In this document: positions 1 through 64,000 of the stretch, piece after piece
Position numbering within the stretch: position 1 is the stretch's first letter
Layout of the letters: each line of letters starts with the position of its first letter
Origin: Longimicrobiales bacterium
GTDB taxonomy: Bacteria; Gemmatimonadota; Gemmatimonadetes; Longimicrobiales; Gaopeijiaceae
Direction: 5' to 3'
Assembly (NCBI GenBank): GCA_965219445.1
Contig: CBDCNQ010000002.1
Coordinates: 384,001 to 448,000, forward strand
Length of the DNA: 64,000 nt
Translations under genes and position numbers: made by a program
The notes under the pieces: model-generated
Databases searched by the model: none
What the model was told of the DNA's origin: nothing
What the model saw: the letters and a program-made list of their open reading frames with translations, nothing else

Positions 1-46
1 CTTTCCAAGTCACGAATACGAAGCCGCCTCGTCGGATCTTGCCCAT
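1..46 (-). CDS. 5' end of a cassette gene (MGKIRRGGFVFVTWK...), probably a small DUF4160-like toxin; runs off the window edge
   Basis: ATG at 46 on minus strand, preceded by TTGCTT-N17-TAGCAT and by the attC R' at 107-113; only 15 codons visible. Confidence 0.45.
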   Translation of the reverse strand, partial: MGKIRRGGFVFVTWK

Positions 47-106
47 GTGATATGCTACCACCTACGGTAACACTAAGCAAGATTGCCTCGCACGTTGGGG
101 GCTGCT

Positions 107-201
107 GTATAACGGATCTGCGATTCTGCTGCGCGGCTAATGTGGTGACCGCAAGCGAAGCGCGCGAGCCTGATGTCTACCGCGACTGCAGCAATCGCTT
201 G
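107..201 (-). other. attC site 1, split by IS1111; its R'' box is displaced to 1413-1419
   Basis: gtataac-ggatctgcgattctgctgc...gcagcaatcgcttg matches the intact attC at 4494-4593; the missing ttagag follows the IS right end. Confidence 0.85.
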
Positions 202-1413
202 ATACTCATGCAGGCCCCCTCCTGGACCTCTCAGAGAGAGGACGGAATGATCAGAGCGCGACGCTCGATCCATCCAACCCAGGAGGGGAACCATGCGCTT
301 CTACACCGGCCAGCATCGATACTACTGTGGCATCGACCTTCACGCTCGCACGCTCTACCTCTGTATCCTGGACTGCCAGGGCAAGATACGACTACACAAG
401 AGGCTACGCTGTGAGCGCGAGGCACTGCTTCGCGCCCTCGAGCCGTACCGTTCAGATCTCGTCGTGGGCAGCGAGTGCATCTTCTGCTGGTACTGGCTCG
501 CCGATCTCTGTGCTCGCGAGCAGATCCCCTTCGTGCTCGGCCATGCGCTCTACATGAAGGCGATCCATGGGGCCAAGGCGAAGAACGACCACATCGACTC
601 CCACAAGACGGCGGTGCTGCTGCGCGGGGGTGCCTTTCCGGTGGCCTACGTCTATCCCCCGCAGATGCGAGCCACGCGCGATGTGCTCCGGCGCCGACTC
701 TACTTCGTACGCAAGCGCGGCGAACTCCTCGCCCACGTCCGTAACACCTTTCATCAGTACAACCTGCCTCGGCCCTCCGGTCAGCTCCTCTATAAGAAGA
801 ACCGCGAGGGACTGGCCCAGGCATTCGACGATCGCATGATCCAGAGGACCATCGAGGCGGATCTCGCACTCGCGGATCGCTTCGACCCCGTGATCCGAGA
901 ACTCGAGCGCACGATCGAAGAAGAAGCCCGCGTCCACGACCACGACACGCTGCAGCGGCTGCGAACCATCCCCGGCATTGGCCGCATCCGGGACAGCGCT
1001 TTCAGGGACCCGCTATGCGCCGCCTTGCGCCATGTCGTCAGGTGCGACGAGTACAAGCCCTCCCGCCGTAGGAGTCGGCCAACCTCTCCGGGCTCCGTGC
1101 ACCGGTCCGCTTCTTCGACGATCCGCAGCTTGTACGACGGAGCGAACCGCCGGCGCAGCGGCCTATCTACCACCTCCGAGTCCGCAGGAGCTGCCGCGCT
1201 TCGCTTACCGTCCCAGGTTGGTGGGGCTATTCCATTCTCTTTCATTCTCTCTCGGTGTCTCAGCATCCTCGGTTTCTCTGCCTTCGCCCTACTCTAATTC
1301 CTTAGCTGCTCCGTGTCTCACGTAAGTTGGCAGAGAGGGCTCCGCTTACGGCGCCGCTCCGCGGCGCGGAGGAGGGAACTTGCGCGCTCTTGACTCCGGG
1401 GGCCTGATAAGTG
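202..1413 (+). mobile_element. IS110/IS1111-family element, copy 1, internally deleted and carrying an IS3 fragment
   Basis: Left end atactcatgcaggccccc; transposase 293-988 identical to 7547 copy then broken; right end gggggcctgataagtg at 1398-1413. Confidence 0.9.
989..1339 (-). mobile_element. IS3-family element A, deletion derivative (left end plus 5' part of orfA)
   Basis: 992-1339 identical to 7195-7542; only cgg remains of the other terminus. Confidence 0.85.
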
Positions 1414-1458
1414 TTAGAGCGCTTGCCCTCGATGGTTATACCATGGTATTATAACGGT

Positions 1459-1695
1459 ATGAAAACAGCGATATCACTACCAGATGACCTCTTTGAGTCT
1501 GCCGACGCCCTCGCCGAGCGGTTAGGGTTGTCCCGAAGCGAGCTCTACGCAACGGCCGTTGCGGAGTACCTAGCCAAACACCGTGATGAGGATGTGACAG
1601 GCAGACTGAACGATGTCTTCGCCGACGAACCCAGCGGTATCGAGCCGGCGTTAAGGGCAGCCCAGGCACGAAGTGTGAGTTCGGCTGAGTGGTAG
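1459..1695 (+). CDS. ribbon-helix-helix (CopG/MazE-like) antitoxin
   Basis: MKTAISLPDDLFESADALAERLGLSRSELY, typical RHH antitoxin; overlaps downstream toxin. Confidence 0.85.
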   Translation: MKTAISLPDDLFESADALAERLGLSRSELYATAVAEYLAKHRDEDVTGRLNDVFADEPSGIEPALRAAQARSVSSAEW

Positions 1696-2033
1696 TACAA
1701 CGTCGTGAGGTGTGGTGGGCCGATCTCGAGGAGCCTCGCGGATCTGAGCCCGGCTTTCGCCGCCCGATCCTCGTCGTCCAAGCCGACTCCTTCAATCGCA
1801 GCAGACTGCGGACAGTGCTCGGAGTAGTACTGACGTCGAACACGCGGCTCCTTGACGCCCCTGGCAACGTCCTTCTCCCGGCCCGGAATAGCGGCCTGCC
1901 CAAAGACTCGGTGGCCAACGTCACGCAGATCGTGACCCTTGATGAGGCCTACCTGTCGGAGCGAACGGGGCGCTTACCCCCTAAGCTGATGGCCCATGTC
2001 GATGCGGGTCTGAAGCTAGTCCTTGATCTATAG
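1689..2033 (+). CDS. mazF: PemK/MazF-family endoribonuclease toxin
   Basis: VWWADL..P.GSEPGFRRP.LVVQ.D.FN and GLPKDSVANVTQI motifs. Confidence 0.9.
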   Translation: MVVQRREVWWADLEEPRGSEPGFRRPILVVQADSFNRSRLRTVLGVVLTSNTRLLDAPGNVLLPARNSGLPKDSVANVTQIVTLDEAYLSERTGRLPPKLMAHVDAGLKLVLDL

Positions 2034-2045
2034 CCCGACCAAGCG

Positions 2046-2140
2046 CTCTAACGGATCTGCGATTCTGCTGCGCGAACAAGATGCCGACCGCAAGCGAAGC
2101 GCGCGAGCCTCAAGTCTACCGCGACAGTAGCAATCGCTTG
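2046..2140 (-). other. attC site 2, split by IS1111; R'' side lost in a later deletion
   Basis: ctctaac-ggatctgcgattctgctgc...gcaatcgcttg then IS left end; caagcgctctaac (2040-2052) is the reverse complement of gttagagcgcttg (1413-1425), as expected for the two ends of one cassette. Confidence 0.85.
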
Positions 2141-2255
2141 ATACTCATGCAGGCCCCCTCCTGGACCTCTCAGAGAGAGGACGGAATGATCAGAGCGCGA
2201 CGCTCGATCCATCCAACCCAGGAGGGGAACCATGCGCTTCTACACCGGCCAGCAT
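2141..2255 (+). mobile_element. IS1111 copy 2, left end and first 8 codons only
   Basis: Identical to 202-316, then interrupted by the IS3 terminus ccctctc. Confidence 0.85.
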
Positions 2256-3312
2256 CCCTCTCTCATGAAGGCGACCCAGGAGCTAGCCAAGCACGTAGGG
2301 GTGAAGCCCGCGTGCGATGCGCTCAGGGTGCCGCGAGCCACGTTCTACCGTCGTCGGAGTGCATCGACCGGGCATCAGCAGCCCCGCCCGACCCCCGCCC
2401 GGGCCTTAAGTGAGAGGGAGCGGGACAAGATTTTCGACACCCTGTGTTCGGAGCGGTTCGTGGACCGGTCCCCAGCCGAGGTGGTGGCGACGCTGCTCGA
2501 CGAGGACGTCTACCTGTGCAGCGAGCGTACGATGTATCGCGTTCTGGCTTCCCAGGTGCCGGTTCAGGAGCGTCGAGCGCAGCGGAGTCATCCCAAATAC
2601 CAGAAGCCCGAGTTGATGGCGAGGGGCCCGAACCAGGTCTGGTCCTGGGATATCACCCGGCTGCTGGGGCCGAAGAAGTGGAGTTACTTCTACCTCTACG
2701 TGATCCTGGACATCTTCAGCCGCTACGTCGTGGGATGGATGGTGGCGGATCGGGAGAACTCTGCCCTGGCCAGCCGGCTGATCCAGCAGAGTTGCTTGAA
2801 GCATGGCGTCCAGCCCCACCTCCTGACCCTGCATTCCGATCGAGGGGCTCCGATGACGAGCCAATGCACGGCTCAACTACTCGCCGATCTCGGCGTGACC
2901 CGCTCGTTGGGCCGACCCCAGGTCTCGGATGACAATCCGTTCTCCGAGGCTCAGTTCAAGACCTTGAAGTACCATCCCTCGTTTCCCGGCCGGTTCGGGG
3001 ATCAGGGGCAAGCCAAGACCTTCTGTCGCTCGTTCTTCCGTTGGTATAATGCCGAGCACCGCCATGGCGGCATCTCGATGCTGACCCCCGAACAGGTCCA
3101 CTTCGGTCACGCCGATCGGATCATCGCCTGCAGGAAGGCCGTGCTCCGTGAGGCATGGGCCGCTCATCCCGAGCGCTTCGTCTCCGGTGAGCCGAAGCCT
3201 AAACCACTCCCGGAGGCCGTCTGGATCAATCCTCCCACCCCATCCCTCACGACACAGGAGATTGCTCTCTAATTGATTTCCAAGAGTGTCTCACTGGCGT
3301 TGACAGGTTCCG
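2256..3312 (+). mobile_element. IS3-family element A, orfA-deleted derivative with orfB (2265-3272)
   Basis: ccctctc joined directly to tcatgaag of orfB; ends ttgacaggttccg; orfB identical to 6016-7023. Confidence 0.85.
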
Positions 3313-3761
3313 GTTCCGTACCAGCTCCGACAAGCACTGCGTCCTCACCTTCGTCGATCGTAAGACGGGCTACGTGATGATCGGCAAGCTCGAGGCTCGT
3401 ACCGTCGAGGCTACGAACCGTCGAGCCGTTCGTCTGATCAAGACTGCCGCTCGCCCCACTCACACCATCACGGCCGACAACGGAACTGAGTTCCACGGCT
3501 ATGGGGCGATCGAAGCAGAAACCGGATCGAAATTCTACTTCGCCGCGCCCTACCACTCTTGGGAAAGGGGGACCAGCGAGAACACGAACGGTCTGATTCG
3601 TCAGTACCTACCGAAGCGTACCAGCATGGCTCACATCACCCAGCATGCTTGCAACCGCATCGCTCACAAACTCAACAACCGACCCAGGAAGCGTTTAGGC
3701 TATCGCACCCCCGAGGAATGCTATGTACAGATCTAGCTCGTGTTGCACTTCAAAGTTGATC
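3313..3761 (+). pseudogene. IS30-family transposase C-terminal fragment with right end
   Basis: TITADNGTEF, PYHSWERGTSENTNGLIRQYLPK, LNNRPRKRLGYRTP motifs; 5' part replaced by IS3. Confidence 0.85.
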
Positions 3762-3836
3762 CGAAGTAGCCCTTCCCTCCAGGCTCGGGATTCAGTATAC
3801 GTATAGTACGTTTTGAAACATACGTAGGAAGGACCC

Positions 3837-4067
3837 ATGGCAAAGACCAAGCTCACGCTGTCAGTTGACAAGGCTCTGATTGTGCGAGCTAAACGGTTCT
3901 CGCGGAGGAACGACACCACAGTCTCGGAGTTGGTCTCAAGGTTCTTGGCGTCGCTGGACGATGAGCGAGGTCGGGCGGCGCCTATCACATCGCGTCTACG
4001 TGGAGTCCTCCCTGCTGCCGTCAAACGCGAGGAACATCGGCGGCATCTTGAAGTGAAGCACGGGTGA
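3837..4067 (+). CDS. DUF6364-like RHH antitoxin
   Basis: MAKTKLTLSVDKALIVRAK...SELV; overlaps PIN toxin gene. Confidence 0.75.
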   Translation: MAKTKLTLSVDKALIVRAKRFSRRNDTTVSELVSRFLASLDDERGRAAPITSRLRGVLPAAVKREEHRRHLEVKHG

Positions 4068-4480
4068 AACGGATTCTTCTCGACATCAACGTGGTTCTCG
4101 ACATCTTAGCCGACCGGAAACCCTTCGCTGAGGAGGCTGCCGCGCTCTTCGGAGTGATCGAAACCGGAGGCGTGCAAGGCTTCGTCGCGGCCCATACGGT
4201 GACCACGCTTCACTATCTCCTGGCGAAGCACCTGGGGAAGGCGAGGACACGACGGGTGCTGATGGACCTGCTTCAGTTGCTCCGAGTGGTGGAGGTAGAC
4301 GAGGATCGTTTGCGGCATGCACTGGGGCTGAACTGGACGGACTTCGAGGACGCGGTTCAGGCAGCGTGCGCGGAGAAGGCTGAGGCAGACTACCTCGTGA
4401 CCCGGGACAAGGCCGGGTTCAAGAAGTCTTCAGTACGACCAGTAACGCCAAGCGAGTTGCTTGCTTTGATCCAGGAGTAG
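4064..4480 (+). CDS. PIN-domain (VapC-like) toxin
   Basis: ILLDINVVLD, DFEDAVQ, YLVTRD..GF acidic PIN motifs. Confidence 0.9.
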   Translation: MKRILLDINVVLDILADRKPFAEEAAALFGVIETGGVQGFVAAHTVTTLHYLLAKHLGKARTRRVLMDLLQLLRVVEVDEDRLRHALGLNWTDFEDAVQAACAEKAEADYLVTRDKAGFKKSSVRPVTPSELLALIQE

Positions 4481-4493
4481 ATGGATCGGGGCT

Positions 4494-4593
4494 ACCTAAC
4501 GGATCTGCATTTCTGCTGCGCGTCAATCTGCACTCCGCGCACATTGTGCGCGACTCTAACGCCGACCGCGACTGCAGCAAATGCTTGTTAGAA
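4494..4593 (-). other. intact attC site (100 bp)
   Basis: Minus strand: R'' TTCTAAC, 5-nt spacer AAGCA, L'' TTTGCTGC with one extra base relative to L' GCAGAAA, then R' GTTAGGT. Confidence 0.9.
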
Positions 4594-4657
4594 CGCGCTG
4601 CGGCGGCACTCATCAGCCTCCGTAGTGAGTCAGACGCAGGGGGCTGGCCAGGCGCGA

Positions 4658-5755
4658 CTATAGTGAATCCGCGAACCCCTTGATATCTCGAATAGTGGCC
4701 GCGAACACTTCCGGGAGCGCTTTTCGGAAAACCATATCGCCAGAGTGGCAGGTGCCATTGACGGTCCGGCTGTAGACGTTTACGCCAGCCGCCATGAGCA
4801 TCTGGTGGTACTTCAGTCCCTCGTCCCGTAAAGGGTCTAGCTCATTGACCGATATGACATGCGGGGGCAGACCTTGCAGGTCCTGAGGCTCGGCGAAATA
4901 TGGCCAGCAAAGCGGATTGTGATCGTTCTCGTGCGCGGGGTCATATGCGACGGCACACGCGCCCAACATGCTGCAGTTGAGGAAGTAATCGTCGTTTTCG
5001 TAAAGGGATGGCAGCTCCGAGATCTTGTTGGCCCATGCGTTGGAGATGTACGGACATAGCGCGTAGGCGCCGTCGATCTGTTCGAGCTTGTCATCCTTCT
5101 TGGCCTTTAGAGTCATGGCCAACGAGAGGTTGCCGCCACCGGACTCACCGGACACGACAATCGTGGAAATCCCAAGCGCGGCTTTGTTATCGAACGTCCA
5201 CTGTAGCCCGCTCATGCAATCGTTGAGTCCTGCAGGGAACGGGTGGTTGCCGAGCTTCCCTGCGCCGTTCCGGAACTCCACACCCACCACCACCATTCCG
5301 ACAGCGGAAAGCTCGTCGCGCCAGCGCGTGGCGAGAGAGCCGGCGGCCTCCAGAAGGACCATGGCACCTCCGTGCATATGATACACACACGGTAGCGGAC
5401 CAGAAGCATTCTGGGGCTTGTGCATAAAGAGGCTGATGTCGTTGTCGTCCACTCCCTTTATCACTTCGGTACGCCTCTCCACACTCTCAATCGGTGGTAA
5501 GTCCGTGAGCCAAACTTTGAAGAGGTCTTCGTAGCCCGGCTCCGCCACGGCAATGAACTCGAGTATTTCCTCGAGTTGCGATTCAGCGGTGACCGGTGCG
5601 GGTGGTGGGGCCTCGTCGAAGCCAAATTCGGCGAGGGCGGCCACCATTCGAGGGTGGGCACGGGGATCAGTCTTTAAGACGCTGTCAGGATCGGCGAGTC
5701 GGCCTGGCGAGAAGGGCTGATCGGTTTTGGAACGGACTTGGCCGGACATAGTCAT
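4658..5755 (-). CDS. alpha/beta-hydrolase esterase/lipase (HSL-like), cassette gene
   Basis: HGG oxyanion motif, GESGGG nucleophile elbow, ELDPLRDEG, catalytic His in GTCH; flanked by complementary cassette ends gttagaacgcgc (4587) and gcgcgttctaac (5786). Confidence 0.9.
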   Translation of the reverse strand: MTMSGQVRSKTDQPFSPGRLADPDSVLKTDPRAHPRMVAALAEFGFDEAPPPAPVTAESQLEEILEFIAVAEPGYEDLFKVWLTDLPPIESVERRTEVIKGVDDNDISLFMHKPQNASGPLPCVYHMHGGAMVLLEAAGSLATRWRDELSAVGMVVVGVEFRNGAGKLGNHPFPAGLNDCMSGLQWTFDNKAALGISTIVVSGESGGGNLSLAMTLKAKKDDKLEQIDGAYALCPYISNAWANKISELPSLYENDDYFLNCSMLGACAVAYDPAHENDHNPLCWPYFAEPQDLQGLPPHVISVNELDPLRDEGLKYHQMLMAAGVNVYSRTVNGTCHSGDMVFRKALPEVFAATIRDIKGFADSL

Positions 5756-5790
5756 GGTTCTGCCTCTCCTGTTCTGAACCTCTTGGCGCG

Positions 5791-5885
5791 TTCTAACGTC
5801 TCTGCGATTCTGCTGCGCGGCTAATGTGGTGACCGCACGCGAAGCGCGCGAGCCTGATGTCTACCGCGACAGTAGCAATCGCTTG
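5791..5885 (-). other. attC site 3, split by IS1111; R'' displaced to 9049-9055
   Basis: ttctaac...gcaatcgcttg, IS, then ttagag. Confidence 0.85.
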
Positions 5886-6015
5886 ATACTCATGCAGGCC
5901 CCCTCCTGGACCTCTCAGAGAGAGGACGGAATGATCAGAGCGCGACGCTCGATCCATCCAACCCAGGAGGGGAACCGGAACCTGTCAACGCCAGTGAGAC
6001 ACTCTTGGAAATCAA

Positions 6016-7023
6016 TTAGAGAGCAATCTCCTGTGTCGTGAGGGATGGGGTGGGAGGATTGATCCAGACGGCCTCCGGGAGTGGTTTAGGCTTCGGCTCA
6101 CCGGAGACGAAGCGCTCGGGATGAGCGGCCCATGCCTCACGGAGCACGGCCTTCCTGCAGGCGATGATCCGATCGGCGTGACCGAAGTGGACCTGTTCGG
6201 GGGTCAGCATCGAGATGCCGCCATGGCGGTGCTCGGCATTATACCAACGGAAGAACGAGCGACAGAAGGTCTTGGCTTGCCCCTGATCCCCGAACCGGCC
6301 GGGAAACGAGGGATGGTACTTCAAGGTCTTGAACTGAGCCTCGGAGAACGGATTGTCATCCGAGACCTGGGGTCGGCCCAACGAGCGGGTCACGCCGAGA
6401 TCGGCGAGTAGTTGAGCCGTGCATTGGCTCGTCATCGGAGCCCCTCGATCGGAATGCAGGGTCAGGAGGTGGGGCTGGACGCCATGCTTCAAGCAACTCT
6501 GCTGGATCAGCCGGCTGGCCAGGGCAGAGTTCTCCCGATCCGCCACCATCCATCCCACGACGTAGCGGCTGAAGATGTCCAGGATCACGTAGAGGTAGAA
6601 GTAACTCCACTTCTTCGGCCCCAGCAGCCGGGTGATATCCCAGGACCAGACCTGGTTCGGGCCCCTCGCCATCAACTCGGGCTTCTGGTATTTGGGATGA
6701 CTCCGCTGCGCTCGACGCTCCTGAACCGGCACCTGGGAAGCCAGAACGCGATACATCGTACGCTCGCTGCACAGGTAGACGTCCTCGTCGAGCAGCGTCG
6801 CCACCACCTCGGCTGGGGACCGGTCCACGAACCGCTCCGAACACAGGGTGTCGAAAATCTTGTCCCGCTCCCTCTCACTTAAGGCCCGGGCGGGGGTCGG
6901 GCGGGGCTGCTGATGCCCGGTCGATGCACTCCGACGACGGTAGAACGTGGCTCGCGGCACCCTGAGCGCATCGCACGCGGGCTTCACCCCTACGTGCTTG
7001 GCTAGCTCCTGGGTCGCCTTCAT
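6016..7023 (-). CDS. IS3-family transposase OrfB (DDE)
   Basis: WSWDIT, DIFSRYVVGW, LHSDRG, SDDNPFSEAQFKTLKY. Confidence 0.9.
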   Translation of the reverse strand: MKATQELAKHVGVKPACDALRVPRATFYRRRSASTGHQQPRPTPARALSERERDKIFDTLCSERFVDRSPAEVVATLLDEDVYLCSERTMYRVLASQVPVQERRAQRSHPKYQKPELMARGPNQVWSWDITRLLGPKKWSYFYLYVILDIFSRYVVGWMVADRENSALASRLIQQSCLKHGVQPHLLTLHSDRGAPMTSQCTAQLLADLGVTRSLGRPQVSDDNPFSEAQFKTLKYHPSFPGRFGDQGQAKTFCRSFFRWYNAEHRHGGISMLTPEQVHFGHADRIIACRKAVLREAWAAHPERFVSGEPKPKPLPEAVWINPPTPSLTTQEIAL

Positions 7024-7469
7024 GAGTTCGTCCCGTCCTCGAGGCTCAATCCCAGCAGCCCTGCAACTTTTCCCTGGACGTCGATGATCAAGTGCGCCTT
7101 CTGGAGCTCCTTCTCGAGGCGAGTGTTCTCGCGCTCCAGCTTGCGCACCTTCTCCTCCAGCGGATTGCGCTCGCGCTTACGGCCTCGTTTCTTCGACAGC
7201 GCTTTCAGGGACCCGCTATGCGCCGCCTTGCGCCATGTCGTCAGGTGCGACGAGTACAAGCCCTCCCGCCGTAGGAGTCGGCCAACCTCTCCGGGCTCCG
7301 TGCACCGGTCCGCTTCTTCGACGATCCGCAGCTTGTACGACGGAGCGAACCGCCGGCGCAGCGGCCTATCTACCACCTCCGAGTCCGCAGGAGCTGCCGC
7401 GCTTCGCTTACCGTCCCAGGTTGGTGGGGCTATTCCATTCTCTTTCATTCTCTCTCGGTGTCTCAGCAT
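7020..7469 (-). CDS. IS3-family transposase OrfA (HTH plus leucine zipper)
   Basis: RRRF...YKLRIVEEAD, LLRREGLYSSHLTTWR; slippery G GGA AAA at 7074-7068 with the -1 frame open into orfB. Confidence 0.88.
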   Translation of the reverse strand: MLRHRERMKENGIAPPTWDGKRSAAAPADSEVVDRPLRRRFAPSYKLRIVEEADRCTEPGEVGRLLRREGLYSSHLTTWRKAAHSGSLKALSKKRGRKRERNPLEEKVRKLERENTRLEKELQKAHLIIDVQGKVAGLLGLSLEDGTNS

Positions 7470-7546
7470 CCTCGGTTTCTCTGCCTTCGCCCTACTCTAA
7501 TTCCTTAGCTGCTCCGTGTCTCACGTAAGTTGGCAGAGAGGGAACC

Positions 7547-8593
7547 ATGCGCTTCTACACCGGCCAGCATCGATACTACTGTGGCATCGACCTTCACGCT
7601 CGCACGCTCTACCTCTGTATCCTGGACTGCCAGGGCAAGATACGACTACACAAGAGGCTACGCTGTGAGCGCGAGGCACTGCTTCGCGCCCTCGAGCCGT
7701 ACCGTTCAGATCTCGTCGTGGGCAGCGAGTGCATCTTCTGCTGGTACTGGCTCGCCGATCTCTGTGCTCGCGAGCAGATCCCCTTCGTGCTCGGCCATGC
7801 GCTCTACATGAAGGCGATCCATGGGGCCAAGGCGAAGAACGACCACATCGACTCCCACAAGACGGCGGTGCTGCTGCGCGGGGGTGCCTTTCCGGTGGCC
7901 TACGTCTATCCCCCGCAGATGCGAGCCACGCGCGATGTGCTCCGGCGCCGACTCTACTTCGTACGCAAGCGCGGCGAACTCCTCGCCCACGTCCGTAACA
8001 CCTTTCATCAGTACAACCTGCCTCGGCCCTCCGGTCAGCTCCTCTATAAGAAGAACCGCGAGGGACTGGCCCAGGCATTCGACGATCGCATGATCCAGAG
8101 GACCATCGAGGCGGATCTCGCACTCGCGGATCGCTTCGACCCCGTGATCCGAGAACTCGAGCGCACGATCGAAGAAGAAGCCCGCGTCCACGACCACGAC
8201 ACGCTGCAGCGGCTGCGAACCATCCCCGGCATTGGCCGCATCCTGGCCCTCACGCTGCTCTATGAGATCCACGACATCGCTCGCTTCAGCACGGTGCAGC
8301 GCTTCAGCTCCTACTGTCGACTCGCCAAGCCCGAGCACCGCAGTGCAGGCAAGCGAGTCGGCAGCGGAGGAGCCAAGATCGGCAACGCACACCTCAAGTG
8401 GGCGTTCAGTGAGGCGGCCGTCCTCTTCCTTCGCGACAACGTCCGCGGCCAGGCCCATCTCAAGAGGCTCGCGCGCCGCCACGGCAAGGGCAAGGCGCTC
8501 AGCATCCTTGCGGCTCGCATCGGACGCGCCACCTACTTCATGCTCAAGAACCGGGAGGCATTCGACACCGAACGCTTCTATACACGCACCTGA
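7547..8593 (+). CDS. IS110-family DEDD recombinase/transposase, intact (348 aa)
   Basis: GIDLH, KNDHIDS, LRTIPGIG, FSSYCRL, HRSAGK..GSGGAKIGNAHLKWAF. Confidence 0.93.
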   Translation: MRFYTGQHRYYCGIDLHARTLYLCILDCQGKIRLHKRLRCEREALLRALEPYRSDLVVGSECIFCWYWLADLCAREQIPFVLGHALYMKAIHGAKAKNDHIDSHKTAVLLRGGAFPVAYVYPPQMRATRDVLRRRLYFVRKRGELLAHVRNTFHQYNLPRPSGQLLYKKNREGLAQAFDDRMIQRTIEADLALADRFDPVIRELERTIEEEARVHDHDTLQRLRTIPGIGRILALTLLYEIHDIARFSTVQRFSSYCRLAKPEHRSAGKRVGSGGAKIGNAHLKWAFSEAAVLFLRDNVRGQAHLKRLARRHGKGKALSILAARIGRATYFMLKNREAFDTERFYTRT

Positions 8594-9025
8594 CGGGGAG
8601 GGGAGGTTGTGAGCCTTGATTTCTAACTCGAGCGGGCACCGGATGCCTGACAGCCGCCTCGCTTGATTGGACGCCTCCTCCCGCTCCCCACACATCGAGT
8701 CGGTCTCACTCAGGACTCTGCCCCTCACCCGAGCCCGGAGCTAACTGGCCCGCCGCCTCACGGCCCGAGCCTGCTCTCCTTGAATGGAGTCGGACGGCAC
8801 GAGGGCACAGATGAATTTCTAGGTCGTAGCGGCCAGCAGGCTCCTGCTCCGCCGCCTTCGAGCTCGCCTCGAGGGAGATCCGGCGGTTAAACCTCGATAA
8901 GTGTTTGGTGCAGAGCTCACTGCGCTCGCACCTGCTAACGGAAACCAAGTCAGAGGACTCAGCGACCGATGCTCACTCCGCTTACGGCGCCGCTCCGCAG
9001 CGCGGAGGAGGGAACTTGCGCGCTC
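8594..9025 (+). ncRNA. putative bridge/seek RNA with three guide loops
   Basis: Stem-closed loops holding ttctaac/tcgcttg (attC target), gctaac/ctccttg (variant target), atgaatttc/gataagtg (donor junction); boundaries approximate. Confidence 0.7.
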
Positions 9026-9088
9026 TTGACTCCGGGGGCCTGATAAGTGTTAGAGCGCAGCCGACCGAGCCCGAAGTACCCTACGCCA

Positions 9089-9117
9089 TTGACGGATATA
9101 CGCCAATGACGTATCAT
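9089..9117 (+). promoter_or_regulatory. sigma70 promoter and tandem operator of the higBA-like cassette
   Basis: TTGACG-N17-TATCAT overlapping two near-palindromes tacgccattgacgga / tacgccaatgacgta. Confidence 0.65.
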
Positions 9118-9122
9118 AGCTC

Positions 9123-9440
9123 ATGGTCATCAAGGAGACCTCCATTTTCACCAAGCAGGTGAACAAGCTATTGGACGCGGAGTCCTATCGATTCTTGCAG
9201 CTTCGCCTCGTCGCGGATCCTGAGGCCGGAGATCTCATGCGTGGGACCGGTGGCCTGCGGAAGATTCGGTGGCAGGGGTCTGGTCGCGGAAAACGAGGAG
9301 GTGTCAGGGTGATCTATTATTGGGCCGCGAATCATGACGTCGTTCTGATGTTGCTGATGTACGGAAAGAATGAGCGAGATGACCTCTCTGCCGAACAGAG
9401 CAAGGTGTTGGTCGCTCTTGTGAAGGAGGAGTTCAAATGA
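9123..9440 (+). CDS. higB: RelE/HigB2-family toxin
   Basis: ETSIF..., PEAGDLMRGTGGLRKIRW...GKRGGVRVIYY...YGKNERDDL. Confidence 0.88.
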   Translation: MVIKETSIFTKQVNKLLDAESYRFLQLRLVADPEAGDLMRGTGGLRKIRWQGSGRGKRGGVRVIYYWAANHDVVLMLLMYGKNERDDLSAEQSKVLVALVKEEFK

Positions 9441-9724
9441 GGGACGAGCTTTTCAGCGAACTCGAAGAAAGTCTGAAGGAAGGGGGAGCCATCCTCCGAG
9501 GCGAGCTGGATCCATCCCGCCAGGTAGCCTTTGAGGCTCCAAACGTAGCTGAGATTCGGGAGGAATACGGATTATCTCAGACCAAGTTTGCGGCTCTGCT
9601 TGGGATCAGCGTCCGCACGCTACAGAATTGGGAGCAGGGTCGCCGCCACCCCCAGGGACCTGCGAGAATCTTGTTGAGGGTGGCAGCGAAGCACCCTCGG
9701 GCGGTCCTCGACTCGGTAAAATGA
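9437..9724 (+). CDS. higA: HigA2-like Xre HTH antitoxin
   Basis: IREEYGLSQTKFAALLGISVRTLQNWEQGRRHPQGPARILL. Confidence 0.88.
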   Translation: MRDELFSELEESLKEGGAILRGELDPSRQVAFEAPNVAEIREEYGLSQTKFAALLGISVRTLQNWEQGRRHPQGPARILLRVAAKHPRAVLDSVK

Positions 9725-9755
9725 CCGGGCCAAAGCACGAGATCGCTTACCTGCG

Positions 9756-9850
9756 CTCTAACGGACTTGCGATTCTGCTGCGCGTCCAAAATGCCGACCG
9801 GAAGCGAAGCGCGCGAGCCTGATGTCTAACGCGACAGGAGCAATCGCTTG
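9756..9850 (-). other. attC site 4, split by IS1111; R'' side deleted
   Basis: ctctaac...gcaatcgcttg then IS left end; ctgcgctctaac (9751) complements gttagagcgcag (9049). Confidence 0.85.
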
Positions 9851-10724
9851 ATACTCATGCAGGCCCCCTCCTGGACCTCTCAGAGAGAGGACGGAATGAT
9901 CAGAGCGCGACGCTCGATCCATCCAACCCAGGAGGGGAACCATGCGCTTCTACACCGGCCAGCATCGATACTACTGTGGCATCGACCTTCACGCTCGCAC
10001 GCTCTACCTCTGTATCCTGGACTGCCAGGGCAAGATACGACTACACAAGAGGCTACGCTGTGAGCGCGAGGCACTGCTTCGCGCCCTCGAGCCGTACCGT
10101 TCAGATCTCGTCGTGGGCAGCGAGTGCATCTTCTGCTGGTACTGGCTCGCCGATCTCTGTGCTCGCGAGCAGATCCCCTTCGTGCTCGGCCATGCGCTCT
10201 ACATGAAGGCGATCCATGGGGCCAAGGCGAAGAACGACCACATCGACTCCCACAAGACGGCGGTGCTGCTGCGCGGGGGTGCCTTTCCGGTGGCCTACGT
10301 CTATCCCCCGCAGATGCGAGCCACGCGCGATGTGCTCCGGCGCCGACTCTACTTCGTACGCAAGCGCGGCGAACTCCTCGCCCACGTCCGTAACACCTTT
10401 CATCAGTACAACCTGCCTCGGCCCTCCGGTCAGCTCCTCTATAAGAAGAACCGCGAGGGACTGGCCCAGGCATTCGACGATCGCATGATCCAGAGGACCA
10501 TCGAGGCGGATCTCGCACTCGCGGATCGCTTCGACCCCGTGATCCGAGAACTCGAGCGCACGATCGAAGAAGAAGCCCGCGTCCACGACCACGACACGCT
10601 GCAGCGGCTGCGAACCATCCCCGGCATTGGCCGCATCCTGGCCCTCACGCTGCTCTATGAGATCCACGACATCGCTCGCTTCAGCACGGTGCAGCGCTTC
10701 AGCTCCTACTGTCGACTCGCCAAG
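9851..10724 (+). mobile_element. IS1111 copy 4, truncated (transposase 9942-10724; aagccc remnant at 12325-12330)
   Basis: Identical to copy 3 up to cgccaag, then IS3 element B. Confidence 0.88.
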
Positions 10725-10764
10725 CGGAACCTGTCAACAGCGATGAGACACGGGGAGTCATAGA

Positions 10765-11766
10765 TTAGTGAGCAGGCTGCGGTGTCGGAGCCGCAGCTGG
10801 TGGATTGATCCAGACCTCCGTTGGGAGAGGCTGGGGCGTGGGGATTCCCTGCACGAAGCGTTCAGGGTGTTCGGACCACGCCTGCTGGAGAGTGCGCTCA
10901 CGCTGGGCGAGCACGTCACGGGCTCGGTCGTGATGGACATCAGCCGGGGTGAGCATCGCGATTCCGCCGTGGCGATGCTCATGGTTGTACCAAGGGAAGA
11001 AGGATCGGCAGAAGTCGATCGCCGCGCCGATGTCGGCGAAGCGTCCGGGGAAGTTGGGGTAGTATTTGACGGTCTTGAAGTGCGCCTCCGAGAAGGGGTT
11101 GTCGTCGCTGACCCGGGGACGGCCGAGCGAGCGGGTGATCCCGAGGTCGGCGAGCAGCTGGGCCGTGCACTTGCTGGTCATCGGGGCCCCGCGGTCGGAG
11201 TGCAGGGTCAGCGTCTCGGGCTGGACATCCTGCTTGAGGCAGCTCTCCTGGATGAGCCGGCAGGCGAGCGCGGAGTTCTCGCGGTCGGCGACCATCCATC
11301 CGACCACGTACCGGCTGAAGATGTCGATGAGGACGTAGAGGTAGAAGTACGACCACTTCTCGGGTCCGAGAAGCCGGGTGATGTCCCACGACCAGGTCTG
11401 GTTCGGTGCCGTGGCCACGAGCTGGGGCTTCGTGTAGGCGGGATGCGTGAGCTGACTGCGCCGCTCACGCACGGGGTGATCCTCCTGGAGGATCCTGTAC
11501 ATCGTGCGTTCTGAGCAGAGGTACTCGCCCTCGTCGAGGAGGGTGGCCACAACCTCTGCGGGAGATCGGTCGACGAAGCGCGGGCAAGCGAGGGTCTCAC
11601 GCACCTTCTCGCGCTCGGATTCATCGAGAGCCCGGGCGGGGCGCTGCCTGGGCTGCTGGTGCCCGGTCGTGGGCTTACGGCGCCGGTAGAACGTGGCACG
11701 CGCCACACCCAGTGCTCGGCACGCCGGCGCGGCGCCGACCTCCCGAGCCAGGGAGGCAGCGGCCAT
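10765..11766 (-). CDS. IS3-family transposase OrfB (element B)
   Basis: Homologous to 6016-7023, DDE motifs present. Confidence 0.88.
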   Translation of the reverse strand: MAAASLAREVGAAPACRALGVARATFYRRRKPTTGHQQPRQRPARALDESEREKVRETLACPRFVDRSPAEVVATLLDEGEYLCSERTMYRILQEDHPVRERRSQLTHPAYTKPQLVATAPNQTWSWDITRLLGPEKWSYFYLYVLIDIFSRYVVGWMVADRENSALACRLIQESCLKQDVQPETLTLHSDRGAPMTSKCTAQLLADLGITRSLGRPRVSDDNPFSEAHFKTVKYYPNFPGRFADIGAAIDFCRSFFPWYNHEHRHGGIAMLTPADVHHDRARDVLAQRERTLQQAWSEHPERFVQGIPTPQPLPTEVWINPPAAAPTPQPAH

Positions 11767-12260
11767 CAGGAGTTCTTTCCGCTGTCGAAGCTCAACCCCA
11801 GCAGCCCGGCAACTTTTCCCTGGACTTCCAGGATCGTTTCCGCCGTGGCAAGCTGCTTCTCGAGCCGGGCCACTTCGGCCTCGAGCTCATCCACCCTCTT
11901 CTGGAGGGAGTTGCGGCGGGCCGGCTTGCGGCCCCGCCGCTTCGGCGTCAGGCCCTTCAGAGAGCCCTCGCGCCGTGCCTTTCGCCATGCCGTGAGATGA
12001 GAGCTGTACAGACCCTCCCGACGCACGATCCGCCCAACCTCGCCGGGCTCCGAGCACCGGTCGGTCTCTTCCAGGATCCTGAGCTTGTACTCCGCGGTGA
12101 ACTGCCGGCGGGTCGGCTTGGCCACCACCTCCGGATCCCGAGCCCGATTCCGCTCGGCGACTCGGGCCCTGGCGGCCTCGTCGCTACGCTCCTCGCCCCC
12201 CAGGGCCCGAGCACCCACACCCATACCAATCATCGTATCTCTCCCCTCTACCATCGCCAT
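11766..12260 (-). CDS. IS3-family transposase OrfA (element B)
   Basis: Homologous to 7020-7469; same CAGGGAAAAG frameshift motif. Confidence 0.85.
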   Translation of the reverse strand: MAMVEGRDTMIGMGVGARALGGEERSDEAARARVAERNRARDPEVVAKPTRRQFTAEYKLRILEETDRCSEPGEVGRIVRREGLYSSHLTAWRKARREGSLKGLTPKRRGRKPARRNSLQKRVDELEAEVARLEKQLATAETILEVQGKVAGLLGLSFDSGKNS

Positions 12261-12330
12261 CCACCTCCGCCCCCTTCAGTAATTCCAAAGGTGCCAGGTG
12301 TCTCACTGATATTGGCAGAGAGGGAAGCCC

Positions 12331-13897
12331 CGGAACCTGTCAACGCCAGTGAGACACTCTTGGAAATCAATTAGAGAGCAATCTCCTGTGTCGTGAGGGA
12401 TGGGGTGGGAGGATTGATCCAGACGGCCTCCGGGAGTGGTTTAGGCTTCGGCTCACCGGAGACGAAGCGCTCGGGATGAGCGGCCCATGCCTCACGGAGC
12501 ACGGCCTTCCTGCAGGCGATGATCCGATCGGCGTGACCGAAGTGGACCTGTTCGGGGGTCAGCATCGAGATGCCGCCATGGCGGTGCTCGGCATTATACC
12601 AACGGAAGAACGAGCGACAGAAGGTCTTGGCTTGCCCCTGATCCCCGAACCGGCCGGGAAACGAGGGATGGTACTTCAAGGTCTTGAACTGAGCCTCGGA
12701 GAACGGATTGTCATCCGAGACCTGGGGTCGGCCCAACGAGCGGGTCACGCCGAGATCGGCGAGTAGTTGAGCCGTGCATTGGCTCGTCATCGGAGCCCCT
12801 CGATCGGAATGCAGGGTCAGGAGGTGGGGCTGGACGCCATGCTTCAAGCAACTCTGCTGGATCAGCCGGCTGGCCAGGGCAGAGTTCTCCCGATCCGCCA
12901 CCATCCATCCCACGACGTAGCGGCTGAAGATGTCCAGGATCACGTAGAGGTAGAAGTAACTCCACTTCTTCGGCCCCAGCAGCCGGGTGATATCCCAGGA
13001 CCAGACCTGGTTCGGGCCCCTCGCCATCAACTCGGGCTTCTGGTATTTGGGATGACTCCGCTGCGCTCGACGCTCCTGAACCGGCACCTGGGAAGCCAGA
13101 ACGCGATACATCGTACGCTCGCTGCACAGGTAGACGTCCTCGTCGAGCAGCGTCGCCACCACCTCGGCTGGGGACCGGTCCACGAACCGCTCCGAACACA
13201 GGGTGTCGAAAATCTTGTCCCGCTCCCTCTCACTTAAGGCCCGGGCGGGGGTCGGGCGGGGCTGCTGATGCCCGGTCGATGCACTCCGACGACGGTAGAA
13301 CGTGGCTCGCGGCACCCTGAGCGCATCGCACGCGGGCTTCACCCCTACGTGCTTGGCTAGCTCCTGGGTCGCCTTCATGAGTTCGTCCCGTCCTCGAGGC
13401 TCAATCCCAGCAGCCCTGCAACTTTTCCCTGGACGTCGATGATCAAGTGCGCCTTCTGGAGCTCCTTCTCGAGGCGAGTGTTCTCGCGCTCCAGCTTGCG
13501 CACCTTCTCCTCCAGCGGATTGCGCTCGCGCTTACGGCCTCGTTTCTTCGACAGCGCTTTCAGGGACCCGCTATGCGCCGCCTTGCGCCATGTCGTCAGG
13601 TGCGACGAGTACAAGCCCTCCCGCCGTAGGAGTCGGCCAACCTCTCCGGGCTCCGTGCACCGGTCCGCTTCTTCGACGATCCGCAGCTTGTACGACGGAG
13701 CGAACCGCCGGCGCAGCGGCCTATCTACCACCTCCGAGTCCGCAGGAGCTGCCGCGCTTCGCTTACCGTCCCAGGTTGGTGGGGCTATTCCATTCTCTTT
13801 CATTCTCTCTCGGTGTCTCAGCATCCTCGGTTTCTCTGCCTTCGCCCTACTCTAATTCCTTAGCTGCTCCGTGTCTCACGTAAGTTGGCAGAGAGGG
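12331..13897 (-). mobile_element. IS3-family element A, complete copy (orfB 12371-13378, orfA 13375-13824), no matching target duplication
   Basis: Identical to 5976-7542; flanks ccc and gtt differ, implying adjacent deletion. Confidence 0.9.
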
Positions 13898-14349
13898 GTT
13901 TCAAGGTATGCAGCGAACTCCGGCGTAACGAACTCTTGGACATCCGGCCAAAGGCGCCACAGAGGGTGGTCTTCGCGGAACGTGCCCCACCCGAGGGATT
14001 CCAACGCCTCCGCATCGAGGAGTCCTTCCTCAACCTGTAGGAATGTCGTCTCGTAAAGCCGAAGAATCGCGACGAAGTAGTTCGTCACCAGGAGACGATC
14101 CGACGGGTCGAACTCAGACCATGACGCCGAGTCCGCCATGAGAACGCGCCCCCATGCATCACTCAAGTCGCGGTTGGTTGCCGCCGCCATCCAAAGTTCA
14201 GTCACCGCGATCCCGAGGTCCTGATAGGCCGCCGCCCGCGCGGCCACCGCGTTCTGTCGAAGTTCCATTCCGATGAAGACCAGCGACAGCACGACACCGA
14301 TGAGGGCTATCGCTTCAGCAATCACTCGAACAGGAGGTCTTGGCTTCAT
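13898..14349 (-). CDS. first cassette gene, small N-terminally anchored protein; extreme C-terminus clipped by IS3
   Basis: EAIALIGVVLSLVFIGMELRQN transmembrane motif; starts 29 bp after GTTAGAT; homologous to 26606-27145. Confidence 0.7.
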
Positions 14350-14377
14350 CCGGGGCTAGCACTTTGTCTCGGTCGCG

Positions 14378-14399
14378 ATCTAACTTTCAACTGTATCGC
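14378..14399 (-). other. candidate attI site
   Basis: Minus strand GCGATAC-AGTTGAAA-GTTAGAT: a GTTRRRY core with no attC arm, between the intI stop and the first cassette gene. Confidence 0.55.
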
Positions 14400-14570
14400 G
14401 AATCCTCTGGAGTTTCTGAAGCGGATCCGCTGCCTGGATGGCAACGTAGGAGAGATGGACAGGGCCCGACAGACCCAGCGCGGCCCTCGCTTGTGGCTTC
14501 TTTGCCTTTGGCTTTGGGCTGCGCCGGAGACGTTTTGGTCGCGTCGGATGGACGGTTGCCGGGTGGCAGC

Positions 14571-15566
14571 CTAGTCCCGGTCCTCCGGTCGATCAAGTGG
14601 GCTGCGCATGCCCAGTCCGGCATCGGTGATGGCTTGCACGTAGATCATCGTCGTGCGGATGTCTTTGTGACCCATGAGCCTCTGCACCGAACGGGCGTCG
14701 TATCCGGCCCGCAGCATCTGAGTAGCGAAGGATCTGCGAAGGGTGTGACAGGTGACGGGCTTGGTAATGCCGGATGCTCGGGCCGCGTCCTTCATCCGTC
14801 TTTGCATGGCTGTCGGGTTGAGGTGGTACCGACCCTTCCTCCTAGTAGCGGGATCCCGCGACCATCGGCTCGCGGGGAATAGGAACTGCCACGACAGGTC
14901 GTAACCCGCTTGTGGATCCTTGCGATCCAGTGCACCCGGCAGTTGAGCCCAACCGCCTCCTCGGCGCCTGTCCTCCCGGTGCAGTTCCTTTACAAGAGAC
15001 ACCTGGCGGCGTAGTGCCGAACCGAGCCGCTCGGGCAGCATGACCCACCGGTCCTTGGCACCCTTCCCGTCCCGTATGGCGATTTGCAGCAGGTCGAAGT
15101 CGATGTCCTTAATCCGCAGTTGATGACACTCCGTCAGGCGGGCGCCCGTGCCATACATCAGCGAACCCAGTAGTCGATATTTGCCGGACAGATGGCCGAG
15201 CACGAGCCGCACCTGCCCGTGAGATAACACGGTCGGTATTCGCTGCGGCTCTCGGGCCCGAGGCATACCTTCAAGATCGTCGCGGCCCAGGACCTCCCTG
15301 AAGAAAAACGACAGCGCCGACGCGGCCTGATTGCGACTCTTTGGCGCCAACCTCCGCTCCTCCGTGAGAACGCTCAAGAACTGCTCCACATGCCGTCTGG
15401 TGAGATCCTCCACCGGAACACCGGGATGGGCGTCCGTGAATCGCCGGAGCCATCGCGCGTACACTTCTATCGTCCTATTCCGGTAACCCCTCTGTCTCAG
15501 GAGGCGGCGAGTGGTCGCGAGCGCTCGCTCGACATCGGGTCCCGGGCGCATGCTGAACGATCCCAC
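14571..15566 (-). CDS. intI: integron integrase
   Basis: Tyrosine recombinase motifs (YGTGARL.E, GKGAKDR, HTLR, MGH.D..TTMIY) plus the IntI-specific insert LPGALDRK.P.A..D.SWQFLFP. Confidence 0.95.
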   Translation of the reverse strand: MGSFSMRPGPDVERALATTRRLLRQRGYRNRTIEVYARWLRRFTDAHPGVPVEDLTRRHVEQFLSVLTEERRLAPKSRNQAASALSFFFREVLGRDDLEGMPRAREPQRIPTVLSHGQVRLVLGHLSGKYRLLGSLMYGTGARLTECHQLRIKDIDFDLLQIAIRDGKGAKDRWVMLPERLGSALRRQVSLVKELHREDRRRGGGWAQLPGALDRKDPQAGYDLSWQFLFPASRWSRDPATRRKGRYHLNPTAMQRRMKDAARASGITKPVTCHTLRRSFATQMLRAGYDARSVQRLMGHKDIRTTMIYVQAITDAGLGMRSPLDRPEDRD

Positions 15567-15680
15567 CCGATCTGGAGCGAAGCCATGGACGTCTGGGACA
15601 GCAAAGCAGCGGACGCGTCACGGATGAACAGAAATCGGTTGGATTGCTCAGGCAGCGATAGCCAAGTCTGCGGGAGCCTA

Positions 15681-15710
15681 GGTAGTGGTACAGTTTGCTG
15701 TACCACTACC
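15681..15710. promoter_or_regulatory. perfect 13-bp inverted repeat between divergent intI and molybdoenzyme operon
   Basis: ggtagtggtacag-tttg-ctgtaccactacc; function unknown. Confidence 0.5.
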
Positions 15711-15786
15711 CGGCGTCGGGCAAAGTTGTCTTCCAGCCGGCTTCGCGGTACCATGAGCTACTTAGCCTCAGCAGGGAGCGGTGCCC

Positions 15787-16506
15787 ATGTCCGAGAGCAA
15801 CCTCGTCGATGCAGGTCTTGCCATATCGAGTGCGAGCCCCTCCCCCCCCCACCCCGCGGGGTCACAGGACCCGACGTGCGGTCACTATTTCGGTGGCACG
15901 CCGTTCGGGTGGCAGGAGGGCCGGGGTAGTTGGTCCCGGAGGAACTTCATCAAGGGAATCATCGCGTCGGGGGTGGCAGTCTCTGGGGTGCCATATCTGG
16001 CCTCCGCTGCTTCCAGGCCGGCCATTCAGGCGGGTGCGGTAGAGCGCTTGATCTCGTTGAACGTCAACGGGCAGACCCGCCGCGTCGACGTGCTCCCCAA
16101 TGAGACGCTCGCGATGACCCTACGCTATAAGCTGGGGCTAACGGGTACCAAGCTCGGCTGCGACCGCGCAGAGTGCGGGGCGTGCACGGTGTTGATCGAC
16201 GACGTGACGCACTACTCGTGCTCCACGCTGACGCAGCGCGTTCGCGGGAAGGAGATCACGACGGTCGAGGGGTTGGAGAGTCCGACTGGAGAGCTACACC
16301 CGGTCCAACAGGCATTCATGGACGAGTTGGGCCCGCAGTGCGGCTTTTGCACGCCCGGCCAGGTGATGGCGGCCGTGGGTCTCTTGACGGCGAACCCGAA
16401 CCCGACTCGGGCCGAAGCGCGTCAGGCGATGTCAGGTAATCTGTGCCGATGCGGATCCTACGACCATTATCTGAACGGAATCATGCGTGCAGCAGGGGAG
16501 GTGTGA
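15787..16506 (+). CDS. 2Fe-2S subunit of xanthine dehydrogenase-family molybdoenzyme (PaoA/YagT-like) with Tat signal
   Basis: SRRNFIK twin-arginine; GC.RAECGACTV, QCGFCTPG, NLCRC. Confidence 0.9.
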   Translation: MSESNLVDAGLAISSASPSPPHPAGSQDPTCGHYFGGTPFGWQEGRGSWSRRNFIKGIIASGVAVSGVPYLASAASRPAIQAGAVERLISLNVNGQTRRVDVLPNETLAMTLRYKLGLTGTKLGCDRAECGACTVLIDDVTHYSCSTLTQRVRGKEITTVEGLESPTGELHPVQQAFMDELGPQCGFCTPGQVMAAVGLLTANPNPTRAEARQAMSGNLCRCGSYDHYLNGIMRAAGEV

Positions 16507-16507
16507 C

Positions 16508-18934
16508 ATGGCATACTTGACTGGTCGAGATTTCACGCCACCGGATCTTCACGCCAAGGTGACCGGGCGGGCGAAATATGCCGAGGACTTTCGCGCGGAC
16601 GGCATGTTGTTCTGCCGGCTGCTGACCAGCCCCATGCCCCATGCGCGCGTCTTGAACATCGACGCGTCCGAGGCGCTCGCCATGGATGGCGTCGTCGCGA
16701 TTCTGACAGCCGACGAGCTGCCCGAAGTGGACGCGCCGGGCAATACGAGCCTCACGAATGAGCCACTCTACGTGGGCGCGCCGATCCTCGCGGTGGCTGC
16801 GACGGACGAGACCACGGCCCAGAACGCCATCGCGGCGATCAACGTGGATCTGGAACCGCTTCCGTTCTGCGTGGACCCGCTCGAGAGCCTGCGTCCTGGT
16901 GGGCCGAACGCCCGGACTACGGGAAACGTGCCGGGCGGGCGCGTGACCGCAGTGGAGCTCGATACGAGCGACGGCGTGGCGGAGGTCAAGTGGACGGCGG
17001 AGGACTTCGCGGCCGCAGGGGAGGGCCAGACGCCCATGGGCATGGCCACAACGGAATGGTCGTACGGCGATGTCGAGGCGGGCTTTGCAAACGCCGCGCT
17101 CGTGCTCGACGAGTCCTTCGTCACCGCGGGCACGTCGCATAACTCGATGGAGCCACGTACCGCCATGGCGTACTGGCAGAACGGGAAGTGTTACCTGTAC
17201 GGCTCGACCCAGAGCCAGAGCAACGTGGTTCCGCGTCTGGCCGCCCTCCTCGAGATCGAGCCGGAGGACCTCGTCTATGTCTCGGAGTTCTGTGGTGGTG
17301 GGTTCGGGTCGAAGGCGCCCGCCTACCCCGTTATAGCCATTCCGGCCTACATGGCGAAGAAGACCGGCCGGCCCGTGCTGATGCGTATCAGCCGAGCCGA
17401 GGAGAACTTCATCGGTGTATGCCGACCCGCTTTCCAGGGTCGCCTCAAGATCGGGTTCCAGCCCGACGGGCGTATCACGGCAGCCGATCTGTTCATCGTC
17501 CAGAACAACGGACCCAACTCCGGTGGGGGTGACTTTAACTCCGCCGGAGGCGCGATGTCCATCGTCTACACGCCGCTCGCCATGCGCTTCCGAGGGGTTC
17601 CCGTCCTGACCAACACACCACCCACGGGGGCCCAGAGGGGGCCGGGGCAGAACCAACTGGCCTGCGCTGTCGAACCGATTCTCGACAAGGCGGCCCGCCA
17701 GCTGGGTCTCGACCTTGTAGCGATTCGCCGGATCAATGCCCCGGACAACAGTGCCAGGTACGGTGCTGACCAGGGTCCTGTAACTAGCGCTTATCAACGT
17801 GAAGCGCTCGACATGGGCGCGGAGCAGTTCGACTGGGAAGCCAGGCGTGCGCGCAGTGGACAGCGGCGTGGCTCGAAGGTCACCGGCGTCGCGGTCGGCC
17901 AGGCGTACCACGCGGCCGGGAATAACGGATTCGACGGGCTCTTGCGCATCGCACCGGACGGAAAGTTGTACATCCACACCGGCGTGGGGAACCTGGGTAC
18001 GTATTCGTACGCCAACACGTCCCGGGTCGCGGCGGAGGTGCTCGGTTACGACTGGGAGAACGTTGAGATCGTCCGCGGTAACTCCAGCCGAAATCTTCCC
18101 TGGAGTCCGAATCAGGGCGGGAGCAACACATCCTTCACGGAGTCCCGCGCCAATTACGCCTCAGCCATGGACGCTGTCCAAAAGCTCAAAGAGCTCGCGG
18201 CGCGCGACCTCGGGGGCTCGCCCGGAGACTACGATATCGCAAACGAAGCGGTCTTCGCGAGAGCCAATCCGTCGCGGCGCCTTACCTACGCAGCCGCAGC
18301 TCAGAGGGCCATCCAACTCGGGGGACGGTTCAGCGGCGAAGAGGTGCCCGACGACATCAACGAGATGACGGCGCGCGCCGTGGAGGGGATCGCCGGTACA
18401 GGCTTGATCGGGGTGGCGCGGGATAATATGCCGAAAAACGGCACCGTTCCCGCCTTGGCGACCGGGTTCATCGAGATTGAGTTGGACGTGGAGACCGGCC
18501 AATTCGAGATCATCGACTACCTGGGCGTCGCAGACTGCGGAACGGTTATGCATCCCATGGGACTGTCGGGGCAGATCAAGGGTGGGGCCGTGATGGGCTT
18601 CGGGATGGCGGCCCTCGAGCGCCATATCTACGACACACACTACGGTCTGCCGGGGGCCGTCGGATTTCACCAGGCCAAGCCCCCGACGTATCTGGACGTT
18701 CCTGCCGAGATGTCGTGGAGCGCCGTGGACATAGCCGACCCCCAGAACCCGGTGGGTGCGAAGGGAATCGGTGAGCCAACCATGGGATGCGGCGCGGCCG
18801 CACTGTTGTGTGCGATCTCCGACGCTCTGGGAGGACACTACTTCAATCGATCGCCGATCGTGCCTGACATGATCGTAAATGCCGCCTCGGGGCAGGCACA
18901 ATCACACGGTCCGCTTCAGGTTAACACAGTATGA
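16508..18934 (+). CDS. molybdopterin-binding subunit, xanthine dehydrogenase family
   Basis: KVTGRAKYAED, GGGFGSK, AQRGPG, GAKGIGEP. Confidence 0.92.
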   Translation: MAYLTGRDFTPPDLHAKVTGRAKYAEDFRADGMLFCRLLTSPMPHARVLNIDASEALAMDGVVAILTADELPEVDAPGNTSLTNEPLYVGAPILAVAATDETTAQNAIAAINVDLEPLPFCVDPLESLRPGGPNARTTGNVPGGRVTAVELDTSDGVAEVKWTAEDFAAAGEGQTPMGMATTEWSYGDVEAGFANAALVLDESFVTAGTSHNSMEPRTAMAYWQNGKCYLYGSTQSQSNVVPRLAALLEIEPEDLVYVSEFCGGGFGSKAPAYPVIAIPAYMAKKTGRPVLMRISRAEENFIGVCRPAFQGRLKIGFQPDGRITAADLFIVQNNGPNSGGGDFNSAGGAMSIVYTPLAMRFRGVPVLTNTPPTGAQRGPGQNQLACAVEPILDKAARQLGLDLVAIRRINAPDNSARYGADQGPVTSAYQREALDMGAEQFDWEARRARSGQRRGSKVTGVAVGQAYHAAGNNGFDGLLRIAPDGKLYIHTGVGNLGTYSYANTSRVAAEVLGYDWENVEIVRGNSSRNLPWSPNQGGSNTSFTESRANYASAMDAVQKLKELAARDLGGSPGDYDIANEAVFARANPSRRLTYAAAAQRAIQLGGRFSGEEVPDDINEMTARAVEGIAGTGLIGVARDNMPKNGTVPALATGFIEIELDVETGQFEIIDYLGVADCGTVMHPMGLSGQIKGGAVMGFGMAALERHIYDTHYGLPGAVGFHQAKPPTYLDVPAEMSWSAVDIADPQNPVGAKGIGEPTMGCGAAALLCAISDALGGHYFNRSPIVPDMIVNAASGQAQSHGPLQVNTV

Positions 18935-19011
18935 GGGAGCAGCCCCATGAGTGAGAACCCGCTGACAGGGCACCCGCTGACAGGCACCCGCATGTTGAAG
19001 GAGATCCGCGC

Positions 19012-20001
19012 ATGCTGAACGACATGATGCCGCACTTCGAGCTGTTCCAACCCGTCGATGTAGACAATGCATTCGAACTCCTGGATCGGTTCGGGGAGGA
19101 TTGCTGGACCATTGCCGGAGGACACGACAGTCTGGGCTGGTTCAAGGATCGGGGGAAACAGCCTTCGGCCGTAATCGACCTCGCGGGGATCGCCGAGCTT
19201 CATGGCATCCGAGAGTCGGCTGGGGGCCTCGAGCTGGGGGCAATGACTACCCTCACCGAAGTCGAGCGCCACCCTGTCATCCAAGAGAGATTCGGTTTGC
19301 TCGCGGAGGCGGCCCGCATGGTTGCGAGCCCCCAGATCCGTAACTCGGGCACCTTGGGTGGCAACGTCGTACAGGACACACGATGCTGGTACTACCGCTT
19401 CGGGCTCGCATGCTATCGAGCCGGCGGTAACACGTGCTACGCCAGCGCGCCGGAGGCCATGAATCGGGAGCACGCCATCTTCGGAGCCAACCGGTGCGTG
19501 GCCGTTACTCCGTCCGATCCCGCACCCGCCTTGGTGGCGCTCGAAGCGGAGATGGTGATTCGCAACTCCCGCGGTGAGCGGGTGGTGTCTGCGGAGGACT
19601 TCTTCATGACACCCGCCGTCGACATCCAACGCATGACGGTCCTCGAGCCCGAGGATCTGCTGACGACCATCCGCATTCCCAACACCTGGGCTGGAGCCAA
19701 CTTCTACTTCGAGAAGGTGGCGGACCGGGGTGCCTGGGACTTCCCGCTCGTGAACGTAGCCGCTGCGCTCCGGCTCGAGGGAGGCCGAATCGCCGACGCC
19801 CGCATCGTCGTGGGTGCCGTCGAGTGCATCCCTCGGCGCCTGACGGACGTCGAAGACCTCGTGAGGGGCCGTGTCAAGAACGAAGAGACCGCCGTCCTGG
19901 CGGGTGCGCTCGCGGTAGAGGGTGCGGAGCCCTTGCGGTACAATCACTTCAAGGTGCCGCTCATGGAGAACCTCGTGAAGAGGGCCGTGCGCGACGCCTG
20001 A
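19012..20001 (+). CDS. FAD-binding subunit (PaoB/YagS-like)
   Basis: IAGGHDSL, ASPQIRNSGTLGGN, Cys-rich insert RCWYYR...CY..GGNTCYA. Confidence 0.9.
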   Translation: MLNDMMPHFELFQPVDVDNAFELLDRFGEDCWTIAGGHDSLGWFKDRGKQPSAVIDLAGIAELHGIRESAGGLELGAMTTLTEVERHPVIQERFGLLAEAARMVASPQIRNSGTLGGNVVQDTRCWYYRFGLACYRAGGNTCYASAPEAMNREHAIFGANRCVAVTPSDPAPALVALEAEMVIRNSRGERVVSAEDFFMTPAVDIQRMTVLEPEDLLTTIRIPNTWAGANFYFEKVADRGAWDFPLVNVAAALRLEGGRIADARIVVGAVECIPRRLTDVEDLVRGRVKNEETAVLAGALAVEGAEPLRYNHFKVPLMENLVKRAVRDA

Positions 20002-20489
20002 GGCCCTGCTACGCCGGGGGCTCCAGCTAGCTCGTCTCAGCCCCTGTGTTGATCGCGAGGTGTTCGCCCGCCCTCCCTGGCATCTTGCCCGAGAGATAGG
20101 GTCCCTGCCGGTTCTTGGCGGGTTGGGGAGACTTTCTCCCCTAGGTGTGGGTCCTCGGTAGGTCAGCAGTCTCAAAAGGCTCTCTTACGCGATTCCAAGG
20201 GGAGCGGAGGAGCCAACGTGCTCCGCGAAAACCCCGTGCGCCTCGCGGAGATTCCGAGAGCAACTCCGACTGAAGGGAGAATCGGCTCCTATGGAATTCT
20301 CGCGGCCAACGTCGTGGAGCTACGTCGTGGACCCCCCAAAACAAGGAAACTCCCTCAGAGCATCCAAAGCCCTGAGGGAGTAGACCTTATCCTCAGTCGG
20401 GACGGCCGGATTGAGCTCCGGGCGCCTTCGGCGATCATCGCTCGTCTCGCGGAGGTCATGAGGATCTATCGAGAGCGCTGCTGACGCTC

Positions 20490-20519
20490 GGCTCGAACCG
20501 GCGACCCCCTGAACCCCAT
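20490..20519 (-). pseudogene. degenerate 3' fragment of tRNA-Pro(GGG), possible att scar
   Basis: Minus strand ATGGGGTTCAGGGGGTCGCCGGTTCGAGCC resembles anticodon loop through T-arm; no D-arm or acceptor stem. Confidence 0.45.
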
Positions 20520-20680
20520 TACACATAGGTTATACGCCATATCATGGGAGATGCCCAGTTTCATTCGGGTTTCGGAGAAAATTTCCTGGAGTCGGAATCC
20601 CCGTTTCCAGGCATCCAGGGGGGTTACGTAGTGGAGAAGGTATTGGAGTGCGCCTCTTCGGGGACTCAATCAACCTAGTC

Positions 20681-20703
20681 CGTGTTGCACTTCAAAGTTG
20701 ATC
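20681..20703 (+). mobile_element. isolated IS30 terminal remnant
   Basis: cgtgttgcacttcaaagttgatc identical to 3739-3761. Confidence 0.6.
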
Positions 20704-20877
20704 TGAGCCGGAATCTGCCGGACGGCTGACGGGCTAAGGCACGTCTGGAAGGGAACTATGACTCCCCCTGCTGAGGATAGCCAATTCCTGCGGCCGTTCG
20801 TGGCGCTGCATTCCAGCTTAATCTACGTTGGTAACTGAGGCTGACCGGGCACTCGAACGTTGAGACGAGGTAGGAAG

Positions 20878-21420
20878 ATGGAAAGTCTGCGGGGCCGCCT
20901 GCTGATCTCAAGCGGTGGCTTGTTCGATCCGAACTTCCGACACGCGGTCGTGCTGGTCGGGGAGCACAACACGGACGGGGCGCTCGGCGTGGTATTGAAC
21001 CAAGCCCTCGACGTCACGGTCGAGGAGGCCCTTCCGACCCTGAGCGATTTGGTGCCGGCCGGAGAACCGCTCTTCAAGGGCGGTCCAGTCCAACCGGGAA
21101 GCCCAGTGCTTCTCGCCGAGCTCACCCATCCCGAGTTAGTCGATGTCCCGGTGTTCGGGTCATTGGGCTTTCTCGTGGGTGAGGTTGCCGCAGACATCAA
21201 GGCGAGCATTCTCAGGGCGCGGGTGTTTGCAGGCTACTCGGGGTGGGCGCCGGGCCAGCTCGAGGCGGAGATGGCCGCTGGCACCTGGATCGTCGAGACG
21301 GCGGGTGAGGACGACGTGTTCACCGATGCCCCCGACTTGCTTTGGAGTCGCGTACTTGAGCGGAAGGGGCCTGAATACCGGCAATTGTCCCGGATGCCGT
21401 ACGACCCATCGATGAACTGA
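20878..21420 (+). CDS. YqgE/AlgH-family protein
   Basis: LFDPNFRHAVVLVGEH..DGALGVVLN, GGPV, FAGYSGWAPGQLE.E. Confidence 0.9.
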   Translation: MESLRGRLLISSGGLFDPNFRHAVVLVGEHNTDGALGVVLNQALDVTVEEALPTLSDLVPAGEPLFKGGPVQPGSPVLLAELTHPELVDVPVFGSLGFLVGEVAADIKASILRARVFAGYSGWAPGQLEAEMAAGTWIVETAGEDDVFTDAPDLLWSRVLERKGPEYRQLSRMPYDPSMN

Positions 21421-21451
21421 CCGTCCTCAACCCACGCCGCCCACCGATTCC

Positions 21452-21578
21452 GTCTAACGGATCTGCGATTCTGCTGCGCGGCTAATGTGGTGACCGCAAG
21501 CGCAGCGCGCGAGCCTGATGTCTACCGCTCCAGGATCACTGCGTCCCCTTGACCCGGTTCTTCTCAATGGTGTTAGAT
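21452..21578 (-). other. orphan attC with remnant right end of a different IS1111
   Basis: 21452-21528 nearly identical to attC1; then TTGACC-N17-GTTAGAT (21549-21578), same geometry as the IS1111 right junction. Confidence 0.7.
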
Positions 21579-21595
21579 GGCGAGCCTCGCGTTAG

Positions 21596-21889
21596 TTACG
21601 GCATCAACGCCACGATCTCCTCAAACTCGTCCGGGTCCCAGGCACGCATGGTGGTGCTCCTCACGTTCCCTTGTGCACCGGTAGCCAGCGCAAATGCGGT
21701 CGCGGCCTTCTCATCGTCGGCCTCGGAGATTACGACCAGGTCGTAAGGGCCTGCGGTGTACTAAACGCCGAGCATTTTGATTCCGGCTCCCTCTGCGGCT
21801 TCGATCGCAGCCCTGAGCCGGTTTGGAGATTCCTTCACGGCCCGGATGCCCTGGTCCGTAAAACTGTAGAGCGTCGCGAACTTAGCCAT
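21596..21889 (-). pseudogene. GYD-domain protein with in-frame TAG at codon 43, cassette-borne
   Basis: MAKFATLYSFTDQGIRAVKESPNRL...LGV*YTAGPYDLVVISEA...GNVRSTTMRA; stop is followed by an attC R'' box. Confidence 0.75.
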
Positions 21890-22421
21890 CTGGTTTGCCT
21901 CCTTTTCGGACGATAGGGATTAGTGAGCCCAGCAGACCATCCGGTCTCGCGATTTTGCTGCGCGATCACCATGCCCATGAGCAGATCGAGATGCAAGCTC
22001 AGAGCCCAAGAGCGGCTGAACAAGAAGACGACCACCTCCGAACGATGGGGGGGGTGGGCGTCCTTGCTCGTATGGCGCACTCCCCTTGTGGTGGTATGGT
22101 GCTTGCCGTTGGTGGCACACCTCGTTACAAGGGAGGCTGTCATGCGTCGATTCCTTCCTTTTGCTGCCCTACTCGGGGTGGCGCTCGTGGGCGACGGTCA
22201 GCGACGGAATCAAAGGCTCCGGTAAGGACGTCCTGCTCCAGGCCCCGCAGCACGGACAGGAAGTGGTCCAGTGTCTTTACCGCCTCTCTCACGCACCGTT
22301 GCGGGACTCAAGGCGCGGCGACTGGTCCTGGCGATACAATACCACAGCCAAATCGGAAATCCGGGATCAGATCATCCTGCTTGATGGTCGTCATGGGCTC
22401 CGATCTTCTAGGTGCGCCAGA

Positions 22422-23060
22422 TCATATTTCTTCGACTTCGATCTTCCGGAACTCCAGCAATCCCCCTTCGCCCTGAATCCCAATATGCCCGGTCAGATAT
22501 TTGATGCTGGTCGCTGTCGTGATAAGTACACCATTCAACCGAACCGACAGATTCTCACCCTCAGCTGTGATTTCATACGTTTGCCATTCTCCGGTTGGCT
22601 TGTAGGCTTCCTTCAGCGCCTCGATATCAAATTCATGCTCAAAAGGCGGAGCACCATAAGGAATCATCTGGCCGAGCGGCCTGTCGCCGGTGATGATGTC
22701 CCTGAACTGAATCTGATAACCGTTGTCTGGGTAACCCCTATCGTCGTTTCTGCTTGTTGGGGCGGTTCGGACGAAAATCCCGCTATTGGCTTCTTCTTCT
22801 AAGAAGCGAAACTCCATGGTCAGGACGAAATCACCAAATGTCTCGCTGGAACGCAGCCAACCTGTTCCGCGATCTATTTTGAGAACCCCATCCTCCACAG
22901 AGAACTGCCCGTTGTTGACGATTTCCCAACCGTCCAGATCCTGACCGTTAAAGAGTTGTATCGCCGAGGTGGCAGTGCTCGCAGGCTCGCCAGTGTCCGC
23001 TGGCTGACAGCTGCTCAGTAGAACGCAGCCAAGTAGGACGGTTAGCGTAGCTACTCTCAT
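22422..23060 (-). CDS. DUF1080 (3-keto-disaccharide hydrolase family) lipoprotein
   Basis: LFNGQDLDGW, FGDFVL..EFR, NSGIFVR, GEWQTYEI, GHIGIQ; lipobox LSSC. Confidence 0.85.
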   Translation of the reverse strand: MRVATLTVLLGCVLLSSCQPADTGEPASTATSAIQLFNGQDLDGWEIVNNGQFSVEDGVLKIDRGTGWLRSSETFGDFVLTMEFRFLEEEANSGIFVRTAPTSRNDDRGYPDNGYQIQFRDIITGDRPLGQMIPYGAPPFEHEFDIEALKEAYKPTGEWQTYEITAEGENLSVRLNGVLITTATSIKYLTGHIGIQGEGGLLEFRKIEVEEI

Positions 23061-23401
23061 GTCTTCCCCCGTTTCTGTTCGTTAAAGGATAGTTAAACCA
23101 AAAGCCCAGTCCTCCTCCATGTCCTCCGGGCGCGCCTCCTCCGACACTCCAGCCACAGCCAAGGCGGCAATGCTCTCCATGTTCGACTGCTTTCGAATCG
23201 CACCGCTCCACCGGAGCACGTTTAGCATGGCCACGGCCTTAAAGCAACGAGCCGACGATCACCACGACGCCTTCTACGAAGACGCGAAGCCAGGGGATCT
23301 CCCCATCGACGCTCACTCCGGGCGCTTGTCGATGCGCTGTACACACGTATAAGGCTATGTGGATTCCACCCGAATAGCGTCCCCGGGGCTATCGACCTGC
23401 C

Positions 23402-25153
23402 TTACGGAGCCAGCGGCTCGATATGAACGATCCGGCCTTCGTGGTTCGCACCGATCCACGAGCTTGAGAGCCCGCCGCTCTCGGACCGCTGCACATGCAT
23501 ATGGCGAATGTTGGCTTCCGCCGGGAGGAGGTAGAAGTTCCACTCTCCCGTCTCTTCGTTCATCCGCGCGACATGGTCGGCAGAGATCGAGCCCGTCCAG
23601 ACATAGCCGGCGTTGTCGTTCACGGCCATGTAGGGCTGAAACCAGGGCATCGGCACGGGGAAAAGCTCAATTGCTTGCCCGGCGGGCATGCTCGGGTCGA
23701 GCTTTCCGACGTAATTGCCGTCGAAACCACCAAACCACAGGCGGTCCTGGGCATCAAAATAGCCTCGCCGGCTGCCGCCCCCGAGGCCCGTTTCACCGCG
23801 GGGCTCTTCGGGGATCGGATAATAGGTGATTTCGTGGGTCTTAGCATCCACCCGCCAGAACTCCGTGCTTCCCCGGCTGGCACCGTACGCGTTGTTCTTC
23901 GAGTCCACGTAGTGATCGTAGGCAGATAGGTTCCCAACGGGCGTCCCCTCCCACTTCCCGTCATCAAGGAACTGCGCCTGATACAGCTGGCCGCCAGTAC
24001 GGAACCAAACGTTGCCATCCACATGCTTGGAGTTGGCCGCCGTAAAATGACCGGTACCTGGATAGAACTCGAACGTCTCCGACTCCGTGTCGAAAACGGC
24101 GGTGTACCCGATTCCCCTCCTAAGACCCGGTGGAGCCAGGTAGAATTTGCCCTGCCCATCCGGCATCAGGACTCGATTGCCGACCGGTATCATCGACCCT
24201 TCCGCCGCCAGCTCCGGGAAGATATCCACCAAGTCCGGGAACCTGTATTCGACAGTCTCGCCGGTCTTGGGGTTCAGCTTCCCGATCACGTTGTCGTTGA
24301 AATCGTCGTAGTAGATCCATCCATCCGGCCCCATCTGCACATCGTGGGGCTTGGCGACCACCCGAGGCAGGTCGTACGTGGTGTAGATCACGTTGGTGTT
24401 CTCGCCCGTGGGCCGCGGATACGTCTTCAGGGGATATTGCCAAGGACCGTTACTGAGATTGATCGCTGAAACGGCTTTGGACTGCAGGTCATGGAGGGGA
24501 GTGGGCGGGCGCGCCATCACTCCGTCTCCCCTTCCCCAATCGACTGCCTGGGTCTGTGCTATCTGGTAGGTCACCGCCGTACTGCCGAGCCAGTAATACG
24601 ACATTCGCTGCATGACATACCGGAGCTGCTCCTCGTTGAATCTCGACATTGCCACTCTCTGCTGGTTGTGACAACGGGCACAGTCCCTCAGGGCGACGAA
24701 GGTCGTTTCCTCGAGTAGCGGATAGCTCCACAGCCATTCCGCGCTCGAGAGCTGTAGGGCCTTTTCCAGTAGGGTGGCCTCCCCCAGGTGCAGATCCTTC
24801 ACAGAGGGAGCCTCCCCGGTTACCTCCACGACCCTCGTCGAGGGCCGCAGCACGTAGCCCGCTGCCCGGACCCCGATCGTGTACTCGCCCGGCTCCAGTC
24901 TGTCGCGGGGGAAACTGTAAACACCGGCGGCATCGCTCACGACGGTGACCGTGATGTTGGAGCCCTCTCGTCTGGCACTTACGAGCGCTCCCTCCATGCG
25001 GCCTTCCGGGACCGAGGTCACCCAGCCCGTCAGAGCGGGAGTCGTCGACTGCATTGCGTGTACGGCCTGGTGGCCCGGCCAGATTGCCAGTCCCACAACG
25101 ATCGCTCCGACCATCCCTGGCGCGATCCCCTTAACTGCCTTCTTGGTTTTCAA
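23402..25153 (-). CDS. secreted protein: carboxypeptidase-regulatory-like domain, CxxCH heme motif, Vgb-lyase-like beta-propeller
   Basis: Signal peptide; GALVSA..TVTVVSDAAGVYSFP; CARCH; KPHDV..GPDGWIYY..F...IGKLNPKTGE. Confidence 0.75.
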   Translation of the reverse strand: MKTKKAVKGIAPGMVGAIVVGLAIWPGHQAVHAMQSTTPALTGWVTSVPEGRMEGALVSARREGSNITVTVVSDAAGVYSFPRDRLEPGEYTIGVRAAGYVLRPSTRVVEVTGEAPSVKDLHLGEATLLEKALQLSSAEWLWSYPLLEETTFVALRDCARCHNQQRVAMSRFNEEQLRYVMQRMSYYWLGSTAVTYQIAQTQAVDWGRGDGVMARPPTPLHDLQSKAVSAINLSNGPWQYPLKTYPRPTGENTNVIYTTYDLPRVVAKPHDVQMGPDGWIYYDDFNDNVIGKLNPKTGETVEYRFPDLVDIFPELAAEGSMIPVGNRVLMPDGQGKFYLAPPGLRRGIGYTAVFDTESETFEFYPGTGHFTAANSKHVDGNVWFRTGGQLYQAQFLDDGKWEGTPVGNLSAYDHYVDSKNNAYGASRGSTEFWRVDAKTHEITYYPIPEEPRGETGLGGGSRRGYFDAQDRLWFGGFDGNYVGKLDPSMPAGQAIELFPVPMPWFQPYMAVNDNAGYVWTGSISADHVARMNEETGEWNFYLLPAEANIRHMHVQRSESGGLSSSWIGANHEGRIVHIEPLAP

Positions 25154-25452
25154 GGCGACCTCTTCCTTGTTCGTAATAAACGTGACCGGGTCACCGGACC
25201 CGGCTCAACGATTCGAGCCGTCCGGAAGCGCGTTCGTCGCGTTGCTCCTGATAGGAGCCTACATTGTTCACCGCGTCAACATCCGAGAGCGGGCCGGTAG
25301 GCGCAAGCGGAAGCCGTCAGGCGCCCAGAATCGCCGCTACAGCAACACCAACGGCAGCCCCAGCGCGAAGAGCGCCGACGCGATGATCACACTCACGAAG
25401 CCCACCTGAGCGGAGGGGCTGCCGCTGTCGGCATCACTCGGGAGGTCTCCCC

Positions 25453-26550
25453 TTAGACCCTCGCGATGTCGGCGTAGGTGGCTTCGATGCGCGCCCGCAT
25501 GGCGGGGTCCGGCAGCCGGCCGCGCGAAGCTCCGTTGTTGTCGATGGCGTGCTCGACCTTCGTCGTGCCCGGAATGACCGCGGTCACGGCGGGGTGGGAG
25601 ACGAGGTACTTGAGGTAGAGCTGAGCCCACGACGTGCAGTCGACGTCCGCGGCGTAGCCGGGTAGTGGCGAGCCCGCCATCTCGGAGAGCACGGAGTTAC
25701 GGCGACCCCCGAACGGCACGTTGCAGATCACGGCGGTTCCCTGCTCCTGCGCCAGTGGGAGCATCACCTCCTCGGAGCTGCGGTTGCCGATCGAGTAGTC
25801 CACTTGCAGGAAGTCGAGCACGCCTTGGCGCATGTAGCGGGCGGTGTCCTCGTAGTCGCGGTCGCTCGAGATGCTGATGCCGACGTAGCGGAAGCGTCCC
25901 GCTGCCTTCAGCTCCTGCATCATCGGGAGGAGGTTGTCGGTCTCGCCTACGCTGTGGACCATCATCACGTCAACCATGTCGGTTTGGAGCCGCTCGAAGG
26001 CCAGCTCGAGCTGAGCCATATGATCGACGGGGGCGCCGCCGCCACCTCCTCCCCGTCTTCGACCTCTGGCGTTACCCTCGCTGTACTTCGTCACCAGGAA
26101 GATCTGGTCGCGGTTGCCGTTCTTGGTGATACACTCCCCGATGACCTGTTCGGCCCGACCGTACCCGCGCGCCGTGTCCACCATGCTTCCGCCCCGGTCG
26201 GTCATCGTTTTGAGCACGTTGCACAGGTTCTCGATGTCCGCGCGATTCCTGACGCTGTAGCGGTTCGTGCCGAGGCCAACGACAGGGATCTGCTCACCCG
26301 TCTTCGGGATCGCCTTCATAACGAGAGGAAGCTCCTGCTGACGCGCCACCTCCTCCGCGAAGAGCTCGAGGCGGCTCCCGATGGCGAGCCCGGCGCCGGC
26401 GGCGAGCCCCGCCTTGATGGCGGCTCGGCGTGAGGGGTGCTTCAGGTCGTCCGCCAGGTAGACCGTGGCCATGCCGCCTTCGCCGAGTTCACGCTCGATG
26501 GCGTAGCGGCCTTCTAGGGCTGCGTTTAGGCGGGCGACGGCATCGGTCAT
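25453..26550 (-). CDS. aldo/keto reductase with Tat-like leader fused to 38 aa of a Ser/Thr kinase N-terminus (chimera)
   Basis: IPVVGLGT, DTARGYG.AE, FLVTK, IPGTTK.EH..DN; N-terminus GRYAIERELGEGGMATVYLA. Confidence 0.8.
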   Translation of the reverse strand: MTDAVARLNAALEGRYAIERELGEGGMATVYLADDLKHPSRRAAIKAGLAAGAGLAIGSRLELFAEEVARQQELPLVMKAIPKTGEQIPVVGLGTNRYSVRNRADIENLCNVLKTMTDRGGSMVDTARGYGRAEQVIGECITKNGNRDQIFLVTKYSEGNARGRRRGGGGGGAPVDHMAQLELAFERLQTDMVDVMMVHSVGETDNLLPMMQELKAAGRFRYVGISISSDRDYEDTARYMRQGVLDFLQVDYSIGNRSSEEVMLPLAQEQGTAVICNVPFGGRRNSVLSEMAGSPLPGYAADVDCTSWAQLYLKYLVSHPAVTAVIPGTTKVEHAIDNNGASRGRLPDPAMRARIEATYADIARV

Positions 26551-26605
26551 GCGCTGCGCTCGGCGGAGTTCAGTGGGATGACGATGTCGTACATAGGGCG
26601 GCCCG

Positions 26606-27145
26606 TCAGCACGATGATTCAACGTAGGTGGCGAACTCCTCGGTGAGTAGCCCCCTAACGGGAGTCAGGACGGTTCCCTCGGGTACCTGGTTCCAGAACT
26701 CTGAAGAGCTCCGGTACCGCATACAGATCTGGCGCTGAAACCGGCCCCACTCCGAAGCCCCGAGAAGTCCATATTGATTGGCTATGTAGGAATTTTCGTA
26801 CACGCCCCAAAGGGTGTTCAAGAGAAGCTGAAGCCGGGGATCCCTCGCCTGCTCCCGGAACTCCAGTTGCCCCTGGATATGCTGAGCCCAAAGCCTCGCC
26901 AGCTCCGGGTCCGCAGCTAGCGTCAGCCGCCACCGATTCAGGCCCTCCATGCTGCGGTCGTAGGCAGCCGCCCGTGTGATCTCAGTGTTCAACGAGGTCT
27001 CTTCCGCAGTCTGCCTCACCTGTAGCCCGACGAAGACGAGTGAGACGACCACCGCAGCAGCGGACACGATCTCCGCCCAGATCCCAAAGACCTGAAGGCG
27101 TCTGCTCGAAGCCTGCGTACCATCGGGGTCAGACACAGCACGCAC
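26606..27145 (-). CDS. membrane-anchored hypothetical protein, homologue of the first cassette gene
   Basis: EIVSAAAVVVSLVFVGLQVRQ...RAAAY...YEN...EFATYVE. Confidence 0.7.
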   Translation of the reverse strand: MRAVSDPDGTQASSRRLQVFGIWAEIVSAAAVVVSLVFVGLQVRQTAEETSLNTEITRAAAYDRSMEGLNRWRLTLAADPELARLWAQHIQGQLEFREQARDPRLQLLLNTLWGVYENSYIANQYGLLGASEWGRFQRQICMRYRSSSEFWNQVPEGTVLTPVRGLLTEEFATYVESSC

Positions 27146-27148
27146 CCT

Positions 27149-28954
27149 TCACCACGTAATCCCCGCCTCTTCGAGCAACGCCTGGTAGCGAGGGTCGTCG
27201 CGGAGGAGATCGGAGTGACGGGACGTATGAAACCTCGAGAGGCTGCGAAGAACGCCTGTCGTAGCTGCAAGCTCCAGGGCTTCCAACGTCAGTCCGCGCT
27301 GCCCTGTCCATCCGTACCGAGGTGGCGATTCCATAAGGCCCTCGTAGCCTTCGGGGAATCGAAATGTCTTTGGTTCCCCGCTTCGCAAGTAGCCAATAGC
27401 TGCCTGTATCCAGCGTTGCTCGACCGCCATATCGGCGGCTGGGTCAAGACGAGCGCGTTCTAGGGCGGCTTCTGAAGCGGCGGCGTACTCGCCGGCCTCC
27501 AGCAACGTAGATGTCAATGCCATCCACGCCATCGGCCGTTGTGGGTCGAGGTCAATGACTCTGCGGAGCTGTTCAGTCGCTTCGGCTATCCTTCCGGCCG
27601 CACTCAGAGAGGCACCTAGGTTCACCCCCACGACTTGGGAGACCGGATCGAGCTCCACACCCCTGCGATGGACAACGATCGCTTCGTCCGCCCGTCCCAT
27701 GTCTCCGAGCAGCTGACCGAACCAATGATATGCCGACGCATATTGAGGGCTGAGCACCACTGCTCGCTCGAAGCTGCTCTGCGCCTCGGCCCATGCACCC
27801 CTCAGATTGTACGCGAGCCCAAGAGAGGCGTGAGCCATACCCAGGTCGGGCGCGGTCTCAACAGCTCGCTCGGCGAAGCGGAGGCCTTCATCGAGGAAGC
27901 CGACATCGCCCACCCCGCCGTGATTGTGCATGAAGACTAGATGCGCGTCGGCAAGTCCCGACCAAGCCTCGGCATAGCCTAGGTCCAAGTCAACCGCCCG
28001 CTGGAACTCCTCGATCGACGCGAGAATGGATTCCCTCGTCCTCTGATTCCAGAGGTGGCGACCCCTCAGGTAGGCCTCGTGGGCTTCTGGGTTCTGAGTC
28101 CCCTGCCCGGCGAGAGAAACCTCGACGCCTCCAGAGAGCGTGACCTGCAGTTGATCCGCAATAGCGGTAGCGATCTCCCGCTGGATGGCGAAGATGTCGT
28201 TTAACTCGCGCTCGTAGGTGTCGGACCACAGGTGACTGTCAGTCTGGGCATCAACCAACTGGGCGGTGATCAGGACTCTCTCACCGGCTCGCCTAACGCT
28301 TCCTTCCAGGATGTGTGTAACGTCCAGCGTGTCAGCGATCTGCTGGATCGTGATGTTCTGCCCCTTGAAGGCGAATGAAGAGGTGCGACCCGGAACCCGG
28401 AGGTCAGGTAACTGAGCGAGAGCGTTGAGTAGCTCCTCGGTAATTCCATCCGAGAAGTACTCGTTGTCTGGATCACCGCTCATGTTGTCGAAGGGAAGGA
28501 CCGCGACCGACTGTTCGATGTTTGGAGCATCACCACTGCCTGACCCACCTCCGATCCCCCCGCCGAACAGCACCCATCCAAACCCGACGAATCCAAGCAG
28601 CGCAAAGGCTCCGACACCGCCTAGAATCGCGTTGCGCCATGTGAATAGACCGGAAGCGCCACCTGGAGGAAGAGCGCTTGTGGGAGCACCATCTACGTTC
28701 ACATCCCCCGTCTCACGGCCTGGTCCGCCTTCCTGAACGAACGCCGTGGCTAGGACGATGGGAAGTCCAACAATGAGCAGCGCCAACGCAAACGACGGAA
28801 ACCAGTCCGGTAAGTTGAGCGCACCGCCTAGCGTGTCCACGACCTGGAGCACCGCCCAAGACGCGACCAGGTAGATCCCCAACACCTGCCACAGACTTCG
28901 GCGGTGGATCTCGCGGATGAAGCGCCTGAGAGGACCTTCAGATGGGCTCGCCAT
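27149..28954 (-). CDS. membrane protein with TolB-like N-terminal domain and TPR repeats
   Basis: SVAVLPF.NMSGDPDNEYFSDGITEELLNAL, RTSSFAFKG, ILEGSVR; TPRs. Confidence 0.85.
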   Translation of the reverse strand: MASPSEGPLRRFIREIHRRSLWQVLGIYLVASWAVLQVVDTLGGALNLPDWFPSFALALLIVGLPIVLATAFVQEGGPGRETGDVNVDGAPTSALPPGGASGLFTWRNAILGGVGAFALLGFVGFGWVLFGGGIGGGSGSGDAPNIEQSVAVLPFDNMSGDPDNEYFSDGITEELLNALAQLPDLRVPGRTSSFAFKGQNITIQQIADTLDVTHILEGSVRRAGERVLITAQLVDAQTDSHLWSDTYERELNDIFAIQREIATAIADQLQVTLSGGVEVSLAGQGTQNPEAHEAYLRGRHLWNQRTRESILASIEEFQRAVDLDLGYAEAWSGLADAHLVFMHNHGGVGDVGFLDEGLRFAERAVETAPDLGMAHASLGLAYNLRGAWAEAQSSFERAVVLSPQYASAYHWFGQLLGDMGRADEAIVVHRRGVELDPVSQVVGVNLGASLSAAGRIAEATEQLRRVIDLDPQRPMAWMALTSTLLEAGEYAAASEAALERARLDPAADMAVEQRWIQAAIGYLRSGEPKTFRFPEGYEGLMESPPRYGWTGQRGLTLEALELAATTGVLRSLSRFHTSRHSDLLRDDPRYQALLEEAGITW

Positions 28955-29090
28955 GATCCGCACAACATGCGTCTAAGACACGTGGGGCGGCAAGGACACC
29001 AACACGAGTGCCAGCCCCAGCACGATGATCATGTTCGTCAAGATTCCATAAAGGAGTCTCTAGGGGTCGTTGGGGGGCAGGGCAGGGGAG

Positions 29091-29132
29091 TACTGTCGGT
29101 AAATACTGTCGGTTACTGTCGCTTTACTGTCG
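29091..29132 (+). repeat. four direct TACTGTCG repeats, candidate integrase arm-type sites
   Basis: Copies at 29091, 29104, 29114, 29125, about 110 bp from the tRNA fragment. Confidence 0.6.
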
Positions 29133-29239
29133 ATTCAGGACGGCAGATTCCGACATTGGCTTAGGTGGATAACGGCATATCGTGCAGCCCGCCAATGGTT
29201 TATGTCGTTTCTTGTCGGAATTCAGTGCCTATTTGAACT

Positions 29240-29285
29240 TGCCTCCTAAGCAGTAGGTCGCAGGTTCGATTCCTGCCGGGGACGC
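29240..29285 (+). pseudogene. 3' part of tRNA-Arg(CCT), att-site duplication
   Basis: tgc-ctCCTaa-gcagt-aggtc-gcaggttcgattcctgc-cggggacgc; intact T-arm, no 5' acceptor strand or D-arm. Confidence 0.75.
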
Positions 29286-29362
29286 TTTCAAGACACAGCA
29301 GTACAAGGAGTTAGCGGATACGCCTAGAGGCTTGAGGGGTGACGTGGTGGGGTGCGTGCACG

Positions 29363-29560
29363 GTTCCGCTGCACGATTCGGGCGAGGCGGATGGCTTCTT
29401 GTTCTACGTGATGCCCCACATCGAGGGGGAATCACTTCGGGAGCGCATCGACCGCGAGAAGCAACTCGGTGTGGATGACGCACTGGCCATCACGCAGAAG
29501 GTCGCGGGCGCACTCGACTACGCGCACGAACACGGTGTGGTCCACCGCGACATCAAGCCG
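29363..29560 (+). pseudogene. internal fragment of Ser/Thr protein kinase
   Basis: PLHDSGEADGFLFYVMPHIEGESLR...ALDYAH..GVVHRDIKP; both ends missing. Confidence 0.8.
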
Positions 29561-29639
29561 GGCCGGGCATCCTCGCTGAGGGTGTCGTCATCAACAGCGC
29601 CCTTCGGGAGTGAGGGCGCCATTCAAGGCGTCACCGCGG

Positions 29640-30653
29640 CTAGTTCCCTCTCACCCAGTAGAGGCAGCCGGGCCCGGCGCCGTCGCCCATCGGGATCTCG
29701 TGGGTGACCTCGAGCGTATTCAGATCCACGACGGCCACCCGGTCCGCGGCCCGTAGCCCCAGATAGGCGTGTCTGCCGTCTGGGGCCACCAACACAGCGC
29801 CGTCCCCCAGGTCGCCGGAGCCGAGGGGCACTCGGGTGATCTCCGTGCGAGAGGCCGCGTCCATGACGACGAGGGTTGCCGCCTCGCCGTCGATGATCAG
29901 TACCCGGCCGTCCGGCGTGAACTTAAGGCGATTCGCGTCTTCGAGGCCCAGGTCGAGCGTCTCGACGACGGCTCGGCTGGCGACATCGATGATCGACACT
30001 CTACCGTCGTTCCGGGTCGCGGTCCAGATTTCTCGGCGATCCGGTGACAGATCGATGCCTTCAGGCCGTTCACCCGGCACCGGAATCACGGTTAGCCTCG
30101 ACGCGGCGGGGCCTGCCGAGATGCCCTCGACCATGGTTACGGAATTCGAGCCAATGTTCGGCATGAACATGGTGTCGGTGTCGCGGTCGAGGACGAGCAG
30201 ATGGGTGCCGTCCTGGCCAATCTCAAGCGTCCACTCGATCGCGTCGGTCGATGGATTGTAGCGCCCGATCGACTTGTAGCCTTCCATGGTGAAGTACACC
30301 TTGCCGTCGGCAAAGAGCACATCATGCGTCCGGCTGCCGGGGCCAGGGTCGACTCGCCGGACTTCCGTTTGCGCGGTCAGGTCAATGACTGAAATCCCGT
30401 CCACCATGCTGGCCACGAACGCCCACCGGCCGTCGGCGGATGCGGTGACCTCGTGCGGATCTCGGCCCGTCGGCACGCGTCCCAGCTCCGTCCCGCTGGC
30501 CGGATCGACAATCGCCAGCGCGCTGGCGTCTCGAAGCAACACGAGAAGTCGTCCGGATGTCGGTGACTGGGCGCTGACCGCGGCATGCCCAAGGACCAGC
30601 GCGCCGAGCGCTAACAACCCGACCCGTCGGAGCACCGTGCTCACTGAGTGCAT
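29640..30653 (-). CDS. secreted YncE/YVTN beta-propeller protein
   Basis: Signal peptide; VPTGRDPHEV.ASADGRWAFV, PEGIDLSPD repeats; RBS ggagg. Confidence 0.8.
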   Translation of the reverse strand: MHSVSTVLRRVGLLALGALVLGHAAVSAQSPTSGRLLVLLRDASALAIVDPASGTELGRVPTGRDPHEVTASADGRWAFVASMVDGISVIDLTAQTEVRRVDPGPGSRTHDVLFADGKVYFTMEGYKSIGRYNPSTDAIEWTLEIGQDGTHLLVLDRDTDTMFMPNIGSNSVTMVEGISAGPAASRLTVIPVPGERPEGIDLSPDRREIWTATRNDGRVSIIDVASRAVVETLDLGLEDANRLKFTPDGRVLIIDGEAATLVVMDAASRTEITRVPLGSGDLGDGAVLVAPDGRHAYLGLRAADRVAVVDLNTLEVTHEIPMGDGAGPGCLYWVRGN

Positions 30654-31133
30654 CTGATACCTCCGTGTGTGCTGAGGTGGCTCTGTGGTGACGCCGACCA
30701 CACGACTGCTGACAATACAGCCTACCACCGCATCCGGCCCGCGGGTCCAATGCAGTACGTGCGGGCCGCGCACGCTTCTGCGAAGAGGGTCCAGCGGGTC
30801 CTCCTCTCCGCCTCCTCCTGCGCATGAACAACGGCGTCGGCTTCCTCCTCCGCATGACCGACGTTGAGAAGCAGCCCTTCCGCTCGGTGGGATTCGTGAG
30901 TGTGATCATCACCTCGGTGATTTTTGCGCTGGGGCTGCCGTTGGTGTTGTTGTAGCCTCGAAGATGAGCACCCCATAACGGCTCTCTAAGCCACGCGGGC
31001 GCTCCAGCCCACCTCCGATACCGAATAAACACCGAATACGCTCAGAACGGAAATACAAGCGTCTGACGGGCTTCTGCTTGCGCCCACCGGCCCGCCGGGA
31101 TGCCGACGGCGTGGATGAGCGTGCGGCCCGCCC

Positions 31134-31670
31134 TCAAGAATAGATCATGAACTCCAGGAGGTTGCCGTCCGGGTCGCGAACATACCGGCTCATCCCACGA
31201 ACCGTCCCGAGGGCACGTCCACCATCCCGCGGGCCCGAGGCGATGACCTCGGCCCCCGCTCGATCCAAGACGGCCATCAGCGACTCCGCCGAGCCTTCCC
31301 ACACGAAGCAGAAGTCCCCACACGGCGGCCTCGCGGCGGGCGCTCGCAGCGACGTGGAGGTTGCGCGCTGCCACGACTCCGGACGGTGGAAGTTGATCTT
31401 CTGGTCGCCGAAATGGACCGAAACCCTCCCGGCGGTTTCCATCACGTGCAGGCCGAGAGCGCGATAGAAGGCCATCATCGCCTCGGTGTTTTGCATCGGG
31501 ACCGCGACGTGGTCGAACCTGCGGATCGCGCCCTCCTGCGCGAGCACGCCCGAACTGCGAGCAAGTGAGGTGGGAGACGACACGGCCACGCCGGCGACAA
31601 CAACCCGCTTCAGGAACCTTCGGCGGCAATAGCGTTGTTCCGTCGGCTGCTCCATCGCTGTGTTTCCCAT
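31134..31670 (-). CDS. VOC/glyoxalase-family protein with Tat signal
   Basis: RRRFLK; FDHVAVP, FGDQKINFH, SRYVRDPDGNLLEF. Confidence 0.8.
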   Translation of the reverse strand: MGNTAMEQPTEQRYCRRRFLKRVVVAGVAVSSPTSLARSSGVLAQEGAIRRFDHVAVPMQNTEAMMAFYRALGLHVMETAGRVSVHFGDQKINFHRPESWQRATSTSLRAPAARPPCGDFCFVWEGSAESLMAVLDRAGAEVIASGPRDGGRALGTVRGMSRYVRDPDGNLLEFMIYS

Positions 31671-31906
31671 AAGCTTAGACCTCCCGTGGGTTGAAGCGTG
31701 GACAGGGATGAAAACCGCCCGCATTATAGCCGCGCCGGCCACTCTGTCGAGTGCTCTGGCGCGGCAGCCGGGCGGGCTTTCGGTGACTTATTCAGAATTC
31801 TTCGAGCAGTTGAAGGAACGGGTGGAGAACTAGCCGCCTCGCAGTAGTCCCATCCAGAAGACGTCCAGTGGTCGAAGACGGGTCCGACATGCGCCGGCCA
31901 TCGTCT

Positions 31907-32146
31907 TCATCCTTGGCTTGGGCTCGGAGCCGCAGATAATGGGTCTGGGTTGTCTCTTAAGGGATAGATGCACTCCGATACCGACCACTCGCCACGAAGT
32001 TCTTTGCATGCCAGTCGAGCGCGGAACTCATCTTGGGTGGTCATGGGCATGTAGGTGATCCAGCCGCAGCCAGCCGTGAGTAGGGTGAGCAGGGCCATTG
32101 TGACCCCACCCACCATGGGCAACCTCAAGAAGTATCGAGAGCGCAC
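31907..32146 (-). CDS. small putative lipoprotein
   Basis: Hydrophobic stretch ending LTAGC; RBS gaagga upstream. Confidence 0.35.
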   Translation of the reverse strand: MRSRYFLRLPMVGGVTMALLTLLTAGCGWITYMPMTTQDEFRARLACKELRGEWSVSECIYPLRDNPDPLSAAPSPSQG

Positions 32147-32436
32147 AAACGCTCCTTCATCTCTTCGCTAATCATCGTTTTCCGGTGTAGGGCGTATCGG
32201 TTGCAGCGCCAGCAAGTCAACGACCACCCGGGAAGCGGGTTCGTGAGCACAATGCTCACACACGTATTTCGTGTCAGTCATCCCAGCCCCCCTATACCAA
32301 AAAGGGCGAGAGACACCTTTGGGGCGGCGAGCCTGCCGAAAGTCTGCAACACGTTGCCGACTGGGGCGGATACTCCGGCTACTTCGCTGATCCGGATGGC
32401 GTTCTGCAGAACGAGCCGAGGGAAACCCGGACTGGG

Positions 32437-32862
32437 TCAATCCAGGCGACTCCCCCTATCCGCCGTCAGGGGTTCACTCCACAACGGTGGCTTGTTGCGT
32501 GCTTCCCACAGGTCGCCCCGCCGCTTCAGGTGCTCGGCTTCTTGGGTTTGGGTGAGGTTAGCCTGTTGTAGGTTGTCGTCTATCTCCCACAACTGGCGGT
32601 CGGTGTCATTGAGGTGGAGATAGATGGCCGGAATTTCCTCCCAGCCGAGCCGTTGGGCTGCACGTAGGCGGTGATATCCCGCCACGAGGACCACACCACC
32701 CTCATCGCCACCACATACGGAGATGGGCTGTTGTAGCCCGATGGCATCCATTGATGCAGCTAGCGCTACGACCCTGTCTTCGTCCAGCGGGCGTAGCCGG
32801 GTCAGCACCATCACGTCATCCACGTACACCTTGGAGAGTATGACCTCTCGCTCGGCCTCCAC
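32437..32862 (-). CDS. ParB N-terminal-domain protein, probably truncated
   Basis: LAASMDAIGLQQPISV...LVAGYHRLRAAQRLGWEEIPA...EIDDNL. Confidence 0.7.
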   Translation of the reverse strand: MEAEREVILSKVYVDDVMVLTRLRPLDEDRVVALAASMDAIGLQQPISVCGGDEGGVVLVAGYHRLRAAQRLGWEEIPAIYLHLNDTDRQLWEIDDNLQQANLTQTQEAEHLKRRGDLWEARNKPPLWSEPLTADRGSRLD

Positions 32863-33041
32863 CTTATCCTCGAAGGCTTCGAGCTAGGATCAAAGGCATC
32901 ATAGGGGCATGGCGACGGCTACCGGTACCGATCAGCAGCTAAGCAGCCCGAAGACGAAGAGGCGTTCTCCTCCGGGAACGGGTGCGCGTTCATCATTGTT
33001 CGCGCAAGGAAGCAACCCACCTATCCAAGAGGAGAACGCCG

Positions 33042-34097
33042 ATGGAGAGATATATCGGACTCGACGCACACGCGTCGAGCTGCACGCTGGGGATTGTAGG
33101 CCCCAGCGGCAAGCGCTTGGGCTCGCAGGTGGTGGAAACGAACGCGCGGGCGCTGATCGAGGTGCTGCGAGGGATTCCGAGGAACCGGCACTTGTGCCTG
33201 GAAGAAGGGACGCTGTCGGGGTGGCTGTACGAGGTGCTGGAGCCGCACGTGGAGGAGCTAACGGTGGCGGGGGTCGGCAAGAGCCGGGGCCCGAAGACCG
33301 ACAAGCTGGACGCGTTTGCCCTGGCGGAGAAGCTGCGGATCGGATCACTGGAGACGAGGGTCTACAAGAACCGGGGCCAGTTCAGGCGGCTGGGGGAACG
33401 GGCGAAGAGCTACGACTTCCTGGTCGGCGACACGGTGCGGGTGAAGAACCGGCTCAAGAGCGTGCTGCGCTCGAGAGGAGTGGCCTACGGCGCGGGGCGC
33501 TCGGTCTACTTGAAGCGCGACCGGGAGGAGTGGTTGGCCAAGCTGCCGGAAGCGAGCAGGACGACGGCCGGGTTGCTGTACGAGGAGCACGACGCACTCG
33601 TGGCATTGAGGGCGAAGGCCGAGAAGGCGTTGCTGGCGGAAGCACGCAAGCATCGAGAGTGGCATGTGCTGAAGACGTGCCCGGGTCTGGGTCCGATCCG
33701 GACGGCGGAGCTCCTGCCGGTGGTGGTGACGCCGTACCGGTTCCAGAGCCGGAGCAGATTCTGGGCGTACTGCGGACTGGGCGTGGTGATGCGGAGCTCG
33801 TCGGACTGGGTGCGGGGTCCGGGTGGGCGGTGGGTAAGGGAACCGGTACAGCAGACGCGGGGGCTGAATCGGAACTTCAACCACACGCTGAAGCGTGTGT
33901 TCAAGGGCGCAGCGACGACGGTGATCGGTCGGGCCGAAAACGAACCCTTGTACCGCCACTACGAGCGACTCCTGGAGGGGGGCACGAAGCCGAATCTGGC
34001 GAAGCTGACGATCGCGCGTCAGCTCGCCTCGATCGTGCTAGCGGTGTGGCGCACGGGCGAAGCGTACGACCCCAAGAGACTGGAAGCGACGGAGTAA
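33042..34097 (+). CDS. IS110-family recombinase
   Basis: YIGLDAH, KTDKLDA, LKTCPGLG, FWAYCGLG. Confidence 0.92.
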   Translation: MERYIGLDAHASSCTLGIVGPSGKRLGSQVVETNARALIEVLRGIPRNRHLCLEEGTLSGWLYEVLEPHVEELTVAGVGKSRGPKTDKLDAFALAEKLRIGSLETRVYKNRGQFRRLGERAKSYDFLVGDTVRVKNRLKSVLRSRGVAYGAGRSVYLKRDREEWLAKLPEASRTTAGLLYEEHDALVALRAKAEKALLAEARKHREWHVLKTCPGLGPIRTAELLPVVVTPYRFQSRSRFWAYCGLGVVMRSSSDWVRGPGGRWVREPVQQTRGLNRNFNHTLKRVFKGAATTVIGRAENEPLYRHYERLLEGGTKPNLAKLTIARQLASIVLAVWRTGEAYDPKRLEATE

Positions 34098-34460
34098 ACC
34101 GGCCTGGGATCGGCGAGCGTGGGGTCGAAAGCGGTCACAACATGGGGTCCGACGAAACGGAAGCGAACCGGTTACAGGGGACAGCATCCATACACACCGT
34201 GGGCCGGGGCAGAGAGCCCAAGCCCCCACTCAAAGGCTATGCACCCCTGGAAGAGCCGAACGAAGCGATGGGCCACAGAGTCCCAGATAGAAGGATGGTT
34301 CCCGCTCCAGAGCGGAGAACGCGACGGCTGTGAACGTCTTCCGGACTGCGATGCGGACCCTGCGAGCGCACCCCTCCCCACCCTGAGTCGTCGACCGGGC
34401 AATCCAAACCATGCGGACGCCGACGGTCAAAAAATGAGCCGACGGCGCGTGGGGAAGGTG
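34098..34460 (+). ncRNA. putative bridge/seek RNA (one target loop, one donor loop)
   Basis: tacacacc (34191-34198) and tcaaagg (34230-34236) match the IS256 IR target; atagaagg (34287-34294) matches its own right end; boundaries approximate. Confidence 0.7.
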
Positions 34461-34583
34461 CGTCTTGACCGCCAGCCCCATAGAAGGGTGTGTAAAAAAA
34501 GAGGCGACGTACCTTTCCGCTAGGTAGTAAGAAGTTAACCAGCGAATCCCGGGTGAGCGCCCGGGGGAAAGGAACGATGCCTC

Positions 34584-35828
34584 GTGAGGAAGAATATGGT
34601 GGGACCCGAGAGTGAGTCCAGCACGCCGACGTGGGAGTGCTTGGAAGCGCTGGTTCGTGAGAAGGCCCAGGAGATGGTCCAGCGGATTCTGGAGGAGGAA
34701 GTGACGGAGTTGCTCGGCCGGGAGAAGTCGGAGCGGAAGACGGTCGTAGACCCGGCGCCAGGCTACCGCAACGGCTACGGCAAGGCTCGGCGGCTGGCGA
34801 TGAGCTCGGGCACGATCATGCTCCGACGGCCCCGGGTTCGAGGCATTGAGGAGCGGTTCGAGAGTCGGGTGTTGCCGTTGTTCGCACGACGGACGAAGGA
34901 GGTGGGTGCTCTGCTTCCGGAGCTGTATCTGCACGGGCTGGCGGAGGGAGACTTCGAGCTGGCGATGCGGGGCCTGCTGGGCGAGGGGGCCCCGTTGTCG
35001 AAGTCTTCGATTTGGCGGCTGCGGGCGGGATGGACAAGGAAATTCGAGGAATGGTCGAAGCGCTCGCTGGCCGACCGTGAGGTCGTCTACGTCTGGGCGG
35101 ACGGGATCTACGTGAAGGCGGGGCTCGAGCGGGACAAGGCAGCGCTGCTGGTGGTTCTCGGTGCGATGCGAGATGGTACGAAGGAGGTGTTGGCCCTGAG
35201 ATCGGGCTACCGAGAGTCGGTCGAGTCCTGGTCCGAGGTGTTGCGGGATCTGAAGGCACGCGGCATCGAGGCGCCCCGGCTTTTGATGGCGGACGGCAAC
35301 GCGGCGATCTGGGGCGCAGTACGGCAGGTATGGCCTGAGGCGGGCGAGCAACGGTGCTGGAACCACAAGATGAGGAACGTGCTGGACCGGCTGCCTCAGC
35401 GGGAGCAGAGCGAGGCGAAGGACCTTCTCAGGACCGTGGTCTACGCACCGAGGCGGTCCGAGGCGCTGAAGGCCCGTGAGGCGTTCGCCAGGCGCTACAG
35501 ACCGTGGTATCCGAAGGCGGTGGATGTACTCGAGGACGACTGGGAGCGGATGGTGGCGTTCTACGACTTCCCCGAGGACCACTGGAAGCATCTACGCACG
35601 ACGAACGTGGTCGAGAGCCCCTTTGCCGCAGTACGGCTCAGGACAACGGCGGCGAAGCGCTTCAAGCGGGTCGAGAGCGCTACGGCGCTGATCTGGAAGC
35701 TGCTCTTGGTGGCGGAGAAGCGCTTCAGAAGGCTCGACGCTCCTCACCTCCTCAAGGACGTATTTGAAGGAAGAAAGTTCGAAGACGGAAAGCCCGTCTC
35801 AACCCAACAGCGGAAAAACGCCGCCTGA
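34584..35828 (+). CDS. IS256-family transposase
   Basis: YRNGY, YVWADGIY, ES.ESW..VL.DLKARG, QRCWNHK.RN, LRTTNVVES. Confidence 0.92.
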   Translation: MRKNMVGPESESSTPTWECLEALVREKAQEMVQRILEEEVTELLGREKSERKTVVDPAPGYRNGYGKARRLAMSSGTIMLRRPRVRGIEERFESRVLPLFARRTKEVGALLPELYLHGLAEGDFELAMRGLLGEGAPLSKSSIWRLRAGWTRKFEEWSKRSLADREVVYVWADGIYVKAGLERDKAALLVVLGAMRDGTKEVLALRSGYRESVESWSEVLRDLKARGIEAPRLLMADGNAAIWGAVRQVWPEAGEQRCWNHKMRNVLDRLPQREQSEAKDLLRTVVYAPRRSEALKAREAFARRYRPWYPKAVDVLEDDWERMVAFYDFPEDHWKHLRTTNVVESPFAAVRLRTTAAKRFKRVESATALIWKLLLVAEKRFRRLDAPHLLKDVFEGRKFEDGKPVSTQQRKNAA

Positions 35829-35851
35829 AACATTTACACACCTATTGACCC

Positions 35852-36360
35852 AACCTCCACTGTTTGTCGCGGCCTGCTTCCTCGCCACATGCGAGGGCGA
35901 CGTCGGACCTACCGGACCAGCGGGGGCAGCGGGGCCAGCGGGGCCGACCGGGGACCCGGGAATTGAAAACTTCACCGCGGACCTGAACGAGGCGAATGTG
36001 ATGGTGCCTACCGGGAGCACCGCAACCGGCACCGCGAGCTTCTCCGTCGTCGGGCCAACTCTTCTGTACAGCATCGATGTCACGGGCCTCGCCGACGTGA
36101 CGGTGGTCCATATTCACGGTCCCGCCGCCGTGGGTGTCAATGCGGGCGTCATTCAGGACATCTGTAATGCCGGCGATGCGCCGCCGTGCAACACCACCAC
36201 GCCGCTTACCGGGGTCCTCGTGGCGGGCGCGGCCGCGCGCTCGAAGATCCCGTTCGATTCGCTGGTGGTTTTGATGCAGAACGGGAACGCCTACGTCAAC
36301 GTCCACACGACCGCAAACCCCGGAGGCGACATCCGAGGGCAGATCGCCACGGTTCCGTAA
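35852..36360 (+). pseudogene. collagen-like repeat plus CHRD-domain protein, N-terminus cut by IS256
   Basis: GPTGPAGAAGPAGPTGDPG; HIHGPAA.G.NAGV; AYVNVHTTANPGGDIRGQI. Confidence 0.75.
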
Positions 36361-36770
36361 ACTCCGGCCTGGATTTCCAGACATGGGGGAATGAAGTGGG
36401 AGCAGGGCTGTCCGATGCCTGCTCCCACGTTTCCCCCACTTGGTTCAGTTCTTTTCAACTCGGCGCTCGTGAAGTGGGGGAGTCCGCTCGGCATCTCGTT
36501 CTAATGCGCGAGACCGAGTTCTGCTTGCGTCTAGCGGCCCACTCTATGGGCAATTGAGGTCCGATCGTTGTCTGCACGGGCGACCGTCTGCCCCGCAGGG
36601 TGATTTCGGCATCATCCGCCGCGTCGAGGTCGTAGGGCGCGGGGGCTCCTGACCGACCGTCTGGTAGGGGCTGGTGGAGCGGGGCGTGCGGGGAGCCCCG
36701 GACAGCAGGGAAGGAGCCCACGGGCCTGCGACCGAAGAGTCTACTCCGAGGAATCGCCCTCCCAGTCTCC

Positions 36771-37802
36771 TCACCCGATTCCGGCGACCCTCCTCCGGAT
36801 ACTCTCCATCAAGGGCAATGGTGTGAGCTCCCCATCGATGATGGACGCGAGCTCCTCTTCTTCTTGCCAGTGCGCTTCGACTTCGGCCAGTTCGAGCTCG
36901 AGGAGGCGCTGCTCGAGTGTGTCGTTGGCCGCGATCTCCAAGGCGATGGCGCCGTTACGTTGAAGATCACCGAGCCTTCGTCCCTCTTTGATGACGAGGC
37001 GGGTGAGGTCTTCCGGGCTCCCGGCCTCTTCGATGAGCCGCGTCGCCGACCGAACACGCCTCTCGGAGGCTCCGGTGTGATGGTGATATGCGAGCAGCCG
37101 CCTCGAGACGTGATCCCCCTCCTTGCCCCGGAGGTGCAGACCTCCTTCGTCGAGGTCCCCACACGCGGGGCATCGCTGGGTCACGGACAGGGCATTCCCA
37201 GGGCTGGTCCCTGGCGAAAGGATCAAGTGTGCACGATCCCGATAGTCGACGCTCCGAAAAATTGTCCCACAGGAGGTGCAGCGCCGGCTACCCCGCCACG
37301 CGCTTCCACCAAAGCGGAGCCATCGGGCGGCCTGCGTCAGTTGCTGCGGTGCGTTCTCCCAGAGAATCCACGCGCCGAGCCAGCCGAGGCCACCACTGGC
37401 CCACCCTCCCGCTATCGCGGCGCCAGCCGCCGCCGTTCCGATGAACGTGAGTTTTTGATGCCTCGCCGCTCGATGGGTGAGCTCTCGCCCGTACCTCCAC
37501 CAAGCCTCCTCGGTGAGGTTTGCTCGGCCCACCCGCACCACGTCGAGCTCGCCCACGCTCAAAAGGGCCACGTTATCGGTTTGTGAGAGGAGCTTCGCTC
37601 GGTCCTTCACCACCTTTTCCAGTTCCTCGAGGGCCTCCCAACGTTCCTCGATGGGGGCGAGCGACCACCTCTTGCAGGACCGGCAGACCGCCCAAAGGCG
37701 TCCACGTTCCGCATCGTACGCCACGCGCGTGGAGGTCGAGAAGCGTTCCAGCTCCTCGTTCCGTGCGAACGGCGTATGACAAACCACGCAATGTGTGAAC
37801 AA
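36771..37802 (-). CDS. hypothetical protein with several CxxC pairs
   Basis: 343-aa ORF, four CxxC motifs, one hydrophobic segment. Confidence 0.65.
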   Translation of the reverse strand: MFTHCVVCHTPFARNEELERFSTSTRVAYDAERGRLWAVCRSCKRWSLAPIEERWEALEELEKVVKDRAKLLSQTDNVALLSVGELDVVRVGRANLTEEAWWRYGRELTHRAARHQKLTFIGTAAAGAAIAGGWASGGLGWLGAWILWENAPQQLTQAARWLRFGGSAWRGSRRCTSCGTIFRSVDYRDRAHLILSPGTSPGNALSVTQRCPACGDLDEGGLHLRGKEGDHVSRRLLAYHHHTGASERRVRSATRLIEEAGSPEDLTRLVIKEGRRLGDLQRNGAIALEIAANDTLEQRLLELELAEVEAHWQEEEELASIIDGELTPLPLMESIRRRVAGIG

Positions 37803-37948
37803 GGGCGTCTCCGTGACCCGAATGCCGGGTATGTCAGCCCGGATCAGCTGTTACACCCGGCCTCCCCCCCTTGTTACCCGCGGGCCAGGATGATTCTCCG
37901 GAGCCTTTGGGGCCTGGTCTGAGCCGACGGCGGGAGCCACCTTTGGGC

Positions 37949-38524
37949 ATGCTACTCGTCATCGATAATTACGATTCCTTCACTTTCAATCTCGTCCAGT
38001 TCCTGGGTGAATTAGGCGCGGATGTCGCAGTGTCCCGAAACGACGAACGAAGCGTCGAGGAGATTCGGGCGCTGGCGCCGTCGCGCGTGGTGGTCTCCCC
38101 TGGCCCGTGCACGCCGGCCGAAGCCGGCGTAAGCGTTGAGCTGTTCCGATCGCTGGATCCGTCGATACCCATGCTGGGCGTATGTTTGGGCCATCAGGCT
38201 TTGGGTGAAGCTTTCGGCGGGAGGACAGTGCGTGCGGAGCGGGTCATGCACGGAAAGACGGCACCGACCCGTCACACGGGGGAGGGAATTTTCCGAGGGA
38301 TCCCGTCGCCGTTCACGGTGGCGCGCTACCATTCCCTGGTGACGGATGCGGCCGTGCTACCGGAAAGCTTGATTTCGGTGGCGTGGAGTGATGGGAAGGA
38401 CGGAATCGATGAGATTCAAGCGATCCGGCACTGCGATCGGCCGGTTTGGGGCGTGCAGTTCCACCCAGAGTCGCTTTTTTCGGAGCATGGTAAGACTCTA
38501 CTGGGGAATTTCTTGACCCTTTGA
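37949..38524 (+). CDS. anthranilate/aminodeoxychorismate synthase component II (TrpG/PabA)
   Basis: IDNYDSFTFNL, SPGPC.P, GVCLGHQ, RYHSL, GVQFHPES. Confidence 0.92.
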   Translation: MLLVIDNYDSFTFNLVQFLGELGADVAVSRNDERSVEEIRALAPSRVVVSPGPCTPAEAGVSVELFRSLDPSIPMLGVCLGHQALGEAFGGRTVRAERVMHGKTAPTRHTGEGIFRGIPSPFTVARYHSLVTDAAVLPESLISVAWSDGKDGIDEIQAIRHCDRPVWGVQFHPESLFSEHGKTLLGNFLTL

Positions 38525-38652
38525 GCCCACCCGGACCGTCGCAGACTGTCCTATGTAGGGGTCAGGCGTTGCCAAGCCCACTCCGCTCCGGATAACTTGA
38601 CTGGCGTGATATTTGCGGCAACTGGCATCGCTTCGTGCCCGGGTCTGGGCCG

Positions 38653-39426
38653 ATGAGCAGTCGCGTTTTAGGCATTGTCCCGGCGCGGCTGGCGTCTACC
38701 CGCCTCCCCAACAAACCCCTCTATCCTCTTCTCGGCAGGCCCCTCATCGAGTGGGTCTGGCACCGTGTCGAAAACATGGGCGTCTTGGACCACGCGGTCG
38801 TCGCTACCGACAGCGAGGAGGTCGCCGAAGTTTGCCGATCGTTCGGTGCGCCGGTGGAGATGACCTCCGCTCGGCATCCCTCGGGTACGGACCGTGTGGC
38901 CGAGGTCGCGGCACGCCCCTCGTTCCACGGATACGACGTCATCGCCAATATTCAGGGTGATGAACCGTTGCTCCAGGAGCTCCACTTGGAAGCGGCTATT
39001 TCACTGGTCCGTGACGACCACTGGGAGATCGGCACATGCGCCACGCCGCTCCTCGATCGCGAGGCCCGACGGGATCCCTCGGTGGTCAAGGTCGTCCGGG
39101 CAGCCGGTGGGCGAGCCCTGTATTTTTCCCGGGCACCCATTCCGTACCAGCATGAAGGGAAGCCCTCGACGGAGGATCTGGGGCGCGAACCCTTCCTACG
39201 ACATATCGGAATTTACGCGTTTTCGCGGGATGCCCTGGCACGGTGGGTGGCGATCGCGCCGTCACCCCTCGAACGCTTGGAGAGCCTGGAGCAGTTGCGG
39301 CCACTCGAAGCCGGCATGCGCATCGGAGTCACCGTCGTGGGAGCGGCGGATCATGGAGTCGATACGCCCGCCGATGTCGTACGCATGGAGAATGCGTTGG
39401 CCGGAACTGAAACCCTTAGTGTTTAG
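38653..39426 (+). CDS. kdsB: CMP-Kdo synthetase
   Basis: PARLASTRLPNKPL, HPSGTDR, NIQGDEP, LEQLR.LE. Confidence 0.95.
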   Translation: MSSRVLGIVPARLASTRLPNKPLYPLLGRPLIEWVWHRVENMGVLDHAVVATDSEEVAEVCRSFGAPVEMTSARHPSGTDRVAEVAARPSFHGYDVIANIQGDEPLLQELHLEAAISLVRDDHWEIGTCATPLLDREARRDPSVVKVVRAAGGRALYFSRAPIPYQHEGKPSTEDLGREPFLRHIGIYAFSRDALARWVAIAPSPLERLESLEQLRPLEAGMRIGVTVVGAADHGVDTPADVVRMENALAGTETLSV

Positions 39427-41090
<1,664 letters not shown>

Positions 41091-41091
<1 letters not shown>

Positions 41092-41906
41092 TGCTCGACC
41101 GCTTCACGTTGATCGCCGGTCCTTGCGTTCTCGAAGATGATGGCCTCAACGTGGAGATCGGCCGACAGTTGGCTTGGCTTTCGTCCGCCGTGGGACTGCC
41201 CGTCGTGTTCAAGGCCTCTTTTGACAAAGCGAACCGCTCGAAAGCCGACTCACTTCGGGGCCCCGGCCTGGACCGCGGGCTCGAGCAATTGCGGCATGTG
41301 AAGAAGGAGACCGGTCTTCCGATCCTCACGGACGTCCATGAAGTTGATCAGGCGGCGGCGGCGGCGCGGGTCGCGGATATCCTTCAAATTCCTGCGTTTC
41401 TCTGTCGCCAGACCGACTTGATCCGCGCGGCGGGGGAGACGGGGAAGATCATCAACATCAAGAAGGGCCAGTGGATGACGCCAGAAGACATGCTCGGCGC
41501 GGTGGAGAAAGCCCGAGAGGCTGGGGCGCCAAGCGTGACGGTAACCGAGCGGGGCACATTTTTCGGATATGGAGACCTGATTGTCGACATGCGTTCGTTT
41601 CAGCGAATACGCACTGCGTGTGGGGTCTCCGTCATCTTCGACGGCACCCACTCTGTCCAGCGGCCGGGCCGCGCTTCCGGATCCAGCGGTGGTGATCCGG
41701 AATTTGTCCTGCCCCTCGTGCGCGCCTCCGTCGCCGCCGGGTGTGACGGCCTGTTCCTCGAGGTTCATCCGGATCCAGGGAGCGCCCCGTCCGATGGCGC
41801 CACGATGCTCCCACTGGACCACCTGAAGCCTCTCCTGGAGCAAGTCATCGCGATTCGAGCGGCCGTGGCCGAGGTCGCCCCCGGGGTTCCTGCTCCCGCC
41901 GGCTGA
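41091..41906 (+). CDS. kdsA: Kdo-8-phosphate synthase
   Basis: IAGPCVLE, KASFDKANRS, QIPAFLCRQTDL, FDGTHSVQ. Confidence 0.95.
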
Positions 41907-41912
41907 CGACCC

Positions 41913-42482
41913 ATGGCCGGTCCGTCAGGGGACATCGATCCCCAAGTAGCGGGTCGCATACGGCTGGTCGTACTGGATGTGGATGGTGTCCTGACCGACG
42001 GTAGTGTCTACGTCGGCGCCCGGCCCGGCCAAGAGGCGATAGAACTCAAGCGCTTCGACATTCAGGATGGTTTGGGGATCAAGATGCTCCGCTGGGCGGG
42101 GATCGAGGTTGCCATCGTTTCGGGACGGGTCTCGGAGGCCACGGTGTGGCGCGCGCAAGAACTCGGGGTCGATGAGTGCCACCAAGACCCGGAGGCCAAG
42201 AAGCTACCGGTCGTCCAGAAACTGCTGGATGACCGCGGTCTCGGCTGGGAGGAGACCGCCATGGTAGGGGATGATTTGGCGGATCTTCCGGTTCTGAAGC
42301 GAGTCGCCCTCCCGGTCGCCGTCGCGAACGCCGTGCCGGAGGTCCATGCCGTGTCTCGCTGGACTACGGGGTCCTCCGGGGGGGATGGCGCCGTTCGAGA
42401 GTTTGCACGGGAATTGCTGACGGCGCGAGGAGAGTGGGACAAATTAGTTCAGGAGTATTTTAGAACCCGTTCCGAGAAATGA
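41913..42482 (+). CDS. kdsC: Kdo-8-phosphate phosphatase
   Basis: DVDGVLTDG, DGLGI, GDDLADLP, GG.GAVRE. Confidence 0.9.
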   Translation: MAGPSGDIDPQVAGRIRLVVLDVDGVLTDGSVYVGARPGQEAIELKRFDIQDGLGIKMLRWAGIEVAIVSGRVSEATVWRAQELGVDECHQDPEAKKLPVVQKLLDDRGLGWEETAMVGDDLADLPVLKRVALPVAVANAVPEVHAVSRWTTGSSGGDGAVREFARELLTARGEWDKLVQEYFRTRSEK

Positions 42483-42642
42483 CGTGTTGGACGGCTTGAA
42501 AAGTGTCCGGCCCGCTGGGACGAAAGCCCACACGGCGGGTAGACAAGATGATTGGTCGCGCGGAAGTATCCCGAGTTCGGCTTGGAGGTCGTGTCGTCGG
42601 GGTCGGACATCTGAATGAATTTATGAGGTCAGGGACTCTATA

Positions 42643-43197
42643 GTGTTTATCAGTAGGCGTTTATGTGTGCAGATTTTGGCCGTCGGGCTCCTGTCGACGG
42701 CGTGCACGGAAGAACCCCCCAGGATGGTGGTCGATCCGGACCTGGAAGCCATGCAGGCCGACTACATCCTCTTCGGACTCACGGATAATGTGACCCGCGA
42801 GGGGATACGGGAGTTTGTCCTGGAGGCAGACACGGCCCTGGTTTTTCAAGACTCCACGATAGTCCTGCTTCGCGGAAACGTGACGTTGACGGCATACAAC
42901 GAGGAGCTCGGCACCGAGAAGGCGGTCGTGACCTCCGACCGGGGCCGGCTGGACAAGGGCTCGAACGAAATGTTGGCCGAAGGAAATGCGGTCCTGCTCA
43001 TCCGAGCGGATGGCCGGAGAATCGAGAGTTACGAGCTACGGTACTCGCCTTATGACCGATCGATCCGAAGCGACTCCGCCGTGGTGATGTACGACGGGGA
43101 CGACGTGGTGGAGGGCACGCGCTTCAACTCGGACCTGGACTTTGAGCAGGTCATCATTCAGAACGCTCGCACGCACGGAGGGACGGTCCGCTTCTGA
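42643..43197 (+). CDS. lptC: LPS export periplasmic protein LptC
   Basis: Beta-jellyroll-like sequence; position between kdsC and lptA/lptB. Confidence 0.75.
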   Translation: MFISRRLCVQILAVGLLSTACTEEPPRMVVDPDLEAMQADYILFGLTDNVTREGIREFVLEADTALVFQDSTIVLLRGNVTLTAYNEELGTEKAVVTSDRGRLDKGSNEMLAEGNAVLLIRADGRRIESYELRYSPYDRSIRSDSAVVMYDGDDVVEGTRFNSDLDFEQVIIQNARTHGGTVRF

Positions 43198-44798
43198 TGT
43201 CCAGCCGGGCCCTTCGCCTCCCTCTGGTGGGTCTCGCCGTTCTGTTCACGGGGATGGAGGCGGCCGGGCAGGAGGCGTCCTGTGACCTCAGCAGTTCACG
43301 TCGGGTCGTATCGACCCAGACGAATCAGGCGCGCGTCAGCTATGTCACCTCTCCCCGATTCGATTGTACCGACGGCACGGGCATCGAAGCGGACAGTTCT
43401 GTCACGTTCGAGGCCACGTCCTTCACCCAGCTCTTCGGCAACGTGATATTCCGAGACGGGCGAAGGGAATTGCTTGCCGACCGGGCACAGTACTTCAACC
43501 TCGTGGGCCGTCTCCAAGCTCAGGGCAACGTTCGGCTGACGAACTACGAGGACGGTTCCTCGCTGGCCGGCGAGGATCTCGTCCTTCTCCAAGAGGGCGA
43601 CGATCGAGCCGAGGAGGTCGTGACTGTGCGGGAGGGCCGGCCTCACGCCCGCCTCGTTCCAAAGGTGGCCCCGGACTCGACGACCATGGAGGGCTCGCCC
43701 GGGACCTCTCAACCGGAGAGGGTGGAGGGTGCGGCGCCTTACGAGGTCGATGCGGACCTGATCCACTTGGTGGGCGATCGCCTGTTCCAGGCACGGGGAC
43801 GCGTGGAGGTCACTCACGAATCCTTGCAGTCATACGGCGATTCGTTGGAATTTCAACAGGACATCGGGTGGCTGACGTTCTTCGACAACGCACGTGTTCT
43901 TTCTCAGGATACGGTGTCGGGGGACACACTGGACGTTCGAGGAGACACGATCACGATGGACGTGCCCGGCGATCAGATAGAGGAGATGGAAGCACGAGGC
44001 CGTGCACAGCTGCTGGCCGAGAACGTGGATATGCGAGGACCGAGGATTCGCCTCGTCTTCGAAGACGACGAGTTGGCACGGGTGTTCGCCGTTCGAGGGG
44101 CCGCCGAAGAGGCTCCCGCTCCTGTGATCGGGGGGCCGGACCAAACCCCTTCGCCTGCCAATCCGGTCCAGCCCCAGGCGGTGGCCCAGGACTTTGTCCT
44201 GACCGGTGACTCCATCGAGGCCGACTTCCTGGAGGGCGGGTTGGAGCGGGTAGTCTCCACTGGGGCCGCCCGCGGCGTATCGACCGCAAGGGACTCACTC
44301 AACACGGATGCCACTGACGAGCTGATCCGGTCCGACTGGATCGAGGGCGACACCATCACGGCGACCTTCCAACCGGCTTCGGCGGATCCCGGTGATCCCC
44401 CCACAGATGGACCGGAGGACGCAGAGCCGCGGAGGCGGGAGATGGACCTGCTTGTCGCGCGTGGTCAGGCGCGTAGCTTTTACCGGTCGGCCCCGGATTC
44501 GGCGGCCGCGGGCGTAGAAACAGGACCTCGGGCGCTCGAGCTCAACTACGTCATCGGCGATGAGGTGCGTCTCTACATGAAGGATGGCGAGGTCGAGCGA
44601 ATGGAGGTGGACGATCCTACGGGAGTCTACCTGCAGCCGACACGCCAAGGGGCACCGGCGGCCCAGCCCCCCGATTCGGTGGGCGCGACTCCTGGATCCT
44701 CGGGGGCGGATGACGCACCTCCCGCAGCCCCCGCGGCGGATGATGTGCCGCCAGCGGGCGGCGATGGGCCACCGGGTGGGAATGGAAGTACACGGTGA
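43197..44798 (+). CDS. OstA/LptA-like extended periplasmic protein
   Basis: Signal peptide, repeated GDS/GDTI beta-strand units, position before lptB. Confidence 0.7.
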
Positions 44799-45649
44799 GT
44801 GACCTCGTCTCGGGACCCGAGCCGGAGGAGGGTATCGAGGGGCTATCGTCACCGGCCGGGCCTGCTACGGACCTCGAGGTGCCGAGCCGCCTCTGGGGTG
44901 AGTCCCTGACGAAGGTTTACCGGAAGCGGCGCGTCGTGGACGATATCGCCATCTCCGTGACCCAGGGTGAGATCGTCGGCTTGTTGGGTCCGAACGGAGC
45001 AGGGAAAACCACCACGTTTTACATGATCGTGGGACTGATTCCGCCCGATCGCGGCCAAGTATTCCTCGACGAAGAAGACTTGACCGATGTCCCGATGTAC
45101 CGGCGAGCTCGTAAGGGCTTGGGGTATTTGGCCCAGGAACCCTCCGTCTTCAGGAAGCTCACGGTCGAACAAAATGTGAAGGCGATCTTGGAAACCATGA
45201 ACCTCTCCAAGGAGGAGGAAGCGGCACGCCTCGAGCAATTACTGGAAGAGCTTTCCCTCACCGCCCTACGAGGGAACAGGGCGTATTCGCTTTCGGGAGG
45301 GGAGCGAAGACGTCTCGAGATCACCCGGGCCCTAGTGCAGCAGCCCAAATTCATGCTTCTGGACGAGCCATTTGCTGGCATCGACCCCATCGCGGTTCAC
45401 GACATCCAGGACATCGTGGGCTCCCTCAAGGGACGGGGCATAGGCGTCATCATCTCCGACCACAATGTTGAACAAACCCTGGAGATCGTCGATCGTGCGT
45501 ACATTATGTATGAGGGGCAGATTCGCATCAGTGGCACTGTTTCCGAACTGGTGTGGGACGACGAGGTGGCAAGAATCTACCTGGGCCCCGCGCTGACCGA
45601 GCGAATGAGGGGCCGGTTCGGGAGGCATCGCGGTGGAGAGGCGGTGTAG
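44795..45649 (+). CDS. lptB: LPS export ABC ATPase
   Basis: [40 protein letters not shown]. Confidence 0.95.
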
Positions 45650-45696
45650 CGGCATAGGTTCCAGGCATAAGGGAGTTCAGGGCAACCGAAAATTTC

Positions 45697-47193
45697 ATGA
45701 GCGGATTCAGCACCAAGCTCTACCAGAGCCAGCAGCTCCGCCAGGAGATGAAGATCAATCCACGCCTGTATCAGGCGATGGAGTTGCTCTATATGCCCCT
45801 ACTCGACCTGCAACAGCATCTCAAGGGGGAGTTGGAGGAAAATCCGTTCCTCGAGATGACCGAGGCGGACGTCGAGGATGAGGTAGAACTCAAGGAAGAG
45901 GGCAAAGACGATCCGCCCGATGACGAGATCGACTGGGAAGCGATCCTTCTGGACGGTTTCGAGGTGGGTGGGCGTCGCGAGCAGTTCGAGCCGGTGGAGC
46001 TGTATCAACGAGCACCCGTCGAGACGACGGATCTCCGGGATCACCTTTACGGCCAACTCCGGCTCCTTGACCTCACCGAGCGTGAGGCGCGCCTCGGAGA
46101 GGAGATCATTGGGAACGTAAACGACGCCGGTACGTTGACGTGCGAACTCGATGACGTCGTGAAGGGGGTGAATGCGTGGTTGGAGGATGTGCGTCCGACT
46201 GCGCAGAAAGAGATCGACGCCCTCGATGACTCGGAGGAGGCCCAGGCGGAGTTGGATGCGATGTTCGAGCCGTACAGCCTGCCCGAGGCGGAGGCGATGC
46301 TCAGAAAGGTTCAGGCCTTCGATCCGCCGGGCGTAGCCGGGCGAGATCTTCGGGAATCTATCCTGATTCAGCTGCGGATTCTTGGGAGGTGCGAATCGCT
46401 AACTTATGAGATCGCCGAGAGCCACTTCGACGATCTGGTCAACCATCGCTGGGCCGAGGTTGCGAGAGAGCTGAGCCTCAAGCCCCTTGACATCCAGAGC
46501 GTAGCCGACGAGATCGCCAAGCTCGATCCCAAGCCCGGTATGAAGTATTCGGCGGACCCCGAGCGATACATCGTGCCCGATCTGATCGTCGAAAAAATTG
46601 ACGGCGAGTACATGGTTTTCGTCAACGACACGAGCCTCCCCCGGCTCCGGATCGCGCAGTCCTACCAGGGCTTGGTGCAGAACAAGGCGCTCTTCAAGGG
46701 CGAAAACAAGGAATTCATCTCGAGAAAGCTCAACTCGGCGAACTGGATCATTCAGGCGATCGAACAGCGGCGCCAGACGATGTTGAAGGTCATGGCGTTC
46801 ATCGTCGACCGGCAGCGTGAGTTCTTCGAGCATGGTGTCCAGCATTTGAGACCGCTGACGCTCCGGGAAGTCGCCGATCACATCGAGATGCATGAGTCGA
46901 CCGTGTCGAGGGTCACGAATGAAAAATTCGTGCAGACTCCGCGCGGGGTGTTTCCGCTGAAATACTTCTTTTCGAGTGGCTTGGCGACGACCAGCGGCGA
47001 AGACATCTCAGCGAGGGGAGTCCGGGACAAAATCCAGAAGCTCGTCGAAGAAGAAGATGTCCATAAGCCCCTGACGGACCAGAAGCTCGTTGAACTGCTC
47101 AAGACCGACGGAGTCAAGATCGCACGAAGAACGGTCGCGAAGTACCGGGATCAGCTCGGTCTTCTTCCCGCCCGTATGCGAAAGCGGGTTTGA
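45697..47193 (+). CDS. rpoN: RNA polymerase sigma-54 factor
   Basis: HESTVSRVT HTH and RpoN box ARRTVAKYR. Confidence 0.97.
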   Translation: MSGFSTKLYQSQQLRQEMKINPRLYQAMELLYMPLLDLQQHLKGELEENPFLEMTEADVEDEVELKEEGKDDPPDDEIDWEAILLDGFEVGGRREQFEPVELYQRAPVETTDLRDHLYGQLRLLDLTEREARLGEEIIGNVNDAGTLTCELDDVVKGVNAWLEDVRPTAQKEIDALDDSEEAQAELDAMFEPYSLPEAEAMLRKVQAFDPPGVAGRDLRESILIQLRILGRCESLTYEIAESHFDDLVNHRWAEVARELSLKPLDIQSVADEIAKLDPKPGMKYSADPERYIVPDLIVEKIDGEYMVFVNDTSLPRLRIAQSYQGLVQNKALFKGENKEFISRKLNSANWIIQAIEQRRQTMLKVMAFIVDRQREFFEHGVQHLRPLTLREVADHIEMHESTVSRVTNEKFVQTPRGVFPLKYFFSSGLATTSGEDISARGVRDKIQKLVEEEDVHKPLTDQKLVELLKTDGVKIARRTVAKYRDQLGLLPARMRKRV

Positions 47194-48155
47194 TGGAGCT
47201 GTCGGCTCTGGCGCGTGAAGCCGCTGGGGGCCTGACCGCTGAGGCTCGACGTGACTTTGCGCTCGTCATCCCGGCTTTCAACGAGGCTCCCGTCGTTCCG
47301 GCGCTGATCTCCGAACTCCGTGCCGCGTTCGAATGCCACGATCTGAGTGGCGAAATCGTGTTCGTGGATGATGGCTCCACGGACGGGACCGCTGATCTAG
47401 TGGAAAAGGAAGCCAGGGGCTGGCCTCTCTTGAAGGTCGTGGGCCATCCGACGAACCTCGGTAAGACCGAGGCGATTCTCACCGCGGCCCGCTCCACGGA
47501 GCGGACCTATCTCGTTCTGTTCGACGCGGATCTCCAGCACCTGCCCGACCAGATTCCGCGCTTTCTCGAGAGGCTCCACGCCGGATGGGATATCGTGACT
47601 GGGCGAAAAATCGGGTCTTACGACAAGCGGGTGGTCTCATCGTTCTACAATGCGCTGAGCCGTCGGATTTTCCGAGTTCCCGTGTCGGACCTGAACTCGA
47701 TGAAGGGATTTCGGCGAGACATTCTAAAGGAGATGTCCCTGAGACACGACTGGCATCGTTTTTTCGTCGTGCTCGCTCATGCCCGTGGGTATTCGGTGAG
47801 TGAGATCGACATCGAGCTTCATCCCCGCCGGGCGGGGGCCTCGAAGTACACGGGGCTGTTCCGAATCGGGGTCGGCGTCGTCGACCTGATTTCGGTGTGG
47901 TTCCTGCTCCTGTTTTCCCGAAAGCCGTTGATCCTCTTTGGGTTCAGTGGAATGGCGCTGATCACTCTGGGCATGATCGTCGGTGCGGTGGCATTCTACC
48001 TTCGCTTTGTAGAGGGCCTCGGCTTCAGACCACTTCTTTACCTTGTGATCCTTCTCGAGACCGTGGGATTCCTGCTGTTCGGTTTCGGGTTGGTCGCGGA
48101 GATGATCGCTCAATTGAGAGAAGAGGTGGACTCCCTCAGGCGCGGGGATCGTTGA
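47193..48155 (+). CDS. GT2 polyprenyl-phosphate glycosyltransferase (ArnC-like)
   Basis: IPAFNEA, VDDGSTDGT, DADLQ, two C-terminal TM helices. Confidence 0.85.
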   Translation: MELSALAREAAGGLTAEARRDFALVIPAFNEAPVVPALISELRAAFECHDLSGEIVFVDDGSTDGTADLVEKEARGWPLLKVVGHPTNLGKTEAILTAARSTERTYLVLFDADLQHLPDQIPRFLERLHAGWDIVTGRKIGSYDKRVVSSFYNALSRRIFRVPVSDLNSMKGFRRDILKEMSLRHDWHRFFVVLAHARGYSVSEIDIELHPRRAGASKYTGLFRIGVGVVDLISVWFLLLFSRKPLILFGFSGMALITLGMIVGAVAFYLRFVEGLGFRPLLYLVILLETVGFLLFGFGLVAEMIAQLREEVDSLRRGDR

Positions 48156-49324
48156 CGACTTCCAAAAACTCTCCGCCTCGTATCCTGGTGGTGGTCGGAA
48201 CCCGGCCCGAGGCCATCAAAATGGCCCCCGTGGTGGCGGCTCTGAGGCAGAGGCCGAGCTTGGAGAGTCGGCTGGTGCTCACGGGCCAGCACGGAGGTCT
48301 CGTAGACCAGATTCTCGATGCCCTCGATCTCCGTCCCGACTACGATCTGGGGATCATGCAGGAGGGGCAAAGCCTCTACGACGTCGCTCAGGGGTGTCTT
48401 CAGGAGCTCAGCGGTGTGGTGGGGGAGTACCGGCCCGACCTGCTTCTTGCTCAGGGAGACACCGCGACAGTGTTCTTTTCGTCCCTCGTGGCGTTCTTCG
48501 AGAAGACCCGGGTGGGGCACGTCGAGGCCGGGCTCCGTTCCGGTGATAAGTGGGCGCCGTTTCCCGAGGAGATCTTTAGGCGTCTTACGGATGTCATCAC
48601 CGATCTCCACTTCGCTCCGACGTACGCGGCTCGTGCCAAGCTCTTGGCCGAAGGATTCGAGCCCTCATATGTCTACGTCACGGGGAACACGGTCGTGGAT
48701 TCCCTAATGCGGATGGCGTCTATGGAGGAGAAGGCGGAAGCGCCGCTCTTGAGGTCGATCTTGGAGGACAAGCGCAGTCGGCTCGTACTGTTGACTGCAC
48801 ATCGGAGGGAATCCTTCGGCCACCCGCTCAGGGACATATTCCACGGCGTCCGGAGACTGGTCGACGAGCACGACGACGTCCGCCTGCTCTATCCGGTCCA
48901 TCCGAATCCCAACGTGGTCGAGCCTGCGCAAGAATTGCTCAGCGACCATCCTCGGATCGATCTGGTCGAGCCCCTGGGCTACAAGGACCTGGTCTTGGCG
49001 CTGAAAGGCGCGCATCTGGTATTGACGGATTCCGGTGGAATCCAGGAGGAGGCGCCGACGTTCGGGACGCCGGTACTCGTACTCAGGAGGGTCACCGAAC
49101 GGCCGGAAGGTGTCGAGGCGGGTGTCGCCGTCCTGGTCGGAACCGATTCGGAAAAGATCCTCGAGGAGGGTAGCCGAATCCTCTCGGGAGGTCACGACGA
49201 AGCGCTGCCCGCGTCGTTCCCCAACCCGTATGGTGACGGTAGGGCAGGGGAGCGGATCGTGGACATCGTATCGTCGGTGCTCATGGGGACTTCGCGTGCG
49301 ACGGTGGACTGGGCCGGGCCATGA
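48152..49324 (+). CDS. wecB: UDP-N-acetylglucosamine 2-epimerase
   Basis: GTRPEAIKMAP, HVEAGLRS, TDSGGIQEEAP, NPYGDG. Confidence 0.95.
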   Translation: MTTSKNSPPRILVVVGTRPEAIKMAPVVAALRQRPSLESRLVLTGQHGGLVDQILDALDLRPDYDLGIMQEGQSLYDVAQGCLQELSGVVGEYRPDLLLAQGDTATVFFSSLVAFFEKTRVGHVEAGLRSGDKWAPFPEEIFRRLTDVITDLHFAPTYAARAKLLAEGFEPSYVYVTGNTVVDSLMRMASMEEKAEAPLLRSILEDKRSRLVLLTAHRRESFGHPLRDIFHGVRRLVDEHDDVRLLYPVHPNPNVVEPAQELLSDHPRIDLVEPLGYKDLVLALKGAHLVLTDSGGIQEEAPTFGTPVLVLRRVTERPEGVEAGVAVLVGTDSEKILEEGSRILSGGHDEALPASFPNPYGDGRAGERIVDIVSSVLMGTSRATVDWAGP

Positions 49325-49343
49325 ACGTGGACTGCGCTGAACG

Positions 49344-50486
49344 ATGAACGTGGCGATGCACTGCCTATACTTCCCTCCCGAAGTGGGCGGGCTGGAGAGC
49401 CATGTCTACTACCTCTGCAGGGGCCTCGTACGCAGTGGTTGTCGCGTGTCGGTCGTTACATCCCTTTCGAAACCGGGGCTGCCGGCTCACGAAGTCCTGG
49501 ACGGTATCGACGTCTGGAGGACCTGGCTGCCTGGGCGAAATTCGGTCGGATGGGCCGCGCACGGGGGGTGCTCAACACCGAGGCTGGCTTGGGTCGCTCA
49601 TAAGGCGGACGTGGTGCACGCGCAGGCCTTCCAGTCGGTGTCGCCCGGAGTCGTGGCCAAGACGGCCAATCGGATTCCTTTGGTCTCGACGTGGCACACC
49701 TCGCACTTCCTCACCAGAACGGACAGTCCCTTCTGGAGGCCGATCTTTAAGCGCCTTCTCAAGTGGTCCGACTACAACCTTGCCGCGAGTGCAGAGATCG
49801 CCGAGATGGCGGAAGGGCTCGCACCCGGCGTTTCGGTAGAGGCGCTGACCAATGGCGTGGAGACGGGCATTTTTCGCCGCTGTGAGCCATCGCTCCCTGC
49901 CACGAAGCGTCGCCGGGTCATCGTGCCGAGGCGCCTCTTCGAGAAGAATGGTGTCGAATTCTTCCTTCGGGCGATGCCGTTGATCGCCGAGCGGGTGAAT
50001 GTCGAAGCCGTGATCGTCGGGGATGGGCCTGAGCGAGAGAACCTCGAAGTGTTGGTGGCCAGCCTTGAATTGGGGGACCGCGTCGAGTTCCTGGGCCAGC
50101 GCAGCCATGACGCGATGCCGGGCCTCTTGAGTTCCGCGGAGTTGGCCGTGTTTCCATCCCTGATGGAAGCCACGTCCGTAGCGGCTCTCGAGTCGATGGC
50201 GTGCGAGTTGCCCGTTGCTGCTTCGAACGTGGGCGGACTACCCGAGATTATCAACGGCGAAGTGGGGGCGCTCTTCGAGGCGGGCAACCCCACGGCACTC
50301 GCTGCCGCCGTAACCTCACTTTTCGAACGCGACGACCTCCGAGCGCTGGGTGCGGCGGCCCGATCCAGGGTGGTGGAGCGATGGAGCAACGCTCGCCTCG
50401 TGGAGCGGCATCTGGAAGTGTACCAGGGTCTCATTGGCAGGGGACGGAAGCACGTAGGACACCCTTCAGGGGAGAGCGGAAGCTAG
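49344..50486 (+). CDS. GT4 glycosyltransferase
   Basis: PEVGGLE, PSLMEA....LESMAC..PV.ASNVGGLPEI. Confidence 0.88.
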   Translation: MNVAMHCLYFPPEVGGLESHVYYLCRGLVRSGCRVSVVTSLSKPGLPAHEVLDGIDVWRTWLPGRNSVGWAAHGGCSTPRLAWVAHKADVVHAQAFQSVSPGVVAKTANRIPLVSTWHTSHFLTRTDSPFWRPIFKRLLKWSDYNLAASAEIAEMAEGLAPGVSVEALTNGVETGIFRRCEPSLPATKRRRVIVPRRLFEKNGVEFFLRAMPLIAERVNVEAVIVGDGPERENLEVLVASLELGDRVEFLGQRSHDAMPGLLSSAELAVFPSLMEATSVAALESMACELPVAASNVGGLPEIINGEVGALFEAGNPTALAAAVTSLFERDDLRALGAAARSRVVERWSNARLVERHLEVYQGLIGRGRKHVGHPSGESGS

Positions 50487-52999
50487 TGGCGAAGAGAAAG
50501 AAAGCCACGCAGAAGTTGAAACGGGTCGAGGCGACGTCCTCTTCCGCTCAGGGCGTCCAGATTCCCCCGTGGGTGCCGGCGGTCCTCTACGGAGTTGTCA
50601 CGCTCTTTCTCTTCCGTGAATTCGTGTTCTCGCGAGACATGCTTTTTGGCACCGACACGTTGGCGCTCGGATACATGGCTCGGGAGTTTTACGCGAGCGC
50701 GATGTCGGGTGAAGGATTTCCGCTCTGGAATCCCATCATTCTGGGTGGGACGCCCTTTGTGGAGTCGCTCGCCGGCGGGGATTCACTCTACCCGCCGAGC
50801 ACCCTTCTCCTTTTGCTTCTGGATCCATATCGGGCCCTGGGGTGGAAGCTGGTGCTCCACTTTTTCCTCGCTGGAATCTTCATGTACGGTTGGATCCGCC
50901 GTCTCGGATTATCGAAGCCCTCGGCTCTCCTGGCTGGGCTGGCCTACGGATTGGCTCCGTTCATGGTCACGCTCGTCCTGGGAGGACAGGACGGCAAGAT
51001 CTTCGTAGTCGCGCTGACGCCACTCCTCTTTTGGGTTACTGAATCGTTCCTCGTCCGCGGTGGCATGAAATCGGTCGCCCTCGTGTCGTTGGTGGTCGGT
51101 GCGGTCATGCTCACGACGCACTTCCAGATGGCCTACTTCCTGTTCGGTGGTGTGGGGGCCTACGTCCTCTTCCGAACCGTGCTGATCCGGCGTGCGGGCC
51201 GGGACGAGGATGCTGGGGCCGGCGCCTCCCGAGTCGCCCTCACCCGCTTTGCGGTCTTCGTCGCGGCCGCTCTACTGGGTGCGGGGGTGGCGGCCGTCCA
51301 GTTCCTGCCGGCCGCCTCCTATGTCGTGGACCACTCGCGCCGGACGGCCACCACCACTGACGCGGGCGCTGAAGAATCCCGCGCGTACGCCAGTTCCTGG
51401 TCCCTCCACCCCGAGGAGGTAGTGGCGCTCGCCATCCCTGAGTTCGTCGGCGTCAGCTCCGCGAACGCGGATTGGGCTCGAGGAACGTACTGGGGACGAA
51501 ATCCGTTCAAGGGGAACCACGAATACGTCGGCCTCGTGGTTCTGCTTCTGGCGGGGGTCTCCTTCTTCGGAGGGGCTCGGCGGTCACTGAGGTTCTTTCT
51601 GTCGGGGCTCGGCGCCGTGGCGCTCCTTTTCGGCCTTGGCAGCCACACGCCGGTATGGCGTCTCTTCTATGAAATCGTACCAGGGATCGGACTCTTTCGA
51701 GCGCCTTCACTTGCCATCTTTCTCTTCGGTTTCTCGGTGGTGACGTTGATGGCCTTCGGTGTCGAGCGCCTCCTGGAGCTCGAGGAGGCAGGGAGTGAAG
51801 CAGACTGGACTCGGCCGGGGCGTTTCCTTTGGGTCGCCTCAGGCGTGCTCTTGATGGGATTCGTGCTCGTTGCTTCAGGCGGCCTCGGCGGATTGTGGAG
51901 CTTCACGCTCTATCGTGACATGCCGGAGCAGGCCGCACAGGTCCTCACCAACGCGCAGCCGTTCATCGAGCGTGGCTTCATGATTGCCGTGATCCTCGCC
52001 GCCGCGACGGCCGCCATCGCGTGGGGACTCAGAACGGCTCGACTCGCGTCGCTGGGGGCCGTAGTCGCATTGGGAACGCTCATCTCGTTGGACCTGATCC
52101 GCGTCGATATGCCGTTCATCCAGACCCAGGACTTCGCCCAGTTCCGAGCGCCGGACCCCAACATCGACTTTCTCCTGGAGCGACAGCGCGAGGGCGACCC
52201 GTTCCGCGTGTTTTCGCTCCGGGGGCTGAATGGGCAGGACGTCCGTCCCGGTATGTTCGGACTCGAACTGGCAGGCGGGCACCATCCGAATGACCTAGGA
52301 CGTTATCGGGAGCTCATCGGGATGGAGGGAAGTAACCTTCCGGTGAACCTGATCTCCAGCGCCAACGTTCTCCGCATGCTCAACGTGCGGTATGTCATTT
52401 GGCCGGATCAGGTTGGCGCTCCGGCGGACCAGAACTTGCCGGCGGACATCACCGACAACCTCCGCAGGATGAGTCAGACGACCATCCAGGGACGGCCCTA
52501 CGAGTCGGTGTGGGAGTTCTCGGACCTTCCGCGGGCTCGTCTCGTGGGCGACGTCGTGATCTTGCCGGACGACCAGGTTATGCCCCACATGCTTTCCGAC
52601 GACTTTGATCCCGCTCGACAGGTGGTGCTGTCGGATCCGCCTCCCATCGACCTCCCGGGTGGGGAAGTGGCGGGGAGTGTCGAGTGGGTGGAACGGAACA
52701 ACAATGACATGACACTCCGGGTGAGTGCCGACAGGCCGGCTGTCTTGGTCTTGGCCGACAACTGGTTCCCGGCATGGAGAGCACGGATCGGGGACGAAGA
52801 AGTCCCTGTACTGAGGGCGAATCACTCGCTGCGCGCTGTGCCGATATCGGCGGGCGAGCACACGGTGGAGTTCTACTACGAGTCCGACCAACTCACATGG
52901 AGTCTTCGACTCACGCTGCTCAGTCTGGCGGTGGTGGCTGGGTTGATTGCTATGGATGGGATCCTAGGCCGTCGGAGCGCGGAGCGCCGGGCCGAGTGA
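50486..52999 (+). CDS. YfhO-family (GT-C-like) polytopic membrane protein
   Basis: PLWNP...G.PF, many TMs, C-terminal LVLADNWFPAWRA...ANHSLRAV. Confidence 0.8.
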   Translation: MAKRKKATQKLKRVEATSSSAQGVQIPPWVPAVLYGVVTLFLFREFVFSRDMLFGTDTLALGYMAREFYASAMSGEGFPLWNPIILGGTPFVESLAGGDSLYPPSTLLLLLLDPYRALGWKLVLHFFLAGIFMYGWIRRLGLSKPSALLAGLAYGLAPFMVTLVLGGQDGKIFVVALTPLLFWVTESFLVRGGMKSVALVSLVVGAVMLTTHFQMAYFLFGGVGAYVLFRTVLIRRAGRDEDAGAGASRVALTRFAVFVAAALLGAGVAAVQFLPAASYVVDHSRRTATTTDAGAEESRAYASSWSLHPEEVVALAIPEFVGVSSANADWARGTYWGRNPFKGNHEYVGLVVLLLAGVSFFGGARRSLRFFLSGLGAVALLFGLGSHTPVWRLFYEIVPGIGLFRAPSLAIFLFGFSVVTLMAFGVERLLELEEAGSEADWTRPGRFLWVASGVLLMGFVLVASGGLGGLWSFTLYRDMPEQAAQVLTNAQPFIERGFMIAVILAAATAAIAWGLRTARLASLGAVVALGTLISLDLIRVDMPFIQTQDFAQFRAPDPNIDFLLERQREGDPFRVFSLRGLNGQDVRPGMFGLELAGGHHPNDLGRYRELIGMEGSNLPVNLISSANVLRMLNVRYVIWPDQVGAPADQNLPADITDNLRRMSQTTIQGRPYESVWEFSDLPRARLVGDVVILPDDQVMPHMLSDDFDPARQVVLSDPPPIDLPGGEVAGSVEWVERNNNDMTLRVSADRPAVLVLADNWFPAWRARIGDEEVPVLRANHSLRAVPISAGEHTVEFYYESDQLTWSLRLTLLSLAVVAGLIAMDGILGRRSAERRAE

Positions 53000-53943
53000 A
53001 GAGGTTCGGCCTTCGATTCCTCCAGGTCGGCCTGACCGTGGTCGTTACGTGGTTCATCTTCGATCGGATCGGGGTGGATCTCGCCCGGCTCGGGACGTTG
53101 AATCCTGACGAGTGGCGGCCCCGGCCGGGCCTCTTCTTGTCGTCATGTGTGGTTCTCGTTCTGGGTTATTTGTGGTCGGCCTCGATGTGGGGCCGGCTGG
53201 TGCGGGATTTGGGGGGGCCCAGTCTTCTCTTGGGGACCTCCGTCCGGGTGTTCATGGTGGCGAACCTGGGGCGCTATGTACCCGGAAAGGTTTGGCAGAT
53301 CGCCGGGCTCGCGTATCTGGCCAAGCGCGAAGGCGTCCAGGCGGGCGTGGCCACAGGCGCAGCGATTCTCGGGCAAGGGATCGCCATCTTGGCGGCCACT
53401 CTCGTGGGCATGGGAACGCTGTTCGGCGCCGACCAGTTCTGGCGGGAACTCGGATGGGTGGGGCTGATCGCTGGTATCGGAATCGCTCTGAGCATCATCG
53501 CCGCTGTCGTCATACGACCGGTCTTTCGCCGCGTCGTCGCGTTTTGGTTCCGACTCACGCGCACGGATCCTCCGGATAACGGCCTGGGGAGCGGAAACGC
53601 CGGTCTCCGCTGGTTGGCCCTCTACGTGGTGAATTGGGGGATCTACGCGACGGCTTTTTGGCTACTTTACCTGAGCTTCGGGGAGTGGCGGACGTTTCTG
53701 CAGGTGGGTCCGGCCTTCGCGGCCGCGTATGTGGCCGGGTATATCGCGGTTTTCGCGCCAGCGGGAGCCGGGATTCGGGAGGGGGTCTTGGTGGTCTTGC
53801 TCCAACCAATCATGGCGAGGGAAGCCGCGGTCGTACTCGCCGTCATCGCTCGTCTCTGGACGACCGTCGTAGAGCTGATCCCGGCAGCGATCTTTGCCGT
53901 GGGTTCGCAGCGATCCCAACAGACGGGGGACACAACGCCATGA
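52996..53943 (+). CDS. lysylphosphatidylglycerol synthase TM-domain (flippase-like) protein
   Basis: NLGRYVPGKVW, PAGAGIREG. Confidence 0.8.
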   Translation: MKRFGLRFLQVGLTVVVTWFIFDRIGVDLARLGTLNPDEWRPRPGLFLSSCVVLVLGYLWSASMWGRLVRDLGGPSLLLGTSVRVFMVANLGRYVPGKVWQIAGLAYLAKREGVQAGVATGAAILGQGIAILAATLVGMGTLFGADQFWRELGWVGLIAGIGIALSIIAAVVIRPVFRRVVAFWFRLTRTDPPDNGLGSGNAGLRWLALYVVNWGIYATAFWLLYLSFGEWRTFLQVGPAFAAAYVAGYIAVFAPAGAGIREGVLVVLLQPIMAREAAVVLAVIARLWTTVVELIPAAIFAVGSQRSQQTGDTTP

Positions 53944-54671
53944 ACGATCAGGATGCGCGCTTCGTCGTGATCGTTCCCACGTATAATGAGGCGGACAACC
54001 TACCCCGTATCGTCCCTTGCATCCTCGAACAGGACCCACGGATCGATGTGCTCGTGGTGGACGATCACTCGCCCGACGGTACCGGTGATCTCGCGGACGC
54101 TCTGAGCCACGAATTCGATCGCGTGAATGTGATTCACCGATCGGGTAAACAAGGGCTTGGGAAGGCCTATATAGAGGGTTTTCTTTGGGGTTTGGAGCGG
54201 GACTACGCGCTCTTCTTCGAGATGGACGCGGATTTTTCCCATCGCCCGAGTGCTCTGCCGCGTTTCATCGACAAGGCCCGGGACTTCGAAGTCGTTCTCG
54301 GATCTCGTTACCTCGGGGGGCGTGTTACGGTGATCAATTGGCCCATGAGCCGCCTCCTCATCAGTTACTTCGGGGGCTGGTATGCCCGATTCGTGACGCG
54401 CCTTCCCGTGCGGGACGCCACCGGCGGCTTCAACTGCTGGCGTCGAGAGGTCCTGGAGGCCCTGGACTTTGAGCAAATAGAGTCCAACGGGTACACGTTC
54501 CAGATCGAGCTCAAGCTCCGGGCCTGGCGTAAGGGATTTACCCTTGCCGAGATCCCGATCGTCTTCGAGGAGCGGGAGTCGGGTGAGTCGAAAATGTCGA
54601 AAAAGATCGTCCGCGAGGCGATATGGAAGGTGTGGAAGCTGAGATTTCTCGATCTATTCGGACGCCTATAG
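53940..54671 (+). CDS. polyprenol-phosphate mannose synthase (DPM1-like)
   Basis: PTYNEADN, DDHSPDGTG, EMDADFSH, DATGGF, GESKMS. Confidence 0.9.
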   Translation: MNDQDARFVVIVPTYNEADNLPRIVPCILEQDPRIDVLVVDDHSPDGTGDLADALSHEFDRVNVIHRSGKQGLGKAYIEGFLWGLERDYALFFEMDADFSHRPSALPRFIDKARDFEVVLGSRYLGGRVTVINWPMSRLLISYFGGWYARFVTRLPVRDATGGFNCWRREVLEALDFEQIESNGYTFQIELKLRAWRKGFTLAEIPIVFEERESGESKMSKKIVREAIWKVWKLRFLDLFGRL

Positions 54672-54695
54672 AGGCCTGTCGAAGAAGCCTCTCAT

Positions 54696-54895
54696 TGGTT
54701 GGTACGTATGAGGTCATGCCCCGTTGGGGGCGCATGAATTGGCTGAAGGTCGGCTGGGGACGGGAGCCGGTGATCATCCGGTACGGGGAGCCGATCCAGT
54801 TCGGGAGACACGATGATCGAGCAAGCCGCGAGCGAGCACGACCCAAGGCAACGGTGAGACTCGAGAACGCGTTACGGTCGGTGATGGCACAATGA
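54696..54895 (+). pseudogene. possible C-terminal remnant of a lysophospholipid acyltransferase
   Basis: VGTYEVMPR...PVIIRYGEPI resembles PlsC C-terminus; no catalytic HxxxxD region. Confidence 0.4.
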
Positions 54896-55593
54896 CCGAG
54901 GAGAGAATTGGTCGCGAGTTCTACGATCGGGGCGAGTACTTCGAGGGAGGGACCGAACACCTCCAGGATCTCGATAGTCCTTTCCAGAGATACCGGATCG
55001 ACAAAGTGCTCCAGATCTACGAGCCCGGTCCGGAGGAGCGAGTGTTGGATCTCGGGTGTGGGTGGGGCACGTTCTGCTGGGTGCTCGGCCCGCGGGTCGC
55101 TGAGATGGTAGGGGTGGACTTCAGTCGGAAGAGCATCGAGCTGTGCGAAAATCGGCTGGCCCGCTCAGCGCTCGAAGGCGTGTCCTTCCTCTGTGCGGAT
55201 GCTCGAGACACGGGGCTGGAGGCGAAGAGCTTCGACCTCGTGATCTGTGCGGACCTCGTCGAGCACCTTTATCCGGACGACTCACGGGCCGTGATTGCTG
55301 AGGCATTCAGGGTCCTGAAGAGGGGGGGACGGCTCAGTCTATGGACTCCACATCGAGGGCATTTCTTAGAGATGCTCAAGGCGCGGAATATCCTTCTTCG
55401 GCGCGACGTGAGCCACGTGGATTACAAGTCGATGGAGCGCCTGGAGACGTTGGTAGAAAGTGAGGGATTCGATTTGGAGAGGGCGTATTACACGGAATCC
55501 CATATCGGTGGGCTGCGACGAATCGAACGAGCGTTTCAAGGATGGGTTCCGTTTCTGAGGCGCCGCATCGCCCTCCTGGCTAGGAAGCCTTGA
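54892..55593 (+). CDS. class I SAM-dependent methyltransferase
   Basis: VLDLGCGWG, GVDFS, FDLV...LVEH, RVLKRGG. Confidence 0.88.
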   Translation: MTEERIGREFYDRGEYFEGGTEHLQDLDSPFQRYRIDKVLQIYEPGPEERVLDLGCGWGTFCWVLGPRVAEMVGVDFSRKSIELCENRLARSALEGVSFLCADARDTGLEAKSFDLVICADLVEHLYPDDSRAVIAEAFRVLKRGGRLSLWTPHRGHFLEMLKARNILLRRDVSHVDYKSMERLETLVESEGFDLERAYYTESHIGGLRRIERAFQGWVPFLRRRIALLARKP

Positions 55594-55678
55594 TCTCCCC
55601 ATGTTGTGCTCCAGGGTCTTCCGAAGGGTCGGGGTTGGCATGGAACGCTGTGGGCGTGTGATCTCTATAGAACATGAT

Positions 55679-56245
55679 ATGAGATATGCTAAGATACGTA
55701 TACACAAGTATTTACATAGTATTGTAATCACGTTGGTCGCTGGGGCGGTCACGACGTGTGTGCCGCTGGGCCTAGGGCCATCGGGGCCCGGATTGACGTC
55801 CCCGGATGGGCTCAGATTGAACGAGATCCCGGATGCCATCCCCCAGGCAGAGTTCAAGAGCCGATTGGGCAATCCCGAGACATACGTCATCGATGGGGTC
55901 ACGTACCGGGTTTTGGACACGAGCGCGGGATACCGAGAGGAAGGCCTGGCGTCTTGGTATGGGGGGTATTTCCACGGGCGACCTACGTCCTCGGGCGATA
56001 TTTACGACATGTACCTGATGACGGCGGCCCACAGAAGTCTGCCACTTCCGACCTACGTTCGGGTCACGCATCTAGGGAACGGAAGATCTGTCGTCCTGCG
56101 GGTAAACGACCGGGGACCCTTTATAGATGATCGGATCATCGATCTGTCGTTTACCGCCGCGACAAAGCTGGGGATGGCAGAGCTGGGAACGGCCCGCGTG
56201 GAAGTGGTCGCGCTGGATCCTCCCGCGCGGGATCGGGCTCCGTAG
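55679..56245 (+). CDS. rlpA: RlpA-family lytic transglycosylase
   Basis: GLASWYG..FHG, TAAHRSLPLP, VNDRGPF...RIIDLS; start uncertain. Confidence 0.88.
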   Translation: MRYAKIRIHKYLHSIVITLVAGAVTTCVPLGLGPSGPGLTSPDGLRLNEIPDAIPQAEFKSRLGNPETYVIDGVTYRVLDTSAGYREEGLASWYGGYFHGRPTSSGDIYDMYLMTAAHRSLPLPTYVRVTHLGNGRSVVLRVNDRGPFIDDRIIDLSFTAATKLGMAELGTARVEVVALDPPARDRAP

Positions 56246-56300
56246 GAGGGGCCGGAGGGGAGGGCCTGAGGTGGATAAAGGGTTCAGACGGGAATCACCA

Positions 56301-56328
56301 AGTTAACATAATATATATTATACGAAGT
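56301..56328 (-). other. dif site (XerC/XerD)
   Basis: Minus strand ACTTCGTATAA-TATATA-TTATGTTAACT, 11-6-11 layout with canonical XerD arm; AT-rich island in GC-rich intergenic DNA. Confidence 0.88.
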
Positions 56329-56455
56329 TTGTTGGAAAAACTGGATCGACAACACGGTCCATGGCCAGACGAGAGCTCAGAGTCCCCTCTGACCCTGTCA
56401 TCGCCCTGAGGGGCTAGCGACGATGATGCGAACCCTCCATCAAGTCGTCGCCAAA

Positions 56456-56713
56456 ATGCCCGTCATCAGTCGTTTCTATGGTCTTGTCGTGTTCATGAAC
56501 TACCGCGATCACGACCCCCCACACGTCCACGCCCGATGCCAAGACGCCGAAGTCGTGGTCCACATCGCGTCAGGCGACGTTGTCGGCGAGTTTCCTCATC
56601 GACCGTTGCGCTTACTCCTCGAGTGGGTTGATCTTCACCGTGGGGAGCTCGAGGTGAATTGGAACCGTGCTCGAGAGCACAGACACCTCTTGCCAGTGGA
56701 GCCTCTTTCATGA
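56456..56713 (+). CDS. DUF4160-family protein (putative toxin)
   Basis: MPVISRFYGLVVFM...DHDPPHVHA. Confidence 0.85.
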   Translation: MPVISRFYGLVVFMNYRDHDPPHVHARCQDAEVVVHIASGDVVGEFPHRPLRLLLEWVDLHRGELEVNWNRAREHRHLLPVEPLS

Positions 56714-56964
56714 TCACGAACATGCTTCTGCACGTAACAGCGGTGGAGTGCGTTGGGCCCCACACGCTCCGGGTGTGGTTCGATGATGACACCGTCAAAG
56801 ACGTCGATCTCACAGGCGAGTTGTGGGGCGAAGTTTTCGAACCGCTGAAGGACCCCGAGTTCTTCCGGCAGGCCTCGGTGAACCCCGAGACCGGCACCGT
56901 GGAATGGCCGAACGGGGCGGATCTGGCTCCTGGCTTCCTTCACGACCGGGGTGTCTCGGTTTAG
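56710..56964 (+). CDS. DUF2442-family protein (putative antitoxin)
   Basis: L.VWFDD...DL..EL.GEVFEPLKD..FF...GTVEWPNGADLAP. Confidence 0.85.
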   Translation: MITNMLLHVTAVECVGPHTLRVWFDDDTVKDVDLTGELWGEVFEPLKDPEFFRQASVNPETGTVEWPNGADLAPGFLHDRGVSV

Positions 56965-57128
56965 AGGATCTTGATGGCCACCCTATCCTATCCTTCGTGC
57001 GCCAAGTCGTAGCTGGTTGCGACTACCGCGGGAAACGAGCGGAGCGGCCTTCGCCCGGGCATCGACCCATTTCCGGCCGAATTCAGACGATCGGCTGGGC
57101 CATCACTTGTGGGGACCGGGCAACCTCC

Positions 57129-57824
57129 TCAGGAAACGAACCCGCGTACCTCGGAAAGGCGGAGCTCGTACAGGCCCTTCTCCGGGTCGTCGTCTTCAAA
57201 GGTCTCCAGGATTCTCTCGTAGAGCTCCGCGGCACCGGCGACATCCTGCTGACGTCTCCTGGCTCGAGCTGCGTTGCTCAGCGCCTCCCGGATCTGAAAG
57301 TCGAACTCGGCCCGATCGGCGACTTCGAGGTAGGTGTCTTCGGCTTCGGACCATCGACCTTGATGCTCGTAGGCGCGCGCCAATAGAGAGTTGGCTTGGA
57401 TTCCGATGGGATCTCTGAAGCTGAGGTCGGCGCGTTCGAGAACGCTGATCGCCACCGGGGCATCGCCCGATTCGAGGTGCAGCCGGCCGAGCAGGATCAC
57501 CGCCTCCCGAGCCTGATCCGTACCTCCGAACGACTCCAAGAACGTGCTCAACTGGGCCTTGGCGTCCTCTGTTGCGGAGATGGAGATCGTCTGGTGAATC
57601 GACTCCAGACGGTTCACGGCCTGAATCCTCAGTGACCGCTGGAAGTTCACGTAATAGATGCTACCGGCCACCAGGAGTCCCACTGCTACCCCGACGAGCG
57701 TGAGAGCTTGCCGGTGTGTCCTCGCCCACTCGGAAAAATCAATAACGCCTGCGACGAACACATCGTCTTTCTCCTGCGGTGTTTGGGGTGCACGCCGGGC
57801 CGAGGGATGCTTACGCTTGGACAT
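57129..57824 (-). CDS. YfgM-like membrane-anchored TPR protein
   Basis: Single TM followed by TPR helices. Confidence 0.7.
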   Translation of the reverse strand: MSKRKHPSARRAPQTPQEKDDVFVAGVIDFSEWARTHRQALTLVGVAVGLLVAGSIYYVNFQRSLRIQAVNRLESIHQTISISATEDAKAQLSTFLESFGGTDQAREAVILLGRLHLESGDAPVAISVLERADLSFRDPIGIQANSLLARAYEHQGRWSEAEDTYLEVADRAEFDFQIREALSNAARARRRQQDVAGAAELYERILETFEDDDPEKGLYELRLSEVRGFVS

Positions 57825-57892
57825 ATGACCGATTCAACTCCGTGAAGTATCCGCTAAAGTACTGAAAAACCTATCCTTAGGACTAGTGAGGG

Positions 57893-58588
57893 TCAACGGG
57901 CGGCCAGCTTCCTCTTCCGCTTTCTGGAAGCCTCGGTACCCGCCTTTCTGAGCGTCCCGGGTTTGTTGACGATGAGGCCCCGCGGCTGCTGTTTGAGCAC
58001 ACCGTCATAGATCCAGTCATTGATTGCGGTCGTCACCGTACAGCGATGAGCGCCCGCGAGGTCCGCGAGCTCTTTATGTGTAAACCAATGGTCGAGTTTG
58101 ATCCGTCGTCCGTCATCCACTCCGAAACGGTACGCGAGGTCCAGGAGTACGTCCGCAATTCGGGCCTTGGAGGAAAAGCCGGAAGACAGTGAGATGAGGC
58201 GGGCCTCCGCCAGGTCGTGGTCGTTGCTGCGCAGGAATTGCGAGAGGGTCTTGGGCGATGCCCGGAGCGCCTTGAAAACGGCAGCACCGTTCAAGGGGAT
58301 GACCGTACAGCCCGACCCCGCGATGGCCGTGTAGCGTCGAGGCACGTCGAGCGTCACGGCCTCGATACCCAGCAATTCTCGGGGTCCCGCGATTCCGACG
58401 ACGCGACCGCGCTCGGCGCCCGTCCTCGGAAGAGTCAAACAGACGTGCCCCTCCTGAATCAATAACACGAGCGCCGAGGATTCACCTTGCTGGTAGACGA
58501 CGCCCCCCTTTCGGTATGCCACGGGCGTCGCTGCCTTGATCAGGGCATTGAGCTTGCGGTCCCGCCGCGGGATCACCTGGAGAGGCAT
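57893..58588 (-). CDS. Crp/Fnr-family transcriptional regulator
   Basis: cNMP-binding-like N-terminus; THKELADLAGAHRCTVT HTH. Confidence 0.85.
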   Translation of the reverse strand: MPLQVIPRRDRKLNALIKAATPVAYRKGGVVYQQGESSALVLLIQEGHVCLTLPRTGAERGRVVGIAGPRELLGIEAVTLDVPRRYTAIAGSGCTVIPLNGAAVFKALRASPKTLSQFLRSNDHDLAEARLISLSSGFSSKARIADVLLDLAYRFGVDDGRRIKLDHWFTHKELADLAGAHRCTVTTAINDWIYDGVLKQQPRGLIVNKPGTLRKAGTEASRKRKRKLAAR

Positions 58589-58600
58589 GTCGGCGGCTCC

Positions 58601-59815
58601 CTAAGCATGTTCCGGCTTTCGATGGAGCCGGAGCGTGGGATGAAAGGCCAAGGCCGTTCCAATCAAGAGGAGTGGAAGCGAGGCGATCGCCCCGGGCCGG
58701 GGCCCGATAGCATCACCCAGAAAGCCGAAGCCGATCACGGCTACCGAACCCGCGGCCCACGCCAAACCCATGACGATCCCGGAGCCCACGCCCTTGCTAT
58801 CGGGCAAGATTTCTTGCGCCAGCACGATGACGGGAGGCATGAGCGCCAGGTTGAGACATCCTGCGACGGCGGCAAACAACAGCATCAACGGGGATCCGGC
58901 CGGCAGCCAGAACGCGAACAAATGAGCCGGAAGAGCCAGGGCCGTCAAGCCGGCGAGGAGATACGTGCGGTCCATGCGGTCCGTGAGTACACCCCCCACG
59001 ATGGTGCCGACGGCCTGACCGGCCAGATAGACGCTCAAGACCAGAGCGCCAGTCGCCTCGGAGACGCCGTCCTCGAAGGAGATGATCGGTGACAGGGTCA
59101 GGAACAGGCGCTGAATGAACCCGCTCAGTGCGCTGATCACGAAGATCACACCCAGTGGGCCGCGAAGAGTCCGGAGCACGTCCATGGGCGGCGAAGGAAA
59201 CGCGGCATCCGGATGGGGTCTGTCCGCCGGGAGGACCATGAAAAGCACGCCGCACACAGCGATCGCCGGTATCATGGCAATCCACATGCCCCTCAGGCCG
59301 GTCATGGATACCAGCCCGACAACGGCCAATGGTCCGACCGCGAATCCGAACAACCCACCGAAGGCGAAGATGGACATCCGCAGGCCACTCCCCTTCCCTT
59401 CCGCGGCTCCCCCCGACGCCGCGGCCCCCGGTGGATGAAACGCCGCGCTGCCCATCCCCCCAGCAATCAGAATGAGAGCCAATACCTCGACGGACGGTGC
59501 GAGTCCGATGAGCGAGAGAAAGACGCCTGAAACCAGGGGTCCACCGATCACGAAGAGTTTGCGCCCGTATCGATCGGCCAGGTACCCTGCGGCGGGCTGA
59601 AGAAGCGAGGCGGCGAGAGACCACGTCATCGCCAGACTCGCGGCTACTGCGATGGACATCCCCAGGTTCTCCATGAGCCGAGGGAGGAGCGGGCTGAGGA
59701 AGGACGAATACGCGTCGTTGATGAAGTGAGCGATGCCGACGGCGATCACGATGCGGCGGGTCCCGCCCCGGGAGACGAGGTGCGGGTCGGATCTCTCGAT
59801 GTTGGTGACGTACAT
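58601..59815 (-). CDS. MFS transporter (Fsr-like)
   Basis: HFINDAY...PLLP, QP.AGYLADRYGR, AFHPP. Confidence 0.88.
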   Translation of the reverse strand: MYVTNIERSDPHLVSRGGTRRIVIAVGIAHFINDAYSSFLSPLLPRLMENLGMSIAVAASLAMTWSLAASLLQPAAGYLADRYGRKLFVIGGPLVSGVFLSLIGLAPSVEVLALILIAGGMGSAAFHPPGAAASGGAAEGKGSGLRMSIFAFGGLFGFAVGPLAVVGLVSMTGLRGMWIAMIPAIAVCGVLFMVLPADRPHPDAAFPSPPMDVLRTLRGPLGVIFVISALSGFIQRLFLTLSPIISFEDGVSEATGALVLSVYLAGQAVGTIVGGVLTDRMDRTYLLAGLTALALPAHLFAFWLPAGSPLMLLFAAVAGCLNLALMPPVIVLAQEILPDSKGVGSGIVMGLAWAAGSVAVIGFGFLGDAIGPRPGAIASLPLLLIGTALAFHPTLRLHRKPEHA

Positions 59816-59993
59816 GTCGGGAGGTTACACGGCTCGGTGTAGGAGCGCTACCTGGCTCACGGACTTGGGGACTGGCCTGGCAGGCGAGCCTGGTCACCCC
59901 TATGGTTGGGCCCGGAATCGGGGGAGCCCCTGGCGCGACGAGTTCACCGAGGGGGGCGCGTGCCCTCGCGGCCAGGACGTACGGGAGAGGATC

Positions 59994-60362
59994 ATGGAGC
60001 GATTTTTTGCGGTCGCTGGTGCCGTTGCGGCGATGATCGCGGTAATTCTGGGGGCGTTCGGCGCCCACGGGCTGCGAGGCCGGTTGAGCCCCGCAGATCT
60101 GGAAATATTCGAGACGGGCGTGCGATATCACATGTACCACGCACTCGGACTCTTCGCCGTGGCGTGGGCCGCCTCTCGGTGGCCGTCGGGGGCGACAACG
60201 CTCGCGGGATGGTTGCTGATCGTCGGGATCGTCGTTTTCTCGGGAAGCTTGTACACGCTGGTGCTCACGGGGCAGCGCTGGCTCGGAGCCGTCACACCGG
60301 TGGGAGGACTCGCCCTGGCAGCGGGCTGGGCTGCTCTGGCCTGGGCTGCGCTGCGCAGCTGA
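59994..60362 (+). CDS. DUF423 membrane protein
   Basis: LGAFGAHGL, YHMYHAL, FSGSLY, GAVTPVGG. Confidence 0.9.
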   Translation: MERFFAVAGAVAAMIAVILGAFGAHGLRGRLSPADLEIFETGVRYHMYHALGLFAVAWAASRWPSGATTLAGWLLIVGIVVFSGSLYTLVLTGQRWLGAVTPVGGLALAAGWAALAWAALRS

Positions 60363-60364
60363 CA

Positions 60365-61153
60365 ATGGATCAGGCGCGCCGGCTGATGGACTCGGCCCGC
60401 CGGATCCTGGTCCTCACCGGCGCGGGAGTGAGCGCCGAGTCGGGGGTTCCAACGTTTCGGGGCCGGGACGGCCTTTGGGGGAAGCACAGGCCGGAGGAAC
60501 TGGCGACCCCTCAAGCCTTTGCGGCCGATCCGAGGCTCGTGTGGGAGTGGTACGGATGGCGGAGAGAGCTCGTGGGGGCCTGCCGCCCCAACCCAGCGCA
60601 CGCGGCGATCGCCCGCCTGACCCTCAGGAACGAAGATGCTCGACTGGTGACCCAAAACGTGGACGGTTTCCACGAACTGGCCCTCGAAGAGGCTGCATCC
60701 GAATGGCATTCCCCAACAGACTCAGTCGCTCGAGCCGAGCCGATTCGTCTCCACGGCTCCCTGTTTCACACGCGCTGCACGGGATGTGACGATCGGACCT
60801 CGGATCGCCATCGGGTCGACACCGAGAGCGAAGCATCGTTGCCACGGTGTAAGAAGTGCGCGGCACTTCTGCGGCCGGACGTCGTCTGGTTTGGAGAGGG
60901 GCTCGATCCCGAGGTCCTAGGCAATGCGACGGATTCGGCGGAGAGCGCGGACGTTTGCTTGGTCGTGGGCACCAGCGGGATCGTACACCCTGCCGCCTCC
61001 CTGCCGCTCCTGACGAAAGAATCGGGGGGCGTGGTCGTGGAGGTGAACCCGGAGCCGACCCCATTGACCGAAATCGCCACCTCGAGCATTCGAGGCCGAG
61101 CCGGGCAGATTCTGCCAAGACTGCTCAGGATCGAGCCGGAACCTAAATGTTGA
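60365..61153 (+). CDS. cobB: NAD-dependent protein deacylase (sirtuin)
   Basis: TGAGVSAESGVPTFRG, TQNVDG.H, HGS, RPDVVWFGE, VGTSG.V.PAA. Confidence 0.92.
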   Translation: MDQARRLMDSARRILVLTGAGVSAESGVPTFRGRDGLWGKHRPEELATPQAFAADPRLVWEWYGWRRELVGACRPNPAHAAIARLTLRNEDARLVTQNVDGFHELALEEAASEWHSPTDSVARAEPIRLHGSLFHTRCTGCDDRTSDRHRVDTESEASLPRCKKCAALLRPDVVWFGEGLDPEVLGNATDSAESADVCLVVGTSGIVHPAASLPLLTKESGGVVVEVNPEPTPLTEIATSSIRGRAGQILPRLLRIEPEPKC

Positions 61154-61258
61154 CTCGCGTCTTCATACGGATGCATCGTTATAGATCGCCTCCGTCCCCG
61201 GTTTCGGTGGTGATCCCGAACGCGGATGCGGTTCGGAATTCAGCGTTGGGGTTGGTAG

Positions 61259-63325
61259 ATGGTGCAGAAAATCAGGCGTATGGGCAGGCTCGCCCGTTCG
61301 ATCGTCTTCCTCTCCTGCAGCTATGTAGCGGCGTGCGGTGATCCCGTGGCGAACACGCCTGATCCGCCTCACATCACGGGTGTGTCCCCGAGTCCGATGG
61401 TGGAGGGCCAGACCGCCACACTGACGGGAACCAACTTCTCGGCGAATACGGTTTCGAACACCGTCACGATCGATAATGTGACCCTGGCGGTGACCGCCGC
61501 TTCCGAGACCTCCCTCACCGTCACCATACCAGAGGGGTGCGGCCCGCTCCGTATCGCGAGTCTTCAGGTGACGATTGGGGGCATGGCCGGTAATGCCTTT
61601 AATGCTGCAGTAGCGCCGGATCCGGGTGCGGACATCCGAGACGTCTCGCTCGCTGTGGGTGAGCAAGTCGTCTACCGTCAGCCGAGGCACTGCTTTGGCC
61701 TTCCCACCAATGGTGGGACGGCACAATACCTTGTCGGTGTCCAGTCCACGGGTCGGAACGGCAGCGTTACGAGGCAGGTTGTCGTGGGGGGGAGCGCTGT
61801 CGGGGCTGCACTCGCCGGGCCGGCAACGCACGTAGCCGCTGCCCTAACGGCCCCAAACGTCCCCCCTCGGCGTAGCCCGCTATGGGGGAATCTAGGGTCA
61901 AGCCCGGTCTCCCGGCTGATCCAGGGCCACCGGAAGGGGCACAACGCCCTCATGGCCGATCTCGTTCGGCCAGTACGGAGTCCCGCAGTCCGCTCTGCAG
62001 CGCTTTCTCCGCAGCGGGCCCCTGCTCGTGTCGTTGTGGACGGAACCGAGAATGTCGGGGACCAGCTGGATCTTCGCGTGCGCGGGCTCAGCGGCGATTG
62101 CTCGGCTGAGAACACTACGACCGTTACCGCGGAATTGAGAGTCAAAACGCCTGGATCCATGTGGTGGGTCGATGTGAGCAACCCCGCCAGCGGACTCACG
62201 GACACCGACCTACAGGACATGGGCACACTCTTCGACGACTTCATCTTGGCCGCTGAGGTCGCCGAATTCGGGGCTGTGGGGGACCTCGATGGGAACGGGC
62301 GTGTGGCCATTCTCCTTACGCAAGAGGTGAATGCGGACACGACCGCCGGAGGACAAACGCTCGGCTTCGTAAATCCCTGCGATTTAGTTCTCAGGGACGA
62401 GCCAGCGGGGCTGTTCGCCAGCAACGAGGGCGAGTTCTTCTACGCGATAGCGCCCGATCCCACCGGCGCCGTGGGTGTCACACTGACCGCGACGGATTTG
62501 TTGGACATCCTACCGATCATCGTTGCCCATGAGTTCGCGCACATCATTCAATTCAGTCGTAGGATCGCTTCGCCCACCGCTCTGGACCTCATGGCTCCGT
62601 TTATGATGGAGGGACAGGCGACGCTCGCCGAAGAGATCGTCGGCCATGCGGTGAACGGGAACACCCCTGGGCAAAATTTCGATGAGGCGGTGGCGTACAA
62701 TACGGGCAGCACGCAAGTGCATACTTTGTATGCCGCCCCGTTCTCGGATCTCGTGTTCTACTACGGCTGGCCGGGGTCACAGGACACTCCCAGGGTCGAC
62801 GGTACGCCGCACGAGTGTACGTGGATCGAGGCTGAGGTGGAGCACCCGTGTGGTGGCCGTCCGCTGTGGTATGGTGTGACTTGGTCGTTCCTCCGTTGGG
62901 CCTCGGATCTGTACGGTCCTGCGCTCGGTGGGGAGGCCGCTTTCCAGACGGCGTTGATCGACGGCGATCTGTCCGGTTTTGACAACCTAGAACAGGCCCT
63001 GGCCGGCCAAGGGACGCTCGAAGATCATCTCGCCCGATGGGCCGCCATGTTGTACATGGATGGTCGCCCCGGGGCGAGCCCTGAGAACTCCATGTCCAGT
63101 TGGGACATGCTCAGCTTCGCGCTGGGCCTCGCGGACACGGCGTGGCTGCACCCCGTCGAACACCCGTTCGCCGATTTTTCCGAGACCGTGACCCTCCGCG
63201 ACCCTTCGACGGCGTATTTCCTCGTCGGCGGATCCGGCGCGTCGTCGCACACCCTGCGGGTCAGCGGCCCGTCAGGTGGCGACCTGGGGTCGGACGTTCA
63301 GGTCTGGTTGGTGCGAACTCAGTAG
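61259..63325 (+). CDS. lipoprotein with IPT/TIG domain and zincin-like HExxH peptidase domain
   Basis: Lipobox VAAC; PHITGVSP...LTGTNF; AHEFAHII...EGQA. Confidence 0.7.
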   Translation: MVQKIRRMGRLARSIVFLSCSYVAACGDPVANTPDPPHITGVSPSPMVEGQTATLTGTNFSANTVSNTVTIDNVTLAVTAASETSLTVTIPEGCGPLRIASLQVTIGGMAGNAFNAAVAPDPGADIRDVSLAVGEQVVYRQPRHCFGLPTNGGTAQYLVGVQSTGRNGSVTRQVVVGGSAVGAALAGPATHVAAALTAPNVPPRRSPLWGNLGSSPVSRLIQGHRKGHNALMADLVRPVRSPAVRSAALSPQRAPARVVVDGTENVGDQLDLRVRGLSGDCSAENTTTVTAELRVKTPGSMWWVDVSNPASGLTDTDLQDMGTLFDDFILAAEVAEFGAVGDLDGNGRVAILLTQEVNADTTAGGQTLGFVNPCDLVLRDEPAGLFASNEGEFFYAIAPDPTGAVGVTLTATDLLDILPIIVAHEFAHIIQFSRRIASPTALDLMAPFMMEGQATLAEEIVGHAVNGNTPGQNFDEAVAYNTGSTQVHTLYAAPFSDLVFYYGWPGSQDTPRVDGTPHECTWIEAEVEHPCGGRPLWYGVTWSFLRWASDLYGPALGGEAAFQTALIDGDLSGFDNLEQALAGQGTLEDHLARWAAMLYMDGRPGASPENSMSSWDMLSFALGLADTAWLHPVEHPFADFSETVTLRDPSTAYFLVGGSGASSHTLRVSGPSGGDLGSDVQVWLVRTQ

Positions 63326-63363
63326 CTCACCTCTTGCGGGACACTACACTGGGCCGGGCCGGA

Positions 63364-64000
63364 CTAGCCTTTCGGGTCGAACACCGTGCCCCCGGCCCCC
63401 TGGTAGCGGTACCGAATGGTCATGCAGCCGGCCTGGGCGGTCGGGCAGTAATAGCTCAGAATCTGGAATGCCGCATACCGTCCGTCGGCAGTCCGAACCC
63501 CAAAAATATTGGGTTTCGGACTCAGGACATGGCTGGTCCAGCTGTATTCGTACCACTCGGCCGTTACCGCGTTAGTCACCTCGCGGCCAGGCGCGTTCGG
63601 GGCGTACCCCGTCGTCGGAAGGGTCGTCAGGGAGTCGAGCGAGGTGGGGCCGAGATCGAGAATCCCTCCCTGCCCCGCGAAGTCCGGCCCCCCGTTCGCG
63701 AGGATCGTGAATCTTCGGAACGCCAAGTCCCATCCGAGAGGGTCCGGGGAAGTGACCACCGAGCCGCTGGAGAAGTCGAAGAGCATGAGCTCGCTGCCCC
63801 TTCCGTCCACGGTGATGACCGATGGTCCAACGAGCCGGTCTCCGACCTCCTGGGGATTCACGACGGACACCGGATAAAAGGTCAGCGGCGTGGGCCGCCG
63901 CAGGCTCGATATCACGAATATCACGGCCACGATCACGAGGAGACCGATGATCACGATCGCCGTCCGAGACGGACCACGCGAGGCCCGGGTCCGAGCTCGG
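63364..64000 (-). CDS. HmuY-family protein, 5' end may lie beyond the window
   Basis: WDLAFRRF.I..NGG, WY.Y....H.L.PK, VRTADGRYA.FQILSYY. Confidence 0.75.
   Translation of the reverse strand, partial: RARTRASRGPSRTAIVIIGLLVIVAVIFVISSLRRPTPLTFYPVSVVNPQEVGDRLVGPSVITVDGRGSELMLFDFSSGSVVTSPDPLGWDLAFRRFTILANGGPDFAGQGGILDLGPTSLDSLTTLPTTGYAPNAPGREVTNAVTAEWYEYSWTSHVLSPKPNIFGVRTADGRYAAFQILSYYCPTAQAGCMTIRYRYQGAGGTVFDPKG

Follow-up and report, generated by a model that had tools for sequence, protein, structure and literature searches.

Bridge recombinases are a young class of genome-editing enzymes whose RNA is described as having one target loop and one donor loop and whose weak reaction is excision. 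As described in the reports on IS621 and ISCro4 (Durrant 2024, PMC11208160; Hiraizumi 2026, PMC13626964), a DEDD recombinase with a Tnp serine is directed by a bridge RNA in which left and right guides surround a two-base core, the target loop precedes the donor loop, and the handshake bases match the partner DNA after exchange. These features are shared by the element analyzed here, in which the handshake of loop 1 (AT) corresponds to the donor and that of loop 3 (TT) to the target; however, its RNA contains two target-type loops instead of one, lies 3' of the open reading frame (ORF), and has a multiloop as its donor loop. The recombinase resembled the IS621 protein weakly (E 2.8e-06) and in the C-terminal part only.

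The IS1111-attC elements ISKpn4, ISPst6, and ISPa25 (PMC11187229; PMC13604230) also have a 3' non-coding region, sub-terminal repeats, and a junction promoter, and they likewise insert at the R'' end of attC in the orientation opposite to the cassettes. They cut at AA*CG, however, which on our reading of Table 1 of PMC13604230 lies 7 bases further into the site, whereas the present element uses a TG core within R''. One pair of target matches was reported for the IS1111-attC elements (PMC11187229; PMC13604230). In the published matrix (PMC11187229/PMC13604230), ISGsu5, ISShfr7, and ISShwo5 show about 17% identity to ISPst6 and ISKpn4; thus, attC targeting probably arose separately, and the clade of the present element would represent a second, probably independent route to it. 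Compared by eye, our recombinase shares its N-terminal motifs with the published ISGsu4 protein and with the cluster representative, and the ISGsu4/ISGsu5/ISShfr7/ISShwo5 group is probably the named home of the clade. These likely named relatives reach about 15–25% to IS1111 members in the published matrix, which suggests that the clade is a deep side branch. Our literature search on ISGsu4, ISGsu5, ISShfr7, and ISShwo5 found nothing on their RNA or targets.

TIGR-Tas arrays (Faure 2025, PMC12045711) also consist of repeated units with two guides each, which a Nop-type domain reads, and that report notes that bridge RNA resembles two fused tigRNAs, treating it as a single two-stem unit. Unlike TIGR-Tas, the RNA described here consists of three unequal units with different jobs and forms no regular array, and its protein is a transposon recombinase, which scored 33 bits against the Tas model NF052498, far below the cut-off of 100. 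A set of 86 bridge-RNA covariance models includes structures deviating from IS621 (10.64898/2026.10.21.760802). No description of two target loops in one bridge RNA was found in the mostly non-subscription literature searched, including passages of PMC11208160 and its preprint, PMC12045711, 10.64898/2026.10.21.760802, 10.1101/2025.05.14.653916, and PMC12288879; the three-loop bridge RNA is apparently undescribed so far.

The element and its attC target

The locus was analyzed within a window of 64,000 nucleotides from a Longimicrobiales bacterium, which is the whole stretch of DNA under study, and its features are given in table 1. The recombinase scored 189.7 bits against the NF033542 profile (cut-off 140) and combines a DEDD RuvC domain, with the residues D15, E61, D99, and D102 taken from its sequence, with a Transposase_20 domain whose catalytic serine, S266, aligned with the serine motif of IS621 (alignment to 8wt6). 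A TG core is present at both junctions without further target duplication, as in IS110 elements, and the donor half GATAAGTG terminates in this core at the right end. Two features are of the IS1111 type: the sub-terminal inverted repeats CAGGCCCCC and GGGGGCCTG, 9 bp long, and a non-coding region of 456 nt to the right of the ORF, compared with about 91 nt to its left. The assignment in the initial annotation to an IS110/IS1111-type element, with a 3' guide RNA of two target-type loops and a donor loop, was retained, and loop 2 is a conserved, diverged unit of the target type.

Table 1.— Positions of the element, its guide RNA, and its target within the window
Feature	Position	Strand	Details
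Invaded attC	5792..5885	-	R' GTTAGA, arms, spacer adjoining R''; repeat family D8, six-copy alignment
Target left half with TG core, tcgctTG	5879..5885	+	Equals loop-1 right guide
IS110-family element	5886-9049	+	Both ends located in window
Element left end	5886..5974	+	Sub-terminal inverted repeat CAGGCCCCC at 5895-5903
IS3-family element between left end and recombinase start	5975..7542	-	NF033516 above cut-off; ends approximate
IS110-family DEDD recombinase, 348 aa	7547..8593	+	PF01548 and PF02371; NF033542
Unit 1, main target loop	8594..8689	+	Left guide 8619-8627 (TTCTAAC 8621-8627), right guide TCGCTTG 8659-8665, handshake AT 8666-8667
Unit 2, second target-type loop	8719..8807	+	Left guide 8738-8745 (GCTAAC 8740-8745), right guide CTCCTTG 8776-8782
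Unit 2 handshake AA and closing stem	8783-8784; 8719-8726 with 8801-8807	+	
Unit 3, donor multiloop	8810..8935	+	Left guide ATGAATTTC 8811-8819, right guide GATAAGTG 8896-8903, 3' hairpin
Unit 3 handshake TT	8904-8905	+	
Element right end	9026..9049	+	-35 box TTGACT 9026-9031; inverted repeat GGGGGCCTG 9034-9042
Target right half ttaga, remainder of attC R''	9050..9054	+	Sequence; empty sites
Putative attI-like core GTTAGAT 3' of integrase stop	14378..14384	-	
Integron integrase, transcribed toward cassette array	14571..15566	-	TIGR02249 345.7 bits, cut-off 265

The left end of the element carries GGAGGGG, a Shine-Dalgarno-like motif, near the 3' end of its segment, and it is separated from the ORF by an IS3-family insertion that is also evident from repeats D9 and D12. 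Because this insertion splits the left end from the start codon, the copy in the window is probably not self-expressed; 3 further copies in the genome retain both ends and a full ORF, and the donor loop of all three has three extra bases. Joining the right and left ends would yield TTGACT-17 nt-GATACT, a promoter-like junction, and in 125 of the 133 distinct right ends collected, TTGAC lies 24–25 nt from the terminus, a motif that was partly built into the end calling. No circle junction was seen in the assembled contigs of four sequencing runs, which is no proof either way. The array in the window holds four IS110 copies (202-1413, 2141-2262, 5886-9049, and 9851-10725) in successive attC sites, each of them broken or shortened by an IS3-type element.

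The integrase points at its cassette array, and we take this integron to be of the inverted type. On the minus strand the repeat order is R'', spacer, L'', then L' and R', which places the element inside R'' in the orientation opposite to the cassettes; insertion at the attC R' crossover was also considered and was dropped, since the array turned out to be on the minus strand. In this genome, all eight left junctions end in gcaatcgcttg, the loop-1 type, and four of the five right junctions start with ttaga, the other one with ttatg. Empty sites were found in 11 contigs of run X4, which read TCGCTTG-TTAGAC, and the loop-1 site occurred 25 times, in same-strand series, in four of five related genomes. 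Six annotated plasmid loci have, to the right of the element, a gene on the opposite strand that terminates close to the element's end, as expected for insertion at R''. An automated attC fold test did not discriminate (26/48 sites vs 38/96 controls), and the attC identity of the sites in homologues therefore rests on inspection and on the flanking genes ending there (six loci).

Read by eye, base 4 of L'' in the attC copies (4490-4595 and related ones) appears to be a top-strand G, and the bulge would then be a bottom-strand C and not the textbook G. A toxin-antitoxin-like pair, RelE-like (below cut-off) plus HTH, occupies 9123-9724 as a cassette opposite to the array direction, and a promoter-like site lies at 9089-9117; 1411-2033 and 3837-4480 are presumably also toxin-antitoxin-like pairs in cassettes opposite to the array direction.

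Three units of guide RNA and their conservation

The six guide motifs and both closing stems reported in the initial annotation were all found exactly in place (table 1). Its readings of loops 1 and 3 also held: loop 1 encodes both halves of the invaded site, and loop 3 matches the right end of the element exactly and the left end at 7 of 9 positions. The wwTGG tails to which it had drawn attention are present, but they are composed of the handshake dinucleotides plus a scaffold motif. Instead of the canonical layout of one target and one donor loop, three units were observed both in this element and in its clade. Folding of the guide region, suggested at the outset as a check, did no better than shuffled sequences (z -0.66); the minimum-energy fold closes the loop-1 guides by pairing and does not leave them open, and Rfam gave no match for the guide region. 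Contigs of runs X1 and X10 match the loop-2 segment of the window only (8716-8826) and then diverge, which suggests that a further member of the clade, nearly identical in loop 2, occurs in these samples.

Homologous loci were collected by protein from species genomes (80 loci) and by DNA from the same order (30 loci). A donor-loop pattern yielded 3 further loci from viral contigs, in which a protein search gave no related loci, and the 80 metagenome loci used of 121 matches; this search is biased toward the clade but not toward loops 1 or 2. All six guide anchors were present in 86 of the 106 distinct non-coding ends with a callable stop, at 51–100% protein identity. Inspection of the other 20 by eye revealed one element with a single target loop (L010) and one without loop 1 (L013); L176 was mis-called and does have loop 1, and the rest have variant motifs. 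The same three-unit layout was observed in Vibrio, Alteromonas, Pseudoalteromonas, Catenovulum, Salinivibrio, and Ca. Manganitrophus plasmids, and it persists down to 47% protein identity. The closing stems of unit 2 were compared across 68 of 79 sequences; bases paired in 93.7% of the 679 cells and changed on both sides in 38 cases. Neither value was reached in any of 500 shuffles and slid controls paired in 37–62%, in a test that is inflated by the relatedness of the sequences. In this comparison of homologues, which had been proposed in the initial annotation, the stems of loop 2 covary and the loop is conserved.

In a tree of 66 recombinases, with a distant and weak root, L010 is nested inside the three-loop elements, and its single loop therefore looks like a loss. 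In L010 itself (2500-2940) one target loop is seen, whereas in L013 it is loop 1 that was lost instead. We concluded that the three-loop RNA is real and ancient within its clade, and we hold with high confidence the architecture of two target-type loops and one donor loop together with the roles of loops 1 and 3.

The loop that chooses the insertion site

The relation between guides and insertion sites was determined at 88 sites, 55 of them with both flanks; the position tests covered 87, one site being omitted because its guide is truncated. Ends with an unrecognized target-guide anchor, exact duplicates, the inner duplicated end of L002, and five left-end calls judged wrong on inspection (L010, L030, L037, L043, and L077) were excluded. 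Over the 55 sites, loop 1 matched the target at 5.87 of 9 variable bases compared with 4.06 after permutation, and loop 2 at 4.16 compared with 3.66; the better-fitting loop was loop 1 in 42 sites and loop 2 in 8, with ties in 5. The two loops disagree at 298 positions; there the target agreed with loop 1 in 177 cases, with loop 2 in 48, and with neither in 73. Once conditioned on positions that do not follow loop 1, the matches of loop 2 were as expected by chance (48 vs 50.4; 87 sites), and the best of the two loops gave no gain over a shuffled loop 2 (P 0.41; the sites are phylogenetically related, and every P value overstates). The residual of loop 2 was also nil in the pooled 111 sites (66 vs 65.7 expected), and simulation, in which a loop-2 share of at least 10% gave P <=0.05, disfavors shares of 10–15% or more. 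At position +4, discordant targets agreed with loop 1 in 12 of 15 cases and with loop 2 in 1. Many natural sites match loop 1 at just 3–5 of 9 variable bases.

Loop 1 covaries with both target flanks, as is characteristic of IS110 guides that address both strands, and it is, judged by this covariation, the attC guide that sets the insertion site at attC R'' plus spacer. For loop 3, three positions of the left guide covaried with the left end (37 vs 16.1, 38 vs 24.8, and 41 vs 34.8, of 54), and guides to the joined donor ends were found as in other IS110 elements, although the match of the right guide was partly built into the end calling; loop 3 is, by the same token, the donor guide that pairs with the joined element ends. 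In the left donor guide (8811-8819 and its homologues), the base facing position 2 of the left end is always a T, which matches in none of 54, and this conserved mismatch adjoins the core.

The initial annotation had inferred a dual specificity, in which loop 2 would be a co-equal guide for a second class of attC. Because the pooled residual is nil and the sites track loop 1, such a co-equal second specificity is not supported. The predicted second class was present in none of the eight left junctions of this genome and in none of the nine distinct left junctions of four close relatives, where no ctcctTGttagc-type flank was seen and an intermediate, GCCCTTG, was found. Moreover, ctcctTGttagc, which had been predicted as an attC, is in this genome the right end of an IS256 element, present in 3 copies, none of them an attC, and it recurs in 14 further IS256-type ends (10 + 4) of two relatives, in intact copies. 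A smaller part of the claim may stand. In 24 held-out sites (2 loci unparsed), loop 2 matched 18 positions against 13.8 expected (z 1.8), and at the discordant positions of the 11 marine gammaproteobacterial sites among them, loop 1 was followed in 9, loop 2 in 11, and neither in 17. On the Pseudoalteromonas THAF3 plasmid, the left flanks of both copies fit loop 2 (L306 7/7, L253 6/7) better than loop 1 (4/7). A minor or lineage-bound role of loop 2 in targeting is thus possible.

Over 13 bases, loop 2 matches the co-resident multi-copy IS256 right end (G000 C1:211187, C5:478073, and C5:1044338; L281-L296), for which 0.02 matches were expected under an order-4 model, the match representing one independent sequence in 3 copies. 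Targeting of IS256 ends by loop 2 was rejected, since no copy seen was interrupted and the loop-2 sequence differs by a base in close relatives; the match is left as a curiosity.

The role of loop 2

Loop 2 differs from loop 1 in several respects. The six core positions are as well kept as those of loop 1 (93–100% conserved), but the distal bases are U-rich and unlike real targets in the logos. Its left guide is 8 nt long in 72 of 89 units, compared with 9 nt in 61 of 89 for loop 1, and its right guide ranges from 7 to 9 nt. Whereas the handshake of loop 1 is AT, the donor bases after the core, in 94 of 96 units, that of loop 2 varies (AA 41, AC 19, AG 16, AT 14, and other 6, n = 96), with A as the first base in about 94%; the TT handshake of loop 3 equals the target in 78 of 79 right flanks, TT having served as the search anchor. 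The spacing from loop 2 to the donor guide is 32 nt in 62 of 84 elements, whereas loop 1 precedes a variable linker, and the two loops are identical in none of 84. Judged from these alignments, the conserved second loop is of the target type but retains nothing beyond the invariant attC core (TTG|TTAG), and it does not follow the distal target bases. Two further partners for it were rejected: pairing with the opposite end of the same attC gave 2.58 vs 2.35 of 9 (P 0.14, 26 sites), and a constant partner site within the element or beside it did not emerge, the hits lying at different positions from one element to the next.

We propose a division of labor, which as a whole we put at slightly under an even chance: a bridge RNA of the ISGsu4/ISShfr7 group with a stringent loop 1, an exit loop 2, and a donor loop 3. 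By comparison, the element sits opposite to the cassettes around a TG/CA core. The excised circle would form the junction promoter, giving a read-through transcript that contains the guide RNA, and loop 1, with its full AT handshake, would drive insertion. Loop 2 has a shorter guide, its U-rich right arm would tolerate wobble, its handshake is only half complete, and its distance to the donor loop is fixed at 32 nt; it would serve together with loop 3 for excision or copy-out from whichever attC was entered, and it might occasionally make insertions itself. It would need only the invariant attC core and would keep the donor side by one base, which would suit the exit step. As many sites match loop 1 poorly (3–5 of 9), a tolerant exit guide would be useful, and the full AT handshake on loop 1 would hinder leaving.

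In IS621, according to PMC13626964, handshake pairing after strand exchange sets the direction of the reaction and insertion-optimal guides hinder excision; the same source states that the donor loop alone is able to excise, so that a dedicated exit loop would be unnecessary in principle. Other observations also count against an exit role: the first handshake base of loop 2, A, matches the donor as in insertion and not the excision-favoring target T, the THAF3 sites fit loop 2 better, and L010 copes with one target loop. An exit role for loop 2, acting at low stringency together with loop 3 on any attC, is a plausible but somewhat doubtful proposal. A broader reading, in which the clade uses both target loops, the stringent one to insert and the relaxed, donor-coupled one to control exit, with a second specificity in some lineages, comes close to an even call while falling a little short of it.

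Loop 2 might alternatively be a second insertion guide that hedges over attC variants and is rare or lineage-limited. Its core is always R''-like, its +3/+4 dinucleotides (AG, AT, CG, GG, and TG) also occur in real targets, and it never equals loop 1 (0/84); L306, L253, and the right flank of L065 fit it, and both the held-out excess (z 1.8) and the unconditioned covariation (4.16 vs 3.66 permuted) point the same way. That covariation, however, leaves nothing once conditioned on loop 1, a share of at least 10–15% is disfavored, the discordant +4 targets side with loop 1, the predicted class is missing from the left junctions of the genome (0/8) and its close relatives (0/9), and the exact predicted site is an IS256 end that is intact in 3 + 10 + 4 copies; we regard a second insertion guide as unlikely.

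Transfer might also proceed directly with two RNAs, loop 1 being cleaved off as a seek RNA for the new site while loops 2 and 3 hold the old junctions, without a free circle. Unit 1 is self-closing and is followed by the variable linker, whereas the distance between units 2 and 3 is rigid, and precedents are found in the reports on CazIS110-1, in which a target-loop-only RNA cooperates with the bridge RNA (bioRxiv 10.1101/2025.10.25.684509), and on IS1111 members, in which short target-only seekRNAs predominate (PMC11187229). The CazIS110-1 RNAs, however, are described in that preprint as a single target loop in two forms and not as two different loops (10.1101/2025.10.25.684509), and the conserved junction promoter at the right end points to a circle, which leaves direct transfer quite improbable. 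If the guide bases of loop 2 were minor and the loop were a protein-binding scaffold or decoy that holds the recombinase dimer, for RNA folding, donor-loop spacing, or damping, its distal guide bases could ignore targets and its right guide could vary from 7 to 9 nt, as observed; but TAAC and TTG of loop 2 are nearly invariant over 47–100% protein identity and loop 3 has other bases in the same slots, which argues for pairing between loop 2 and attC DNA and makes a scaffold very unlikely.

The divided labor of a stringent insertion loop and a relaxed exit loop, if true, would be a natural way for one RNA to handle both the directionality of recombination and multiplexing, and would bring a bridge RNA slightly closer to a guide array. 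Members of the clade occur in many phyla and have retained a third loop with a different tuning, which bears on exit from imperfectly matched sites and also on one RNA carrying several specificities. Members are found on plasmids of cultured marine bacteria (Alteromonas, Pseudoalteromonas, and Catenovulum). Because insertion breaks R'', the elements may freeze integron cassettes in place.

Variation was also observed at the donor side of individual elements. The right end of L002 is tandemly duplicated, from the donor-guide DNA to the true end, both of which share GATAAGTG, and this duplication may have resulted from recombination of guide-coding DNA with the element end; the right-end duplication in L252 is a short terminal repeat. 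The donor loops of L027, L041, L130, L143, and L150 contain inserts of 175–216 nt with a conserved core (CTCCGACGAGCT...GGCCCATTCTC). Finally, L272 and L279 (G855:C34) are two diverged copies in tandem at neighboring sites, with compact loop-1 units and 46–48% protein identity.

Follow-up and report, generated by a model that had tools for sequence, protein, structure and literature searches.

Insertion of IS110-family elements into the terminal inverted repeats (IRs) of transposons is already known from IS4321 and IS5075, as described in the portions of PMC8269217 used here. Elements of this type have in common with the one reported below a fixed insertion point inside the terminal IR of another mobile element and a 3' non-coding region, but differ from it in that here the host is an IS256-family insertion sequence invaded in its left IR only, the sub-terminal repeats of the invader are short and bulged, and all intact targets of the source genome (G000) are filled while the free ones are altered. 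Precedent in the family also exists for circular forms, for a promoter created at the circle junction, and for RNA-dependent strand exchange (portions of PMC11208160 and PMC11187229). On the side of the host, the copy-out paste-in elements ISCth4 and IS256 share with ours the 8-9 bp target duplications and the subterminal TGTAAA, and ISCth4 has the same junction geometry, with a -35 in the right IR, a -10 in the left IR, 17 bp between them and a 6-bp junction; unlike in ISCth4, as far as the sections of PMC7780238 used here describe it, the left IR of the host is here split by IS110 in 23 of 28 copies. Our literature search, which left ISfinder, TnPedia, subscription journals and supplements outside, gave no paper that treats IS256 ends as an IS110 target or that deals with escape or hyperparasitism. 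Taken as a whole, our analysis makes it quite probable that an active IS110 bridge-RNA element reads the IS256 left IR, and that IS256 multiplied first and had its intact ends filled later.

The window analyzed here is a stretch of 64,000 nucleotides (G000:C2:384001-448000), and all feature coordinates are window positions. An earlier note, made from the sequence alone, had described an IS110-family element as interrupting the left IR of one of the IS256 family, and this arrangement is confirmed, with some adjustment of the boundaries. The IS256 element spans 32881-35857 and not 32887-35851, its real ends lying 6 bp further out on each side, because target duplications of 8-9 bp flank these ends genome-wide. 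The span originally given to the IS110 element (32897-34487) does leave an identical empty site; in relatives' junctions, however, the crossover falls right after an AG, which is therefore the core, and the true element is 32896-34486. The GG core implied by the original register is ruled out, as junctions in genomes G141, G103, and G092 diverge right after AG; in the junction comparison, the base directly following AG differs in all five G141 copies. Partial duplications in G000 and G103 have the right end joined to internal AG sites. Removal of the IS110 element rebuilds the left IR, as had been claimed, and the rebuilt repeat matches the right IR at 20 of 25 positions, the 16/19 reported previously being the inner part alone.

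Reading along the plus strand, the outer part of the IS256 left IR (32881..32895) contains the tip, a -10-like TAGGAT (32885-32890), the left target TCAA (32890-32893), and the AG core (32894-32895). The IS110-family element follows (32896..34486, plus strand, its right end including one copy of the AG core), and carries a -10-like CATCAT (32897..32902, plus strand), which lies 17 bp from the -35-like TTGACC of the right end (34465..34470, plus strand) in the circular form only, and a gene for a DEDD recombinase of 351 aa (33042..34097, plus strand) that scores over the cut-off for PF01548 and PF02371. Its non-coding sequence amounts to 389 bp downstream of the recombinase gene versus 146 bp upstream. 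On the same strand, the downstream part holds the predicted target-binding loop of a bridge/seek RNA (34175..34249), a right-target guide (34191..34198) complementary to top strand GGTGTGTA, a left-target guide (34228..34236), of which 7 nt match the IS256 site and 9 nt the sole off-target site, and a left-donor guide (34287..34294) matching the IS110 element's own right end. The inner part of the left IR, with the right target GGTGTGTA (34487..34496, plus strand) and the subterminal TGTAAA (34491-34496, plus strand), is now located 1591 bp from the tip. It is followed by the intact ORF of the IS256-family transposase (34584..35828, plus strand; NF033543 at 295 bits against a cut-off of 150, and PF00872) and by the intact right IR (35833..35857, minus strand), which bears a -35-like TTGACC at 35845-35850 on the plus strand. 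With a Mutator-type DDE transposase, terminal IRs containing TGTAAA (a conserved IS256-family motif in the parts of PMC7780238 used here), and target duplications of 8-9 bp, the host belongs to the IS256 family. A different IS110-family element is also present in the window as one full and one truncated copy (7547-8593 and 9942-10763), lies among IS3-like elements, and has several more genomic copies.

Assignment of the invader to the IS110 family in the broad sense is based on the presence of both a DEDD RuvC domain and a C-terminal serine domain, although the NF033542 score of the recombinase (112.8) is below the cut-off of 140. Residues D8, E54, D87, and D90 are invariant, and S252/S253 nearly so, among 30 homologues. 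An alignment-based structure model (pLDDT 88.6) matches the IS621 recombinase (E 3.7e-13) and also that of ISCro4; the single-sequence model was unusable (pLDDT 41), and a phmmer search against PDB gave no match whereas a profile search did. The element, furthermore, generates no target duplication beyond the short core, is found in a single orientation at a specific site, and contains a predicted RNA whose target and donor guides vary in step with the flanks and the element ends. Compared with the IS621 and ISCro4 recombinases (PDB 8wt6, 8wt9, 9t56; portions of PMC11208160 and PMC13626964), fold and DEDD/serine layout are alike at 18-19% identity, and target and donor loops and a 2-bp core are common to both; our RNA, however, sits in the right end with the guide order reversed, the core is AG instead of CT, and the target is an IS end instead of REP. 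With the IS1111-type seekRNA elements ISEc11, ISKpn4, and ISPa11, as presented in the parts of PMC11187229 used here, the element shares a long non-coding region downstream of the gene, a guide order in which the top-strand match (34191) precedes the bottom-strand match (34230), the junction promoter geometry, and natural reprogramming between relatives. Unlike them, it does not have perfect or near-perfect sub-terminal IRs of 11-13 bp, its own sub-terminal repeats consisting of about 10 matching bases with two 1-nt bulges and a longest perfect run of 5 bp; its C-terminal motif reads GLGVVMRSSSD versus GL-P----S(t)G; and identical guides occur here in two separate clades. The element thus works like an IS1111 element, yet is not filed as one. 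Five G000 copies (e.g. C2:522578) have in common a 1-bp deletion close to the end of the recombinase gene, by which the C-terminus is changed after residue 345. A 40% homologue in G005 (L006-L030) is present in 15 copies with an AC core and matching guides, clustered in repeats resembling integron attC sites.

In G000, BLAST returned 25 IS110 left ends, one of which (C2:661602) was dropped as a 57-bp relic of a related element; this relic carries a GGATAG-type flank, common among IS110 homologues. Of the remaining 24 copies, 23 share one insertion point in an IS256 left IR, while the 24th (C2:336726) is outside IS256, in a site that matches the left guide 9/9 and whose empty form was not found in the five genomes searched. 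Among 28 IS256 left ends, 23 are invaded, none is intact and empty, and five are uninvaded, all five being altered within the guide-matched 14 bp (one base gained, one lost, and three substitutions). A truncated sixth tip (C1:205750), outside the count of the left-end scan, breaks off inside the right target, and no exact intact target is left in G000. The right IR had been expected to mismatch the guide and to escape invasion, and in fact all 29 right IRs found by the scan are intact and uninvaded. Such immunity is limited to our IS110 element, as in a 94% identical sister, which carries another left guide, the left junction falls within a right IR. The two patterns that the earlier note had named as speaking against its reading were both absent: IS110 copies do not lie in unrelated flanks, and the left end of empty IS256 copies in relatives is the one predicted. 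No IS256 copy that had moved with only a right-end piece of IS110 as a false tip was seen in G000, and three unmatched right junctions in G090, which might have been false tips, proved to be full elements on variant left ends. Tandem IS110 3' parts with the right end joined to an internal AG site were noted at G000:C5:1612737 and at L317 (G103:C11:426800-431500), where G103 has three copies of the RNA region, which suggests one-ended, guide-poor reactions. A 1.9-kb group II intron (Rfam D1-D4) occupies one of these same left IRs (L095, G000:C4:1169764-1171666), 4 bp past the IS110 element, making three nested elements. The intron was rejected as a second IR hunter, since only one of its 13 copies lies in an IR; several others follow T-rich or stem-loop flanks.

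The guide motifs are present as the earlier note had described them (TACACACC at 34191, TCAAAGG at 34230, and ATAGAAGG at 34287). The last one does match the element's own right end, and its core letters track the element end in homologues, while no right-donor guide could be clearly identified in the IS110 non-coding region. The two target guides do lie in a stem (34175-34249), on opposite sides of its internal loop; when the 373-nt non-coding region was shuffled 100,000 times by mononucleotide, they co-occurred in only 13 of the shuffled sequences. Compensatory changes were found in nine of 17 predicted pairs of this stem across 36 aligned homologues; the RNA region of the window alone folds no better than shuffles (z -0.79), and pair counting on three sequences revealed no covariation. 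The relation between guides and flanks was evaluated on 82 distinct guide/flank rows from loci L096-L292, after dropping loci without a parsable RNA or end. Left guides matched their own flank at 3.36 of 4 positions versus 1.76 upon permutation (14 distinct guides), and right guides at 6.44 of 8 versus 4.2 (34 distinct guides), and none of 20,000 permutations reached the observed match on either side, the match being the best of three offsets for observed and permuted rows alike, and related rows not being independent. The register of the right guide varies by up to 2 nt between homologues. From this covariation, it is the guides that appear to decide the target of the IS110 element. One could argue that the target is instead set by protein-protein or protein-DNA recognition, for example by an IR-bound IS256 transposase recruiting the recombinase, with the guide match being incidental, as the insertion point falls between the two TIR parts contacted by the ISCth4 transposase (portions of PMC7780238). 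Such recognition, however, would not account for the covariation of guides and flanks, for the match of the off-target copy outside IS256 to the guide, or for recombinases that are 79-83% identical and use other guides and other flanks, and we regard it as very improbable. The proposal of an RNA-guided IS110 element aimed at IS256 left ends is thus supported.

Guides also seem to have been retargeted during the evolution of these elements. The L229 element, at 68% identity, has both guides identical to ours and occupies the same point of an IS256 element 73% identical to ours, yet its RNA scaffold is closer to that of its own clade (identity 0.86-0.89) than to ours (0.75). A tree with all six IS256-guided rows as one clade was rejected (p-AU 3.5e-50; 24 rows, quick tree), with the caveat that the IS256-guided group was named after an earlier tree had been seen. 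These sequence relationships point to the same two guides having been reached by separate retargeting in the 68% clade, perhaps by copying from the target. L227 combines the same guides as ours with a different left flank; the 94% sister, which lies in G092, differs in its left guide and is rearranged on its right side; and in G090 a variant left guide occurs in three copies whose left ends are variant too, guide and end pairing with one mismatch or one bulge.

Based on the family precedent, we propose that the IS110 element would circularize, and that joining of its ends would create a TTGACC-17-CATCAT promoter, from which recombinase and RNA would then be made. A sigma70 promoter scan of the integrated form returned 0 sites, and the G005 homologue has the same 17-bp junction promoter geometry. 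The RNA runs contained small shares of the query sequence. The RNA would pair with TCAA-AG (bottom strand), with GGTGTGTA (top strand), and with the IS110 element's own end; strand exchange would take place directly after the AG core, and IS110 variants would in this manner occupy, one copy after another, all left ends whose target is intact, so that the left ends staying free would be those with an altered target. Excision is weaker than insertion according to the portions of PMC13626964 used here, and other members copy out without regenerating the target (portions of PMC11187229 and 10.1101/2025.10.25.684509), both of which fit accumulation to saturation. For the host, each insertion places 1.6 kb between the IR tip and the subterminal TGTAAA and cuts the -10 of the predicted IS256 junction promoter (joined ends would give TTGACC-17-TAGGAT with a 6-bp junction) off from the transposase gene, hence the invaded IS256 copies are probably crippled. 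We consider it likely that IS110 insertion immobilizes the host IS256, and the haplotype pattern described below favors this possibility. Immobilization may nonetheless be partial, given that ISCth4 junctions retaining only bp 1-14 of the left TIR, as well as junctions in which bp 1-14 were replaced, still integrate in vitro (in the experiments covered by the portions of PMC7780238 used here).

As for the order of events, one IS256 haplotype is found in 15 copies, in contrast to 21 IS110 haplotypes in 22 full copies; 12 invaded copies of one IS256 haplotype each contain a different IS110 haplotype, and unlike IS256 bodies share one IS110 haplotype. Three sites, in addition, are empty in one genome and filled in another with the same flank (empty in G006 and filled in G007; empty in G163 and filled in G103; empty as a core variant in G007 and filled in G000). 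Because of the uniformity of the IS256 haplotype and of these three sites, IS256 probably spread first and was then invaded copy by copy. A history in which one IS256 copy or a few of them received the IS110 element, and in which the IS256 transposase later mobilized the resulting 3-kb composite in one piece, acting on the outer 15 bp of the left IR and on the intact right IR, has some points in its favor: target duplications surround whole composites (though this is expected under both readings), the 14-bp left TIR is sufficient for ISCth4 junction integration in vitro (portions of PMC7780238), composites C3:162174 and C5:1629066 differ by one base, and recombination among copies, which could produce IS110 mosaics after the spread of a composite, is frequent. 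We nevertheless find this history improbable in light of the 12 IS110 haplotypes over one IS256 haplotype, of the IS110 haplotype shared by unlike IS256 bodies, and of the empty/filled pairs with a common flank, and favor invasion after spread.

Evidence of such recombination comes from the flanks. The right flank that pairs best with a given IS256 left end is that of a different copy in 12 of 28 cases, sometimes on another contig, which indicates either heavy genome shuffling via repeats or misassembly. The window composite has no matching target duplication of its own; its flanks pair with those of a copy in opposite orientation outside the window (G000:C2:464839-467815), the left one (32872..32880) 8/9 with the right flank at G000:C2:464839 and the right one (35858..35866) 9/9 with the left flank at G000:C2:467815. 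Joining the swapped flanks in silico restores the ribosome site and the start of a CHRD gene (35858-36360), and these flank sequences point to an inversion of approximately 45 kb, or to a misassembly. Synteny with G006 at the CHRD gene is broken by other elements, and this comparison bears on the inversion only as far as the gene start. The IS256 insertions cut this CHRD-domain lipoprotein-like gene in its signal region, and IS256 also lies at the start of a ParB-like ORF (32437-32862); through the apparent inversion, the upstream parts of both have come to lie approximately 45 kb away.

The five altered left ends of G000 deserve separate consideration. In three of them, the IS256 body agrees at every base with invaded ones for about 1350 bp, with the alteration no more than 3 bp from the crossover and the body otherwise unchanged; two altered ends carry the G of the IS110 element's own right end, and two change length. 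The G-bearing ends would fit imprecise excision or failed insertion, and at least some of the alterations look like footprints of such reactions. Excision as their source is, however, weighed against by the copy-out behavior of other members, which leaves the target unregenerated. Ordinary polymorphism or point mutation, with the targeting still RNA-guided but the recombinase writing nothing and no selection operating, has to be considered as well, since AAAAGG and AAATGG variants are present in genomes without any invaded junction, and since the two remaining G000 alterations each consist of one substitution and belong to IS256 bodies that have diverged. Against this are the position of three alterations near the crossover in otherwise unchanged bodies, the donor-end G in two and the length change in two, the absence of such an indel from the uninvaded ends listed for the other 22 genomes, and the unchanged equivalent stretch in 29 of 29 right IRs; we thus hold polymorphism to be unlikely, while granting it real weight. 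Far less probable, in our view, is that faulty assembly or polishing of a multi-copy repeat produced the altered ends and the swapped flanks, even though the five-contig assembly contains more than 20 near-identical 3-kb repeats and two altered ends resemble hybrids of empty and invaded sequence. At C4:199262, in fact, contigs of runs X1 and X2 that are anchored in the unique flank agree fully with the assembly across the altered base, reaching 28 letters past the alteration, which is under the 31-letter bar, whereas in run X3 the flank continues without IS256. We acknowledge that this contig check covers four of 21 listed runs and one of five altered ends, and that one run may be the assembly's source.

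Counts of invaded, intact, and altered left ends in a census of 23 chosen, and therefore not random, genomes show how far the saturation seen in G000 (23/0/5) extends. No intact end is left in G141 (5/0/10) and G103 (2/0/1), one is left in each of G007 (6/1/3) and G090 (4/1/2), and more are found in G136 (6/5/1) and G161 (1/45/at least 1). Saturation, then, is not general, as G161 keeps 45 intact targets beside one invader with intact guides that shows five amino-acid differences, and that may, judging from the stretch on which it lies, be a recent arrival. This 7-kb stretch (L312, in G161:C13), which holds the invaded IS256 end and an internal tandem repeat, is 99.6% identical to G000:C2:602534-609591 although the two genomes belong to different genera, an identity that indicates recent horizontal transfer. 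All 10 uninvaded left ends of G141 have a changed core, one core variant occurring eight times; five of its seven parsed full bodies clearly show their own target duplication, and the closest one is a single base from an invaded body. The AG core is kept at 23 of 23 invaded left junctions examined. The eight copies of this variant, on bodies one base from invaded ones, raise the possibility of an arms race, in which the IS110 element would act as a genome-wide brake, footprints would immunize the IR, immune IS256 copies would multiply, and guides would retarget in reply, as could be read from the variant guide on variant ends in G090, the right-IR sister in G092, and the same guides in the 68% clade. 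Such a scenario is tentative and, on balance, doubtful, because core variants were also found in genomes without any invader (37 copies in G163, two in G142, and one in G184), which weighs against escape.

The nested elements described here are an unusually complete example of a known family habit, to which saturation, altered survivors, and repeated retargeting are added. They offer a natural and countable system to ask whether an RNA-guided insertion sequence can stop another one from spreading, and whether bridge recombinases leave errors in their targets, a question that bears on their use as scarless editors. They also provide a system to study how guides get reprogrammed in nature, and a compact AG-core recombinase that comes with more than 20 genomic copies and with natural guide-target pairs.
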